From Zancudomyces culisetae HAW-14-8 (taxonomy: Eukaryota > Fungi > Kickxellomycota): a stretch of DNA of 64,000 nucleotides. The position numbers and the translations under genes were made by a program. Below the pieces are notes generated by a model. The model did not search any database. It saw only the letters and a list, made by a program, of their open reading frames with translations, and was not told the origin of the DNA. The stretch is from positions 620,001-684,000 of the forward strand of contig JBNJNM010000013.1 of assembly GCA_052426225.1 (NCBI GenBank), in the 5' to 3' direction. This document shows, piece by piece, positions 1-64,000 of the stretch. Positions within the stretch are counted from its first letter, which is position 1. Every line of letters begins with the position of its first letter.

Positions 1-3000
1 GTATTTCACAGTTTTCAAATTGGGCCTGATTATTTGGAACGATATTATTTTACTGAAATTACAAATACAATTCGTTTTTATCTTTTTTTTCTTTCTTTGT
101 ATTGCTATTCTTGGAATAATTTTTTTTTTTTGCTCATGTGCTTTTTACATTTAAGTCCATCAATTTCCATTTTAACCGAGTGGAAATAAAAAAAGTCAAT
201 AAAATGTGGATATATTAAATCAGAAAGAAAAAAATATAAAATCTCGTCAATTTACAATTAACATTCTTCTGCAAAACTCTCTCTCCCTTCCCTTCTCCAC
301 CACACACAGACAAATTTGCGTGAAATATTTGCGAACAATGTAACTGATCTTTATTGGTTATTGCCTCTTTTTTCCTTTTTAGTGCGATTACATAAGCCAT
401 GCACTCATTTCCTGGGCTTTTTTTTCTTTTATGTCCGCGATTCACTTCATAAAACACAATACTTCATTTCACCAATATATAATTTTTTTTTTGTGTTTAT
501 CTAGATTTCAAATTCACCTTTCATCAAAATCCCCTCATTCTCTCTCTCCCTTCCCTCTCCCCCAAAAAACCGTAGTCATGCTGAGAACCCGTTACCAAAA
601 TTTTGTTTGTTTTTTTTTCCAACACAATATCTGCCACCAATAAATCGCCTTTTCTTTTCCCCTCCCAGCTCCCATATCCAATATCTACCTCTTTCCCACT
701 AAAGTCATGAATTTCGTTTATTTCACTAAACTCGGCCACTCACGTATACTACAACTTTATCTTCTCTCTATCCTTCAAAGGGCATTGTATAGTATAGTTA
801 CCAGGCTATTACCTTGGTAAAACAGAAAAACTGAGAAAAAGCCTTCCTTCTCTGGAACCACATATTTACTGTGAACTTCCAGAGCATGTTAAAAACAATA
901 AATAACTGCACATTAACAGTACATGTACAGTTTGTTGGCAATACCTCTCCCACTCCCCCCCCCTCCACTCTCACCTCCTCATTATGTTACTGCATCCCTG
1001 GGCTCTTATCTTATATCCCAATGACTATTAGGTAGTAATCTGATTCGCAATGAAATTCTGCGCTTTTACATTCCAATAATTTATTTTACGGAACCTCAAA
1101 AAAGAAACCCAAGTTTTCTCAAACATTCAGAAAATTACCTAAACATGTAGAAACTCAAAAAAAAAAATTTCTGGCTTTTCTTGTTCACCAACTTGCTTCC
1201 ACTCCCACTAAGATTAATTTAGGCGAAAACACGTTTACCATAGGACAAAATTAATAAATAAATAAACTGTTAGTTGCGTGTTATCAATAACTATTTCTTT
1301 TTTTTCAATCTGTGATTTTCCACTTCTTAATCGCTTTGGCTTTTTATTTTCATTTTCACGAACCTCAATGGAAAATTCTAGGTTAGTAAGCGGCTTTTTT
1401 CGATTTGTAATTTTATTTTTTCTGCTCTACCTCCACCACCACTCTCGTCTCCACCATTTACCTATAGAATCCTAATTACAAAATCATAAGCTTCAAACTA
1501 ATTATAAACTTTCTGTATAAATCATAATTCAATTTACTCGTCCATCAAATAAAACACAACGATAACGGTGTAGTACAGAAATAAAACAATAATAACAATT
1601 CCTAAATTACAAGAAAAAAAATGACCATCAAATTGGCTTGAGCTCAAATCATAGGCATGTTTAATCTCCCAACTGGAACAGGGAAATGGAGCTGGTTGAA
1701 AAAGACGAAAATTGTTATAGAAATAAGAATAATGATGAAAATATAAATATATAGTTGGACAAAAGGCTTTTTGTGTTTTTTCGCTAGAAAACCTGAAATT
1801 TTTATAAAAGCATAATTTTAGCCAACAACCATTTGCCATTTTAGCTGTGAAAACTCTGGTATGAAAATCTTGGTGTATATATTTCCTTGTATTTCATCTT
1901 TTATGTTACAATTCTAGATATTATGAAACATTTTTAAGCCAATTTCTCTTTCTAAAACATCAGTTTTTTTTTCGTTTTAAGCAAAGAAATTTCGATTTTT
2001 CTCATGACAGCCTAAAAAAATTTTAGTATTCCAAACCATCATTATGTTTTCCCATGTTATGTGAAGTAGTTTTGGCCATAAATATGTGCTTTATTTTTTC
2101 TTCAACAGGAAAAAGCGATTAGAGATTTTGTGTTTTGGCAAAATGAACAAAATAAGCCAAAAGATACATCAAAAAGCAAATAATTTGAAAAATAACAAAG
2201 GCAACAAAAAAAAAACACATGCAAAACCTAGCTATATTTCATCTATCACAATATATTCGTATTGTGAGTCATCATTAATTCTACTCGAATGCTAATCAAA
2301 ACATCAATTTCTCATCTAGTAGTCGACCATCTCTGACACATGATATCACACCATATTCTGACCATCTTAAACATAGTCTAGATATTTTTGTGTTTTAGTC
2401 GTTTTTTTCAGCAGGAAGAGTGGGGGGGAGAGATAACCCACTTCTCAGGCCTCAGTTTTTATTTGTCGCATTACTCAAGCGTCGTTTGTATTCTCCAAAA
2501 AAACCTGCTACATAATATATTTGAATGTATACATATATAACTTGGAATATTAAAGGGGGGGTGAGCGGGCTATCTGTGCAACAACGACACAGTTCTATGT
2601 AGAGAACAACCATCAACCCCCCTCCAAATACAGTATTGTAGTTTCTCACGCCATAAAACATCAGCTGTTTTTGAAATTAGTGATGAAAAATCAATTAAAG
2701 TCACTCCTTTTTTTCTCCGCTATTTTTCGATTCTACACTAAATCCTTATTGTGTATTTGTGTACAAAAAATACTAAAAGGACGTAAAGCTGAACTATCTA
2801 CTTTTTTTTTAGCAAATCCGTACCAAAAAAAATTCCTATGTACATTGCGCTAATCAATAATGTAATATAACTTTTAAATAGATATATATTTCGTTTGAAA
2901 AAAAGAAAATAAAAGCAATAGGCAACACACGCCACTTTTTTTTATTGTTTTATTTTTAGTAATTTGAAGAAAGAGACAAAGTAAAAAAAGTACTACACTC

Positions 3001-3767
3001 TAAATAGACAAACTATCATTTTTTTTTCACCCATCCTTGAAATAGTAGTGATAGAAACAGCATCAGCATCAGCATCAACAATATCTTTAAACTACACTTG
3101 GTATCCATCATGGGCATGTATAGTGCTACCTGTATTGCTTCTGTTGAACTATTTTATAACTGTATATTAACAAAACAGGTACTAGTGTATACACGTATTT
3201 ACTTTCTCCTTCAAAAGCAGTGAAGCTGGCAAAAGTTGATAAAGGTGGGACAATATTACAACTAGTTTCCAAGAGCACTAATAGAGCTTGAATGGTCCAT
3301 ATTCGAACATATAGTCTTTGAAAATAATATTAACACTAACACTAAAGACTTGTGGCTGTTTGATCCTTACAACCACCCAGCTTTTTGTGCTTCATTTCAC
3401 TCCACCCTTCTAACGCACTATTCTCACTTTACTTGTCTTGGATTATTGGTGCTGTATTCAGCTCAACATACTCTCAGAGTTTAGGTGTAAAAGTGGGATT
3501 GAGGGTTATATGGTAGGATTTAGAAGTTAAGAACGCAATGTTAGATGTTGGGATAGTGTGTGCTTTTTATTCGGGTAACCTTGCTTCCAACCAACCTACT
3601 TTACACTGTTAAATATTAGTTTACTGCTATACAGATCTAAAATTTTCATATTGCAACCACTTGAATTTGTCTAAACCCACATTTCCTCTTCTACTAGTAG
3701 GCTAACCAAGATTAACAGGTTCATATTTCTAACCAATATACTAGATCACCAAAAACAGATTTCCTCT

Positions 3768-3780
3768 CCCCCCCCCCCCC
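3768..3780 (+). repeat. poly-C homopolymer (13 nt)
   Basis: Direct reading; it ends the pyrimidine-rich 1-3.8 kb stretch. Confidence 0.9.
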
Positions 3781-4600
3781 AAAAAAGTATTGAGCTTGGA
3801 TAGGCTCAGCACCTTTTACTCTTATTTTATGACCTATTAGTTCATCTTGGTAAAGATAAAGTGTTGTATCTGGCACAACCCAACACACAATTGGGATATG
3901 AAAATTTTAAGGCAATGAAAAATTACGTTTAGTGCCGACAAGCGAGATTTACTATCAAGACAGTCTTGTACTGCCCAAATAATAAAGCATGTATAGTGTT
4001 TGTATTGATTATTGCGTATTACATTAGAGGATGTGTTGAGGAGAAGAGGAAAGGGAGGGCTATTTTATTTTGGTACGTACTTGATATGAATCAATATATG
4101 TTTTATTCTAGAAGGAACTAGAGTTTACAAAAGGATATTTACATCAAATCTGTAAAAACGTATAGATAGAGAAAACTCTGTATTAAAACCAAATGACTAC
4201 CTACCAGCCATCTTTTTCTAGTGTATGTACTGGGGTTATACGAAGTGGTATTTTTCATCAACCTAACAGTAAAAACAAAGCCCGGTTTTCCTCAATTACA
4301 TCAAGCAAAGCGTAAATAAATGAATAGCTCTTTCTTTAATTACCAACCGATTTCGATTGGGCTGAAATTTAGTTATCAATTTGTATCTATTTTCCAAAGG
4401 CTTGAAAATTTTTTTTGCTTATTTTCCTGGGGGGCAAAAAAAAAAATATGCAAAACACAAACGAAAACCAAATCAAAGAAAAAAGAAATTCTGAATTTGA
4501 ACATTGATATACAAGTCAATCACACACTGAAAGATAAAATAGTAATCAAATTTAATTTTACACACATTTGTTGTTACAGATCGAGAATTAAATCATAAAA

Positions 4601-5227
4601 ATGCTCAAAACATTTAGAGTATTTTCCAGAAATATAGCACCAGCTGTACTAAAGCCACGGGTCTTTGCGCAGAACTATGTAACGAAATTCGACCAAGCAA
4701 AAATCAAAGAAGCACAAAGTGAGATTGAAGTCGATCAAGGAACAATCGGGATCACAACAATAGTTCCCTTAGAAAAGCGAGTACTCCTGCGCGAGGATCC
4801 TCTATTATCGCAAATAGTAAACACGATTATGAGAGATGGAAAAAAATTACGAGCTCAACGCCAAGTGAGCGACGCATTATTGCAGATCAAAAAGGAAACA
4901 AATTCAGATCCCTACAGAGTGTTATTTGATGCAGTTGAAATGGCTTCACCTTTGATGGCCACAGCCTCAAGTAAAAAAGGAACAAAAAACATTCTAATTC
5001 CAAAGCCGTTGAATCTAAGACAAAGAAGAAGATTTGCAATTCTATGGATTTTGGAAGAAGCAAAGAAAAGAAAGGTCAGAAAGTTACACTTGCGACTAAG
5101 TGCCGAAGTGCTGGCAATTGTCAATGGAACTAGTAACGTGCTCCAACGAAAGCTATCACTACACAAAACAGTCCTTGCAAATAGAGCACAGCTGCTCACA
5201 ATGATGGGCCCAGGTGGTCGCCGCTAG
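4601..5227 (+). CDS. RSM7: Mitochondrial small-subunit ribosomal protein uS7m
   Basis: Intronless 208-aa ORF. Arg-rich presequence (MLKTFRVFSR). S7 motifs: VNTIMRDGKKLRAQ, IPKPLNLRQRRRFAILWI, LHKTVLANRA. Confidence 0.9.
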   Translation: MLKTFRVFSRNIAPAVLKPRVFAQNYVTKFDQAKIKEAQSEIEVDQGTIGITTIVPLEKRVLLREDPLLSQIVNTIMRDGKKLRAQRQVSDALLQIKKETNSDPYRVLFDAVEMASPLMATASSKKGTKNILIPKPLNLRQRRRFAILWILEEAKKRKVRKLHLRLSAEVLAIVNGTSNVLQRKLSLHKTVLANRAQLLTMMGPGGRR

Positions 5228-5848
5228 ATTTCCTCCCCTCCCCCTACATGCTTTTCTGGCTTTGACATTCATTTAATAAGATTTTACTGTCTTTTACAAA
5301 CTATTTTTTCTCACTACTACAAATAAATGTATCATTTTTCAAAAAAAAAAATAAGAGGAAACAGTACAAAAATTCTATAGAGGGTATCTGAAATCGGGAA
5401 TAAGGAAATGATACTTATAAAGATGTTTGAAAGAACGTGGTATGTTTAAATGTTGTGTTTAGACCTCCTTGTATCAAATCTATATAGCGGCAAGTTGATA
5501 ATCACTGTTATGAGTATGTAGTATTATGGGCTAAATATCTGGTATTGGGTTGGTATTTTGCAATCCTAATACCATTTATACAAGTTTACTTTACACAAAA
5601 CATACCCACCAGGAACTAAAGGAGAAAAAAAAACTATACTGTACGATATGCGTGTTAATATCTATTTTTTTTTTCAAAGTTAATGCATTTTCATTATTTT
5701 TCAAGGTACAAAGATCAAAGCATATCGCGTATACTATAAAAAAAGAGAAATGTTATTGAAAAAAAAAGGCAGAAATGATAGGAATGGAAAAAACAAAAAT
5801 TAATTACACATGCTTGAAAAAGTCGTAGCCATTCCCCATCACATTGGA

Positions 5849-6577
5849 TCATTCAGAGCTTTCCGGTTTGGGAATGGATACATCTCCAACGATACAGTTG
5901 AGACCGCTTATAATCTTATCTACAGGCATGACGAGTTTCCAGTCTGGATGACCAGCACCAAGGGATATAATAGGTGGATTCAGTTCTGTAATGGCCTTAC
6001 TCATAATTATAGGCAATGCCGTGGTAGAACCAAATGGTGAAACCCCAAACTTATCAAAACCAGTCAACTCTTTTGTAAGCTCGGGATTAACAAGTCTAAA
6101 GTTAAAGTTTTTCTTGGAACGAGGCTTCCCATCCGTTTTGAAACTTCTAATAAAGTCAGTTAGCTTTGAACAATCTATTGATGCTTCATATTGCACAAAA
6201 ATGCAAACCATTTTAAAGTTGTTGAGATCCTCTTTGAACTCTTCTTTCCAGCGTTTGTTCTCCATAATCACACATTTAGTCATATGAAAAGTATTAGGCA
6301 CATTGACTCGCTTGGTGCGCACAGATAGGGGCCAGGAGTAGTAATCCGATTCAACCTTGACAAATCTACTAGCTCCTCGTAAATCCAGTTCGTTGATATG
6401 TTTCAGAACCTTGATGACCTCAACCGGCCATTCGTCCTCCTTTTCACCATCGTAGCTTGATTTTTCTTTGGCTAATTTTTCGGAATTTTCAAGAAAGTCG
6501 AGCACATATTGATTTTCGCAAGGAGTTGCGGTACCATTTGTTGTTTGGAGATCTTGAGAGGTTTGTACGTCAGACAT
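5849..6577 (-). CDS. Free-standing YbaK/aminoacyl-tRNA-synthetase-associated (INS superfamily) domain protein
   Basis: First ATG at 6577. Motifs YYSWPL, HMTKCVIMEN (conserved Lys), VQY, NFNFRL, LTGFDKFGVSPFG and SLGAGHPDWKL match the eukaryotic plant-type YbaK family. Confidence 0.8.
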   Translation of the reverse strand: MSDVQTSQDLQTTNGTATPCENQYVLDFLENSEKLAKEKSSYDGEKEDEWPVEVIKVLKHINELDLRGASRFVKVESDYYSWPLSVRTKRVNVPNTFHMTKCVIMENKRWKEEFKEDLNNFKMVCIFVQYEASIDCSKLTDFIRSFKTDGKPRSKKNFNFRLVNPELTKELTGFDKFGVSPFGSTTALPIIMSKAITELNPPIISLGAGHPDWKLVMPVDKIISGLNCIVGDVSIPKPESSE

Positions 6578-7118
6578 TTGCAAAATGAAAATGAAAATTA
6601 GGTTGTATATTAGGAAAAAAATGTTTTTTTATATATATACCAGTAGGGCGTGTGGTTAAGTGGGAAGCAAAATATTGTTAACCTTCGGATCAATTAGGTT
6701 CAATTTCTTTATACACTTGGAGTATATCCCTTTTTTTATTGAATTTAGCGGATTATCCTGAAATTGGAAGGGGTTTGTGTGCAGTTAACAGAAATAAAAA
6801 TCCTAACAAAAGCGAGTGGAAAATATGATACTAACAGCCAATAGCCAGTAATTGATGGTATAATGGAGAATAACTGGACATTGTATGTTTTCTACGGAAA
6901 GGATTTGATTTGATTGGAACTAATCTCAAAAAAAATAAAACTCGCAAAATTCATTTACAGCCTAGATTTTGATTGATATTCAAAAATTAACCTTTTGTAT
7001 TTAAATGAATGTTTTAACTAAGGAAAAAAAATAACTATTTCGAATATCCCAACGTAAACTGTAACCGCATTTTCTTTTAAAGGACTCGAATATAAAACAA
7101 AAGCGTATACCAACCAAC

Positions 7119-8821
7119 ATGGAGGAAGAAATTAAAAATAAAAGTGTAAATGTGGAAATAAGCGAGGAGGTTCAGCATCATCATCCAAGTGATGAAGAAG
7201 CGGTAAAAAAGATTGGATTTTCCAACGAAGAAACAGATGCGGAGGAGGAGGGGGAAGACGAAGAGGAGGGTGAAGATGGTCCAAATGGGCCGTTTGATAA
7301 AGGTATGTACACACCATTGCTTTAAGTATTTTTTTCCCCGTTGAATTAGCCATCTCCAAGCATTGAACACTATTATTTTTTATTATTGTCTAACGGGCTG
7401 AACATTGTTTGAATAGATTCATTAAATTCATACGATTTCGAAGCTGATGTAAGTATCTAACTAAAAATATATAAGTAAATTGCTTATATTGGTAATAAGG
7501 ATGTTAACAAGTGACAGAGTATGATAACCAAAAAATAAAAATAAAATGGGAAATAGTATTTAAATCTGATTCAGTTGAGACTAAAGAGTATGGGAGGCTT
7601 GGAGCTAGGAAGATTTAAAAATCTAAAAGTAAGCATAATTTTTATATTATGAGTTTTTTAACAAAACACATCCAACCTCAAGAGGGGTTATTGGATTAGC
7701 TATTGAATAAAAAGAATTGTTTGCTAATTGTAAGAAAATAAATAATACTAAAAAAAAAATAGGAGGCTTGTTTTAGGCAGAATTATATACATAAGATAGA
7801 GGGGTTGGATGAGATACCATGGGTAGAGGAGCTCGATATGTATGATAATAGGCTAACAAAGATAGATGGACTGTCGAGTTTAGTCAACCTGAAGTAAGCA
7901 AATCCACTGATTTGATGTATTACTTTTTTGATTTATATGTAACAGCCTTTATAAACAATAATACTGAATGACAGGATGAAAAAAGCACTAATTTGATTGA
8001 TATTCAATAAAATATAGGTATTTGGATTTATCGTATAATATAGCGAGAAGGATACAGAACTTAGATGCACTGAGAAACCTTGAAAACTTGTATTTAATCA
8101 GCAACAAGATCAGGAGTATAAAGAACTTGGAAAATCTTACGAACTTGAAGGTACTGGAGCTAGGGTCAAACCGAATAGCTGAAATCGAGAATATCTCGAT
8201 GTTGGTGAACCTGGAAGAGTTGTACTTGGGCAAAAACAAGATCAGAAAACTACAAGGCCTTGAGGGTCTGACTAAACTGCGAATTTTGGGTATTCAGGGA
8301 AATAGACTGACAAAAATCGAGAATCTCGAGAAATTGGTTAGTCTTGAGGAGCTATATATTAGTGAAAATGGCATCGAGAAGCTAGAGGGACTGCAAGGTA
8401 ACTTGAAGCTGAGAGTGCTAGATATTGCCAAAAACCGGATAAAGAAATTGGAAAACCTGGACCACTTGTCAGAGTTGGAGGAATTATGGGTAAGTGAATT
8501 TTCTTTGTTATTATTATTTCTTTGTTTAAAACAAGAGAGAGATAGGAAAAAAGTATATTTACATAATACTATTTTAACAAATGTACAAAGACTTGAATGA
8601 CTGTTAAATAACCGTGTAAACCAAACGATAAATAGGCAAGCTCAAACGGATTCAGTAGCTTTATCGAAATCGAAAATCAGTTAAAGAATCTCACAAATCT
8701 GGAGACGGTTTACTTTGAGTACAACCCAGTACAAACAAACAACATGACTCTTTACAGGAACAAAATCAAGCTGGCACTTCCGCAACTCAAGCAAATAGAT
8801 GCAACGTTATGTCATCATTAA
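7119..8821 (+). CDS. SDS22: Protein phosphatase 1 regulatory subunit SDS22 (LRR); 6 exons: 7119-7302, 7417-7448, 7557-7628, 7763-7893, 8018-8489, 8636-8821 (358 aa)
   Basis: GT-AG introns join in frame. Acidic N-terminus, SDS22-type 22-aa LRRs (LKVLELGSNRI, LEELYLGKNKI) and LRR cap YRNKIKLALPQLKQIDAT. Confidence 0.9.
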
Positions 8822-8877
8822 TGCAATCAAAACCCACTTAAGTGAAAAGCGCGACATAGTTTCACGCTTGGCTGGTT

Positions 8878-11800
8878 CTACCTGAGTTGAGACAGAGCAG
8901 CAATTTCTTCAGTTTTGATATCCATCAAGCCATTCAGTGATCGAAGTTCGTCAGTCAGCGTTCGATATTCTTGAAGTTCTGAGTAGATTGCTGGATTGAG
9001 TTGGCTTAGTTTGTCAAATTTAGCCTTATATTTAGCCTTTAAATCGCTTAGTTCTAGTGATAGCAAATCTATTACCATTTGTTTTTTGTCTGCAGATGAT
9101 TTGGTAGAAGTGACAGAGCCACTATGTTTGCTAGAGTCCTTATTTATTGGTAGGAACTCATAGGAAGATGATGGGCTAGTTTCATCGGAGATATCATTCC
9201 TACTATTTCTCAGCTTATGACTGTAGTTTTGGTTTCGATGTTGACTTCGATGTTGACTTTGGTTTTGGTAGTAGCTCTCAGTATCCATCTTTTTCAAAAA
9301 TGGATCGTTTTCGACAAACCAAGTGTTAAACCTTCCCTGCAGCCTGCCTATTCTTTTGTCGTCTTTAGCATCAATTTGATCTTCATCGTTGTAACTGGCA
9401 TCATATTTGGCCAAGCTGTAGGCGGCAGAGCTTGATTTGGTAGGATATCCTTTTCTAAAAGATGTATAGCGAGCAAAGGCACCCTCCATATCATTGCTTT
9501 TGTTTCTGCTTTCAGTCCCGAATCGATCTCTAACCTCACTCCTACTTTTACTTCTACTGTTGCTCCTATCTCTGCTCCTGTTTCTGCACCTACTCCCGCT
9601 GTCCCTTTCGCTAACACCGCTGCCTGTTTTCATGTGGATATCTTTATGCTCAAGAATTTTTAGCAGCTCAGACTTGTACATTTCCAAGACATTTTCAACC
9701 TGCGCCACATTGTCAGCGCTATTTTTGATATCCGACATTTCCAACTTTTTCTTTATTGACTCGATTTCCTTTTGTAGTGGTGCCAACTCTATATTTTTTA
9801 TCACTCTATACACCGACTTTTTTATTTCTTCCTTCATTTTTGCCTCGTTTGGCAAATGTCGATTATCTTGCAGTGCAGATATCTTGGCTCCGTAGTAATC
9901 TGGATAATTTCCTCCGCTGTTTTTAGTATATCTTTCCCCAGATTTGCGTTCAGATAACAAGTAGTCCTTTGGCGTTTCAAAATATTTACTTATCCCAGCT
10001 CTACCACCGCTGTCAACCCCAACATTAGTTCTTGCGGTAGAGTTACTCTTGCTACCACTTTTTTCTGGCGTTTGCGGCTGCACACCCATCGAATCAAAAC
10101 TTTTTCCTACAGTTGGAGTAATCTTTCTGTCCATTTGGCCTCTTCCACTCCTGACACTACCTGCTGAAAGCTGCTGTTTCATAAGAGCATAACTTTGTAG
10201 ATTACCAGGCCTTCTTGCTCCTTTGTTCACATTGGGGTTTAAGGACGGGGTTTCCATGTAGTTTTCCATTCTTGGTAACCTGGTCCTGCCATCACTATTT
10301 GTCTGTCTTTTAGATCCACTATCATATACTCTCTGTGTTTTTTTCAAGCTGTTTTGTGCGCTAGAGAGCATCGGCGTTCTAACAGCAGGTCCACTAATTT
10401 CGTCATCACTAGAATAGTAGTCTGTTTGCATACCAATGTTCTTTTTGTTTTGATTGCTACCAATTACTCCAACTCCGATTCTCCCTCTTCCTCTGGCACT
10501 GTTGATATAGTTTGGATAATTTCCTAGGTTTTTTCTATCAACGCTTGGATATTCTCCTGGCGTATCAAACAAGTTGGATCTTTCTGGCGACATTTTCGGC
10601 GTAATCTTCCCCTCTATCACCAATCCTGACATCGACTCTTCCATGCTGTCGTCAAAGTTGACATTGTCAATATTACTCCCCCGCTCGCTGTTCAATTCCT
10701 CGAGTGTCTGTTCAACTCGGCCTTTACGAGCTTGTCTATCAAATCTCGTGTCCACCTTCAATGTCCGACGAACCGAATTTCCTTTTTTCTGCTCATACTC
10801 ATCCTGCGATATTTCAAGCTCGTCAAAATCTTCCAGACTTATCACATTTCTATCCTCCTCTTTCACCGAGAACATATCAGTTTGTTTTTCTTCCACACTT
10901 TCGTCACCACCAACGCCCACATGATTCACGTTTACTCTACCTTCGTATTCATCATCACCCACATCTCCTTCATTCAGAACACTTTCACTCTCCCTACTCA
11001 TGACCGTAAACACACCCCTTCGTTTGCCTCTCTCATGGTGAGCGTAAAAATCCTCAGTTGCCTCGTGCCCTGCCCCAAGTTCCTCGTTTTGCATATCCAG
11101 CTCTTCAATTTCTCTTGCGATATCTTGTTTAACATCCGCATCGATATCTTGCATATCCTCCGTATTCAGATTTTCCATCTGATCCTCATCTTTTGTTTGT
11201 TCCTCGTCAGAATCAAATAAAGATTCTATCAGTGAGTTCGGTGCTTCCACGTTCGCTAGTCTGTATTTGTCCAACATTCCTACCATTTCAAGTTCATCGT
11301 CATAGTTAGACTGACGCGATAAATTTTCAGTGTCTTCATATGCATTTATTATACTATTCGGCACCTGGTATTTATTCGCATGTACTCGCTGGTACCTGGA
11401 TTCATATCCACCACCAACAAAATTCTCCCTTGCGCCTAAAATTTGACTCGCATTGATACCATAGCCTCGATTTCCTTTGCTTCTAGCATCCTCGCCGATT
11501 TTTTGGGTGAAATATGGTCTATTTGAATCAAACTCTCGCTCATACGATTGTTCTAATATAACTTGAGCTCTACCAATGCCGTTTTCCTTCAATTTATCCA
11601 TCCCTTTCCTTTCGAAAACGCTCCGATTGGTATTTTCAGCCACTACACCTTCGTGCTGTTCATATTCCTTATCAATTGCGTCGACATCTAATTGACCCTG
11701 ATTGTTCACCTCTCTATACATTTTTTGCCTGTCCTGCCCATCTGAAATATTTGTTGAGTATTTTTCCTCCCTGGATTGCATCAGTACTATGTCTATGTTA

Positions 11801-12243
11801 TCCTTATTTTCTAGATCAGTAATATCGGTTTCACTCTTGTATCTATGAAACACCTTCTCAGCGTCCAGCTGTCCTTTATAAACAAATGAATCCGCAGCCG
11901 AATTTGGGCGCATAGTCACATTTCCCGCATTGTTCAAATTCCCATTCCTCCGCCCTTCGTCTTTGCGGCTTTCAACAGCCATTCCTGGATTATCTGCATT
12001 TAAAGGTGTACCGCTACCACCAGCTTCTTCTCTAGTACCACTATTCTCATTTAAATATTCATCGTTGCTCCCATATCCCGAGTAGTTTTGATCGCCTGAT
12101 GCCTGTTCAAAATCTCTATATAATTCTCTTTCCATGCTTTCATCAAAATTAAATTTCGCGCCACCTCCTCTCTCTCGATTTGTGCTATCACCTGCTGTCA
12201 TGCCGGTTTTGAGTCCGGTTTCCTGATTTAAATCGCTATTCAT
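8878..12243 (-). CDS. 1121-aa largely disordered protein with a C-terminal Cep57/Ppc89-type microtubule-binding-like domain (putative centrosome/SPB protein)
   Basis: Long intronless ORF. The C-terminal VIDLLSLELSDLKAKY...LTDELRSLNGLMDIKTEEIAAL resembles the Cep57 MT-binding domain. Many TP/SP sites. Family assignment by eye only. Confidence 0.6.
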   Translation of the reverse strand: MNSDLNQETGLKTGMTAGDSTNRERGGGAKFNFDESMERELYRDFEQASGDQNYSGYGSNDEYLNENSGTREEAGGSGTPLNADNPGMAVESRKDEGRRNGNLNNAGNVTMRPNSAADSFVYKGQLDAEKVFHRYKSETDITDLENKDNIDIVLMQSREEKYSTNISDGQDRQKMYREVNNQGQLDVDAIDKEYEQHEGVVAENTNRSVFERKGMDKLKENGIGRAQVILEQSYEREFDSNRPYFTQKIGEDARSKGNRGYGINASQILGARENFVGGGYESRYQRVHANKYQVPNSIINAYEDTENLSRQSNYDDELEMVGMLDKYRLANVEAPNSLIESLFDSDEEQTKDEDQMENLNTEDMQDIDADVKQDIAREIEELDMQNEELGAGHEATEDFYAHHERGKRRGVFTVMSRESESVLNEGDVGDDEYEGRVNVNHVGVGGDESVEEKQTDMFSVKEEDRNVISLEDFDELEISQDEYEQKKGNSVRRTLKVDTRFDRQARKGRVEQTLEELNSERGSNIDNVNFDDSMEESMSGLVIEGKITPKMSPERSNLFDTPGEYPSVDRKNLGNYPNYINSARGRGRIGVGVIGSNQNKKNIGMQTDYYSSDDEISGPAVRTPMLSSAQNSLKKTQRVYDSGSKRQTNSDGRTRLPRMENYMETPSLNPNVNKGARRPGNLQSYALMKQQLSAGSVRSGRGQMDRKITPTVGKSFDSMGVQPQTPEKSGSKSNSTARTNVGVDSGGRAGISKYFETPKDYLLSERKSGERYTKNSGGNYPDYYGAKISALQDNRHLPNEAKMKEEIKKSVYRVIKNIELAPLQKEIESIKKKLEMSDIKNSADNVAQVENVLEMYKSELLKILEHKDIHMKTGSGVSERDSGSRCRNRSRDRSNSRSKSRSEVRDRFGTESRNKSNDMEGAFARYTSFRKGYPTKSSSAAYSLAKYDASYNDEDQIDAKDDKRIGRLQGRFNTWFVENDPFLKKMDTESYYQNQSQHRSQHRNQNYSHKLRNSRNDISDETSPSSSYEFLPINKDSSKHSGSVTSTKSSADKKQMVIDLLSLELSDLKAKYKAKFDKLSQLNPAIYSELQEYRTLTDELRSLNGLMDIKTEEIAALSQLR

Positions 12244-13450
12244 GTTTATCCGTTTCCCTGTTCGATTTAATTCTCGCCTTTATAAATACAATTTCCATAG
12301 AAATAGTGCTTTTGTGCGTTATCGATTCAAATTGAAAAAAAGAGGGAGTAGGTCCTGCTTGCCCTACATAAATCCAATTCACCTTTTTGTGGTTTTAAGT
12401 ATCGCACCTAGCCTCAAAGTGTTGTGTTTGCCTTTAACCTTAGAAATCTCGTTTTTCTCCAGCAGAGTTAAATTAAGATAGCTTTTACTGAATATATCTA
12501 TTGAGCAAATTAAATAAGCATTTACACAATTGCTGTTTTCGCATCACAATTTTTTTTCTTTCTTTACACCACCACCCACCTGGTTTGAATTTTCGCACTA
12601 AATACGCCAAATTCGTAAACCAAATTTTGAAAATTCAGCACAATTTATCTCTGATTTTTTTGTTTTTGTTTATTATTCTGTATTTTTCTCATAAATAACC
12701 TTGGCAATAACGAAAATGAATTACGAACAACAACAACAACAATCAAGTCAGTAAGTGCCAATAAAGCAGAAATTAGAAAGCAGAAAACTGGATGATTGAC
12801 GGCAAAAAAAAATATCCCGCAATAATTAAACAACATTGAAGTAGCACCACCACTCTATTTTAATGAACCCAATTTTTTTGTCTTTCGATTTTCCCATTTG
12901 TTGTTTTTATTTAACATTTACCATCTTTCAAACTCTGCACCTAGTTAGATATAGCCGTTTTGTGCCCGCCGAATAGCTCCATTCCTTTTTTCCTTTTAAT
13001 TTAAATATTTTAAATTTTCAACTTATTAATTCAGATGTTACACTATTTTTTCGCGTTAAATTGAAAATAAATAAAAAATACACAGACAAATAAACTCAAA
13101 ACTCAAACTAATATCTAAGCATCAAATATCTCTGTACAACTATTATTTCTCTTTTATTTTTTCGTTGCCATTAAACTATCGCTTTATTATGCAAAGCATG
13201 TGTTCAACAGTCAACATTAATAGAGCTTTGGCTGATATACGCGGTAGACATGCTTTGACCTTTTGCATCTCTCTCACAAGATAGGGTTACCGTAAAAATT
13301 CTATTACTCTAGTATACATTGCTTGACTCGCAATTTATTAGATCTTTACCATGCAAAAGCATTTTTACAACTATTTAAGCACAAAATACTACACCCTGTA
13401 TCTACTGTCTACTATTACAAAAAAAAATCACGAAGAATGTGCTTTTTTAC

Positions 13451-15059
13451 CTAGAGGTCACCGAGAGGTTTTGTAGGCTTGAGTTTATGTGTTTTCATTT
13501 CGGCTAACAACTCCTCCATAATCGGATTTCTTCTTGTTAAATAGCGCGACGCATCATAGCTAGTGGGCGCGGGTTTTGGTTTCTCTGTCACTCCTAACCG
13601 CGATAACGGCCTCTTAAGGCTTGATCGTGACCTTACCAGCGCATCTGGTGACAATAATATTTCGTTTTTGGTGGGTTTGACCAAAGACTGTAGAGTGGTT
13701 TCGGAAAATTCAGCCGAGGGGCTATCGAAAGTAGAACTTGGTGTTGCTGTTGAGTTGGTGCCAGGAGAAGACCCAACCAGTGTAGCATCACCTTGCGACG
13801 AGGGTGTGTTTTGCAATGAGTGTAGTGGCAGCGATGGCAATTTCAGTGGTAATGGCGATGGGGATTGTAGTTGTAGTTTTTCCGAAGAAAAAATATCACT
13901 AGATGAATCAGCCACTATACATTCGGTATCTTTGCTTGTGGACAGTGGCATATACTCATTAGACATTAACATACTGTCTCCAGAATCACAAAGACGATCC
14001 GGAAATCTGGTGCGTATACGCTTATTAAATGATGGAGAAAGTTCAGACACAAGCTCCGAATTCCTTTTATACAGATCATATACCTATTTACAGAGCGTTT
14101 TATATATACAAAAAAAGAGTTTTAGTGTTGTTAAAGTAAATAAATAAAGTTGGCTAGTAATTACACTCACCATTTTTTTGAGCGTTGTGATCTCCTGCTC
14201 TACCTTTTGGAACTGCTCTCTGTCCACATATGGTGACGTTTTCTCACCCCCTATTTCTTCGGAAATAGCAAATTTCAAGATTTTTCTCAACCACAACCAC
14301 AAACACAAACACAAACACAAACACAAACTTACCATCAGTACCGTCCGTAGTACCACTCCGCCGCCGTTTTTTTAACCTTTTTCCTGTGTTAAATATATAC
14401 GTGGTCGATGTCGAGACACCGGATTCGCTTGAGCTGTTATCAATATCTGGGTTATAGCCTTTGACTGAAAACGGATCCTCTACAACTGATCTTTTTTCCA
14501 TTGGCTCATTCGCTGGCAGCGTTCCATCCGAACTTAGATTCTCGTGGTGTTTAATAGATGTTCTATTTGAGCGCATCGTCATGATTCGCTTTTGGGACGT
14601 CTTTTTTCTATCTTTTCCAACAGTAAACTCGCGGAACAGGTCGTCTTCGGCTTTTTTTGTGTCTTCCTCGACCAAAGTATCCTGTCTTTCCATTTGCGGT
14701 ATGTTTAATATAGATTCACTCTGACTATTTTCATTTACGCTTGATTCCCCTGTTCTTGGAATTTTGAGGTTTATGTCTAGTTTTTTTTCGACTAAAGCAG
14801 TCGAATTTTCACTAAAATCTTCATTCGCTGTTTTACCCCTTTTATTCCAGGAGTCAACGCCCAACTGGGCCACATTGATCTCAACTCTACCAAGGTTATC
14901 TATCTTGGGCTTTTTCCCGGAGTTCCCGGTGTTTGCGCTTCGATTATCAACCACACTGATATTCCTTTTGTTGCTTATAAAACTCTTTGAGGCGGTGTTT
15001 GCCGAATCTTTGGCCCGTTCTATCACTTTTCCGATTCTTTCGAATATCCATGACCCCAT
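13451..15059 (-). CDS. Hypothetical Ser/Pro-rich protein; 3 exons: 15059-14333, 14250-14171, 14083-13451
   Basis: GTAAGT..AAATAG and GTGAGT..AAATAG introns join three ORF pieces in frame. Has a basic KRLKKRRR NLS-like stretch, a short coiled coil and C-terminal MEELLAEMKTHKLKPT. Confidence 0.75.
14290..14328 (+). repeat. (AAACAC)n / (AACCAC)n microsatellite inside an intron
   Basis: Direct reading; lies within intron 14251-14332. Confidence 0.85.
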
Positions 15060-16027
15060 TGTTTAATCGATTAACCCCTACAGTATTTTTGGTGTCGGTA
15101 CTAGTATCTCGAATCTATATATATATTTAAATTATAAAGAAATACAGCAAAGTGAACCTCGATATCATTTGTTCACCATCAAGTTAGGGTATATCCCTAT
15201 TATTAACCATAAAGAGTATTAGTTAATATTTTAAAGGCAGTAAAAAATGTCAAATTTTATTAGAATTCTAATCACGCAAACATTTAGATTTTTTTTGTTA
15301 AATCTATTTTGTTTATAAAATTCCCACATTTTTTTCGTTATAGAATGTAGTAATTTGGAAAAATAATGCAGAAAAATACTCATACTATTCGTGCTAAAGA
15401 TATCACCAAATTCTTAAACAAGGAATGAGCCTGATCATTGGACTGCAGTGTTTTTAGTTCAATTGTTTTCACATTTTTTGCTGCCATTTTTGCTCTAACA
15501 ATAATTGCGGACAAAATAAGGCTGATGAATAATTACATCTCATAGCTGAGTTGCACACAGAATGGCTTTACTATACCAACCTGAAAACTACTAAATTTTT
15601 GGTAAATGAAGGTTCAAGGCACTGATTGGATCAAAAATTGGGAAAATGTTCTAAAAGTAGCAGCTGGCGGGTTGGCTCCTGGTCTTTGATTTCAATCAAA
15701 CTGCATTGGCATATTTGTTATACCAAGATACTATAATAAATCTTTTGGTTTTATACTTGAATTGGTCTACACAGAACAGCAGACAAAAAGCAAAAGTAAC
15801 TAAGAGAAAATTATACTTGCTAAATCTTACACGGATCTGTTTACAATCTATTATATCTCGGTGTTTGTCACTTTCTTCATATTTTGTATACACGTTGACA
15901 ATACTGAATCGACATTTTAAAGAATTTTTTATACGAATGATTTAGTAAAGTTGAATTAATTCTCGACTAGCCCAACAGTGAGTAGACAGGATTAAAACAA
16001 GGAAGAATACAAGGAGTAGTGTTAGAA

Positions 16028-17202
16028 ATGATAAAGGCAATACTAATATTCAACAATTTTGGAAAGCCAAGACTGCTGAAATTTTATGAAAAACTGGTAA
16101 GCTTTATTTTCGTTTGCCAACGCTTGATTAAACCTATTTACTCCTCTCAGAAAAACAAAAATACGTTGTTTTACACCTTATTGTAAGGTATCCTGTTTTG
16201 TGTTTGTATCCAAGCATTTTTCGGCTGGGAAATTTCAACTCCCCGAACTTTGTCAATTTTTTTAATCTAAAATACAGAATCTACGCAGATCTAGTGCATC
16301 TAATCTACCGAAACAATCATTTGTACTACTTTTTAAAAGCCATTACACATCATTTGAGGATGTTTAACTCAACCTCAACATTTTTTAATACCAGCATCAA
16401 TTTTTTACTCATTATTTGTATTAGGATACCAATACTCAACAAAAAATCCTACAAGAAACATTCATTTTAGTTTCGAAGAAATCGTCCTTATGCAGCTTTT
16501 TGGAGGGAAGCACGAGTATTCGAGGAAGCGATACACGAGTAATATATCGGCAGTATGCCACTCTTTACTTTGTCTTTGTTGTTGACAAATCGGAAAGCGA
16601 ACTGGGAATCTTGGATTTAATACAGGTACAAGGTTTTTTTTTCTATACAAATACACATTTTAACCATCTAATCATAACTATTATACGTCGTGTTTAGGTA
16701 TTTGTAGAAACGTTAAACAGGTGCTTCGAAAATGTGTGCGAGCTTGATCTGGTAATTAAAGTTCTCTACTACTTTAGTCGTTTTTTAGTTTTCACCATAC
16801 ATTATTCACAAGAAATGTTTGACTCTTCAATATTAAACTCGTTAATTAATAATATGAACGCATCAGGTCTTTAACTTTACAGAGGTACGTAGTCTATTTG
16901 AATCTTAATTATTGTTAAGATTCACATTCCTCACTTGGTGTTGAGCCGGAATCATACTTACCGACTAAATACTTTTTCCTACTTATAATTAAAGGTGAAT
17001 TATATCCTGTCGGAAATTGTCCTTGGAGGAATGGTAAGTCACTCAGATTCTCGCTATATCACTCCTGCTTTTCTTGTATGTAAAATTATTTTTATACTGA
17101 ATATAGGTTGTTGAAACCAATATAAACGAGATTATGCGAGCAGTAAATGCTTCTAGAAAGAGATTAGCTCAATATCCACATGGCGTCAGAAGCCCGGTTT
17201 AG
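16028..17202 (+). CDS. APS3: AP-3 adaptor complex sigma subunit; 6 exons: 16028-16096, 16425-16625, 16698-16751, 16867-16884, 16995-17033, 17107-17202 (158 aa)
   Basis: Spliced product MIKAILIFNNFGKPRLLKFY...IYRQYATLYFVFVVDKSESELGILDLIQVFVETLNRCFENVCELDLVFNF...ILSEIVLGGMVVETN is typical sigma-3. Confidence 0.92.
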
Positions 17203-17449
17203 AACTTATTAGAACATTTATCCCTCAACTGTTTTTTTTTGTATTTTATTAACTTATTTTGAATATACTTGGGAAGGTGGTGATAATATTTCCTGTAAGC
17301 ATTAATACACTTTATTTACTATCGGTCACTAGAAAAGCACTGGTGATATCATACCGATATGATACAATTAACAAATACTGGTGTGAGAGTACAGTGGTAT
17401 TTGAGTTTATGGGACTGATGGTTTGTGTATTTCAAAAGTGAATAGTTGT

Positions 17450-19250
17450 GCTGAATAAACATGAGGGTTTGATGTTTATTTACTTTGGCTTGACTTTATT
17501 GGAATAACACATTCTTGGGTCCTGACCCTCAACTCTTTAAATACAATCAGTTTAACCATTATGGATATGGTAGTAGTCACGCTAACTATATGAATATTCA
17601 TAATACCAAGTCGAGCTGGGTGTATGAATGTCAATTGGGTTTGTTTCGTAATTCATAGAAATAGTGCTGTTTTTATGGCTGTACTTTGTTAAATCTGCAG
17701 TTTTGCTCGGTTATTCACATGAATTGGTTGGAGTAACATATTGTGCCAAACAACCTACTCACCAACGGGAGGAAATGCAAAGAGTGATGTTTCCTGCTTA
17801 TTTTTATACGCGTTATTCAGTATTCCGTTTTAGACGATTTTAATAGTTTCAACCAACATACCGATACAATGTTAGCATCCACTTCAAGTACTCATTGCTT
17901 GATGGAAATAAATTGGTGAATTCTAAGTGAAAAAAGCTATTTAAAAGTTTAATGTATTGTGTTCAAGGTTGTATAGCAAAGTAAGGCGGATAGATTATTT
18001 TATCAAAGCTGTTACAAAAAATAGAATGTAGTGTGACGTATTTGTTGGTAGAGAAGCCCTATTTTCCAAGAGCAGACGGAAAAAAAATAATATAAATACC
18101 TTGAAAAAAAGCAGCACATAAACATAAAGAATTACCCAAGTGTAGTAGGAATAAATAAAATCGTTAGGAACCACACTCTCCCTGCACGACCATGTGGGGA
18201 GGGGGTGAGAGAGGTTTAAAATCGATAGCTATGGATGTGGTGATAATAGAATAACAGGGCATGGTGGTGTTTGAGATATTTGCTTGATCAAAGTAGAGAT
18301 AGTTACACCGGCATTTACTATCGAGAACCAGATAGCAATACTGTTAATACGACCAAGAGTGTGGCAAAGTTACCCTTGGGTTGAACAGTGAGAAAAAGTG
18401 TGAATATACATATCCACTAAAAAAAACGAGAGATCAGCTTCTCTAAACGATAAAGTAAAATGTAGAAATGGAACACCAAATAACCTCAACAAACCTGATC
18501 GAAATACTATGTATCGATATGCCAGGATGATCGTTAGAAGTATGTGGTAAAACAAAGCAAACTAATCTGCTGTGAATGGTTATCTCAAGAATTTGTTGGA
18601 TATATTTTTGTTCAGCAGAAATGGTGGGTTGAAAGTATCACATTTATTGCTGAGTGTACGCAGTATACAAACACCAATAATATAATCAGAGATGGATGTA
18701 GCAATGCATAATCAGTATGGATACAAGTGTAATCTAGTTGCGGAGAATAAAGCAGATGCTAAACTCGGCTACAAAAATGTCAAAGAACAACTAGTAGGCG
18801 AAATGATTGCTTTATATCGAGTTGTTTAATGGAGGTGTGGGAGTTTGGTATTAATGAGTGTCGAGAGATGACAGCATATGGGATGGTGTTTAACGGATTG
18901 AGGCCATATATTTACAGGCAGATTTTAACAAGGAAACAGTACGGCAAGCAATTGATATTCAAAGAATACGCTTTAAAAAAAAAAGAAAACCAGTGCACAG
19001 CTTATCAGGCAAAGTAGCGAGTTTTTTCGATATTCAATGACAAGCCGAAAATTGTTGAAGATCCTGAAGCAAAAAATTATACATATTTCATGCTAGAGTT
19101 GTTAAGGAGGGTTATACCATATGATTCAAGGATGTATTTAGCATGTATTGCAACATTAGTTATTCAGAGAATATTGGTAATGATGAGGAGTTGAACTAGT
19201 ACAGAGAAAATTGATTGTTGTTGAGACGATTTTTAATGTCATTTTTACAA
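17450..19250 (+). pseudogene. Probable decayed coding sequence with ankyrin-like fragments
   Basis: Codon-like, G-rich stretch broken by stops and frameshifts. Fragments DYFIKAVTKN/ECSVTYLLVEK, SAVNGYLKNLLDIFL and AMHNQYGYKCNLVAENKADAK loosely fit ankyrin helices. Confidence 0.3.
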
Positions 19251-19875
19251 GTATAAGGATCTTTGGTCCTTGGTAATAATGATGGATAATTTAATAGAAA
19301 AGGAAAAAGAGAAGAAAAAAGTTAATGAATTCATTTAACAAAAAAAAAGGGGAAAGAAACGTAATAAAACAAAACGCTGGAAATCGTGTTTTGGAGTTCA
19401 GATCGCGTATATGAATGCAAAGAAGCTGCACAGCTGCGAAATTCGCGCTAGTAGCTCAAATACCCGCATACCGCCCTCATTTATAATTTTTACGAATAGT
19501 AGGTTGCCCATAGTGTCCCTCCTCTCGCTTTATACCCGCTTATTTTATTTCGAGTACGAGTTGTTAGATACTATTTAGCTTATTTATATTTTGCCTAGTT
19601 TTCTCTAACTCCGCTATCCGAGTACACAGGTTTAGAAATGCAATAAATCACATAAATTGGACAAAATTTTGGCTTATGCTTGTTCACAATCATTATTTAT
19701 TTATTTAATAATTATTTATTTTTAGCAAACTTGATCAAATAATGATTACAATGATATTCGCCCATATAAAAACACATTAATTATTGCTAGAAACTCGAAT
19801 TGCGGCGAATACTAAACTGATTTCCTGATTAAGAGTTCGGGACTTTTTTTAAAATGGGAATAAAACTTGAATAAA

Positions 19876-21260
19876 ATGAACACCAAGGATCAGAACAAAC
19901 TCAAAAAGCTGCTCGAAATTGGAGATAAAAGTAGGCAAAAGGATCTTTACGAGTTCAATGAGAATCTAAAAGCAGAGATTCGAGCTCATGGTCATCAGCC
20001 CTATGAACTAAAAAAAAATGCTCCAACAAGCGAAAAAGTTAAAAGTAGAGAAACTAAGATCATGGACATGGACTGTAACAAGTTTATATCCTTCATAACC
20101 AATGTTATCTCATCAATTTCAGGAAACGCATTTAAGGTTTTATTAATCGAGTTATGCTTTTCGGACTTTGTGCCTCCTCCAGAACATTGTGAAGAGAAAG
20201 AAATAGTCAAAGCTATAAACGCGGATCCCGAGACAAGATTTAGGGTTCCGGTTTATATTAAACCACTAAAAAACAATGGTAAATCTAAGAAAGATATCTC
20301 CACCTTCATTGCAACAGCTTTTGTGTTATTTTTAGTTCTTTTTCAGATTTCGGATTTCGGATGGGGGTATTCAACTAAATGTATAAAAAATGTAAATAGA
20401 AACTTTGAAAAGGATCGAAGCCCATGTAGTGGTTAATTCGAAATTAAGACCCCGTGCAGTGCGTGATGGTGATTTTCTTTTATATCTTCTTGAACTAAGC
20501 TTTGAGATGGTTGAGGAAAAATACAGAACCAGACTCAGTAGAGGTGAGAAATATTTTTTGTTGCATCCTAAAAATATAAGTGAGTATCTTTTAAAACATT
20601 CGTGATTTTTGTATTTAGATTTTAGTGTGATATCCTACGACATGAACTACGAAGAGTTGCCTATTGAACTTAAACAAAGGGCGAACCCTAGAAGTTCGGG
20701 TGGATATCTCCCCAGCAACAATTATGGCTTCGGAAACAAGGATGTACAGCCTAATGTAAAGATATTGGGATCAAATACCAGTTCCTCTATGTCAACCGTT
20801 TTACCTATAAGATTTTTCGACAATAATGATATTAAACACATCCGCACCTTGATGACAAACTCCAGTATCTACATAGCCTGGAATATCTCTGTGGAGGTAA
20901 GGTTTAGCTATATTATACTTGTGTATATCCCCACGTAATACTCGCCCGTTTATTCAATAAACACCTATATTTATATGCTCATCAAAAACATAAATTCAGT
21001 GGGTGGAGCTTCACCGATACTTTCTACAATAGAGTCTTGCTACTCTCAATCCGTGTATTTATAAGGATCTTGGGGCCATCTGCCTAGCTAAAACACCCTT
21101 CGTCTGGGGAAGAATCCACAATTTCTTTAATGATATTCAAAGTTCTCAAAAGGGAAGTGGAGCTGAGCTGAGGGACAATATGCGAAAAGGTTTCAAGAAG
21201 GCTGAGTGTTATTACTTCGTTCGTGATGCCTTGTTGGTTATCAAGCTCCAATTGGAATAG
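19876..21260 (+). CDS. PIH1-domain protein (R2TP/Kintoun family), divergent; 4 exons: 19876-20278, 20400-20543, 20619-20896, 21033-21260 (about 350 aa)
   Basis: KVLLIELCFSDFVPPP, FRVPVYI and HVVVNSK...FLLYLLELSFEMVEEKY..RLSR fit the PIH1-N pattern. The C-terminal AECYYFVRDALLVIKL resembles the end of a CS domain. Confidence 0.7.
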
Positions 21261-21651
21261 TGGAAACCAGGGCATAGTAGTTACGCTATAAGCGGAGCGT
21301 CTTTTTGAAATTTTACTTTGATAAGCTACCGCACACTTATATTGTGCTAATTTAATTCAGTGTCTAAGATTTATTCTATCACATGTTAAGCAAGGCTGAT
21401 GCAGTATAAAAAAAATACATGGCTCATTTGTGAGTTGCTTTTTCTGTGAGCCTAGTACATTAGAATCATTTTTTGTATTCGAAAAATTTTTTTTGGCGAA
21501 TAAAGTGCTTTCATTTCCAATATTCTGATTTCTCACTTGATTTTTATGGCTTGCAAAGCTTTATCTCTAAATTTACCATCAGCCCAGCATACTAAAAAAT
21601 AAAGTAGATTTTAACGCTAAAGTACAAACATATAGCTAAGAAACAATCGAA

Positions 21652-22005
21652 ATGCGAGTCACAAGTTTCTACTTCAAACACGTTGTTCCCATGGCGAAAG
21701 TGTGGCGGCCTCGAAAAATAGGAAGCGATATTCCAAAACCACCTGAGTTACAGCCTAGAATCGAATCTTTTAGACAGAAAATTATTCTAAGTGACGGTTC
21801 AACATTCACCCTACATTCAACATCACCGAAATCCGTGATAAAACTGGCAAAAGATACTCGAAATCATCCTCTTTGGAACCCGCAGTACAAGCTTGATCTA
21901 CAAGACGAAGGTGGCCATCTTAGCAGATTTAACAAGAAGTTTGGAGAGTATGGCAACATTGGCGAAGATTTTGACGATTTTTTAGATATTGAAGAAAAAC
22001 AGTAA
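21652..22005 (+). CDS. MRPL36: Mitochondrial large-subunit ribosomal protein bL31m (MrpL36-like)
   Basis: QKIILSDGSTF...TSPK..IKLAKDTRNHPLWNP...GHLSRFNKKFG signature. Confidence 0.85.
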   Translation: MRVTSFYFKHVVPMAKVWRPRKIGSDIPKPPELQPRIESFRQKIILSDGSTFTLHSTSPKSVIKLAKDTRNHPLWNPQYKLDLQDEGGHLSRFNKKFGEYGNIGEDFDDFLDIEEKQ

Positions 22006-23819
22006 TAATAAACACACGCATTGGTAACTATATAATTTTTTCTTGGGGGGGGGGCAAAAGCAAAAGTAAAAAAAAACTTTTTTGGTTTCTCACCACAATC
22101 TGGGCTCATTTATATCAATAGATTCTTTTTGCTTTTTCAGTGTCAGCAAAGTCTTTTTATTATAGATTTCTGTGTACTGTGCATATACCACCTTTTGTTA
22201 ATAAAAAAACTCCATCACCTGGGCGTGTGTATTGCTCTTTTTTTTTATAGAACGTATTACGGACCTACTGGGATATATGTAAAACATCGGGTGGCAATTT
22301 GCAAAAGGTTTTGACCACCTACTCTTAGAAAATGCGCCAATTTGCCTGACGCTTGGTTGCAAACACTACTATAAATGCCAATAATATATGTGGAATCAAT
22401 ATTATAAGTCATAAATATATAGAATCTACTACCACTATTTGCTGAGGTTTATATGAATGCAATGATTAAAAAAAAATGTTGTCAGTTTCGTTTTCTGTTA
22501 ATATAGCTACATTTGGTATTGTAATGATCGCTCTTTTTTATATACCTAGTTCGGCATATCTGTGGTGGTTTATACAACAAATGTGGCACCTGCTTTTATT
22601 ATGATATATATTTAAAACCACTGGTAGGGTAGTGATAGTCGTATCGTGAAATTAAAGTTGTTACTTGGTGTCTATATCGAATGTTATTGATATATGGATC
22701 TACTACCATTTGTAAACATTACTATCAGACTGGAAAATCACTATGGCCAATCTTATTGATTGCAATAGACAACACCTACCGTAATCAATGATCTATTACC
22801 ATATATAGAAGGGAAAACTCATAATAAAAGCCCATCATGGAAAAAGTTTATATCAAGCGCCTGTGCGATTCGGGAATTTTATGCCAATTGGCCTTTGATA
22901 TTTCCTTGAACCAACACTCGGTGGGTATGAAGTATCCAGAGGAGCTGAGAGGAATTGGCTAGATGAGCATTACGTAGGATTAATTTTTTATAGGTTTTTG
23001 TGGTATTTATTTAATGAATCCTTTGTTCAAAAAAATGACCTTTGAAATAATGTCTATAGCATCTAGCTATATATTTTAAACTCGGTTCACACCCAAAGAT
23101 ACTTTTCAGATTTCTATGGTAATGAAAAAATCGACCACAAAACAGAAATATGACCAGTGCCACACCAACTAGATAACCCAAATTTATCAACACACATATA
23201 TATTTTTTAAAACACCTCGTTTAGTTTGTGACGCCGAAAATTGTCTTTTTTATCTACAGACGGCAGAGGTACCACACAGCCAACTAATTTGCACACGTAA
23301 AATGTACCATTTGTGTTACCTTTCAAGTCCTTTGGAAGACTTACACGTAAAAGAGAAGGTTTGAAAACTTAAAGCATCATCAGTTTTATGCTAGTTCTAC
23401 TTGCACATATTATTTTCTTTGATGGATGTACGAATATTACAACATTACTACACCCTAGTTTGGAAATAGAGGCTTATAGTTTGGATACTACATTTAAACT
23501 ATAAAAAGAGGTAAAATAGGCTGTGATCACTGGTGAAGCTTTACAACTATCTCCTATACGCACCACCACCCTTCCCTTGTCCATTTCTTTAAGCGGGGGA
23601 GGGGGTTTGCTAGCGATTGAAAAAACAGACTTCGAAACCACTTAGGCCAAAAGAGGCCACTTCGTACTATGAGAAAATATTTTAACCACGAGGGGATGGG
23701 GGATACCTATTTGTGTTTATTTTGGTTCTTTGAGCAACTCCTGATGGTTATGGGAGACTCCTAGATAAATGAAAAATGATTGGTTAAATGGTTATGATAT
23801 AGGATTATTTTCACGTCAT

Positions 23820-23849
23820 TTTACTTGATATTTACTTGATATTTACTTG
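23820..23849 (+). repeat. 11-bp tandem repeat (TTTACTTGATA) x about 3
   Basis: Direct reading. Confidence 0.8.
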
Positions 23850-24624
23850 GCAGATCCATCATGTAAAAAAAATTTTTATTTTGGCGTGAAACGAAAACAT
23901 CAATGAAACATAATCGTCGTTTGTAATATTAACTATATAGGGGGTAACATGAAATATCTATAATAAAATGCAAGTATATTTTAGCCACCAACACAGCCTT
24001 CTTTCTTGAAGAAACGTGGCTAGTTTTGTTAGAGCGTTCAATATATAGCAAACACCATAATACAAAATAGTCGGTAATACTGGCAATAGCAATGAAGACG
24101 AGGGTAGGAACGGCGGTGGCGATGGTAGTCGTGGTAGCGATGGCAATAGTAATAGTGCTAATCAAAAAACTAGGTACAATAGTAAGGAAACTGGGCGTTA
24201 AGAAAAATACTATCTGTTTCTTCTTCCTCTAGAGCACAGTGGACATGTACACTCTCTTTCGTTTATTTGGCAGTTGAGGTTGGTAAAGTTGCAAAACTTT
24301 TCACTGGAGTTCCCGGCACACCCTTTCATGATTTCTAACTAACCTTGAGAAGAATTTAGAGTATCTTTCGTACTGAGTTGAAGTAAATCACAAACAGAAT
24401 AGTTTATTGTTTTAGTATTTATATACAAAACCTAGTTAGTCTTTTAAAAAAAATGGGTTACAAGTTGATCAGCTCAAACTCGGGTTTTTATAGCAAATAT
24501 GGATTTCTGTTTTTTCCATGTAAACAAGCTCTGTCTAAGCTGCAGGTTGATTTAGTTGTGTATTAGAGAGAAATTGTGTAATCAGTAGGTTGGACCTTCC
24601 CAAAAAAAAAAAAAGAGTAAAATG

Positions 24625-24655
24625 ATGAGCAATGAGCAATGAGCAATGAGAAATG
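24625..24655 (+). repeat. (AATGAGC)n heptamer tandem repeat x about 4
   Basis: Direct reading. Confidence 0.8.
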
Positions 24656-24934
24656 ATGGTAAATAAAAACGTTTTACTAAACATGGCTTTTAATTAATCA
24701 CTTTGTACCAAACTAAAACAGTTAGATTAATTTTTTTTGTAGAAAATCAATTGCTTAAGGTGTCTCTAGTAATTAGCTTGGTTTATTAAGGAAATTTCGA
24801 GAATATAAGTTTTATGCTATTATTTATTTCAAGCCATTTAGAAAAGAACCCGATGTTAAAAATGTCTGTTTATAAATTTAAAACCAGAACAGAATGAATA
24901 GGATAGCCGAACCAAATATAAAAACACACATTCA

Positions 24935-24984
24935 TACACACGCACACACGCACACACGCACACACGCACACACGTACACGTACG
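24935..24984 (+). repeat. (CACACACG)n microsatellite x about 5
   Basis: Direct reading. Confidence 0.85.
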
Positions 24985-26467
24985 TTCAATTTACATATAC
25001 ATATCCACATTCATGTCTATATTCACACTCACAAATATTCTCATAATTCACACAATACAAACGCAAATGCGGTGGTAATGATAGTTACAACAACAACACC
25101 GCATACCATGGCAAGAAAAAAAAAACATTACTACCCCATTATAGATGCACTATGTATCACATATTGATCTACCAATTTTCATTTATTACCATAATAAGTC
25201 TTCGCCTCCCCCTACTCATTTTTATGGCCTAAAAGCCCTTTTTGGAACGAGACTATGGCCATTGATTACATTGTGTTTACCACTAACACACATCATATGT
25301 AGTACTTGGTCCACTCATACGTCTATGTTGTGTATGTTGAGTTTAATAGATCCTTCGGACTAGTTTTGGTTTGTATACCCAAAAAAAATTACCATTTGGG
25401 TGACCTGAATCGATTTTGCAAGTTCCAAATTCAGGTTGTTCTAGTCATGCATCAACCAATCGAGCTTTGTGCTACAATTGGATAATAATAGTGCCCATTT
25501 AAGTAAATTAAATTTAATATGCTTTGTAAAAGGGCGATGTCTCAACAGACAGTGCTGAAGTTGCAGGGGCTAAATTCATATATAAAGCGTGCAAATTTTT
25601 TATGAGATTATTCACGAATATTAGCAATAACAATGAAGCAGCATTTGTAATTCATCACTCATTACTAATGCGTGACACTATGAACCAAAATTAGTATCGA
25701 AAACGCACAATTGATTTAGAGAAATGACTAAATAAAAATTTTGCAAAAAAAATTATAAAATACGAAGAAAAACGAATCCAAAATTCTCAAGAGGGTAGAA
25801 ATGTCGCAGTAGGAAAGGCAATCAAACCTATTCAGGTGCGGGCAGAATTTCAAGCAAAAAAAATGCGTATTTAACCCTTCCAAAACTATGTCTTAATAAG
25901 GTGGTTTTGCTTCACCTTTTTTACTTTATTTCCACAAAAAGTGATTTACATCCTATATCTCAAAGGAACTAATTTTTTCTTTAAAGACACCTATATCAGC
26001 GTACGGGCTTAAAGCAAGCTTATTTAATGAGCGCTGTACTACATACCGGAGCGATCTGAGCAGAAAAAAATCGGCTTGCCATGTATGTATCAACCATATT
26101 TGTGAATACAGATAGTTATTGGTGCATACAGGTATGATACTGTAGAAGTCTTAGCATAGCGTTTATTTTCAAAGTAGGTGCTTGGTAGCTGACACAATTA
26201 CCATAAACAACACTAGTAAATCACTAGATGTTTGTCCACAAGCTTTTATTGCCTTTTTTCCTTTTCTTAGTAAGAGTTTTATGGGTTTGCTTTTTCCAAT
26301 ATTTACAATGCCTTATATGTTAATCAAACGGAATTTTAATTTTAGAATGCTATTATTTGTTCTTTCTATGCAGTTTTGTAAAGGAAAATAGATTTTGATA
26401 TTATATATTGGGGTGGTGGAGCGATTTCGTGTTTGTGGTAAATGTTCAGATATCATATCCAGCCATG

Positions 26468-26475
26468 CAAAAACA

Positions 26476-26507
<32 letters not shown>

Positions 26508-26515
26508 CAAAAAAA
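26468..26515 (+). repeat. (CAAAAA)n/(CAAAA)n microsatellite
   Basis: Direct reading. Confidence 0.85.
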
Positions 26516-29500
26516 CCACATATCAAAATTTATGAGTCATACATGACATAATTATGTAGGATTAACAATAAAGTAATATTGGAAAATACACACATAGGTG
26601 CATGATAGCTTATTACTGTTTTTGCGGCTTTTAAAGGTTTATAAAAAGAATGCTGATAGCTTGATTGAAAGTCGAACACTATGGTTCTTGACTGAAGTAC
26701 ATACACACCGGAAAACCCTAGTCGTTTACAGGGCATTATTTCTGCAAATACCGGGAAACCTGACCACCCTTTAATTTCGAATGTGGGTACCTTTCATAAT
26801 CGTTACAGTATTTTTTTTTTTAAAACTATTGTGTAATGATATTTTGCCTATTTTATAATTCACTGTTGTACTAGTACTGAAAAAGGCTGCGAATTAACTA
26901 TCATGAGACTGAATGGCTTTCATGTGTGGGTAAAATCCTCCAAGTGCTGAAAGCCGGATACACGTGAGGGGTTTAGTGAAAGGTAATGGTAGGCAAATAA
27001 ATATTTTTTTTGAACGCAAATCAAACTACATATGGATTTACATTTGTATCTAATCGCCTAAAAACCAGGTTCAGAGTATTTTTGAAAGGCATAAAAGCGA
27101 AAAATAACTCTGCGGGGCTAGGTTTTTTATTTTTACTTTGTAAGGGTGCAAGGAACTGTGAATGGATATAAAGAGAAAGGCCACAAATTGATGCAGTTTT
27201 TAGTTAGTACACGACACTCAGCGAGTAAACATATTATTATAAATTTTGTTGCACCTAAAATTTACTTTGTATAGTTGGGCCGAATATATGCTTATGGCAG
27301 GATCATTTTTTGTTTATTCATCATTTCATTTTAGTATGGGTTTCTTATAGGACCTAGAAAGAATGTAAGGGTGGCACACAAATCTGATAATTCGAATATT
27401 ATTGGATAGTGTCAGCCCGCTCTAATTGCAGCAAAAAAACAGACCTTTCCAAAAAATAAAAACATATGAAACTCGAAAAATGTGATAATTATATTTTTTG
27501 GATTTACATTTGTATTTGCAATAAACATGTGCACTACCAGGTGTGACCACTAATGATTTTGCATATTGCTTCAATTTCAAATCAAATCTCGATATGCAGA
27601 TGGCGACAGAATAGTTAGGATGTTTTTCTTTTTCCTTTTGGTGTCACTAAACCTGTTACAAAAAGTGTAACAGCTTTTGCTATCATCTTAGATGGAACTC
27701 CCAAAACTATGACGACAGCACAGTCATAGTTAGAGGTATGGGTGGTATATTGGTCAATTCAGTTCAACTTAAGTTAGTGTCATTTTGTATACTCTACACT
27801 AGTTGTGAAAGTATGACTTGTATTATTATCATTTGTACGCAAATAGCTTATTTTTGCTTGATCTCGTACTGCGAATTCTACATAAGAGGCTGCCTCAAAC
27901 AACTAACCGCCTTACCTTTATTCTAAAAAAAATTTGTTGGTTCTTGTCAAATACACCATAATAAAGCCGCAATACTTGTCCCTTCAATCACCAGCAAATA
28001 TACAAGTAATTTTGGGAGGATATTCTCGCTGTTTGCGATTAGGCGCAGAGTTTATTCATTGTTACAATCAAACCCTTATACCTACTCAAAACGCGGGTGT
28101 TTACCATAAAAAGCACTAATACACAATACATCCACTAATTTGAACATTTGTGATATGAAAAAAAGAAAAATAAGAACTATTTTCGGGCAAGGCAAATTTG
28201 TGGAACATTGAAAATGATGCAATTTCAATTGCGCTCAATAAATATTTTGAAATTACATTAAAAGTGTAAAACTACCCAATTTCAAAATCAATGATCTATT
28301 TACCTTGTGATACGAACTAGATAAATTAATGCTGAATGTGCTTGATAAATACACACATTTTCCTGGAAAAAAAATGAGGGGTCACCATAATACCTAATAA
28401 ATCGTTTTACAAAACTCTTATGGAGCTAATAGGAAAGTTATTTACAAAAAGGAAAAATATAGATCCGAATTTTCTGATTTATTCATGTAAACCAGCCCGC
28501 AGACTTGATCCAAATTGTAAAAAAATGGGATGGATTGGAAATTCTGTAGCCATAGCTAAGAAATGCTGGGTAGGCGTTGGTGATTTGTGGATGTAACCAT
28601 CAAGCTATTTGCTTCAATAATGGCAGTACGAAAAGAGATGAAAGAGGGAAGAAAAGGGATGAGGATGGGGATGAGGATGAGGAAGACAGTCTCTGATAAG
28701 ACATATTATTCATATTCCTGTTAATTTCTGCACAAGCTGGCAAATTGGAAAGCTATTTCTGTATTGCTATCACGTGTACACTTTATTATATGCAAAAATC
28801 GCTTGATCTTACAAAGTTAATATGTAATTAGAAAATTCTACTTTTCTCAGCTGTATTATAAAAAAACTATGTAGAAACATATACATTATCAAATAGTCTG
28901 TGTTAATATGTCTAAAAAATATATTTATAAAAAGGCAACCACATCTATCAATGATGATTATGCTACAAAGAAATAAGGCACTAATGAGTATCAATTATAA
29001 TGAATTATAGCAATCTTTGCTAAAGAAGATGCTATATACCCTCGTAATTTCAAATTTTGAGATCAAGATAAAATGCTTAAAACAAAGGGCAAGTCTTACC
29101 TAGCTTGCTTACACATAGATCCTTGTGTAAACTATTTTTCTCTTTTTTTTTCTTTTTCTTTTTGTTCATATGATTATTTATGTTTATGATTACATTTGTA
29201 TGTTATTTCAATTTGTGTCTGTAGCTGTATTTATATCTGACTTTCTGTTTCGAAACCCTATCATATGGCTCAAAATTAAGGTAATGCTATAAGTATACAT
29301 GGGTCTAGCTAGTACAAAAGCGCAGCACAGTATCTAAGATATAAGTTTTTGATTGTCCTGCTAAGGACACAGCAACCAGGCCAAGATGTAAATATATAGA
29401 TTCGCTTATATTCACTATATTTGGATGTTATGTTAGTATTCAAAAGAATAAAAACTTCCTTAAAACTACTGTGAAAGTTTACTAGTACAGTAGTATCCAC

Positions 29501-30747
29501 ATTTTTACGCTCTGTTAGTGTTTTCCCGGAAATACAAAATTTGCCACGCAGTAAAGTAGAAAGGCGATCAAAATTGGAATTGGATCTACACTGTATTAGG
29601 TTTAAAAAACTACATCATTTTTATGGTACTCTTATTGAATCTACCACCAATACATGTATATTTAAAGTACGCAAACGTATATTTATTATAGCACAATCGA
29701 AATCAAATCATTGCATTTTGCAACAAACTCTATTCTTCTTGGTCGATATATGCAACAAAAGATAAAATCAAAGTATGTTGATATAAGTGAATCATGTTTT
29801 AGCATTTAATCAAACTCATTTTCATCAAAAAGCATATTAATCAAAAAAGGAAAAGTGTTGGTGTACTTCAAGTTTATACTGTATCACCACTCCTTGTAAC
29901 CACATTTATCACATTTGTATCTATAATCAAATCTTCAACTTTGACGTTAAAGAGCTAGTGCGTTATTCCAGAATTTTTCACATATTTTCCGTACATTTTT
30001 CATATTTGGTACGCTTTGTGTCCTGTATTAGTTACTTTTCCCTAAATTTTTAAATTCTTTATGCGTTAAGCAAGTATACTATCTCGCAAAAAAAAATAAG
30101 CTACGTTAACAATGAAACAAAACCAGTGCTATGTAAACGCCTATAAATAAAGTAGTGTGGAAACAAAAGAAGGTTATACTATAAGCCTGTTGGTTAGTGC
30201 CTGTATGTTAAGCATAAATGGGCTGAAATGGTTGGGAAATTTTTTGGGAAAATCAAACAAGCACATCTACCCAAAAAAATCAAAAAATTTCTTCCAATCA
30301 AAACCAGAGTTGTCAATAACCCAATCTATTGTTTGAGATTTTGTATTTACGGAAATAAATGGATAAATTCCAAAATAAAAGAAACACCTGCCATCTCGCA
30401 TATTTTCAAGTAAAGCTTCAATATATGAAAACAACCAAGAGCATCCAGCTCGAACACTTATATATTTGGGCAAAGAGTTTCTATTCACGCTAGTAATATA
30501 TGGGAACTTACGAGATTTTATGTTAAATCTGTATTGTAAAGCTCGAGTTTTCATAAGAAAAAATCAAGGTAAGAATTTTATAGTCAGACATTCAAGATTC
30601 TGTTTTTAAACTTCAAAATAAAGATCTTGGCAGATTTATAGGTAAATACAAAAAGTATCGAAGGATCCAATTGAGTTCACACTGTTTGGTGTTTTATTTT
30701 GTTTTAAAGAATTAATATAATAATTCAAGTATAGAAAAAAGGTCAGG

Positions 30748-32802
30748 ATGGCAGGATTAAAGCGAGTGGCATTGTATTTTTTTCTGTTTTTGATAATAAC
30801 AGTGAATTCAGAATTTGCACCCCTATCGAGATCATCCAATAGGCATTCGAGATGTGCAGGATTATATAAGGGTCCAGCGAATAGCCCTTCGAAAGTTATG
30901 GGTAAGTACAGATGCAGAGCTTAATATTAATGCTCTTTGCTTTGTATTTATATTTATTGCAAATGGTTTGATTATCAAGCATGCTATGTTAAAATGACTA
31001 CAAACATTTTAGCTAACACTTAATATAAATATTAACACAATAGTAAATCTCAAGGGTATTACTTCAGCCGGAACAACACTAAGAATCATCAATTACAATG
31101 ATTACAAGAATTTTGGGATTTCAATAAAAAAGGTAATGTAAAAAACAGTGTTTATCAAAACGCAAGTACAATAGCCAACAAATAAATGTATCATAAATAG
31201 GATCAAGGTGAAACTGTAAAATCTATTTGTGACCAAGAGGCGATCACCTTGGGATTATGCACAGAAAGAAATTTGGGAAGATATCTAATAAAGGAAAAGG
31301 ATGGCAGTGGAAATCCAATCAAATTTGTTCAAAAAGCCTTTAACGATTATATTGAAAGAGAGGGCGATGATGGGAAAGGCTATACTGCACTTGAAAAGAT
31401 AGAATCTTACAGGGAAAATCCCGCATTAACAAACGAAGGCTTTGCCTCAGAGTTGGTGGTACCTAGAACAAAGATGGTATTATTTTCGGATTTACGCGAG
31501 AACTTGATCGATGGTATTGCAAATATAACATGGGTCGGTGCGCAAGAAGTTATCGTAACATACCAAGTTAATGCCACGGGATACTATTGTGTCGACACAT
31601 TGGGAAGCGGTGAATTTATTGGACGAGCGGACTGGATAAGTGGTTATGGAAGTCTACCGGCGTCGGAATATATAAAAATAGGTTTTTATCAAGCAATGGC
31701 TGTAATATACGCGGTGATCTTGATAGCGTGGATATGGATGTCAGTAAAAGTACGGAAGGACCTACTACCACTCCAAAGCTACATTGGATCGCTTATTGGG
31801 GTTATGCTGGTAAATATGTTACTCTCTGCATACTACTGGCGAGGGTACAACGCTTACGGATCTGCTAGCCAAGCATTAGCAATATTAATGGTTGTTTTCA
31901 GCGCAGCAAGAAACAGTTTGGCGTTTTTCCTACTCCTGGTGGTCTGTTTAGGATATGGAATCGTCAGGCCAACCTTGGGCTCAACGATGAACCAGTGCTT
32001 AATTTTGTTAGGACTCCATTTTATTGCAGGATGCGTATATGGTTTAGTCAACACAGACCGAGACGATAGTGAAATCGATGATGACTCGTTGTTTGTGGTG
32101 CTTCCAATCATGATCTTTACAATGATTTTTTATGTATGGAGTATGCATTCTGTTGTTGCAACGACCAGGATCTTGGAGACTCGCCGCCAATCCTACAAGC
32201 TTTCCATGTACAACAAGATGTGGAATCTGTTATTTTACTCCATTATTGCACTTTTTGCCTTTTTCGCAGTGAACATTGCCAATGTTGCTATGATGGGCGA
32301 CACAAACTGGACCGAAAAATCCTGGAGGTTCAGGTGGATGCTGTTTGACGGATGGCTAAACATTCACTTTTTGGTGGTCTTTTGCATCTTTTTGTGGATG
32401 TGGAGGCCAACAGAAAACAACCACAGATATGGTATCGAACAGCTTATGGGTGATGAAGGTGATGCTTGGGAGAGAGGTCCTAGTCATGATGGTCATGCCA
32501 TGATGCTTGCAGACGAGCGTGACTTCCAGTTGGCGTTGGAGGAGGCCGACAGGGTTGCCGATTCATTTGTTTTGCAAGAACAAAGCTCCAGACTCTCTTC
32601 ATCTTACCGAAATGTGAACCAACCCGATTCACAAGCTACTGCCAGATTTGTACTGGATGACGATGATAACCTTAGTGATGATGACCATGATCTGAATCTT
32701 GACAAAACTGGTGAGCCCAAAGATAGCTTAGATAGCAGTATTGATAACTTTGAGATTTCTCATAAGGAACCAGGCAATCTTGATGACGTGAAAAAATCCT
32801 GA
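30748..32802 (+). CDS. PTM1: PTM1/GPR107-like (lung seven-transmembrane receptor family) membrane protein; exons 30748-30901, 31044-31132, 31201-32802
   Basis: Signal peptide MAGLKRVALYFFLFLIITVNS, CAGLY motif, YQVNATGYYCV, YGSLPASEY, LLVVCLGYGIVRPTL, MWRPTENN and an acidic tail. Confidence 0.88.
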
Positions 32803-33634
32803 TGAGTGCATGTTTTCCGTTTTTTCCACGTTTACATTCTTATCTTTACTTTGTCAGTTTTGTGTTTATTTGATTATTCCATGTTTTCACTTTTCATTAC
32901 TAAACTAGATCTCCAGTACATGTTTTATTTTTTATTTCTGTTTTTTCCTTTCTGGGTCCATTGCAAGAGTATTAAAAGTACAAAAATGGATTCACAAGTC
33001 CAAACTATCGCTGTAAGCAACTTTTAAACATGCATGGGTTGTGATATATAATACAAGTTTGGTGTTGCCATTTTTCGCGTTTTGTTTTTATTTTTATTTT
33101 TCTTTTAATCCTGCATTTTTTCCAGAAGATTAGGGCTGGCTTGAGTTGAAAGAAACAACAGAATACTGGGCAATTTAGCAAAGTGAGTTAAAAAAGTAAA
33201 TAAAAGTAAATAAGGCTAAATAAGACCAGCAAATGGAAATTACAAGGTTCACGTAAACCCAAAACCAAAAGCAAATGAAATTGGTCGAAATTCCGCTTTA
33301 TTTTTTTTAAATTTTTTTTCTTCCAAGTTGGGCTAAATGTTACCATTAAAAAAAACGGATAAAAAAACTTGCATCGTCTATATTTTGGAAGAATGAAAAC
33401 GAGTTAATGTCCGCCATAAGAATAAAAGGCAAAGAAAAACGAATACCAATCTACAAAAACAAAAGAACTTTGGAAAATTGACCATTGTAAACGCAGAAAG
33501 AGAAATATTTACGAGAAAAAAGCTTCAAGCTGATTTAAACGATCAAAAGACAGGAAGGAAGAGATAGTATATTCTTTTCAGACAAGTAACATATCTAACC
33601 CATAGATTTCAAAGCACGAATTACAAACGCAAAA

Positions 33635-35995
33635 ATGGCAACAGAAATCAAATACAAGGCCGAGACCGAGTTTTTTGCCAATCGTGAGTATTTCTGACGT
33701 TAATTCTTGCAGTATTCATTTAGATTTTGAAAACTAGTGTTTAATAAATTTGGGGTACCACACTACTAACTTAGCTGAAGAAATCCAGGGACAAGCAGAA
33801 ATTAGTGCAAAGCAGGTACAGAAATACTCTGCTGATTGTACGAGTCAAGGAATAAAAACAAGCCTGTCTATCAGGGTAAGCCCCATAATAATAACCCGAT
33901 CCATGCTGTAGATGGATTGGTGTAAACGTTGGATACGTGTGAGGGAGGCGATGAGGTGGAGAGGTTGAGATACATACTAAAATCGGTATAATGAAAAAAA
34001 TAGGCTAAACTAGCAGAGCTTTTGCAGAAGAAAAAGCTCGAGGAGGCAAATAATGTTGAGGGAGAGTGCTGGGAGGATGGCGGGTATGTCCAACTTGACG
34101 AAAATACCAGCAGTATAGTTAAGGACCTGATTTCACAAAGGTAAGAATAGTATGAGACGCCGAATATTATGTATACTTGTTGCGTATTGGTTTTATAACT
34201 TGATGAAAAAAAAAACAAATAGCGAGTCTATTGAACGAGTACACAAAGAAAGGATATTTGAGGAGGAAATTACAGAAAGGGAAATGGACATCATCAACCA
34301 AAGAGTGGCACTCCAGCAAAAGCAGGCAAGTCATAGTTATTAAGAAACTACACCTGTAGAGAATTTCTTTTTTTAACGATATTTGCGAGAATATCACATA
34401 TGATAGAGTTAACTACAATTCATCAAAAAAAATAGTTTGCAGAGTTTGAGAGAAGAGAATTTCAGGTCAAGTCAAAAAAGATAAGAGGAATATTTGAAAA
34501 CCTAAACGACGAGGAGATTACGCTTTCACTAAAAAAGAGCAAAAACGATGAGGACGAAGCAATCATACAACTTTCGTCGCCAGGGTTTTTGATGGAGATC
34601 CGAAAAGAAATAGCGTATCAGTACACGCCAAAGGCAGAAGAAGTCACGATGACAGATATGCAAAGACATGAGTATGAAGTGCTTCTTAAGAAACGTACCA
34701 AGACAATCAAGAAGACGACAGCAGAAGCCGTTAAACGAAAGCAGCACACAGTTGGAAGACTACCATTGGATAAGGCATTGGAACAGCTCCGACAACACAC
34801 CAAGGAAGCAGGCGAAGGGGGAGGTAAGGACAAAGGAAGGCATCTGGAGGATGCAATGAAAGGATGGTCAGTGGCACGGATAAAGGCATATAAAGCCATT
34901 AAAACACGGCCAAACGCGTATTACTATCGGTTCAATGCACCAGGTGAAGTACAACGAGTGGGACAATGGACACAGGAGGAGCAGCGATTATTTCATTCTA
35001 GGTTGGCGGAAATAGGAGCAAACGGACAGTGGGGGATATTTAGCATGGTGATTCCAGGCAGAGTAGGATATCAATGTTCAAACTACTACAGATACTTGAT
35101 CGAAAGCAAGCAGCTGGTTGATCCAAACTATGTACTAGACAGCAAGGGAAAGGCACACTTTTTGTTTACAACAAAGCGCAAAAACGCGGATGGAACAGCG
35201 GTTAAAGAGTTTCGTGTTCACAACAGACAGAATAAAGCTGGTGCAAAGAGGGTAAAAGCATCTGGAAGAAGAAAGTACGACCTCAGCGACGATACCGAGG
35301 AAATGACGCCCGAATCAAGCAGTGACTCTTCATCGGCCTCAGTTGGGGCGAGCAGGTACAGAGGAGCGAGTAACAGAGGTTATAAGAGGCGCCGGATGTC
35401 CGATTCGGATGATGAAATCCGTGCGGACGACGTTTCGCTATCCTCTGACGATGACGGGCTGCAGCGAAACTCCAGCGATAGAGAGTATTACCAAGCGCCG
35501 CCTCGTGCAACAGGCACAACGGCACTGGGGCTGAGACGCAGCAACAGGGTCGGCAAATCGTCGAAATCCAAGCATGGTCACCAAAGTTATACAAACTCCG
35601 ACTCGGGCCGCAGCTCAACTGTTGAAGGATCCAACTATAATGGCGGCGCAAGCTCTGACGCCAACAATGCATCATCCACTTTTCTCGCGAACTCCAACAA
35701 CGATATTTACATCTCGGACTCTGAATACGAGTCTGAAGATACTAACTACAATCCGCTCAATCCTCTTCCAGATTTTACTGACCCAATTACCCTTGAAAAG
35801 GTCACAAAGCCTGCCATCTCGCCTTATGGCCATGTCATGGACTATGACAGCTGGATTAGATGCTTGATGTTTCCTCCAGACGGCTCGCAAAAAAACATAT
35901 GCCCTTTAACTAAAAAACCGCTAAACAAACGCGAGCTTGTGATTCTGACCCATGATAACATTGAGGAATACCGAGATAGAATCGTCAATAAATAA
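33635..35995 (+). CDS. Myb/SANT-domain protein with an N-terminal CUE/UBA-like segment and a C-terminal U-box; exons 33635-33683, 33775-33875, 34004-34140, 34223-34325, 34436-35995 (649 aa)
   Basis: Myb repeat GQWTQEEQRLF...WGIFSMVIPGRVGYQCSNYY. U-box DPITLEKVTKPAISPYGHVMDYDSW...CPLTKKPL. CUE-like KIRGIFENLNDEEITLSLKKSKNDEDEAIIQL. Intron 4 is GC-AG. Confidence 0.82.
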
Positions 35996-36098
35996 AAGCT
36001 GGTATTTGATTATTGAGTTTTTTATTTTCAACTTGAAAGCAAATTTACTATTATTACCAATGCTTTTTTTCTAGTTCTATCACTAAACTTTGGAGATA

Positions 36099-38062
36099 TC
36101 ATTTTGATTTGTGGGTTATCTTTGAGTCTGTGTAGTGCCCATAAAACATTAATCTCAAATTATTTATAAGCCCAAAATTGTAAATGTTTGGAATGTAGTC
36201 AGGCGAGTCTACCAAAACTCTATCACTAGGGATATGAGTGTTCTCTTGCTCGTCAGGCTCAATGATTTCCAAGTATCCTCGAGTATAGAGAAATCGGTCT
36301 GTTGGGTGAGTAGTTGTGGTGATGCTACCAGCAGAGGTAGCAATTGATGTGTGAGCCCCTTCAATATGGCCCTCAGCCTGCTCCTTTTCCTTGTCACTAG
36401 TGTTTGTGCGTCTTCTTTCACTGTTGTGGGTGTTGTTATGGTTGTTGCTGTCGGGGTATACTACAAATAGCACTCTGTCCCGTATGGCGTTTCTTACGCT
36501 TTCCCATTTGTAACTTTCATTAGTAGTGGTTCCATCAACTGCCCATAGTTTGAACTGATAAAGGAAAAATGAAAATACAATTGGAACTATACAAACCAAA
36601 AACACAAATAAACCCACCGTTAATCCGTGTTCAGGTGCCAGGGCCTGAACTGAATCCCAGAATGTCAATGGAACATACATGCCCGCTGATTTGTCATATT
36701 TTTTCATATTTGCTATCCCGCTGGTTTCATAAATGCGGAATAATACCAACCATAGCACATAGCCTCCATAGCTACAAAGCACACAGAGCGTAATCAAAAA
36801 CAAGATGAAGTATCGATAATTATTCAGTCCTAAGCATGTATTGAACCATATACAGTGATGATCAAACATTGCGACGCATCGATTACACAGTGAACAGTGT
36901 TTTGATCGCGCTGGCTTTAATATCGCACATGTTCTGCATTTGGATTTTACATACATAACATTATCCCACTCGAATAGCCTGTAGTGGTATTCCGCGTTCT
37001 CGTGTGTGATTGTTGCTGGATCCACAATACACGTCATTACATAAAAGTACAGGTTGATCGCGATTGCTAGCCACAAAAGATAACTATAGTTAACATATGT
37101 TTTTATTGGTATATTTATTAGCGACTAGGTTGCGGTGTTTTAAAATATACAATTAGCATATTGGTTAAACAAAATAGATGTAATTACTACTCACATGTGG
37201 TATTTCCATACTCTCGTCTCTATTATCTGGTTGAGAACATTGAATATGTAGATATATAGAGATCCAGAATACAACGCGATAAAGAAAATCTAAAAACGTT
37301 TAATACGGCAATTATCATGTTCTTTTGTGTTAGGAGAAGGAGTAAGTAAAATTTAGTAAGTTATATCTGCCGCTTCAGACAATATAAACATATTCCAATA
37401 TGTATTCATGTATCAGGTACTTTAAGAACAGATGACACAACCCATATTTAACAAATGTCGATGCTTACTTGTACCAATGGATTTGACTGGAAAAATACAT
37501 AATTACACAAGCTTGCCGTTTTCTTGTATATTCTAAGTCCGACCACCCTTTTAAGTGCATGTCTATAATTTTATCGATACAAATCATCTGTAATTCACCA
37601 TGCAAATATATTTAATATATAATAAAAAAACTGGATTGAATAGTTATCTCGATTACATGTAGCAAAATAAATGAGTATATAGTAGTTACATTAGAGCGTC
37701 GTGGAGTGTATGATTCACATATATATATGCTGCCTCAACAGGAGTGCCTCTGTAGTTTATATTTTGCTCGTTATTTTTCAATTGTATACACCACTTCCCC
37801 TCATAAATGCTATTGACAATTTAAGCCAAATTAGAAATATAGTCCTATTACCTGAATACCAACGATGGCCCGCATATTAACAAGAATATATACACCAACA
37901 CCAATAGTATGAAGGATATCCCGATAGCTAATCCCCAAGCCTATTTCGTATTAATATTCACACCCAACTATTGATATCAACTTTTTTTTATCTGTTGCTG
38001 TTCTAATGCCGTCTTTATAGTAAGTTTCTTTTTCTTTAGATAGGATTTAAATAAAGTACCAT
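36099..38062 (-). CDS. SWF1: DHHC palmitoyltransferase, SWF1/ZDHHC4 type; 6 exons, first coding exon is the ATG alone (38062-38060)
   Basis: [44 protein letters not shown] and NIYNFG. Upstream exons give [15 protein letters not shown]...NPLVQIFF, typical of Swf1. Confidence 0.88.
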
Positions 38063-38950
38063 TTTAAAGTCGATATTGCGCACGTTTTACACGTATTTAA
38101 TCGGGCGTTGTTAATAACACTTTTGATTCAAAAAGGTATCCCTAACCTGCGTGCGTAGATTTCCTGTGGAGTTGTCCAGTGTGCGTTTTTACCGTTATGA
38201 TTACCAGAACACTGTCAGTTTATTGCTGTATCTTCGTATTTTCTAGATTCCAGTAATTCTTTTCTAATTCATATTCATTGATTTGAGCTATTGTCACTTT
38301 GAACGATCTGAACTGTTTATTCCCTTGAATCTACTTTCTCACCACTTTTACTGGTTTGAGTGTATACATAAAAGTAGAATGTTTGCAGACATTCTAGTCA
38401 CTTACGTCTATTTTATTATTACCAGCTAAATGTTCCTCTTTGTAGCCGTGCTGTGGATCCAACTTCCTCAGTAAGCATTGTTAAAGCTGAAAACCAAAAT
38501 AGAATGAATCCTATTTGCGTCTTTGCTCTGTTGTTAAGTTTCCAATTTCAGCATTACATAATTCTAAAAAAAAATTGCTGCTTTTATGGGTTTCTGATTT
38601 AGTTACCACTACCAATACCAAAAACACAAGAACAAATGGTATAACCTGCCCATCTACTTTGACCAAAGAATTGGTTGTGTGTGTGTGTGTGTGTGCCTCT
38701 TACCATTTGTTATTTGATATCCATATGAAATATGCACTACTGCGCCACGACTCTTACAAATACACTGGAGCAGAAAAAGGGGATCAAATATACTTTTTTT
38801 GTTTTTAGCAATATGTGTATGTAACTTTCCAAGTATACAAATACCACGCTCAAAAAAAATAAATAATAAATACAAGTATTGGTGTGTAGATAGAAAAAGT
38901 TAGAGTTTGCAAGAAAATAAAAAGGTACTATAACATAAATCCCGGTAACA

Positions 38951-41020
38951 TTATTTATACAGTTTCTCTATCACTGAGCTGAACCGCTCGAAAACAGCCT
39001 TTCGCTTCAACTTCATTGTCGGTGTCAACAAGCCATTCTCAATGGTAAAAGGTATCGGTTCAAGATGTATTGCCTTTACCTTTTCAAATCGCAGCAGTTT
39101 TTCTTGGTCTGAAACCTTTTCTAGGATTTCCAAGAGTGCCTTGGCTACCGAAGGATCCGTACATAACTCTTCAAGTGAACACGGTTGCGTTTTTGATCCT
39201 ACAATACTTTGAGCCCAAGGAAGAAATGCTTCTGGAAATGGAACAACTATTGCTACTAGATGGTTTTGTAGCGAATCACCATACACAAACACTTGAAACA
39301 CCATATTGCAGGTGGTCAAGACATTCTCAATCTTCTCAGGAGCCACATACTCTCCTTGTGAAAGCTTAAAAATGTTTTTCTTTCGATCTATTATCGAAAC
39401 AGTCCCGTCTGCATTAATTCTAGCTACATCACCAGTTGCAAACCAACCGTCATCTAAAAATGGCTTTGTGGTTTTTTCAGGCTCTTTGTAATACCCAGAA
39501 AATAATACTTCGCCTCTAATGCACAACTCACCTCGCGGGCAGGGTTTATCTTCAGAAGTGTAGCCCATCTCTGAGACATCGATCAGTTTGGCCTCAACAC
39601 CAATGCTGGGAACACCTATATTTCCCGAAGTATTTTCATTTCTCTCTTGAACAAATGCAGAAGAGCTTGTTTCGGTCATCCCAAATCCCTCAACAACTGT
39701 ACAACACAACATTGTCCTCAGGAGGTCCATCACATGTGGTGCCAATGGTGCACCTCCCGAGACAACCAATTCTAAATTTTTGCTTATTGCTCCTTTGACT
39801 TTGTTGAAAAGCAGTGTGTCCCATATAGGATGTATGTTCCCCTTACCACTCTTGAGGTTGTGTAGTTTTACTGAAAACCCCTTTCTAAATACTGCACCTC
39901 TTATCCCGGGTGCGTTAATGGTTGCTTCGCTAATTTTGTCATAAATTCGGTTCAGTATGCTTGGTACAGCTGCAAATGCATGAGGTTGAAGGGCTTGGCA
40001 ATCGTCTATAAGTTTGTAAACATCTCCACAGTAATATCCTATAGCTCCACTATTCAACGTCATTACATTTTCAAAGTTTCTATTGAAACAATGCGCCAAC
40101 GGCAAATACGACATAAAAAACTTTGTTTGTCCCTCTGCAGATGCACCTGCAAGAACAGCGTTTTTGGCAGCATTGACGTATGCTGAATGCGTGGAAATAA
40201 CACCCTTTGGTCTTCCTGTTGTACCACTAGTATAGCATATCGTGTATATATCATCTTTTTTAGGTGGTTTCATGGCAATAAACTTTTTTTCGCCAATTCT
40301 TTCTATCTGTTTAAAATCATATAACTTGACTCGTGTAGATGCAGCCCACGCTTTTAGCACCTTAATCGCGTTTATATTGAATGGAGAAGGAAGATCGAGA
40401 CCCCCGTTTTCCAGATCAAATGAATCCATGGATACAATTGTTTTAAGCTTTGGAAGCTTATCTCTGATCCTCAGTAGCTTCGAAACTTTATCAAGGCTAC
40501 AAAAAACAATTGTGATTTCGGCGTGATTGATTATATGCTCAAGAGCAGATTCGTTTGCTGAGTCATACAAAGGAACAGTGTATAATGACTGCGAAATGGC
40601 TGCACGATCGACTATTGTCCACTCTGGTCTATTAATTGAATAAATCCCCACAGGCCAGCGTCGAGCATTCTTTTTTATGTTTTTACTGTCCTTTCCGCTT
40701 TTTTCGTTTTTCCCGTTCTTTTCGCCTTCTTTTAGTTTAATACTGATAATGCCAGACCCAACATTGGCTACTCTGACTGCAATTTCTTCATAAGTTTCGA
40801 ACTTGTACGGGTAAAACGCATCGTTTATCGGATCATATGGCCTATGTCCTAAGTATGGTGCTCTTGGTTGGGTTTTTACTGAGTACCAAAATATATCATG
40901 AACCGTTTGAACCTCAGGAAGAAATTTTATTTCCAAGCTTTTCTCACAGGCAGGGTTTCTCAAAACATGAGTTTGTCCTTCCTTTTTAGAGCCTGGAACA
41001 ATGTAAGATTTGCTCTCCAT
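38951..41020 (-). CDS. Long-chain fatty acyl-CoA synthetase (FAA/ACSL family)
   Basis: Intronless 689 aa. YTSGTTGRPKG, SYLPLAH, GFGMTET, DGWFATGD, IIDRKKNIFKLSQGEYVAPEKIE and LLTPTMKLKR. Confidence 0.93.
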   Translation of the reverse strand: MESKSYIVPGSKKEGQTHVLRNPACEKSLEIKFLPEVQTVHDIFWYSVKTQPRAPYLGHRPYDPINDAFYPYKFETYEEIAVRVANVGSGIISIKLKEGEKNGKNEKSGKDSKNIKKNARRWPVGIYSINRPEWTIVDRAAISQSLYTVPLYDSANESALEHIINHAEITIVFCSLDKVSKLLRIRDKLPKLKTIVSMDSFDLENGGLDLPSPFNINAIKVLKAWAASTRVKLYDFKQIERIGEKKFIAMKPPKKDDIYTICYTSGTTGRPKGVISTHSAYVNAAKNAVLAGASAEGQTKFFMSYLPLAHCFNRNFENVMTLNSGAIGYYCGDVYKLIDDCQALQPHAFAAVPSILNRIYDKISEATINAPGIRGAVFRKGFSVKLHNLKSGKGNIHPIWDTLLFNKVKGAISKNLELVVSGGAPLAPHVMDLLRTMLCCTVVEGFGMTETSSSAFVQERNENTSGNIGVPSIGVEAKLIDVSEMGYTSEDKPCPRGELCIRGEVLFSGYYKEPEKTTKPFLDDGWFATGDVARINADGTVSIIDRKKNIFKLSQGEYVAPEKIENVLTTCNMVFQVFVYGDSLQNHLVAIVVPFPEAFLPWAQSIVGSKTQPCSLEELCTDPSVAKALLEILEKVSDQEKLLRFEKVKAIHLEPIPFTIENGLLTPTMKLKRKAVFERFSSVIEKLYK

Positions 41021-41849
41021 TTCTCCAAGTGTGTATCGCTTCTCTGAATTTTTTGCTTTTTAGTTTAAATACTAAAATACAGCCTTTGTAGAAAACTTAA
41101 CAAAATCCTCTAGTAAAATAGTACTACAACGTATAGATAAAAATAAGAAAGTTTATGTAAGAACGTACGTGGTGTCTATATATGCTTTCGAACTCGCTTT
41201 TTTTGAATATAGTCGCTATTACCATTACCATTTATATTTCCATCGCCGACTGTGTATTTCTGCTTTTTAATCGCAATTCGTGCATTTTGATTCGGAGACA
41301 AGAAAGCATCATTTTTTCTATATTTCTATTGGTTTTTCCTAAGGTGTATCAAAAACAATTCAGAATTGGTGCAGCAATATCCAATGAAGAGTCTCCAGAT
41401 TTAGGCGCAGGCAGGTGTAGCGCAACAAGCCTGTTATAATTTTATGTCAATGCATATCACATCACTTTGCCCCCCTTCCCCCTTTATACACCTCAAAATT
41501 GGAGTGGGTCATTGAAAATGGTGTAAGGAGTACCACTGCAAAGAAACACGTAGTATGTACCTAAATCCATTCAATCAGCTCTAACGCATTTTTCGTTGTC
41601 CTCCACTTCCTCCTAAGAACCGCACATCTACAAGGTATCGAAATGAATATATCAGGAACCAAAAACCCTGGAGGCCGGCAGAGTAAGTAAAGCTGACTAG
41701 TGAAAAATTCACCAGTTAATGTAAAAAGATACCTAAATTATTCAAAAGTTGCCCAGCCAAAATCATTTATTATGAGCTGCTTAGACGCTTTTACATGCTA
41801 CTTATAAAGAAAATTCAAAAGAAAATCCCGTTATCTCAGATACCCTTTT

Positions 41850-43960
41850 CTACTTGTTCAAACACATGTTTTTGACAACATCAAGTATAGTATCCACTAC
41901 GTGCTCTTCGATTTGGAAATGAAAGACTATTCTAGCAACACTGTCCGAGTATGGCATAATCAAAACACCACTTTTTTGCAGCTCAGCGGTCACATCATAG
42001 GTGTTTAGCCCAACAGATCCAAAGTCAGCAAAAACCATATTTGTTTCAACTGGGTGAGCAAAAGACATTCCCAGCTTACTAAACTCGCTGGCCAATCTTT
42101 TCGCTCGGGAGTGATCATGTTTAAGCAATGGTAAATGATTATCAATGCAGTAGCTTGCAGCATCTGCTAAAATTCCTGCCTGCCTCCATCTATTTGTTTA
42201 TTCATCAGTTATCAAAATATTTATAAATTTCTAACAGCTTGCATCAATATGCTTGTATGTTAGAGAATAATAACATCGGAGAAATTCAGCTTGGATTACA
42301 AAAAGTGTATTATGCAGTCAAAGTATCTTACCCTCCGCCTAAGAGCTTTCTAAAGTGCCTAGCCTTTTTGATATTTTGTTTACTTCCGACTAGGACAGAG
42401 CCTACTGGAGCGCCCAGTCCCTTGGAAAAGCATATTGACATCTATTTGATGGAAATTGAGAGGAAGTGAGGAAAGGTGTTATACTATTTTATACTTGGTA
42501 TTCTTCTATAAATTATATCTATAAAAACAATAGTATATAAGTAATAAAAGTGGGAAAACTCACGGTATCAAAGTATTTTGCATACTCGCTGAACGGAGTA
42601 TTTGATTTGACTGATGCGCTCCAAAGTCTGGCACCATCTATCATTAACCAGAATACATGTAAAAAAGTTAAATAAAATCGTGTTCATACAAGTGAGTGTG
42701 TAAATTGGCGACTATCACTCCGCCAATAACACGGTTTAATCTTATTGTATGGTAAAAATACGCTGTTTTGCTTACCCAAATGCATCTTTACGCCCATTTC
42801 CCTGGAATACTCATAGATTTTTCTGAAAAGATGCACGTCAATTATCAAGTAATTAGTATAGTATAGTGGATACGAATTGTGATTTAGTATATCTTCACTT
42901 TGTGAAAGTAAAATTACCTTATTTCCTCTAGCGGAACTACCTAACGCATATAGCAATCAGACATGTAAATTAGCCATATATACTATCATTTTGAATATTT
43001 AAACAATAAGACCACAAGTTAAAAAACAAGGTTCAAGATAAGTAAATATACTTACTACTCCATTAATCGTGTTTTCTAATGAAATAACTCTTGTGGGTGC
43101 ACAATGCACATCTCCATCGTCAACAACAATTTTTTTCTTAATTTCGTCCACAGTTATATACTTGTCGTTACTTGCAGCAATTGTAATAGTTTGGGCACGA
43201 GAAAGGTAGGCCAGCCCGCTTGCTTCATATACATTAACATGACATGCTTCGTCGCAAACTACAGAATATGGGGGTACGGTTAGGAGGGATCTTAGACCCA
43301 ATTGATTACTCAACGTCCCCGTTGTACAAAACAAGCTGTCTTCCTTTTCACATAGATCCGCCATTCGCCTTTCCAATTTGTTTATTGATGGGTCTTCCTG
43401 TTAAATATTATTGTGAATTAATTAGCCGAATATCTGCGTTGGTTTATTGATAAAGTAACATAAAGCAATAGTTGGAATATGCACATCAGAAAATAAAATT
43501 TGGTATCAAAATACTCAAAAGGTGTGTATCATTACCCCATAGACATCGTCACCGGTTTCTACAGTAGCCATTCGTTGTAGCATCTCAGTAGTAGGTTTTG
43601 TTACTATTTTTGCATCGTTAAACGTAATTATGCATCAAATATCTTAATGATACGGCGGTATAGCTCTTATATACAGATTAACAAAGTATTCCACACGGCT
43701 ACATAAAAGTGACTATTATTTTATAAGGCATCTATTGTATAAAGCCACACTCTATCGTGCAGATTGATTTTGAAATGAATGCTAGTGTAAAAATAAGATA
43801 AAATAGGCGCATGCATCTAACCTGTATCGCTTCTCATGTCCCAAACCCTGGAGCCTGTTTTTGCATTTGTGTCATAAAGCGATGAGTCGTTTTTGTAGAA
43901 TCTTTTTTGGAATGCATTCGAAAAAATACGAGTGTTAATTCTTGAAAATGTTCGATTCAT
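41850..43960 (-). CDS. GLY1: Low-specificity L-threonine aldolase; 8 exons including a 23-nt exon (42940-42918)
   Basis: Spliced product contains [56 protein letters not shown] (PLP Lys) and RKLLGGGWRQAG. Confidence 0.92.
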
Positions 43961-44259
43961 TGTTTTAGCACTAAACCCTGGTACTCCTATGTTCTTTTTA
44001 TTCGATTTACGTGTGTGCGTTTATTTATTTTATTTTATTTTATAGATATATCACTCTTCAGATTTGTTACTAGACAAATACGCGATAAAGCCTTGTTAAA
44101 TGCTTTTGAAACACAGAATCACGATCATTTTTCAGAGCTCAAGTTGATTTGTGCGTTTCATGGTTGATCATAAGAAATTGCTCAATTAGTCCTCGTATTT
44201 AGCTGAAATTGCTAACACTTCATAGGCTGCTCCAGTTGTTTGCATTTGTGAGCTTTTTA

Positions 44260-44324
44260 CCAAACCCAAACCCAAACCCAAACCCAAACCCAAACCCAAA
44301 CCCAAACCTAAACCCAAACCCAAA
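44260..44324 (+). repeat. (CCCAAA)n tandem repeat, about 11 units with one CCTAAA variant; reads TTTGGG on the minus strand
   Basis: Direct reading; between divergent GLY1 and NBP35. Confidence 0.9.
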
Positions 44325-44546
44325 ATCAAAAAATCATAAATTCGGCAAACTCTTGCGTAATTTCCCTAGAAAAGAGTTGGCAGCAATAGGGATTGATTAT
44401 TAATCAGTTCTTAGATTAAATTAAATAATATATGTATATAACCAAATACACTTTCAGCCGCATATAAAAGACGTAAACACTTCATTAGAAATAAAATCGA
44501 GATACTATTAATTAAGAAGACAGATATACGGTATACTAGATAAAAA

Positions 44547-45703
44547 ATGAATCAGCTAGTGGACGCACAAACGATTCCAGAATCACGGCCGGAAAATGCA
44601 AACGAACACTGCCCTGTAAATACACATTCATTCCATATTTAGTGGATTTTTTTTATTCTTGATCCTTGTAGTACTTCCTGAAAAGATACACATAACCGTT
44701 GAAAATCTAGTTAGATTTAACTAAAAAATGACGATAAATATCTACTTAGGGGCCAGAAAGTGAAATGGCGGGCAAGTCAGAAAATTGTGAAGGCTGTCCA
44801 AATAAGCAAATATGTGAATCAGCACCAAAGGGTCCAGATCCCGACATTCCCGTTCTTGTAGAACGCTTGAAGGGAGTAAAACACAAAATTCTTGTGCTTT
44901 CAGGCAAAGGAGGTGTTGGGAAATCTACGTTTTCTTCGCAACTGACATTCATCCTTGGCAGCGACGAAAATACAAGGGTGGGTTTGATAGATGTAGATAT
45001 TTGCGGTCCATCGATACCCAAAATGATGGGATGTGAGGACGATCAGATTCACGAGTCGTCTACAGGATGGGAGCCAGTTTATGTAAAAGAAAATATCGCA
45101 GTTATGAGCGTTGGGTTTATGTTGCCCACAAAGGGAGAGGCGGTAATATGGAGGGGGCCGAGAAAAAATGGGCTGATTAAACAGTTTCTAAGAGATGTGG
45201 ATTGGACAGAAGACGATGAATATTTGCAGGAGGACAATGATGAAGGCGAGGGCGGTGGTGGGTTGGAGTATCTGCTGTTCGATACACCACCTGGAACCAG
45301 TGATGAGCATTTATCGGTAGTTCAATTTCTCAAGGACAGTGGGATAGATGGGGCAATACTTCTCACAACTCCACAAGAGATCTCGCTACAGGACGTGCGT
45401 AAGGAGCTGGATTTCTGCAGGAAAGCTGGGATTAAAGTTATTGGTGTTGTAGAGAACATGAGTGGATTTGTATGCCCAAGCTGCAAGAAGGAAAACACCA
45501 TATTCGCACCAACTACTGGGGGAGCAAAGGCAATGTGTTTAGACTTAGGATACCCATATCTGGGGTCGATTCCACTTGATCCACGGATTGGAAAATCGTG
45601 TGATTCAGGCTTGTCTTTTGTAGAAGCATACCCAGAATCGCCTGCTGCGAATGCATATTTAGAGATTGTAGAGAGCATTAAGTCTCGTTTAAATGATATG
45701 TAA
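44547..45703 (+). CDS. NBP35: Cytosolic Fe-S cluster assembly P-loop NTPase; exons 44547-44615, 44751-45703
   Basis: N-terminal ferredoxin-like cysteines (HCPG...[10 protein letters not shown]), [30 protein letters not shown] and [11 protein letters not shown]. Confidence 0.95.
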
Positions 45704-45957
45704 CCACATAGTTGCTATTGAGTTTCTGTAGAGTTGTTGTGGGTTAAGGGGGAAAGAGTACATGCGATACGTCGTGTACTTGTTGATTTTGATTGTATGT
45801 TTATGTTGGTATATTTTTATTTTTAGTTTGTAAAAGAAAACCGTACTCTAAATCCAAAATAAATTAGTCAAATAAGCAAAAGTCAAAAGCCAAGAGTCAA
45901 AAAGGAATGCAAAAAGCTTATATCAAGGCCGAAAGATGAAAAATAGCCATGCAGACT

Positions 45958-46948
45958 CTAATCCTCTTTAATTAGCGATAATCCTTTGAGCTCGTGCTTT
46001 CTCTGTTTTTTCATCCAGTCACGATAGTGCTTTACTGAAGAGATCCTCTCGCCGTAATAATCAGGCAAGGGATTACGGTATGAACTTAGTCTAGGATCAG
46101 ATCTGTTCTTTTTGATGTGATCAAAAAAGTCTGCCTCTTTCTACAAACGTATAAATTATTGCGATTAGTTCATGTTCATGTTGTAGACCTTTACATATGG
46201 AACAAATATTGAATAAATTAGGCTGAAATTAAGTAAAATGAGAGCGGGGGGGGAGGTGAGTCGGAAAAATTATATAAAAACTGTGCTATCTTCTTACCAT
46301 ATTAAATTTTCCCATTACTCTCCTGTTGAATGTGCGATACAAAAGAGAGCCACTGGTTCTTCCAAAAGCATAGCCCACAATTCCACATGTAAAAACTAAA
46401 AGTGTAACGATGATTGTTGGATCAATTCCGTTAATAATCATGATATTTCCAAGAGGAATGGTTGAAAAATAGGCACTGCCAGTAGCCAGCCCCACAAAAG
46501 CACCAGGGAGCGAGGCTATTCTCTCTGCCATGCGGACGCGATTCTTCATTTTAAAGAAGGTCTCCCATGTGAAGTAGTTTACAGAGTTTGGATCGAGTAC
46601 ACCCTCAGTATCGTGTTTTCTGATATATTCAATGGATTTTGTGTGTTTGTTGGATTTGTCGTTGGCTGCATTAGCGCCTTCAGTGCTAATTTTCGAATAT
46701 GCTTGGTCGATTTTTTTTAGTTTTTCGTCCGCATTATCCTTGGAGGAGTAAGATGCTCTGAAGATTCTGCTGGGATGAGCAGCGGAATCAGTAATTGGGG
46801 TTGAGTGGTGGGTTTTGATTGATTTTGCCATCGCAAAGGTTGACAGGTTCAACTGCGCTTGCATTGAATATTGAGTTCGGGCCTTCGAAAGTATAGAGGT
46901 AAAGCCATGATTGTAGACCCGTGTTTGTAACCTTGAATTGAAAAACAT
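45958..46948 (-). CDS. PAM17: Mitochondrial presequence translocase-associated motor subunit; 2 exons (46948 to about 46297, 46140-45958)
   Basis: Presequence, TWETFFKMK, two TM segments, then KEADFFDHIKKNRSDP...NPLPDYYGERISSVKHYRDWMKKQR. Confidence 0.9.
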
Positions 46949-47309
46949 TTTTTTATATAAGCTCGAGGTGCTTGTATGAAAAGAACTATTTTAAAAAAGC
47001 GATATTAGAAAGCACTAAAGCAAGCTCAGGATAAACAAATGATTTAGATTTTCAAAGTTTGGCTTATACTTTGGCATTCATTTTTTGTTTATGAGGAAAA
47101 CTATAGATAAAAAAATTTTCGGCAGTTAAATTATCGGAAAATTAATAAAATCTGGCCAAATCTTTCAACCAGGTTTGCAATGTTTGTGCAAAATAGTGGG
47201 AAAAAAAGAGCATGGGCTCACAACTGGTTATTAAAGGGCGAAAATTGTGTGTTATATTGATTTAATTTAAACCTCGTTTAAACGGAAAAACATATAGAAA
47301 ATATAGAAA

Positions 47310-47929
47310 ATGGGATCAAGCGCTTCCAAAGCAGTTCCGAAAAGATTACCAAGAAACATAGACGTGGCAAAAGCGGAAGGAAATGAGGGCAAACCTGTAG
47401 AACGAGAAGCATCAGAATCTCTTTCCAGAGGCGAGGAGGTTGAGCAGGAGATATTCAAGCAAAATCTGTCATTTCTACTGAATCCCAAGATTACAGTGGA
47501 TCCAGGGCATAAGATTGTACAGGTAATACACTGGTATTATACTATTTAACATTATATTTGTATATAGGGATAAAGCTGCGATGTAAACACAAATATGGAA
47601 ATAGAGTTGAGTTATTGGGGCAGAAATAAATGAAGGAGAATTGTTATAAATAGGAAAACAAGTCGCTAGATACTGTAAAGAGCCGACAAGATGCTGATGA
47701 TTTCGAGCTGGAAAATGTGCACAACAAACTCAATTCAGAAAATCTACATTTATTCTTGCAAGAAATCAAGAATACAAATACTTTGACCACCAACAAAAGC
47801 CAACCTGGAAACAAAGCTGGACAAACAGGGCAGGTGAACGCTGATGTTCGGATAGAGGGTATCTATAAAAGTTACAATCTTGACAAGAACGTCGGTGAGA
47901 TACTATCGAAATATTATAAACCTTTGTAA
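47310..47929 (+). CDS. Small N-myristoylation-motif protein, NDUFAF4-like (putative complex I assembly factor); exons 47310-47522, 47654-47929
   Basis: MGSSASK start. An in-frame GTAATA..AAATAG intron. The C-terminal IYKSYNLDKNVGEILSKYY resembles the NDUFAF4 C-terminus as I recall it. Confidence 0.55.
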
Positions 47930-48302
47930 ACAACATGGGTGGGTTTAGCTTTTACTTTTACTTTAGCTTTTGCTTTTTTTTGTGTAGTATATTAGAAAAG
48001 TTAATATAAATAAAAGTACAAATATCTAATAGTTTGACGCGGATACGTTATCAAGCATGGATGACAAACACAGCTTTTACATTTTTTTCTACTTATTTTA
48101 GTACAGTGATCAGAGACAAGGAATCAAAATGGACTACAACCATAACCTGCGCAAATAAGAAAAGGTATATTGAAAAGTTCTACACATAAAACGGGAGGTG
48201 ATAAAATGACAGACAAATATTAAGAACGAAATATAAAAAGGCATACAATAAAAAATTAGTGGTAAAAACGAGCGTATAAAAGAATTAAAGAAAGAAAAAC
48301 AT

Positions 48303-49535
48303 CTAAATAGCAATGGGTCTGGGGTTAGGATCCTTTAAATAATCGGGATTGTCTTTGGGTCGATGCCGTTTTTCAAACTTGGAAAGATGCGACAAAACAT
48401 ACTGTTTCGAAGTGGATGGATAGTTTCTCCAATTACGGAGACATTCGTAGTCGTGCAACGAGCCTTGCATATCACAAACGCAGTTGTTGTCCAAATTCTT
48501 GTTTGTAGGGCAAATGTGCAGCGTGTCGTGTCGATACCCAATGTCGTCGAACCAAAATAGTTTCTCCTTTGGTAGTAGCAGAGAGGCAGCTATGGAATGT
48601 ATTGGCGCATCACCCCATCGTTCGTAGAAGAAACCACCAGATAAATCCAAATAGTCTACATAAGAAGTGTACTCTTTACTTCGGTAAAAGTCCATGTCGA
48701 CAATCTCAAAATTCGACCAGTAGTGGCAGCCATTGTAGTCGCCATCACCACGCAAAATCCATTTAGCGTTATTTTCTTCGGGAAGCATATCCTTGTTTTT
48801 GAGGACCCAGTCAACGGTTGTGGTCCACAAAGTTTCTACTGTGTTTGCCAGCTCGTGTATAGCAATTGTGAACCCATACTTCAATCCGTTCTTTGCCATA
48901 AAATGGAATGGATCGTAGTTTATATCGCAGAAATATCCTACGTCTGGCTCGATTCGCCAATAATATTTATATGAAGCGAGTGCTGGGTGGTTGTAGAATC
49001 CCAGTGACTGGAATCTGCACATAAGCTGGTAGCTCAGCTTTCCTCCATATATGAACCTGCTTTTGTTTTTTTTGTGGGATCTAATGACTTTTGCCAGATC
49101 GACGTGAGCTGGAATAGACCAGTAGTCGGCCGACAAGTCCACATACGTTACATTGGCGTTTGTAACTGCTTGGATACCCTCTTTAAAGTCGTCTGAAAAG
49201 GGGATATCATTGAAAAATACATATGGGTAGTTGTATTTGCTATTCCACCTTTCCTCAAACTGTCTAATCGTGTATTTCAGTTTTTCTAATTCGGTATTCA
49301 TAACCAGGGCTACAATTGCTGCCTTTTCTCTTATAGTTGATTTACTGGTGTCACCAGTTCTCAGTTCTAGCACGTGATCCTTGTCTTTTCCATAGATTGT
49401 ATTAGACAATCTGCTCTCTGCATTGTACGATAAGGTATTTCCAGCTATTGTCCTTATTAACAGCATGGCTGTCACTGCTACTCCTACGACAAACATCAGC
49501 CTTACAACTAGTAGGCCCAAATTTAGTCCGTTCAT
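48303..49535 (-). CDS. Alpha-1,2-mannosyltransferase, GT15 (KRE2/KTR family)
   Basis: N-terminal TM anchor, YNYPYVFFND, SYQLMCRFQS, YYWRIEPD, YNGCHYWSNFEI and GGFFYERWGDAPIHS. Confidence 0.93.
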   Translation of the reverse strand: MNGLNLGLLVVRLMFVVGVAVTAMLLIRTIAGNTLSYNAESRLSNTIYGKDKDHVLELRTGDTSKSTIREKAAIVALVMNTELEKLKYTIRQFEERWNSKYNYPYVFFNDIPFSDDFKEGIQAVTNANVTYVDLSADYWSIPAHVDLAKVIRSHKKNKSRFIYGGKLSYQLMCRFQSLGFYNHPALASYKYYWRIEPDVGYFCDINYDPFHFMAKNGLKYGFTIAIHELANTVETLWTTTVDWVLKNKDMLPEENNAKWILRGDGDYNGCHYWSNFEIVDMDFYRSKEYTSYVDYLDLSGGFFYERWGDAPIHSIAASLLLPKEKLFWFDDIGYRHDTLHICPTNKNLDNNCVCDMQGSLHDYECLRNWRNYPSTSKQYVLSHLSKFEKRHRPKDNPDYLKDPNPRPIAI

Positions 49536-52171
49536 ATTTCTGTTGCGTTTTAAATCTATATTTTTGCTTTATTTTAAATTCTTTTTTCTTTTCGTTATAT
49601 GTTATCGATTAAATAAGTGTCGGTACCGTACATGAGCTTTTTAGATGTAGAGGAAAACAAAACGCTAACAAGGTAGATATACGGGGGGGGAAAGGAAGTA
49701 TATAAACCAAGAGCTAATAGAAATAAACCACAGAAACCGGAAAAAAATAGCGTAACTGGGAGATACAAGAGAAAGATGTTATAATGGTACCTTTTGAGCA
49801 AAAAAATAATTATAGGAATGAATGAATGAATGAGTGAATGGACGAGTGACCCACTTTTTAGATTCACTTTGGAGTGTAAAAAAAAACAGAAAGCAAACAA
49901 CAATAACAAGGTTTTGTGAACAGGAATTGGGTAATTCTTTTTTTTTCCACTTTTTTTTCTCGTAATAATTAGTTCTTGATTGTAAAATAGATATAATACG
50001 TAAATAGATAATTAGAGATAATTGAAAATAGCAAATCCTCATAAACTACTAAATCCATGGAAATAGAAAAAAAATTTTTTTTTTAAATTCCAAAGAAAGT
50101 ACGGCAATTATTGGATAAAGGATAAAGAAAAAAAATGAAACTGGGAGGCAAACTTTTTGTAATATTTGAAATTATCTCATAATCGGGATTAGTAATTCTA
50201 CACCGCTATTTGCCCAGAAATCCCAAGAGGTAGAATGTAAAGATTTACCAGGTTTTGGTGGAGAATAGGAAATGAGGTTTCAGTGTCCACGTAAAAATGA
50301 AGCGCAAAATATAAAAACCGAGTGGAATTGAAAATATTAACGAAAATAGGATATAGGAAATAGGAAAAAGTGGCAGCCTAAACACTAAACCAATGGGCCA
50401 AATCTGCAGAAATATAGAGGGCAAGGTGTAATTGTTATGCTGCAAAGAAAAGGTTGACAATTAATGATATACAAAAAATGAAATACCAGCTCTTCAAAGA
50501 GGATTCCCAAGAAAGTAAGGGAAAAATAGTGACCGCATATTTCTGTTTGCTTGGCTGATATACACATCCAAAGATGCCAAAGACAAGACAGAATAGGCGC
50601 AATAGTATGTATAGAGCATTAATGTAGACAAGTAGAGTTGTTCACATAAAAATGAGGCAAGTAAAGGAAAAAAAAGGGGGAAAAGTAGAGGACAACTGCT
50701 TTTTTCACATGATTTTATGTCTTGGTTAAACTGTCCCTGCTATACCTACCTACCTACCACAGTTTAAATATCTTTTCATACCCGGTATTTATGTATAAGA
50801 GAAATGTAATATATCGGTACCTTTTTCTTCTAGATAGAGAAAGGAGGGCCAAACATAAAAAGTAGGAGATTTCTTTTTTTTAGTTTTATAAAGCTTATGA
50901 AAAGGATAAGATATAGGTTGGTAAAGATGATAAAGGAAACCGTAAAAATACAAGAATACAAAAAAAGAGAAAATGAGATGAGATGAGAAAATGGCGATAG
51001 ACCTAGTTTTTTTTTACAATACACAAAGTCCAGTCGTATTGTCGCTTGACAAGAATGCGTTTGTCGGCAGATTCAATAATGATGCATGGATTTTGGTTCT
51101 GAATCAAGTCCTCTGGATATACATATTCGGCTCTCCGAGAGATGGAAAAAACCAAACCTGCAGCACCTTGGTTCACATTTCCCCACTCTAAATATAAAGA
51201 TTGTTGTTTATATTGTAAACTTGTTTTTTAAATTTATGCACTTAGTGGTAAAAGAATGTACAAACTAAAAAAAAAGGGAGAGAAGACACCTACTTGAAAC
51301 GCACAGACCAGTGTCATCAATAACTAGTACGCCCACGACGTCCTTGTCCTGAATTCTATAGTTGCAAAAGGATTCGAGTTAAAAATGAAATTGTTGTTGT
51401 TGATAGCACTTGTGAACCTGTAAGAGTTGTTAATAACAGAGAAATTTAATTTAGAAAAATGGAATTGTAAAGTCAAAAAAGTACATTTTTTCTATACAGT
51501 GTTCTACTTGAGTTTCCATTTGGCGGTGGTGTATGAATTGAGGGGGGGTTGAGGAGATATATTTGTATAGTATTTGTATAATGTTTGTATAATATTTGTT
51601 ATTAGCAATTGTAATCATAAAGCCAAAAAGAAAAAATAAGAGCAGGAGTGTGATAGGGAAAAAAAGAAAAAGAAAAAAAATGCCCAATTTCTACTGGGAA
51701 TGCAGCAATTTACTTTTCTCTCTTTCAACTAACATGAAACTCTTGCCCAATTGCAGCAATTTGTCTTTTCAAGTTCAATATTATTTGGTGTGATAATATC
51801 CCGTTGGCTGTCTTTAATTTTTTTTTTTAAACTTGACACTTTAAATTATAGTACGAAAAAAAAAAAATTTAAAAAATTAAAAGCTTGAAGTGTTTGTGTT
51901 CTGGATATTGATAGTTTCATTCGAGATCAAACATTACTAGAAAGAAAAAAACAGTAAGTATAGGAAAGAAAAAAATTTTGCAATGAAAAAAAAATTTTTT
52001 TTTTCTTTAAAGGAAAAAAGTATAAGGATATATTATATCTCTAGTCAGAAATAGAAAAAGTATTAGGGGAGAGAAAGAAGGAATTTGTAAATTTGTGAAA
52101 TGTATAGAGAATAAAATAATAATAATAATAATAACAACAAAAAAAAGGAAAACGGAGTACATAATAGAAAA

Positions 52172-55100
52172 ATGGAGGTAATAAAAAACCAACCAAAACC
52201 AACAACCACCACAACCAAATTTGACACACTAAAAAGGCAAAAACGGGCCATCAAGCCCGGCAGAGAGTTTGAGTATCCGGCACTACAAAAGCTTTCGGAG
52301 CCACATATAGAATCGTTCAACCGGATATTTGAAGCGAGTGGGAAAAACCAAGAGTCATTGGTGGAAATTGCACTTGGTGAACTTGGAAAGAGAGTTATCC
52401 ATGATATGAAGGTTGATGAAGGTGTAGGGAAATATGGAAATAAGCTGACATACTGGATCGAGGATGTTCAATTGATGAGACCAAGCGTGCAGTCCAGAGG
52501 AGGACAGTTTGATGGGAGATTGGAGTACCCAGCAGAGTGCCGTGAAAGAAATGGCACATATAGAGGTCGGATGACAGCCAAGGTGTGTTGGCAGGTGAAT
52601 GACAGTGAGGAAGTGCATTCAGAGATCAAGTCGCTGGGGCAAGCACCAATTATGGTGAAGTCCAACCGGTGTAATCTGAATGGAATGGGACCAAGCGAAC
52701 ACATCAAGCACCATGAAGAAGCAGAAGAGTTTGGTGGATATTTTGTGGTGAATGGAGGAGAAAGAATCATTCGATTGTTGATAGCACCACGACGAAACCA
52801 CGTGCTGGCAGTGAACCGACCATCGTATGAGAACAGAGGGCCAAGTTTTACGGGGTATGCCACGATGGTGCGTAGTGTGAGAAAAGATCAAACAAGTTGC
52901 ACAACAACGCTGCACTATTTGAAGGATGGAAATTTGCAATACCGGTTTGCAATGTACAAGCAGGAATATCTGATCCCAGTGATATTGATAATCAAGGCTT
53001 TGGCAGAGGTGAGTGATTTGGAGATATTTGAAGGGCTGATGCAGGGAAGAAATGAAGATACAGTGCTGCGGGGTCAGGTAGAGCAGCTAATCCGCGGATT
53101 GAGAGCGTATAAGGTATACAACCAGAAGCAAAGTTTGAAGTACTTGGGTAGCAAGTTCCGCGTGGTGATGGGAATGGCAGAAGACGCAAGTGACGAAGAG
53201 ATAGGACGGGCGCTGATTAGGAGAGTGGTGATGGTTCATTTGGATAATTGGCGGGACAAGTTGCAAATGGTGCTGTTCATGGTTCGCAAACTATATGGGG
53301 TCGTTGCAGGTGAGTGGCAGACAGACAACTTGGATGCACTTCAAAACCAAGAGTTGTACATGCCAGGGTTTTTGTATTTAGGAATTATCAAGGAGAAGCT
53401 GGAGGATATTTTGAACAATGTACGAGCAGCTATTCGACAGGACTTGATGCGAAATGCAGGGATGGTACGATTGGGAGATAAAGGGTATATCTCGCGGGTG
53501 TTGAAAAAGGTACAGATGGACGTTGGAGCGAAACTGCAATATTTTTTGGCGACAGGCAACCTTATCAGTCGATCAGGAATGGATATGCAACAGACATCAG
53601 GGTTTACAGTGATTGCTGAAAAGCTAAACTTTTTGCGGTATCTGTCACATTTCCAGTGTGTGCATAGAGGATCGTTCTTTGCCGAACTCAAAACCACGAC
53701 AGTACGTAAGTTGTTGCCAGAGTCCTGGGGATTTTTATGTCCAGTACATACACCTGACGGTTCGCCATGTGGGCTGTTGAATCATTTGGCACACAAATGT
53801 GAGCCAACGACACGAATTGAGGGCACAAGGGATGTTGAACGAGTGATATACGATAGTGGAATGTCGGTTGGACAGAGTATTTACAGCAGAAGTAATAGTG
53901 GCGCGACGGCCGAAGAAATAGTAGTGGTACAAGTGGACGGTAAAGTTTTGGGATATTGTACACAAAGTATGGCGGAAACTATAGCTAAACGACTTCGTCA
54001 ATTAAAGAACAAACAAAACAATAGCAACAACAAGCTGGAATATAGACTACCAAAGACACTTGAGATTGGATATGTACCAGTCAGTCACGGTGGGCAATAT
54101 CCTGGGTTGTACATCTTTTCGACACCAGCAAGATTTATGCGGCCAGTAAAACACCTCCAGACAAACAGTATTGAGCTGGTTGGGTCGTTTGAACAGGTAT
54201 ATATGGACATTGCCATCCTCAACCAAGACATTATTGAAGGTGTTAGTGAGTATATCGAAATCTTGCCTACACATATCCTGTCCTCAGTTGCCAATTTGAC
54301 TCCATTTTGTGACTTTAACCAATCACCCAGAAACATGTACCAATGCCAGATGGGTAAACAGTCGATGGGAACACCTGCCCAATCCGTCCGACACAGAGCA
54401 GACAACAAGCTGTACTGGCTGCAGAATACTCAGACACCTATTGTACGACCCTCGCTACACGACAAGTTTGGAGTAGATGGATATCCCAATGGTATGAATG
54501 CAGTGGTTGCAGTATTGGCGTACACAGGTTACGATATGGAAGACGCCATGATTCTTAACAAATCCTCGTTTGAACGTGGCTTTGGGTATGGGTTTATCTA
54601 CAAGTCACAAATCTTTGACTTGGCCGAACTCCGTAGAAGAGGCGATCCAATTACAAACCACTTTGGACTGGGCTCCGATGTCATTGCCAACAATCACATC
54701 CGCTCGTTTATTGATCTTGACGGATTGCCCCACATTGGTGTTTCACTCTCTGATGGCGATCCTGTAGTTGCTGTATTTGATGATGTACGCAACAAGACCT
54801 TTGTACGCAAATACAAGGGCGAACCGTGCTATGTCGATACGGTGCGGCTGGCATGTTCATCCGACCCCGAACTACAACATGTAGTTGTGACGTACCGTAT
54901 TCCTCGTTCTCCTATCATTGGTGACAAGTTCAGTTCACGTCACGGTCAGAAGGGTGTCAATTCTATCAAGTACAGCGCTGTCGATTTACCCTTCACCGAG
55001 TCTGGACTTCAACCCGATGTTATTATCAACCCTCACGCTTTCCCCTCCCGTATGACTATTGGTATGTTTGTCGAATCCCTAGCTGGTAAATCTGGTGCCC

Positions 55101-55780
55101 TCCACGGCATTCCCCAGGACGCTACTCCCTTCCAATTCGACGAAAATAACTCGGCTGCCGACTACTTTGGCTCTCAACTTCTTCGTGCTGGCTACAACTA
55201 TCACGGCAACGAGCCTATGTACTCGGGTATTTCTGGAAACGAACTGGCTGCCGATATTTACATTGGCGTTGTCTACTACCAGCGTCTTCGTCACATGGTT
55301 AGCGATAAGTACCAGGTCCGTACCACTGGTCCTGTCGATCCTCTCACCATGCAACCTGTCAAGGGTCGTAAGAAGGGTGGTGGTATCCGTCTTGGTGAGA
55401 TGGAACGTGATTCTCTCCTTGCTCACGGCTCCTCCTTTATCCTACAAGACCGTTTACTCAACTGTTCCGATTATTCCAAACTCTATGTTTGCAAGTCTTG
55501 TGGTTCTCTCTTGGCCCCTATTCTCTTACCTTCCTCCTCCTCTTCCTCTACTTCCTTTAATGATTCTATGGATCCCGATCTGTTTTCTACTCTCCAATCT
55601 GCTGCCGCCTCTCAATCTACCTCTTCTGCCAACCTTTCTTATAACAACAACACCTTTGACGTCTTTTGTAAATCTTGTACTTCTTCCAACATTGGCCTTG
55701 TTGCTGTTCCTTTCGTCCTCAAGTTTTTGGCTACTGAACTAGCCTCCATGAACATTAAACTGGTCCTATCCGTTTCTTAA
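52172..55780 (+). CDS. RPA135: RNA polymerase I second-largest subunit
   Basis: 1202 aa, intronless. HIESFN, YPAECRER, VRKLLPESWGFLCPVHTPDGSPCGLLNHL, DFNQSPRNMYQCQMGKQ, GDKFSSRHGQKG and GGIRLGEMERD. Confidence 0.97.
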   Translation: MEVIKNQPKPTTTTTKFDTLKRQKRAIKPGREFEYPALQKLSEPHIESFNRIFEASGKNQESLVEIALGELGKRVIHDMKVDEGVGKYGNKLTYWIEDVQLMRPSVQSRGGQFDGRLEYPAECRERNGTYRGRMTAKVCWQVNDSEEVHSEIKSLGQAPIMVKSNRCNLNGMGPSEHIKHHEEAEEFGGYFVVNGGERIIRLLIAPRRNHVLAVNRPSYENRGPSFTGYATMVRSVRKDQTSCTTTLHYLKDGNLQYRFAMYKQEYLIPVILIIKALAEVSDLEIFEGLMQGRNEDTVLRGQVEQLIRGLRAYKVYNQKQSLKYLGSKFRVVMGMAEDASDEEIGRALIRRVVMVHLDNWRDKLQMVLFMVRKLYGVVAGEWQTDNLDALQNQELYMPGFLYLGIIKEKLEDILNNVRAAIRQDLMRNAGMVRLGDKGYISRVLKKVQMDVGAKLQYFLATGNLISRSGMDMQQTSGFTVIAEKLNFLRYLSHFQCVHRGSFFAELKTTTVRKLLPESWGFLCPVHTPDGSPCGLLNHLAHKCEPTTRIEGTRDVERVIYDSGMSVGQSIYSRSNSGATAEEIVVVQVDGKVLGYCTQSMAETIAKRLRQLKNKQNNSNNKLEYRLPKTLEIGYVPVSHGGQYPGLYIFSTPARFMRPVKHLQTNSIELVGSFEQVYMDIAILNQDIIEGVSEYIEILPTHILSSVANLTPFCDFNQSPRNMYQCQMGKQSMGTPAQSVRHRADNKLYWLQNTQTPIVRPSLHDKFGVDGYPNGMNAVVAVLAYTGYDMEDAMILNKSSFERGFGYGFIYKSQIFDLAELRRRGDPITNHFGLGSDVIANNHIRSFIDLDGLPHIGVSLSDGDPVVAVFDDVRNKTFVRKYKGEPCYVDTVRLACSSDPELQHVVVTYRIPRSPIIGDKFSSRHGQKGVNSIKYSAVDLPFTESGLQPDVIINPHAFPSRMTIGMFVESLAGKSGALHGIPQDATPFQFDENNSAADYFGSQLLRAGYNYHGNEPMYSGISGNELAADIYIGVVYYQRLRHMVSDKYQVRTTGPVDPLTMQPVKGRKKGGGIRLGEMERDSLLAHGSSFILQDRLLNCSDYSKLYVCKSCGSLLAPILLPSSSSSSTSFNDSMDPDLFSTLQSAAASQSTSSANLSYNNNTFDVFCKSCTSSNIGLVAVPFVLKFLATELASMNIKLVLSVS

Positions 55781-55789
55781 TCATCTTCT

Positions 55790-56197
55790 CCCCCCCCCCC
55801 CCCCTTCCCCCCTTTTCTCCCTACTTGCAAGCATCTTTATTCTTTCTTTTTTTTACTTTACATTATTCTAATCTTTCTCCGTTAATATTTTCCTTTAATT
55901 TTTTATTCTGTCAAATCTGAAACATGATCGTTTTTCTGTTTTTCCAATTTTATCTATCCACTAATTTTGTTATCCATCACCCACCCCACCCCACCCCACC
56001 CCCGATATCCCCTTTCTCCTCCCCTCCAAATTCTTGGTTATTTTTTCCGCTAATTTCCTCTAACTCTTGCATTATTTCCATTCAAGCAAACACAACTCTG
56101 TCAATATAAAATGATTACATTCCTTTTTTAGTCATATGAGCACGGACTATTTCGTTTCATCTAATGATCTTCCTCCTCCTCCTCCTCCTCCTCCTCC
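55790..56197 (+). repeat. Cluster of C-rich simple repeats: poly-C (55790-55804), (CCCCA)n (about 55980-56003), (CCT)n (56171-56197)
   Basis: Direct reading. Confidence 0.85.
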
Positions 56198-56467
56198 TTT
56201 CTTTTTTTATTTATTTTATATATTGCCAATGCTTGTTATAAATCATGTCTATTGTTGTTTCATATATAAAACCATTTTATCTCTTTCTCCTTGTATTTTT
56301 GTTCATATCAGGTCGTTATTTATATTTTATTACACATTTCCATTTTCTTGAATATTCATTTTATTAAATACTATATTCTTGTAGCATTACAATAGTAACT
56401 AGCTAAAAATATAAAAAGATATAATAATACCAATCTACTTGGTCTAATACACAAATAAGTAATAATC

Positions 56468-58690
56468 ATGCAAAACAAAAGACAAAGGCCCAACAAGTAT
56501 ACTCAGCAAAAGATAACAAACTATTCACTTGACCACCCCGAACAGTTTTGGCTCGATCAAGCACATAAGCTGATCGACTGGCATCAACCACCCACAACTG
56601 CGCTCTCATACCGGGAAGGTCCTACCAAAAAACACCTTGTCGACTGGTTTCCCGATGGTAAACTCAATCTATGCTACAACGCATTGGACCGCCACGTACG
56701 CGATGGCTACGGAGAACAAACCGCCGTTATTTATGATTCACCAGTAACACAGACCAAACGTCGGATATCATATGCACAATTGCTCGATCAAGTCGTTGAT
56801 TTTTCCAAGGTCCTCGTGTACCACTACCATGTCAAACAAGGTGATACCGTGGTTATTTATATGCCCATGATCCCTCATACAATGGTTGCCATGTTGGCAT
56901 GTGCACGTATCGGTGCTATCCACTCTGTCGTCTTTGGTGGGTTTGCTCCAATCGAACTCGCAAAACGAATCGATGATTGTAGGGCTAATCTCGTCATCTC
57001 TGCATCATGCGGTATCGAACGACCCGACAAATTTATCGAGTACATCCCACTACTTCACACCGCCATCACCCGCCACTGTCAATATAAACCTGCCCATAAA
57101 CTCGTCTACATCCGCGAAGCTCTGCCCGTAGATCTACCAAAATATAACTCTGAAAGTAATGGATATTCTTGCTGGTCAAAACTCGTTGCTACTTATAAGA
57201 ACAGCCCACCCGTCCCCATTGCAATCGTTGACACAGCGCATCCATTGTACATGCTGTATACCAGTGGTACTACAGGTGCGCCCAAGGGTGTCGTACGTCC
57301 GTCCGGTTCACACGCAGTTGCACTTGTATACGCCATGCGCCACGTATACGGGTCAAACCCCGGCGAAGCCTTCTTTGCAAGTAGCGACTTTGGTTGGGCA
57401 GTGGGCCACTCACTCACATGCTATGGTGCATTGATGAACCGTAACGAGACCGTTGTGTATGAAGGTAAACCTGTAGGCACACCTGACCCTGGAGCATTCT
57501 TCCGTGTTTTGTCCGAATACAACGTCACGGTCTTTTTCACATCACCAACCGCACTCATGATCTTGCGAAAAGAAGATAATGATGCCAAGTACCGCCGCAA
57601 ATACGATTTGTCCCATGTACGTGGACTCTTCCTTGCTGGTGAACGTTGTGTTCCCGAAATTCATCGGTGGTGGATCAACTACATTACCAATAACAACCCG
57701 ACAGCAACATCTGCAGCTTGCAGCAATTCACATGATATTGCTCGCGCTCCCGAATTTTCGTTTGCGTATATGGATGGGTCGCCCACAAACCCCGTCGTCA
57801 ATGTCTCGACTGACCACTGGTGGCAAACCGAATCTGGCTCTCCTCTTACAGCAATCTGTCTTGGTGATATCACTGCTGGCGCGGATATCCCACCCATTCG
57901 CTTTGGCAGTGCTGGTATGGCGTTGCCTGGTGTTGACTTACGCATCTTACGTACACACAGCGATGATGGCGACGAAGATGATACTAGCCCCAAATCAACC
58001 GACCGTGCACTTGAAGAAGCTGCACCTGGAGAGATTGGTAGTGTTGTCATCAAACTCCCGCTCCCACCTGGATGTTTCTCAGGTTTGTGGAAGAACGACA
58101 AAAAATTCTTTACCGAATATTTTGAGCGTTTCCCTGGATACTATGCTACTGGCGACGCAGGCTTTGTAGATGCGGATGGGTACGTCTTCATTTTATCACG
58201 CGACGACGATGTTATCAACGTTGCTGCCCACCGTTTGTCTACATCGACTGTAGAAGAAACTGCTACCAGACACCCTACCGTCGCAGAATGCTGTGTCGTT
58301 CCCCGCCCCCATAATATCAAGGGTCAAGTCCCCGTTGTCTTTGCCGTCCTCAAATCCGGGTCTTATACACCCAGTCAACTCGCTGATGCCAAATCTCAAA
58401 TTGCTGCTGCTGTCCGCTCAAACATTGGCGCAATTGTGTCGCTCCTGCCCGAAAATATCTTTTTCGTCGAAAAGTTGCCAAAGACCCGCAGTGGCAAGAT
58501 TCTTCGCAAATTGTTGCGTAATATGTTTACGGCTATCGCTGATCATACCGCAGATACAAACCGTGGTTCGAGTAGACTAAGTACTACCGTTATTCCCTTG
58601 GATTTGCCTGCTACCATGGAAGATTTCGCTGTTGCGTATGATATTTGGAAACAGCTCCTAGATACCCCTCATGTCTACAGCAAGCTTTGA
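56468..58690 (+). CDS. Short-chain acyl-CoA synthetase, ACSS3/PrpE (propionate-CoA ligase)-like, with C-terminal SKL
   Basis: WFPDGKLNLCYNALDRH, MLACARIGAIHSVVFGGFA, YTSGTTGAPKG, YEGKPVGTPDPGAFFR, DHWWQTESG, INVAAHRLST and LPKTRSGKILR. Confidence 0.9.
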   Translation: MQNKRQRPNKYTQQKITNYSLDHPEQFWLDQAHKLIDWHQPPTTALSYREGPTKKHLVDWFPDGKLNLCYNALDRHVRDGYGEQTAVIYDSPVTQTKRRISYAQLLDQVVDFSKVLVYHYHVKQGDTVVIYMPMIPHTMVAMLACARIGAIHSVVFGGFAPIELAKRIDDCRANLVISASCGIERPDKFIEYIPLLHTAITRHCQYKPAHKLVYIREALPVDLPKYNSESNGYSCWSKLVATYKNSPPVPIAIVDTAHPLYMLYTSGTTGAPKGVVRPSGSHAVALVYAMRHVYGSNPGEAFFASSDFGWAVGHSLTCYGALMNRNETVVYEGKPVGTPDPGAFFRVLSEYNVTVFFTSPTALMILRKEDNDAKYRRKYDLSHVRGLFLAGERCVPEIHRWWINYITNNNPTATSAACSNSHDIARAPEFSFAYMDGSPTNPVVNVSTDHWWQTESGSPLTAICLGDITAGADIPPIRFGSAGMALPGVDLRILRTHSDDGDEDDTSPKSTDRALEEAAPGEIGSVVIKLPLPPGCFSGLWKNDKKFFTEYFERFPGYYATGDAGFVDADGYVFILSRDDDVINVAAHRLSTSTVEETATRHPTVAECCVVPRPHNIKGQVPVVFAVLKSGSYTPSQLADAKSQIAAAVRSNIGAIVSLLPENIFFVEKLPKTRSGKILRKLLRNMFTAIADHTADTNRGSSRLSTTVIPLDLPATMEDFAVAYDIWKQLLDTPHVYSKL

Positions 58691-58919
58691 ATATTGTAGT
58701 TTTTCTTTCTTTTCCCACTTTTTTATCCGCTTTTATACTGGTATCTTGCCAAAATCGATGGTAGTTCAGTGGGTTTATTATCATGTTTCTCCATAAATCA
58801 AATACTATTATATGCTCTCCTTCTTCCACTTATCCTCATCAATAATGTTATTATTAAAGAAAGAAAAAAAGATCATTAAACACTAGAAACAATAAAAAAA
58901 TATATGCTCAAAAATACTC

Positions 58920-61859
58920 CTAATCTGATTCAATATCCGAGTCGTTTCCTCCTGTAGTACTCAACACACGATCATACTCCATTGAGTGCCCACCTTTACG
59001 CTTACCAATACCTTTACCACCACCCAATGGAAACTTATCATTACCTTTTGCCTTCAAAAACTCAAAGTCATAATCCAAAGCATCCTTTGTATCAGTTTGT
59101 ATCCTACTAGCCACATAATTATCATCCTCGCTATCACCGTTTTTTGTAGAGTGGCTGTGGTATGTCTTGCTCTTGCCACCCAAACCCAGCTTCTTCAGTC
59201 CAATCATTTCGGCTTCACCAAATCCACCAGCTTCTGGACTACTACTACGGTCTGAACCAACCGTTGTCCTGCTGCGACCATCAAATCCACCTCCATGAGT
59301 CTGGTTATCCCTGAAATGACGCGGTGAGGAAGACGCATTTAACGTTTTATTATCCAAGGAATCTGGATTGGTGGCATTCGCGGCTTCTACAGCTATATTA
59401 TGAACCATCTTGGAAACACTAGCAGTCGCATTCTGTGCAACCATTTTGGCTGGTCCCCACAAATTCAGATTGTGAATAACAAACACGGTTGCTCCTAACA
59501 ATGCAAGTACAACTAGATACAGTGGATTGAACAAAACCACCATTGCCTCATTCCAGCCCAACAGAATCATCATAATCACTGCCCAGTAAGGAACTTGCGT
59601 CTTTGTCATTACCACCGCGCGTTTTGCTTCCAAGAACATTGTGTCTGCATCACGGCTAAACTTCTTTGAGACTCCGCGCTGCTGGATACTGTTCAGTAGC
59701 ACCAAACTCGACTCCAAATTAAATCGCCTAAGTTGGAATACTGGAAGACGCTCTTCGTACAACGCTTCATCAACACCCGTTGCTGTCTCCTCAGCTACAT
59801 AAAAATAGTCTTGCTTTCCAAGAGTGTTTTTCAGTGCAAAGTTAGTCGAAAGACATCCGATATCAATCGATGAATACAAAGGAAGCAGTGATAAAGCCTC
59901 TGCCTTGGCAGTGGCAAAGCAGCCATCAATATCGTCTCTAGCACTCCATACTTTAGGAATGCCCTTAGCATCATACTTAAACTTGTCTTCAAATCTGTTT
60001 CGAAGCTTCATATGCAACATCTGCTCTCCAAGTTCTTCATTTAAATGCTTAACCAATCCTTCCCAGCACAACTGCCTTAATCTTCTTTTGAGTTTTTGCA
60101 ACTCCACTGCCGCCGCATCTGTATTAGCTGATGCTGCATCTCCATCTACTTTCGTCGAATATTCAAGTCCGAGCTTATCCATTCCAGATACATCAATCTC
60201 CAAATCCAATTCGCCATTTCTTGTAGAATCGACTAGACCCATCAATATTTGTTCCCACATATCTGCACGAGCATCCGCAAGAATCTCTGAAACTTGAGGT
60301 CCGTAGTTGACCATTGCGTTTTTCTGTGCCCTATTCACAATCCTCTCCATTTCAATCATTCTGAGTCTCGCCGTTGCAAAGTCCAATTTCTTGTTCAAGA
60401 GCTCAATGTCATTAGAGTATGTCCACTCAGCATCTTTCAGCATCATTGCTTCTACAACAGACTTGACGTACTCTACAGCCTTTGTCTTTTCTCCCTTGAT
60501 TACCGAACAAAATTCACCACCATATCCTTTTCCTCCCGCTGCTCCTCCTTCATTCATTTCGAGTCGTTTTGCGCTGGTTTCCTCAAAACTGGTTACAGCT
60601 CTAGATATCGCATTTTTAGTTTGCCCGACAAAGACTGTCTGCAACTCGCCGTGAACCGTCGCCAACAACTGTTGTCTCTTTTTTTCGTAAACCGTTTTAT
60701 TATACCTACTTGCCTGTTCATCAAATCGTGACACCGTTTGTGTACGTATTTCTTCAAATTTTTTGCCCATATCCCTAACCACATTTCCCCCTCCTATACT
60801 TATACTCAGCCCCTGTACATTTTCACGGAACGGAATCAGTGCTGCTGCCGATATTTCATCACATCTATATTGTGCCAACAACTCTTGCTGAGTAGGCAAA
60901 TCTAAATCCTTGTTTGAAACCACCTTTTCCCATACTCCTTCTGCATAATGTTGGAATCCATCCGCGGGGACTTGTCTCGAATATTTATCTTTAAAGACAT
61001 AGGTATCATGGCTGGGATCACTGAAATCTAATCTCAGTCTGCGTACTTCGGTGTCGAATCGCTCTGGTTGAAGCAACAGATGTGGCAGCGACGTAAATTG
61101 GATATCAAAATAGTCATCCAATTGCTCATCTTTGAGCTCATCGGGTTTGTTCAACTCGCTCCATATCTTGTGTAAATCCTTAGTAACTGTCTGTCCCAAC
61201 ACTTCGAGCGGTGTTCTACTCACATGATCTCTAATCACGAAATACAACAATGTCTTTGCACCCCTGTTTCTGCCAAACAACATCAAATTAACTTCAAATA
61301 CGGTCTTCAGCAACCCCATGTTGGCACCATTATATAAACCAACCATGTTTTCCCACATGTTTACTATCACCACTTCCGCAATTGCAAGTGAAAACAGCGC
61401 ACTTTTTCTCTCGAAATCTTGATCCTCCCCTCTTTCGCGACCATCTGTACCCTCCACATCAAACACCAACACAGGCATATCACCTCCCCTGTCGCACCAT
61501 ATTCCCTTGGTCGTCTGTTGCCGTTTGCTTTCGTTCATCTCTTTGAAACTTGTCTGGAACAGCCTATTTAGCAATGTACTTTTTCCTGTACTTTGCGACC
61601 CAAACACTGCAACCAAGTTGTAATCAAAACCTGCATCAAAAAGATGCCATTGCTCTTTCATATACTTGGAAACGTCCTTTGAAAAACATTGTTCCTCATC
61701 AATAAGTTGAAGCATCCCTCTTTTTGCTGCTATCTTTGCTGGTTTTGAATTTCCCTTTTCGTAGCTGTACGAATCAAGGTCGTGTTCCTCTGTCACAGGT
61801 GGTCTTTTCTCGGTCCATGAATCCGGAACAACTGCACTATCATCATTTCCGTCTATCAT
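58920..61859 (-). CDS. SEY1: Dynamin-like ER fusion GTPase SEY1/RHD3
   Basis: VFGSQSTGKSTLLN, QTTKGIW, DVEGTDGRERGEDQDFERKSALF, NKDLDLPTQQELLAQYRCDEI and the TM hairpin ILLGWNEAMVVLFNPLY. Confidence 0.96.
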   Translation of the reverse strand: MIDGNDDSAVVPDSWTEKRPPVTEEHDLDSYSYEKGNSKPAKIAAKRGMLQLIDEEQCFSKDVSKYMKEQWHLFDAGFDYNLVAVFGSQSTGKSTLLNRLFQTSFKEMNESKRQQTTKGIWCDRGGDMPVLVFDVEGTDGRERGEDQDFERKSALFSLAIAEVVIVNMWENMVGLYNGANMGLLKTVFEVNLMLFGRNRGAKTLLYFVIRDHVSRTPLEVLGQTVTKDLHKIWSELNKPDELKDEQLDDYFDIQFTSLPHLLLQPERFDTEVRRLRLDFSDPSHDTYVFKDKYSRQVPADGFQHYAEGVWEKVVSNKDLDLPTQQELLAQYRCDEISAAALIPFRENVQGLSISIGGGNVVRDMGKKFEEIRTQTVSRFDEQASRYNKTVYEKKRQQLLATVHGELQTVFVGQTKNAISRAVTSFEETSAKRLEMNEGGAAGGKGYGGEFCSVIKGEKTKAVEYVKSVVEAMMLKDAEWTYSNDIELLNKKLDFATARLRMIEMERIVNRAQKNAMVNYGPQVSEILADARADMWEQILMGLVDSTRNGELDLEIDVSGMDKLGLEYSTKVDGDAASANTDAAAVELQKLKRRLRQLCWEGLVKHLNEELGEQMLHMKLRNRFEDKFKYDAKGIPKVWSARDDIDGCFATAKAEALSLLPLYSSIDIGCLSTNFALKNTLGKQDYFYVAEETATGVDEALYEERLPVFQLRRFNLESSLVLLNSIQQRGVSKKFSRDADTMFLEAKRAVVMTKTQVPYWAVIMMILLGWNEAMVVLFNPLYLVVLALLGATVFVIHNLNLWGPAKMVAQNATASVSKMVHNIAVEAANATNPDSLDNKTLNASSSPRHFRDNQTHGGGFDGRSRTTVGSDRSSSPEAGGFGEAEMIGLKKLGLGGKSKTYHSHSTKNGDSEDDNYVASRIQTDTKDALDYDFEFLKAKGNDKFPLGGGKGIGKRKGGHSMEYDRVLSTTGGNDSDIESD

Positions 61860-62734
61860 CCTTTTATCTTCATTTGCTGGCTTTCCTCTCTTTTCTTTCC
61901 AAATGCACGTTTGCAGTTTATATTATTAGTTCTCCCAAAATTTGTTTAATTTTCACAATCGCTTTTCAAAATACATGTGTCTGCCTCAAATTTGTCCTTT
62001 TTTTTTTTCTGCTAATTGGGATTTACCCTAATATTTTTATCAGCTATTCTATTTGCTGAAACTATCGGGGAATATTGCTGCACCTAAAAATGAACTAGTG
62101 GATACTTGCTCTCTATTTGCCAACTACCCTATTTTTAATCTTTACTTTTCCCATTTATCAAGTAGTTTCTAAACTGCTCATAATTTCACATCAATATCTT
62201 CACAGCCCGATAACAAAAATAGTATATAACAAACCCAAGTACCAAGAACACATTCTAAACTTCTCATGTTTATTAGAAGCTGGTCCTTGTACGTCTTGTG
62301 GACCAAAGTTGTATTTTTTTTTGACTGAATTGACGTGATTGCAACTAAAAGCATGTACTTTCTCTTGCTATTTTTGTTTTTATTTATTTTTTGTAGCGTT
62401 CATTCAGAATTTGCTATTAAAAAAGAAAACAAAAACAAAAACAAAAACAATAGTCCATAAAGCCCAGTTTAAGCATATCTTTGGTTGATTTACGCGCCTG
62501 GTCGTTGAAAACACAGTTTTCTTCCGCCTTTAAATGATGCTATTGCTTACGTGGTGCATGTACCACTTACCATGTGATACACAGTGATGTCTGAAATCAA
62601 CAAGTTCTTATTGTTTTTTTTTTAAACATATCAGCTTCCATTTACACTAAGCAGCTGGTCGCTCCTAGTCTATAAACAATCATCTCATACTCAAAGTATA
62701 AAAACTCAAAACTAGAACAACTTTCCAAGCGCTA

Positions 62735-63500
62735 TCAGTCGTCTACTTGCGCTATCCTCGTCTCAAACTGTTCCTCTACTCCGTTAATCAAATCGAATGG
62801 TATGTCTTTGAAGACCAATAGATGCTTTTTTATATATACTGTAACAACCTTGTGCTTTATCACATATAATACTGCATAGCTCAAGCTCTCCTCTAAAGTA
62901 TGCTGCTCCTCTAGCATCCTTTCTTATAATCATTGCCTTTGTGGACACCTATCACATATAAACATAGATTAAGCATCAAATAAGAGCTCACTCCACAAAA
63001 AAAGCAAAGAAATAAAAGTAAACAAAAACTAAACAAAAAAAGGGGAACATCAGAATAGCAGCGAAAAGGAATCAGGTAGCTAGCTACAATCATTTCTTAA
63101 TATCTCGACACATTCTCCCAATCGGTGTAGATTATCCCTCATTATTATTTTCAGCTTTCCTTCAACCCTGAAGGTACAGATACCCGCTCTTTGTGTTTTA
63201 CTCAGAGTACGTTTTAAACTGTAGAATATCAGAGGATATGTGGAAGAACGAACAATGGTGGTCGAGTTTTGCCACATGATTTCTTGACTTTGTATATAGC
63301 CTGGAGAAAATTTCTCGATATTGTGGCTTGCTTTTACTCAGAACTGCACTTTATTTTTTGGGTGCCATTTAGCCAATAAAATATCAGGATTTAGTGGTCT
63401 ATTCCAATCACACTTGTTTTACGCTCGATTTAATCCCGCTGTGTTTGCGTTCATTACCAACTATATGTCTGTTTCTATTTCTTTGCTTTGGGTGCATTCT
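62735..63500 (-). pseudogene. Possible degraded gene (unidentified)
   Basis: One minus-strand frame runs about 140 codons with three internal stops into ORF 63277-63080. It is followed by an intron-like T-rich tract ending TGATAG and another open stretch. No family recognised. Confidence 0.2.
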
Positions 63501-64000
63501 AGAAAAAAAAAAACACTTCAACTAATTTTAGAGGATGGGAATGACCCATAATTATTTTTTTTTTGTTTGCTTGTTTTTCTAATTTCTTTCGTAGGCTATA
63601 ACTGTTTCAGGTATCCTTTTCACAAAATATTAAAAACGGAGCCAAATCAAGGGCCTCTCTGAACACTTGATGCTAATTTTGGTTTTCAAATCACTTGGTC
63701 TTATTTGATAAAAATTACATAAATCACTTTTTTTACTTTTGTTTTTTTTATGTGTACTCTTATAGCCTTTCCGATGTGTGATATTTGCATGGGCCCAAAC
63801 TTTTGTATATATTTTTTGGCATTTAAATCCCAACAAATTCGGAGCGTGGATATTCACATAAATATTTATCCAATTCCAAGCTCGAAATACACTTTTTTTT
63901 ATTTTTTAAACTACGAACACTAAAATACGCTTTTAAAGAGAAACATATTTCTTTGCTAGTTTTTTAGTCATCTATAGAATCTCGTAGTAAACGACAAGAT

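What the first reader, a model, noticed from the sequence alone, without database searches (positions are those of the whole stretch)
52172..55780. Synonymous codon usage reverses halfway through RPA135: a G-to-C strand-skew flip inside one ORF
Seen: the 5' half uses purine-ending codons (GTG GTG AAT GGA GGA GAA AGA; 53161-53220 has 25 G and 8 C). The 3' half uses pyrimidine-ending codons (GGT CGT AAG AAG GGT GGT GGT ATC CGT CTT; 55021-55080 has 8 G and 19 C; 55501-55560 has 4 G and 24 C). The change falls around 54.0-54.9 kb and the flanking non-coding DNA follows it: A/G-rich upstream, C/T-rich downstream. Plus-strand +1-frame shadow ORFs (54570, 55095) occur only in the 3' half, as expected when NTA/NTG codons become rare. 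Inference: translational selection or transcription-coupled bias should not reverse within one mRNA, so this points to a position-fixed, strand-asymmetric mutational process such as a replication origin or termination zone. It looks much stronger than the weak origin skews known in yeasts.
Basis: partly seen in the sequence, partly recalled or inferred. Interest (0 to 1): 0.8.

Follow-up and report, generated by a model that had tools for sequence, protein, structure and literature searches.

The report
Giant strand-skew switches inside fungal genes
In the insect-gut fungus Zancudomyces culisetae, the neutral letters of long housekeeping genes switch abruptly from purine-rich to pyrimidine-rich partway along the gene, about 17 times more strongly than at baker's-yeast replication origins, which probably marks fixed points inside genes where DNA replication changes direction.

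Summary
Confirmed and general. The window is Zancudomyces culisetae (Harpellales). In RPA135 the purine share of four-fold sites falls from 0.84 to 0.07 (GC skew +0.72 to -0.84, AT skew +0.63 to -0.86), as a step centred near 54.7 kb. It is a purine/pyrimidine switch, not only G-to-C. It is not a chimera: a second assembly carries it and both halves group with Harpellales. RPB2, RPC2 and eIF4G show the same step at 60-69% of their length. Over 264 kb, 14 of 15 in-gene changepoints are falls and rises sit at gene edges. The skew spills into neighbouring genes and spacers (decay 3-5 kb, p=0.003). Orthologues in Smittium, Furculomyces and Coemansia lack it. A replication-strand mutational imprint is the likeliest cause (about 0.64), but polarity is unresolved. 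I favour origins inside GC-richer gene bodies with Pol epsilon-type pyrimidine mispairs (0.36) over in-gene termination (0.28); break repair or transcription remain possible. No replication or RNA data were available. Earlier readers in this scan noted the same flips elsewhere in this genome; I found no paper describing it.

The parts
52172..55780 (+). RPA135/RPA2, RNA polymerase I second subunit, single intact intronless ORF of 1202 aa; host of the skew step
52472..53671 (+). Purine plateau: four-fold sites A70 G62 C10 T16 (R 0.84, GC skew +0.72, AT skew +0.63)
54080..55230 (.). Transition zone (10-90% of sigmoid; centre about 54,660; single-changepoint estimate 54,896); candidate point where fork direction switches
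54897..55780 (+). Pyrimidine plateau: four-fold sites T91 C59 A7 G5 (R 0.07, GC skew -0.84, AT skew -0.86)
49536..52171 (.). Upstream flank (mostly non-coding, holds a small minus-strand LAMTOR5 gene in the old annotation), purine-rich on the plus strand, RY +0.16, GC skew +0.20
55781..56467 (.). RPA135-ACS spacer, strongly C/T-rich (RY -0.42, GC skew -0.61 away from gene ends) with poly-C and CCT runs; partial upward step in skew
56468..58690 (+). Acyl-CoA synthetase gene: sense strand pyrimidine-rich from its 5' end (R4 0.36 to 0.26), so the pyrimidine domain continues through a promoter
58920..61859 (-). SEY1/RHD3 gene; plus strand stays mildly pyrimidine-rich; tail of the domain fades by about 63-65 kb
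55095..55742 (+). +1-frame shadow ORF, a by-product of stop-codon loss in the pyrimidine plateau; not treated as a gene
30748..32802 (+). GOST-domain gene with a weaker step of the same sign at about 32,150 (0.66 to 0.32)
33635..35995 (+). Gene with a weaker step of the same sign at about 35,200-35,540 (0.68 to 0.35)
48303..49535 (-). Minus-strand glycosyltransferase (family 15) gene with a plus-strand fall at about 48,840 (0.63 to 0.31)

Best explanation
The step is the footprint of a long-lived, efficient replication origin lying inside the gene body. Shown: a strand-asymmetric, mainly transversion-based composition bias that switches sign sharply inside long genes and decays over several kb. 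Inferred: forks diverge from the step; the leading-strand polymerase (Pol epsilon) leaves more uncorrected pyrimidine-pyrimidine mispairs (dT opposite T or C) than the lagging-strand polymerases, so the nascent leading strand drifts to pyrimidines. That makes the plus strand C/T-rich right of the origin and A/G-rich left of it. Origins would be licensed in the GC-richer coding DNA of an AT-rich genome, and forks would meet near gene edges and spacers.
For: Step shape: sigmoid beats a linear-logit gradient by 18-35 log units in RPA135, RPC2, RPB2 and eIF4G, widths 0-1.2 kb. The two largest falls (-1.05, -0.93 over 1.4 kb) exceed the largest rises (+0.75 or less). Spill-over into non-host genes: dLL 75, null 95% 10, p=0.003, decay 3-5 kb, dLL 10 left without the two strongest centres. 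No mirror-image pyrimidine zone left of the RPA135 or eIF4G promoters. On the purine-rich strand C is most depleted between pyrimidines (x0.22 against x0.63 between purines) and before T (x0.12), the context reported for C-dT replication mispairs (PMC4216917). T is depleted x0.32; T-dT mispairs are typical of Pol epsilon and rare for Pol delta/alpha/zeta (PMC3061053). Two-fold sites on the purine-rich strand lean to G and T, like the yeast lagging strand, and the GC-skew direction matches yeast origins (PMC3459929). Centres are GC-richer than the rest of their genes (+2.8 points, P=0.007). Origins in bodies of strongly transcribed genes are reported in AT-rich Plasmodium (PMC10810204).
Against: No replication data. 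Simulations with initiation in AT-rich/intergenic DNA (r=+0.13 to +0.14) fit as well as those with initiation in GC-rich/exonic DNA (r=-0.13 to -0.14). Mapped yeast origins are almost all intergenic (PMC3459929). With steps at 60-69% of gene length, most of each gene would be replicated head-on to transcription. The AT-skew direction is opposite to yeast origins. The amplitude is about 17 times the yeast value, and a large jump that decays within a few kb was argued not to be replicative at C. albicans centromeres. MMR and glycosylase genes are present, so no repair loss explains the strength; Pol epsilon exonuclease residues could not be read. The context test is post hoc and rests on small counts. 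No shared motif at the centres.
Confidence: 0.36

Rival explanations
1. Same replication imprint, opposite polarity: origins lie in AT-rich spacers and promoters, the leading strand is purine-rich, and forks meet inside long genes, held in the 3' part by head-on transcription.
For: Rises of +0.6 to +0.75 sit at gene edges, often at the 5' end of the strong genes (52,425; 183,536; 81,515); every junction class shows a mean rise (+0.12 to +0.20). 12 of 14 falls lie in the 3' half of the gene, giving mostly co-directional replication. Intergenic-origin simulation fits as well. Human forks start at transcription starts and end at gene 3' ends (bioRxiv 10.1101/324079). The G/T lean of the purine-rich strand also fits deamination of a lagging-strand template (established for bacteria; from memory).
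Against: A step about 1 kb wide or less with plateaus near saturation needs near-synchronous flanking origins or a barrier (inference). Efficient flanking origins should leave mirror-image skew beyond them, which is not seen: DNA upstream of RPA135, eIF4G and RPB2 is still purine-rich and ACS is still pyrimidine-rich.
Confidence: 0.28
2. Break repair: double-strand breaks recur inside long conserved exons; resection exposes the top strand on the left and the bottom strand on the right, and pyrimidine damage, translesion synthesis or biased heteroduplex repair makes the exposed strand purine-rich.
For: Predicts an antisymmetric signal strongest near the centre with a reach of a few kb, a GC rise at centres and a G/T lean on the exposed strand. 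SPO11 is present.
Against: To drive four-fold sites to 93% pyrimidine the process must outweigh all other transversions at the site (inference). Polymorphism between the two assemblies is not raised at the step (3-5 SNPs/kb in RPA135 against 5-14 in flanks). The known intein (homing) sites do not match the steps: RPC2 site at aa 560 against a step at aa 745; RPA2 site aa 725 against aa 828.
Confidence: 0.13
3. Transcription-coupled mutation with two opposed sources: sense transcription loads purines on the coding strand in the 5' part, and antisense or read-through transcription from the 3' side reverses it.
For: Sense strands carry a purine baseline (about 0.53) and a gene-anchored fall remains after fitting centres (coefficient 0.4); 51 of 65 genes fall 5' to 3' (P=2e-5) and introns follow (0.50, 0.47, 0.44). 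The strongest cases are housekeeping genes, and amplitude drops at gene edges.
Against: Skew of the same sign extends upstream of promoters and through ACS; the DPP4-like gene convergent with eIF4G stays purine-rich to its 3' end (0.89) while the switch lies 1.9 kb inside eIF4G. Antisense would have to replace, not dilute, the sense effect. No RNA run was listed.
Confidence: 0.13
4. Translational selection, or selection on mRNA structure, differing along the message.
For: The pattern is oriented by gene direction in most genes.
Against: All codon families swap between A/G and C/T endings, six-fold amino acids swap boxes, and non-coding DNA and neighbouring genes follow; orthologues lack it.
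Confidence: 0.03
5. Assembly chimera or recombinant of two homologues.
For: The step is sharp.
Against: An independent short-read assembly is colinear over window 42.9-57.3 kb with 14 substitutions in the gene and the same profile; both protein halves group with Harpellales at 100% support; the same step occurs in many genes.
Confidence: 0.01

Closest known systems
Replication-associated GC/TA skews at S. cerevisiae, K. lactis and C. albicans origins (PMC3459929)
   Same: Sign switch at a fixed point read at third codon positions and in spacers; G-rich left, C-rich right as at yeast origins.
   Different: About 156 against 9 points of GC skew; purine/pyrimidine axis instead of G+T against A+C; decay over 3-5 kb instead of 20 kb; switch inside coding exons instead of between genes.
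Skew jumps at Candida albicans centromeres (74 points, back to baseline in about 3 kb; PMC3459929)
   Same: Very large, short-range, antisymmetric jump whose cause is disputed.
   Different: Here about twice as large, inside essential genes, and repeated every 5-30 kb rather than once per chromosome.
Plasmodium falciparum origins in bodies of strongly transcribed, GC-richer genes (PMC10810204)
   Same: AT-rich eukaryote; candidate sites in GC-richer bodies of housekeeping genes; no sequence motif.
   Different: Those were mapped experimentally; the 'skew' search of that paper showed no such strand imprint. Here only composition is known.
Pol epsilon error signature in yeast mutators and POLE-mutant tumours (PMC4216917, PMC3061053)
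   Same: C-dT and T-dT mispairs that add pyrimidines to the nascent leading strand; C lost most between pyrimidines.
   Different: Seen there as fresh mutations in defective strains; here it would be a fixed genome-wide equilibrium in a wild fungus, with no polymerase defect shown.
Human CpG-island bidirectional asymmetries and transcription-coupled termination (PMC2817419; bioRxiv 10.1101/324079)
   Same: Bidirectional strand asymmetry around GC-rich points; replication switch points tied to transcription units.
   Different: Those are centred on promoters or gene ends and run over tens of kb to Mb; here switches are mid-exon and kb-scale.

Membership tests
Replication-associated compositional skew | Sign switch at neutral sites (four-fold positions and non-coding DNA) | tested here: met
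Replication-associated compositional skew | Follows chromosome position across gene ends, in genes of either strand | tested here: met
   (p=0.003, decay 3-5 kb); a gene-anchored component also remains
Replication-associated compositional skew | Switch coincides with a measured change in fork direction | not testable with these tools
   no OK-seq, Pu-seq or timing data; no paper found
Yeast-type replication origin | Intergenic location | tested here: not met
   all 23 falls beyond 0.38 lie inside genes, 250 bp or more from an edge
Yeast-type replication origin | Leading strand enriched in C and A | tested here: not met
   the C-rich side is T-rich at four-fold sites; C direction matches, A does not
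Yeast-type replication origin | Shared origin motif | tested here: not met
   no 7- or 8-mer significant after multiple testing in 11 centres
Yeast-type replication origin | ORC machinery present | tested here: met
   ORC2 found; other subunits not searched
Replication origin versus terminus | Polarity (which strand is leading) | tested here: inconclusive
   simulations tie; spectrum leans to origin; telomere-proximal DNA could not be fetched
Pol epsilon-type error signature | C lost most in pyrimidine-flanked context; T lost on the same strand | tested here: met
   YCY x0.22, RCR x0.63; T x0.32; post hoc, small counts
Pol epsilon-type error signature | Altered exonuclease or fidelity residues in Pol2 | not tested
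Repair-loss mutator genome | Loss of mismatch or base-excision repair genes | tested here: not met
   six MutS-family loci, MLH1, a MutL_C gene, one UDG and three HhH-GPD matches present
Transcription-coupled asymmetry | Constant sign along the sense strand, confined to the transcription unit | tested here: not met
Transcription-coupled asymmetry | Antisense RNA over the reversed part | not testable with these tools
   no RNA run was listed
Intein homing-site break | Step at the intein insertion site | tested here: not met
Chimeric or recombinant gene | Halves with different ancestry, or assembly-specific junction | tested here: not met

The most novel reading that the evidence does not exclude
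Z. culisetae starts replication at efficient, long-fixed sites in the middle of its long housekeeping genes (the reverse of the yeast arrangement), and has a lineage-specific leading-strand transversion bias strong enough to set synonymous codon usage, so the origin map of the whole genome can be read from sequence at kb resolution.
Probability: 0.33. Interest if true: 0.88.

Novelty: new variant of a known kind. Interest (0 to 1): 0.7.

Why it matters
Whatever the cause, a nuclear genome in which four-fold sites go from 84% to 7% purine within one essential gene is far outside the published yeast origin skews, and it confounds codon-usage, selection and phylogenetic analyses of markers such as RPB2. 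If it is replication, it gives a sequence-readable fork-direction map for an early-diverging fungus (my paper search found no origin study for these fungi), and a natural test of whether Pol epsilon's error signature can shape a genome. Close relatives lack the pattern, so the responsible change can be sought by comparison.

Tried and rejected
Assembly chimera or recombinant gene: rejected. Translational selection: rejected. Purely gene-anchored gradient: insufficient, since centres predict neighbours and some genes stay purine-rich or pyrimidine-rich throughout. Promoter-centred symmetric source: no mirror skew beyond the RPA135 or eIF4G promoters. Intein homing breaks: sites do not match. 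Loss of MMR, UDG, HhH-GPD glycosylases, ORC2 or SPO11: all present. Shared motif, CpG/ApT anomaly, repeat or hairpin at the step: none. Amino-acid replacements following the skew: +0.19 in the 5' part and -0.13 in the 3' part (P=0.005) but Furculomyces gives +0.13/-0.12, so inconclusive. Replication simulations: could not settle polarity. Self-training of my gene finder diverged; the first-pass models were used and a few are fused. More of the own genome could not be fetched after 200 kb; I did not seek those letters by another tool, and later own-genome searches were run without loci. No RNA run was listed. Paper searches found no description of this pattern.
Full report
Identity. The ORF at 52172-55780 is RPA135/RPA2 (1202 aa). 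Its best database match is the Zancudomyces culisetae protein, followed by Smittium and Furculomyces at 62-66%. The host assembly has 27.1 Mb in 25 contigs, in line with the published PacBio HiFi assembly of this insect-gut fungus (PMC12611240). That paper does not mention skew.

The three quoted 60-mers have exactly the stated G and C counts. At four-fold degenerate sites the purine fraction is 0.84 at 52472-53671 and 0.07 at 54897-55777. GC skew goes from +0.72 to -0.84 and AT skew from +0.63 to -0.86, so this is a purine/pyrimidine switch and nearly a mirror image. The best changepoint (54,896) gains 98 log units against a permutation maximum of 7.5. A sigmoid places the centre near 54,660 with a width of about 1.15 kb. 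All eight four-fold families switch, and Arg and Ile codon choice follows. The shadow ORFs follow from the loss of +1-frame stops (47 before 54,300, 10 after).

Not an artefact. The older short-read assembly is colinear across 42.9-57.3 kb, differs at 14 bases (4 conservative residues) in the gene and has the same profile. Trees of the two protein halves both place Z. culisetae with Harpellales at 100% support.

It is genome-wide. I analysed the window plus the next 200 kb with home-made first-pass gene models (approximate, a few fused). In 51 of 65 genes the sense purine fraction falls from 5' to 3' (P=2e-5). Of 15 significant in-gene changepoints, 14 are falls on the plus strand, in genes of both orientations, and 12 of the 14 lie in the 3' half. 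RPC2 and RPB2, fetched as paralogues and not chosen for skew, show steps as strong (0.86 to 0.24; 0.86 to 0.13), as does eIF4G (0.75 to 0.15); all four steps lie at 60-69% of gene length and fit a sigmoid better than a gradient. All 23 large falls are inside genes, and most large rises are at gene edges. Earlier readers of this scan noted the same in RPB1, YCF1, INCENP and DMA1; I did not check those.

It follows position, not only genes. Intergenic DNA more than 200 bp from any gene end is purine-rich upstream of RPA135 (+0.16) and eIF4G (+0.14) and pyrimidine-rich downstream of RPA135 (-0.42). RPB2 flanks behave alike for at least 1 kb. The tandem ACS gene is pyrimidine-rich from its start, and the gene convergent with eIF4G stays purine-rich on its sense strand to its end. 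Centres defined from host genes alone predict four-fold sites of other genes (dLL 75, shifted-centre null 95% = 10, p=0.003), with decay length 3-5 kb; a smaller gene-anchored gradient and a sense purine baseline remain.

It is lineage-specific. RPA135 of four Smittium species, Furculomyces, Coemansia and Ramicandelaber shows no fall; four of five Harpellales show a weak rise (for example 0.29 to 0.46, P=7e-5). RPC2 orthologues are flat or weakly rising (the S. mucronatum gene was only partly recovered).

Spectrum. The main effect is on transversions. Transitions lean weakly: on the purine-rich strand two-fold sites have more G (0.59 against 0.39) and less C (0.28 against 0.45). On that strand C falls to x0.44 and T to x0.32 of the unskewed level; C is lost most between pyrimidines (x0.22 against x0.63 between purines). 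Lujan et al. report C-dT mispairs with pyrimidine-flanked template C as common replication errors (PMC4216917), and T-dT mispairs are characteristic of Pol epsilon (PMC3061053). If the purine-rich strand is the leading-strand template, these errors give the observed pattern and the falls are origins. This link is inference, and the context test is post hoc. Centres are 2.8 points GC-richer than the rest of their genes (P=0.007) and share no motif. MutS and MutL homologues, UDG, HhH-GPD glycosylases, ORC2, SPO11 and three nuclear PolB exonuclease domains are present, so no gene loss explains the strength.

Polarity is open. Monte Carlo fork-direction models with initiation in AT-rich or intergenic DNA (r up to +0.14) and in GC-rich or exonic DNA (r down to -0.14) fit equally. 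For origins at the steps: sharper and larger falls than rises, no mirror skew beyond the promoters, the spectrum, the GC-skew direction of yeast origins and the Plasmodium precedent of origins in transcribed gene bodies (PMC10810204). For termination at the steps: yeast origins are intergenic, rises sit at gene edges, the 3' offset gives mostly co-directional replication, and human forks end at gene 3' ends. Against replication altogether: the jump is about 156 points against 9 at S. cerevisiae origins, and a large short-range jump at C. albicans centromeres was argued not to be replicative (PMC3459929). Break repair and opposed transcription therefore stay in play at about 0.13 each.

Verdict. 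A real, strong, genome-wide and lineage-specific strand asymmetry, best read as a replication imprint of unusual size, axis and location. It works like an origin or terminus skew but fails the tested features of yeast-type origins (intergenic site, C+A leading strand, motif), so I file it as a new variant of a known kind. Limits: 264 kb plus two loci of a 27-Mb genome, approximate gene models, no RNA or replication data, Pol epsilon sequence not read.

Noticed in passing
L029, L030, L034, L035 (RPA135 orthologues): Smittium and Furculomyces RPA135 genes show a weak gradient of the opposite sign (purine fraction rising 5' to 3', P down to 6e-5); possibly the same positional process with reversed spectrum.
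   Followed up: partly
P0013, P0014, P0027 (RPA2) and P0193, P0216, P0227 (RPC2): Several Coemansia RPA2 proteins carry a roughly 400-aa insertion at the site matching window aa 725 (about 54,344), and RPC2 proteins carry one with an intein Pfam hit at aa 560; Z. culisetae has neither.
   Followed up: partly
G000:C24 (L005-L008): Contig C24 holds repeated copies (26-kb spacing, two orientations) of a 1095-aa RNA polymerase-like frame and a 701-aa PolB frame, suggesting a linear-plasmid- or virus-like element assembled as a concatemer. Observed only.
   Followed up: no
window 42.9-64 kb against L032: The two assemblies differ at about 146 substitutions in 21 kb (mostly transitions), so they are different haplotypes or strains; four conservative amino-acid differences in RPA135.
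   Followed up: partly
window 52172-55780: Z. culisetae RPA135, RPC2 and RPB2 are each one long open frame, while Smittium and Furculomyces RPA135 and RPC2 genes are longer than their coding length (introns); intron-rich regions of the 264 kb looked less skewed, but the correlation with intron density was not significant.
   Followed up: partly
window 55500-55650 and 52178-52220: Low-complexity protein insertions in RPA135 follow local composition (Ser/Leu/Phe-rich near the C terminus, Lys/Asn/Thr-rich at the N terminus).
   Followed up: no
G000:C13:613.4k and 540k; C11:1813k: SPO11 lies 7 kb before the window; PolB exonuclease domains at C13:540k and in a 2370-aa frame on C11 (probable Pol epsilon).
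   Followed up: no
window 64063-70677 equivalents (L009): Two inverted CRAL-TRIO-like paralogues just beyond the window end share N-terminal sequence.
   Followed up: no
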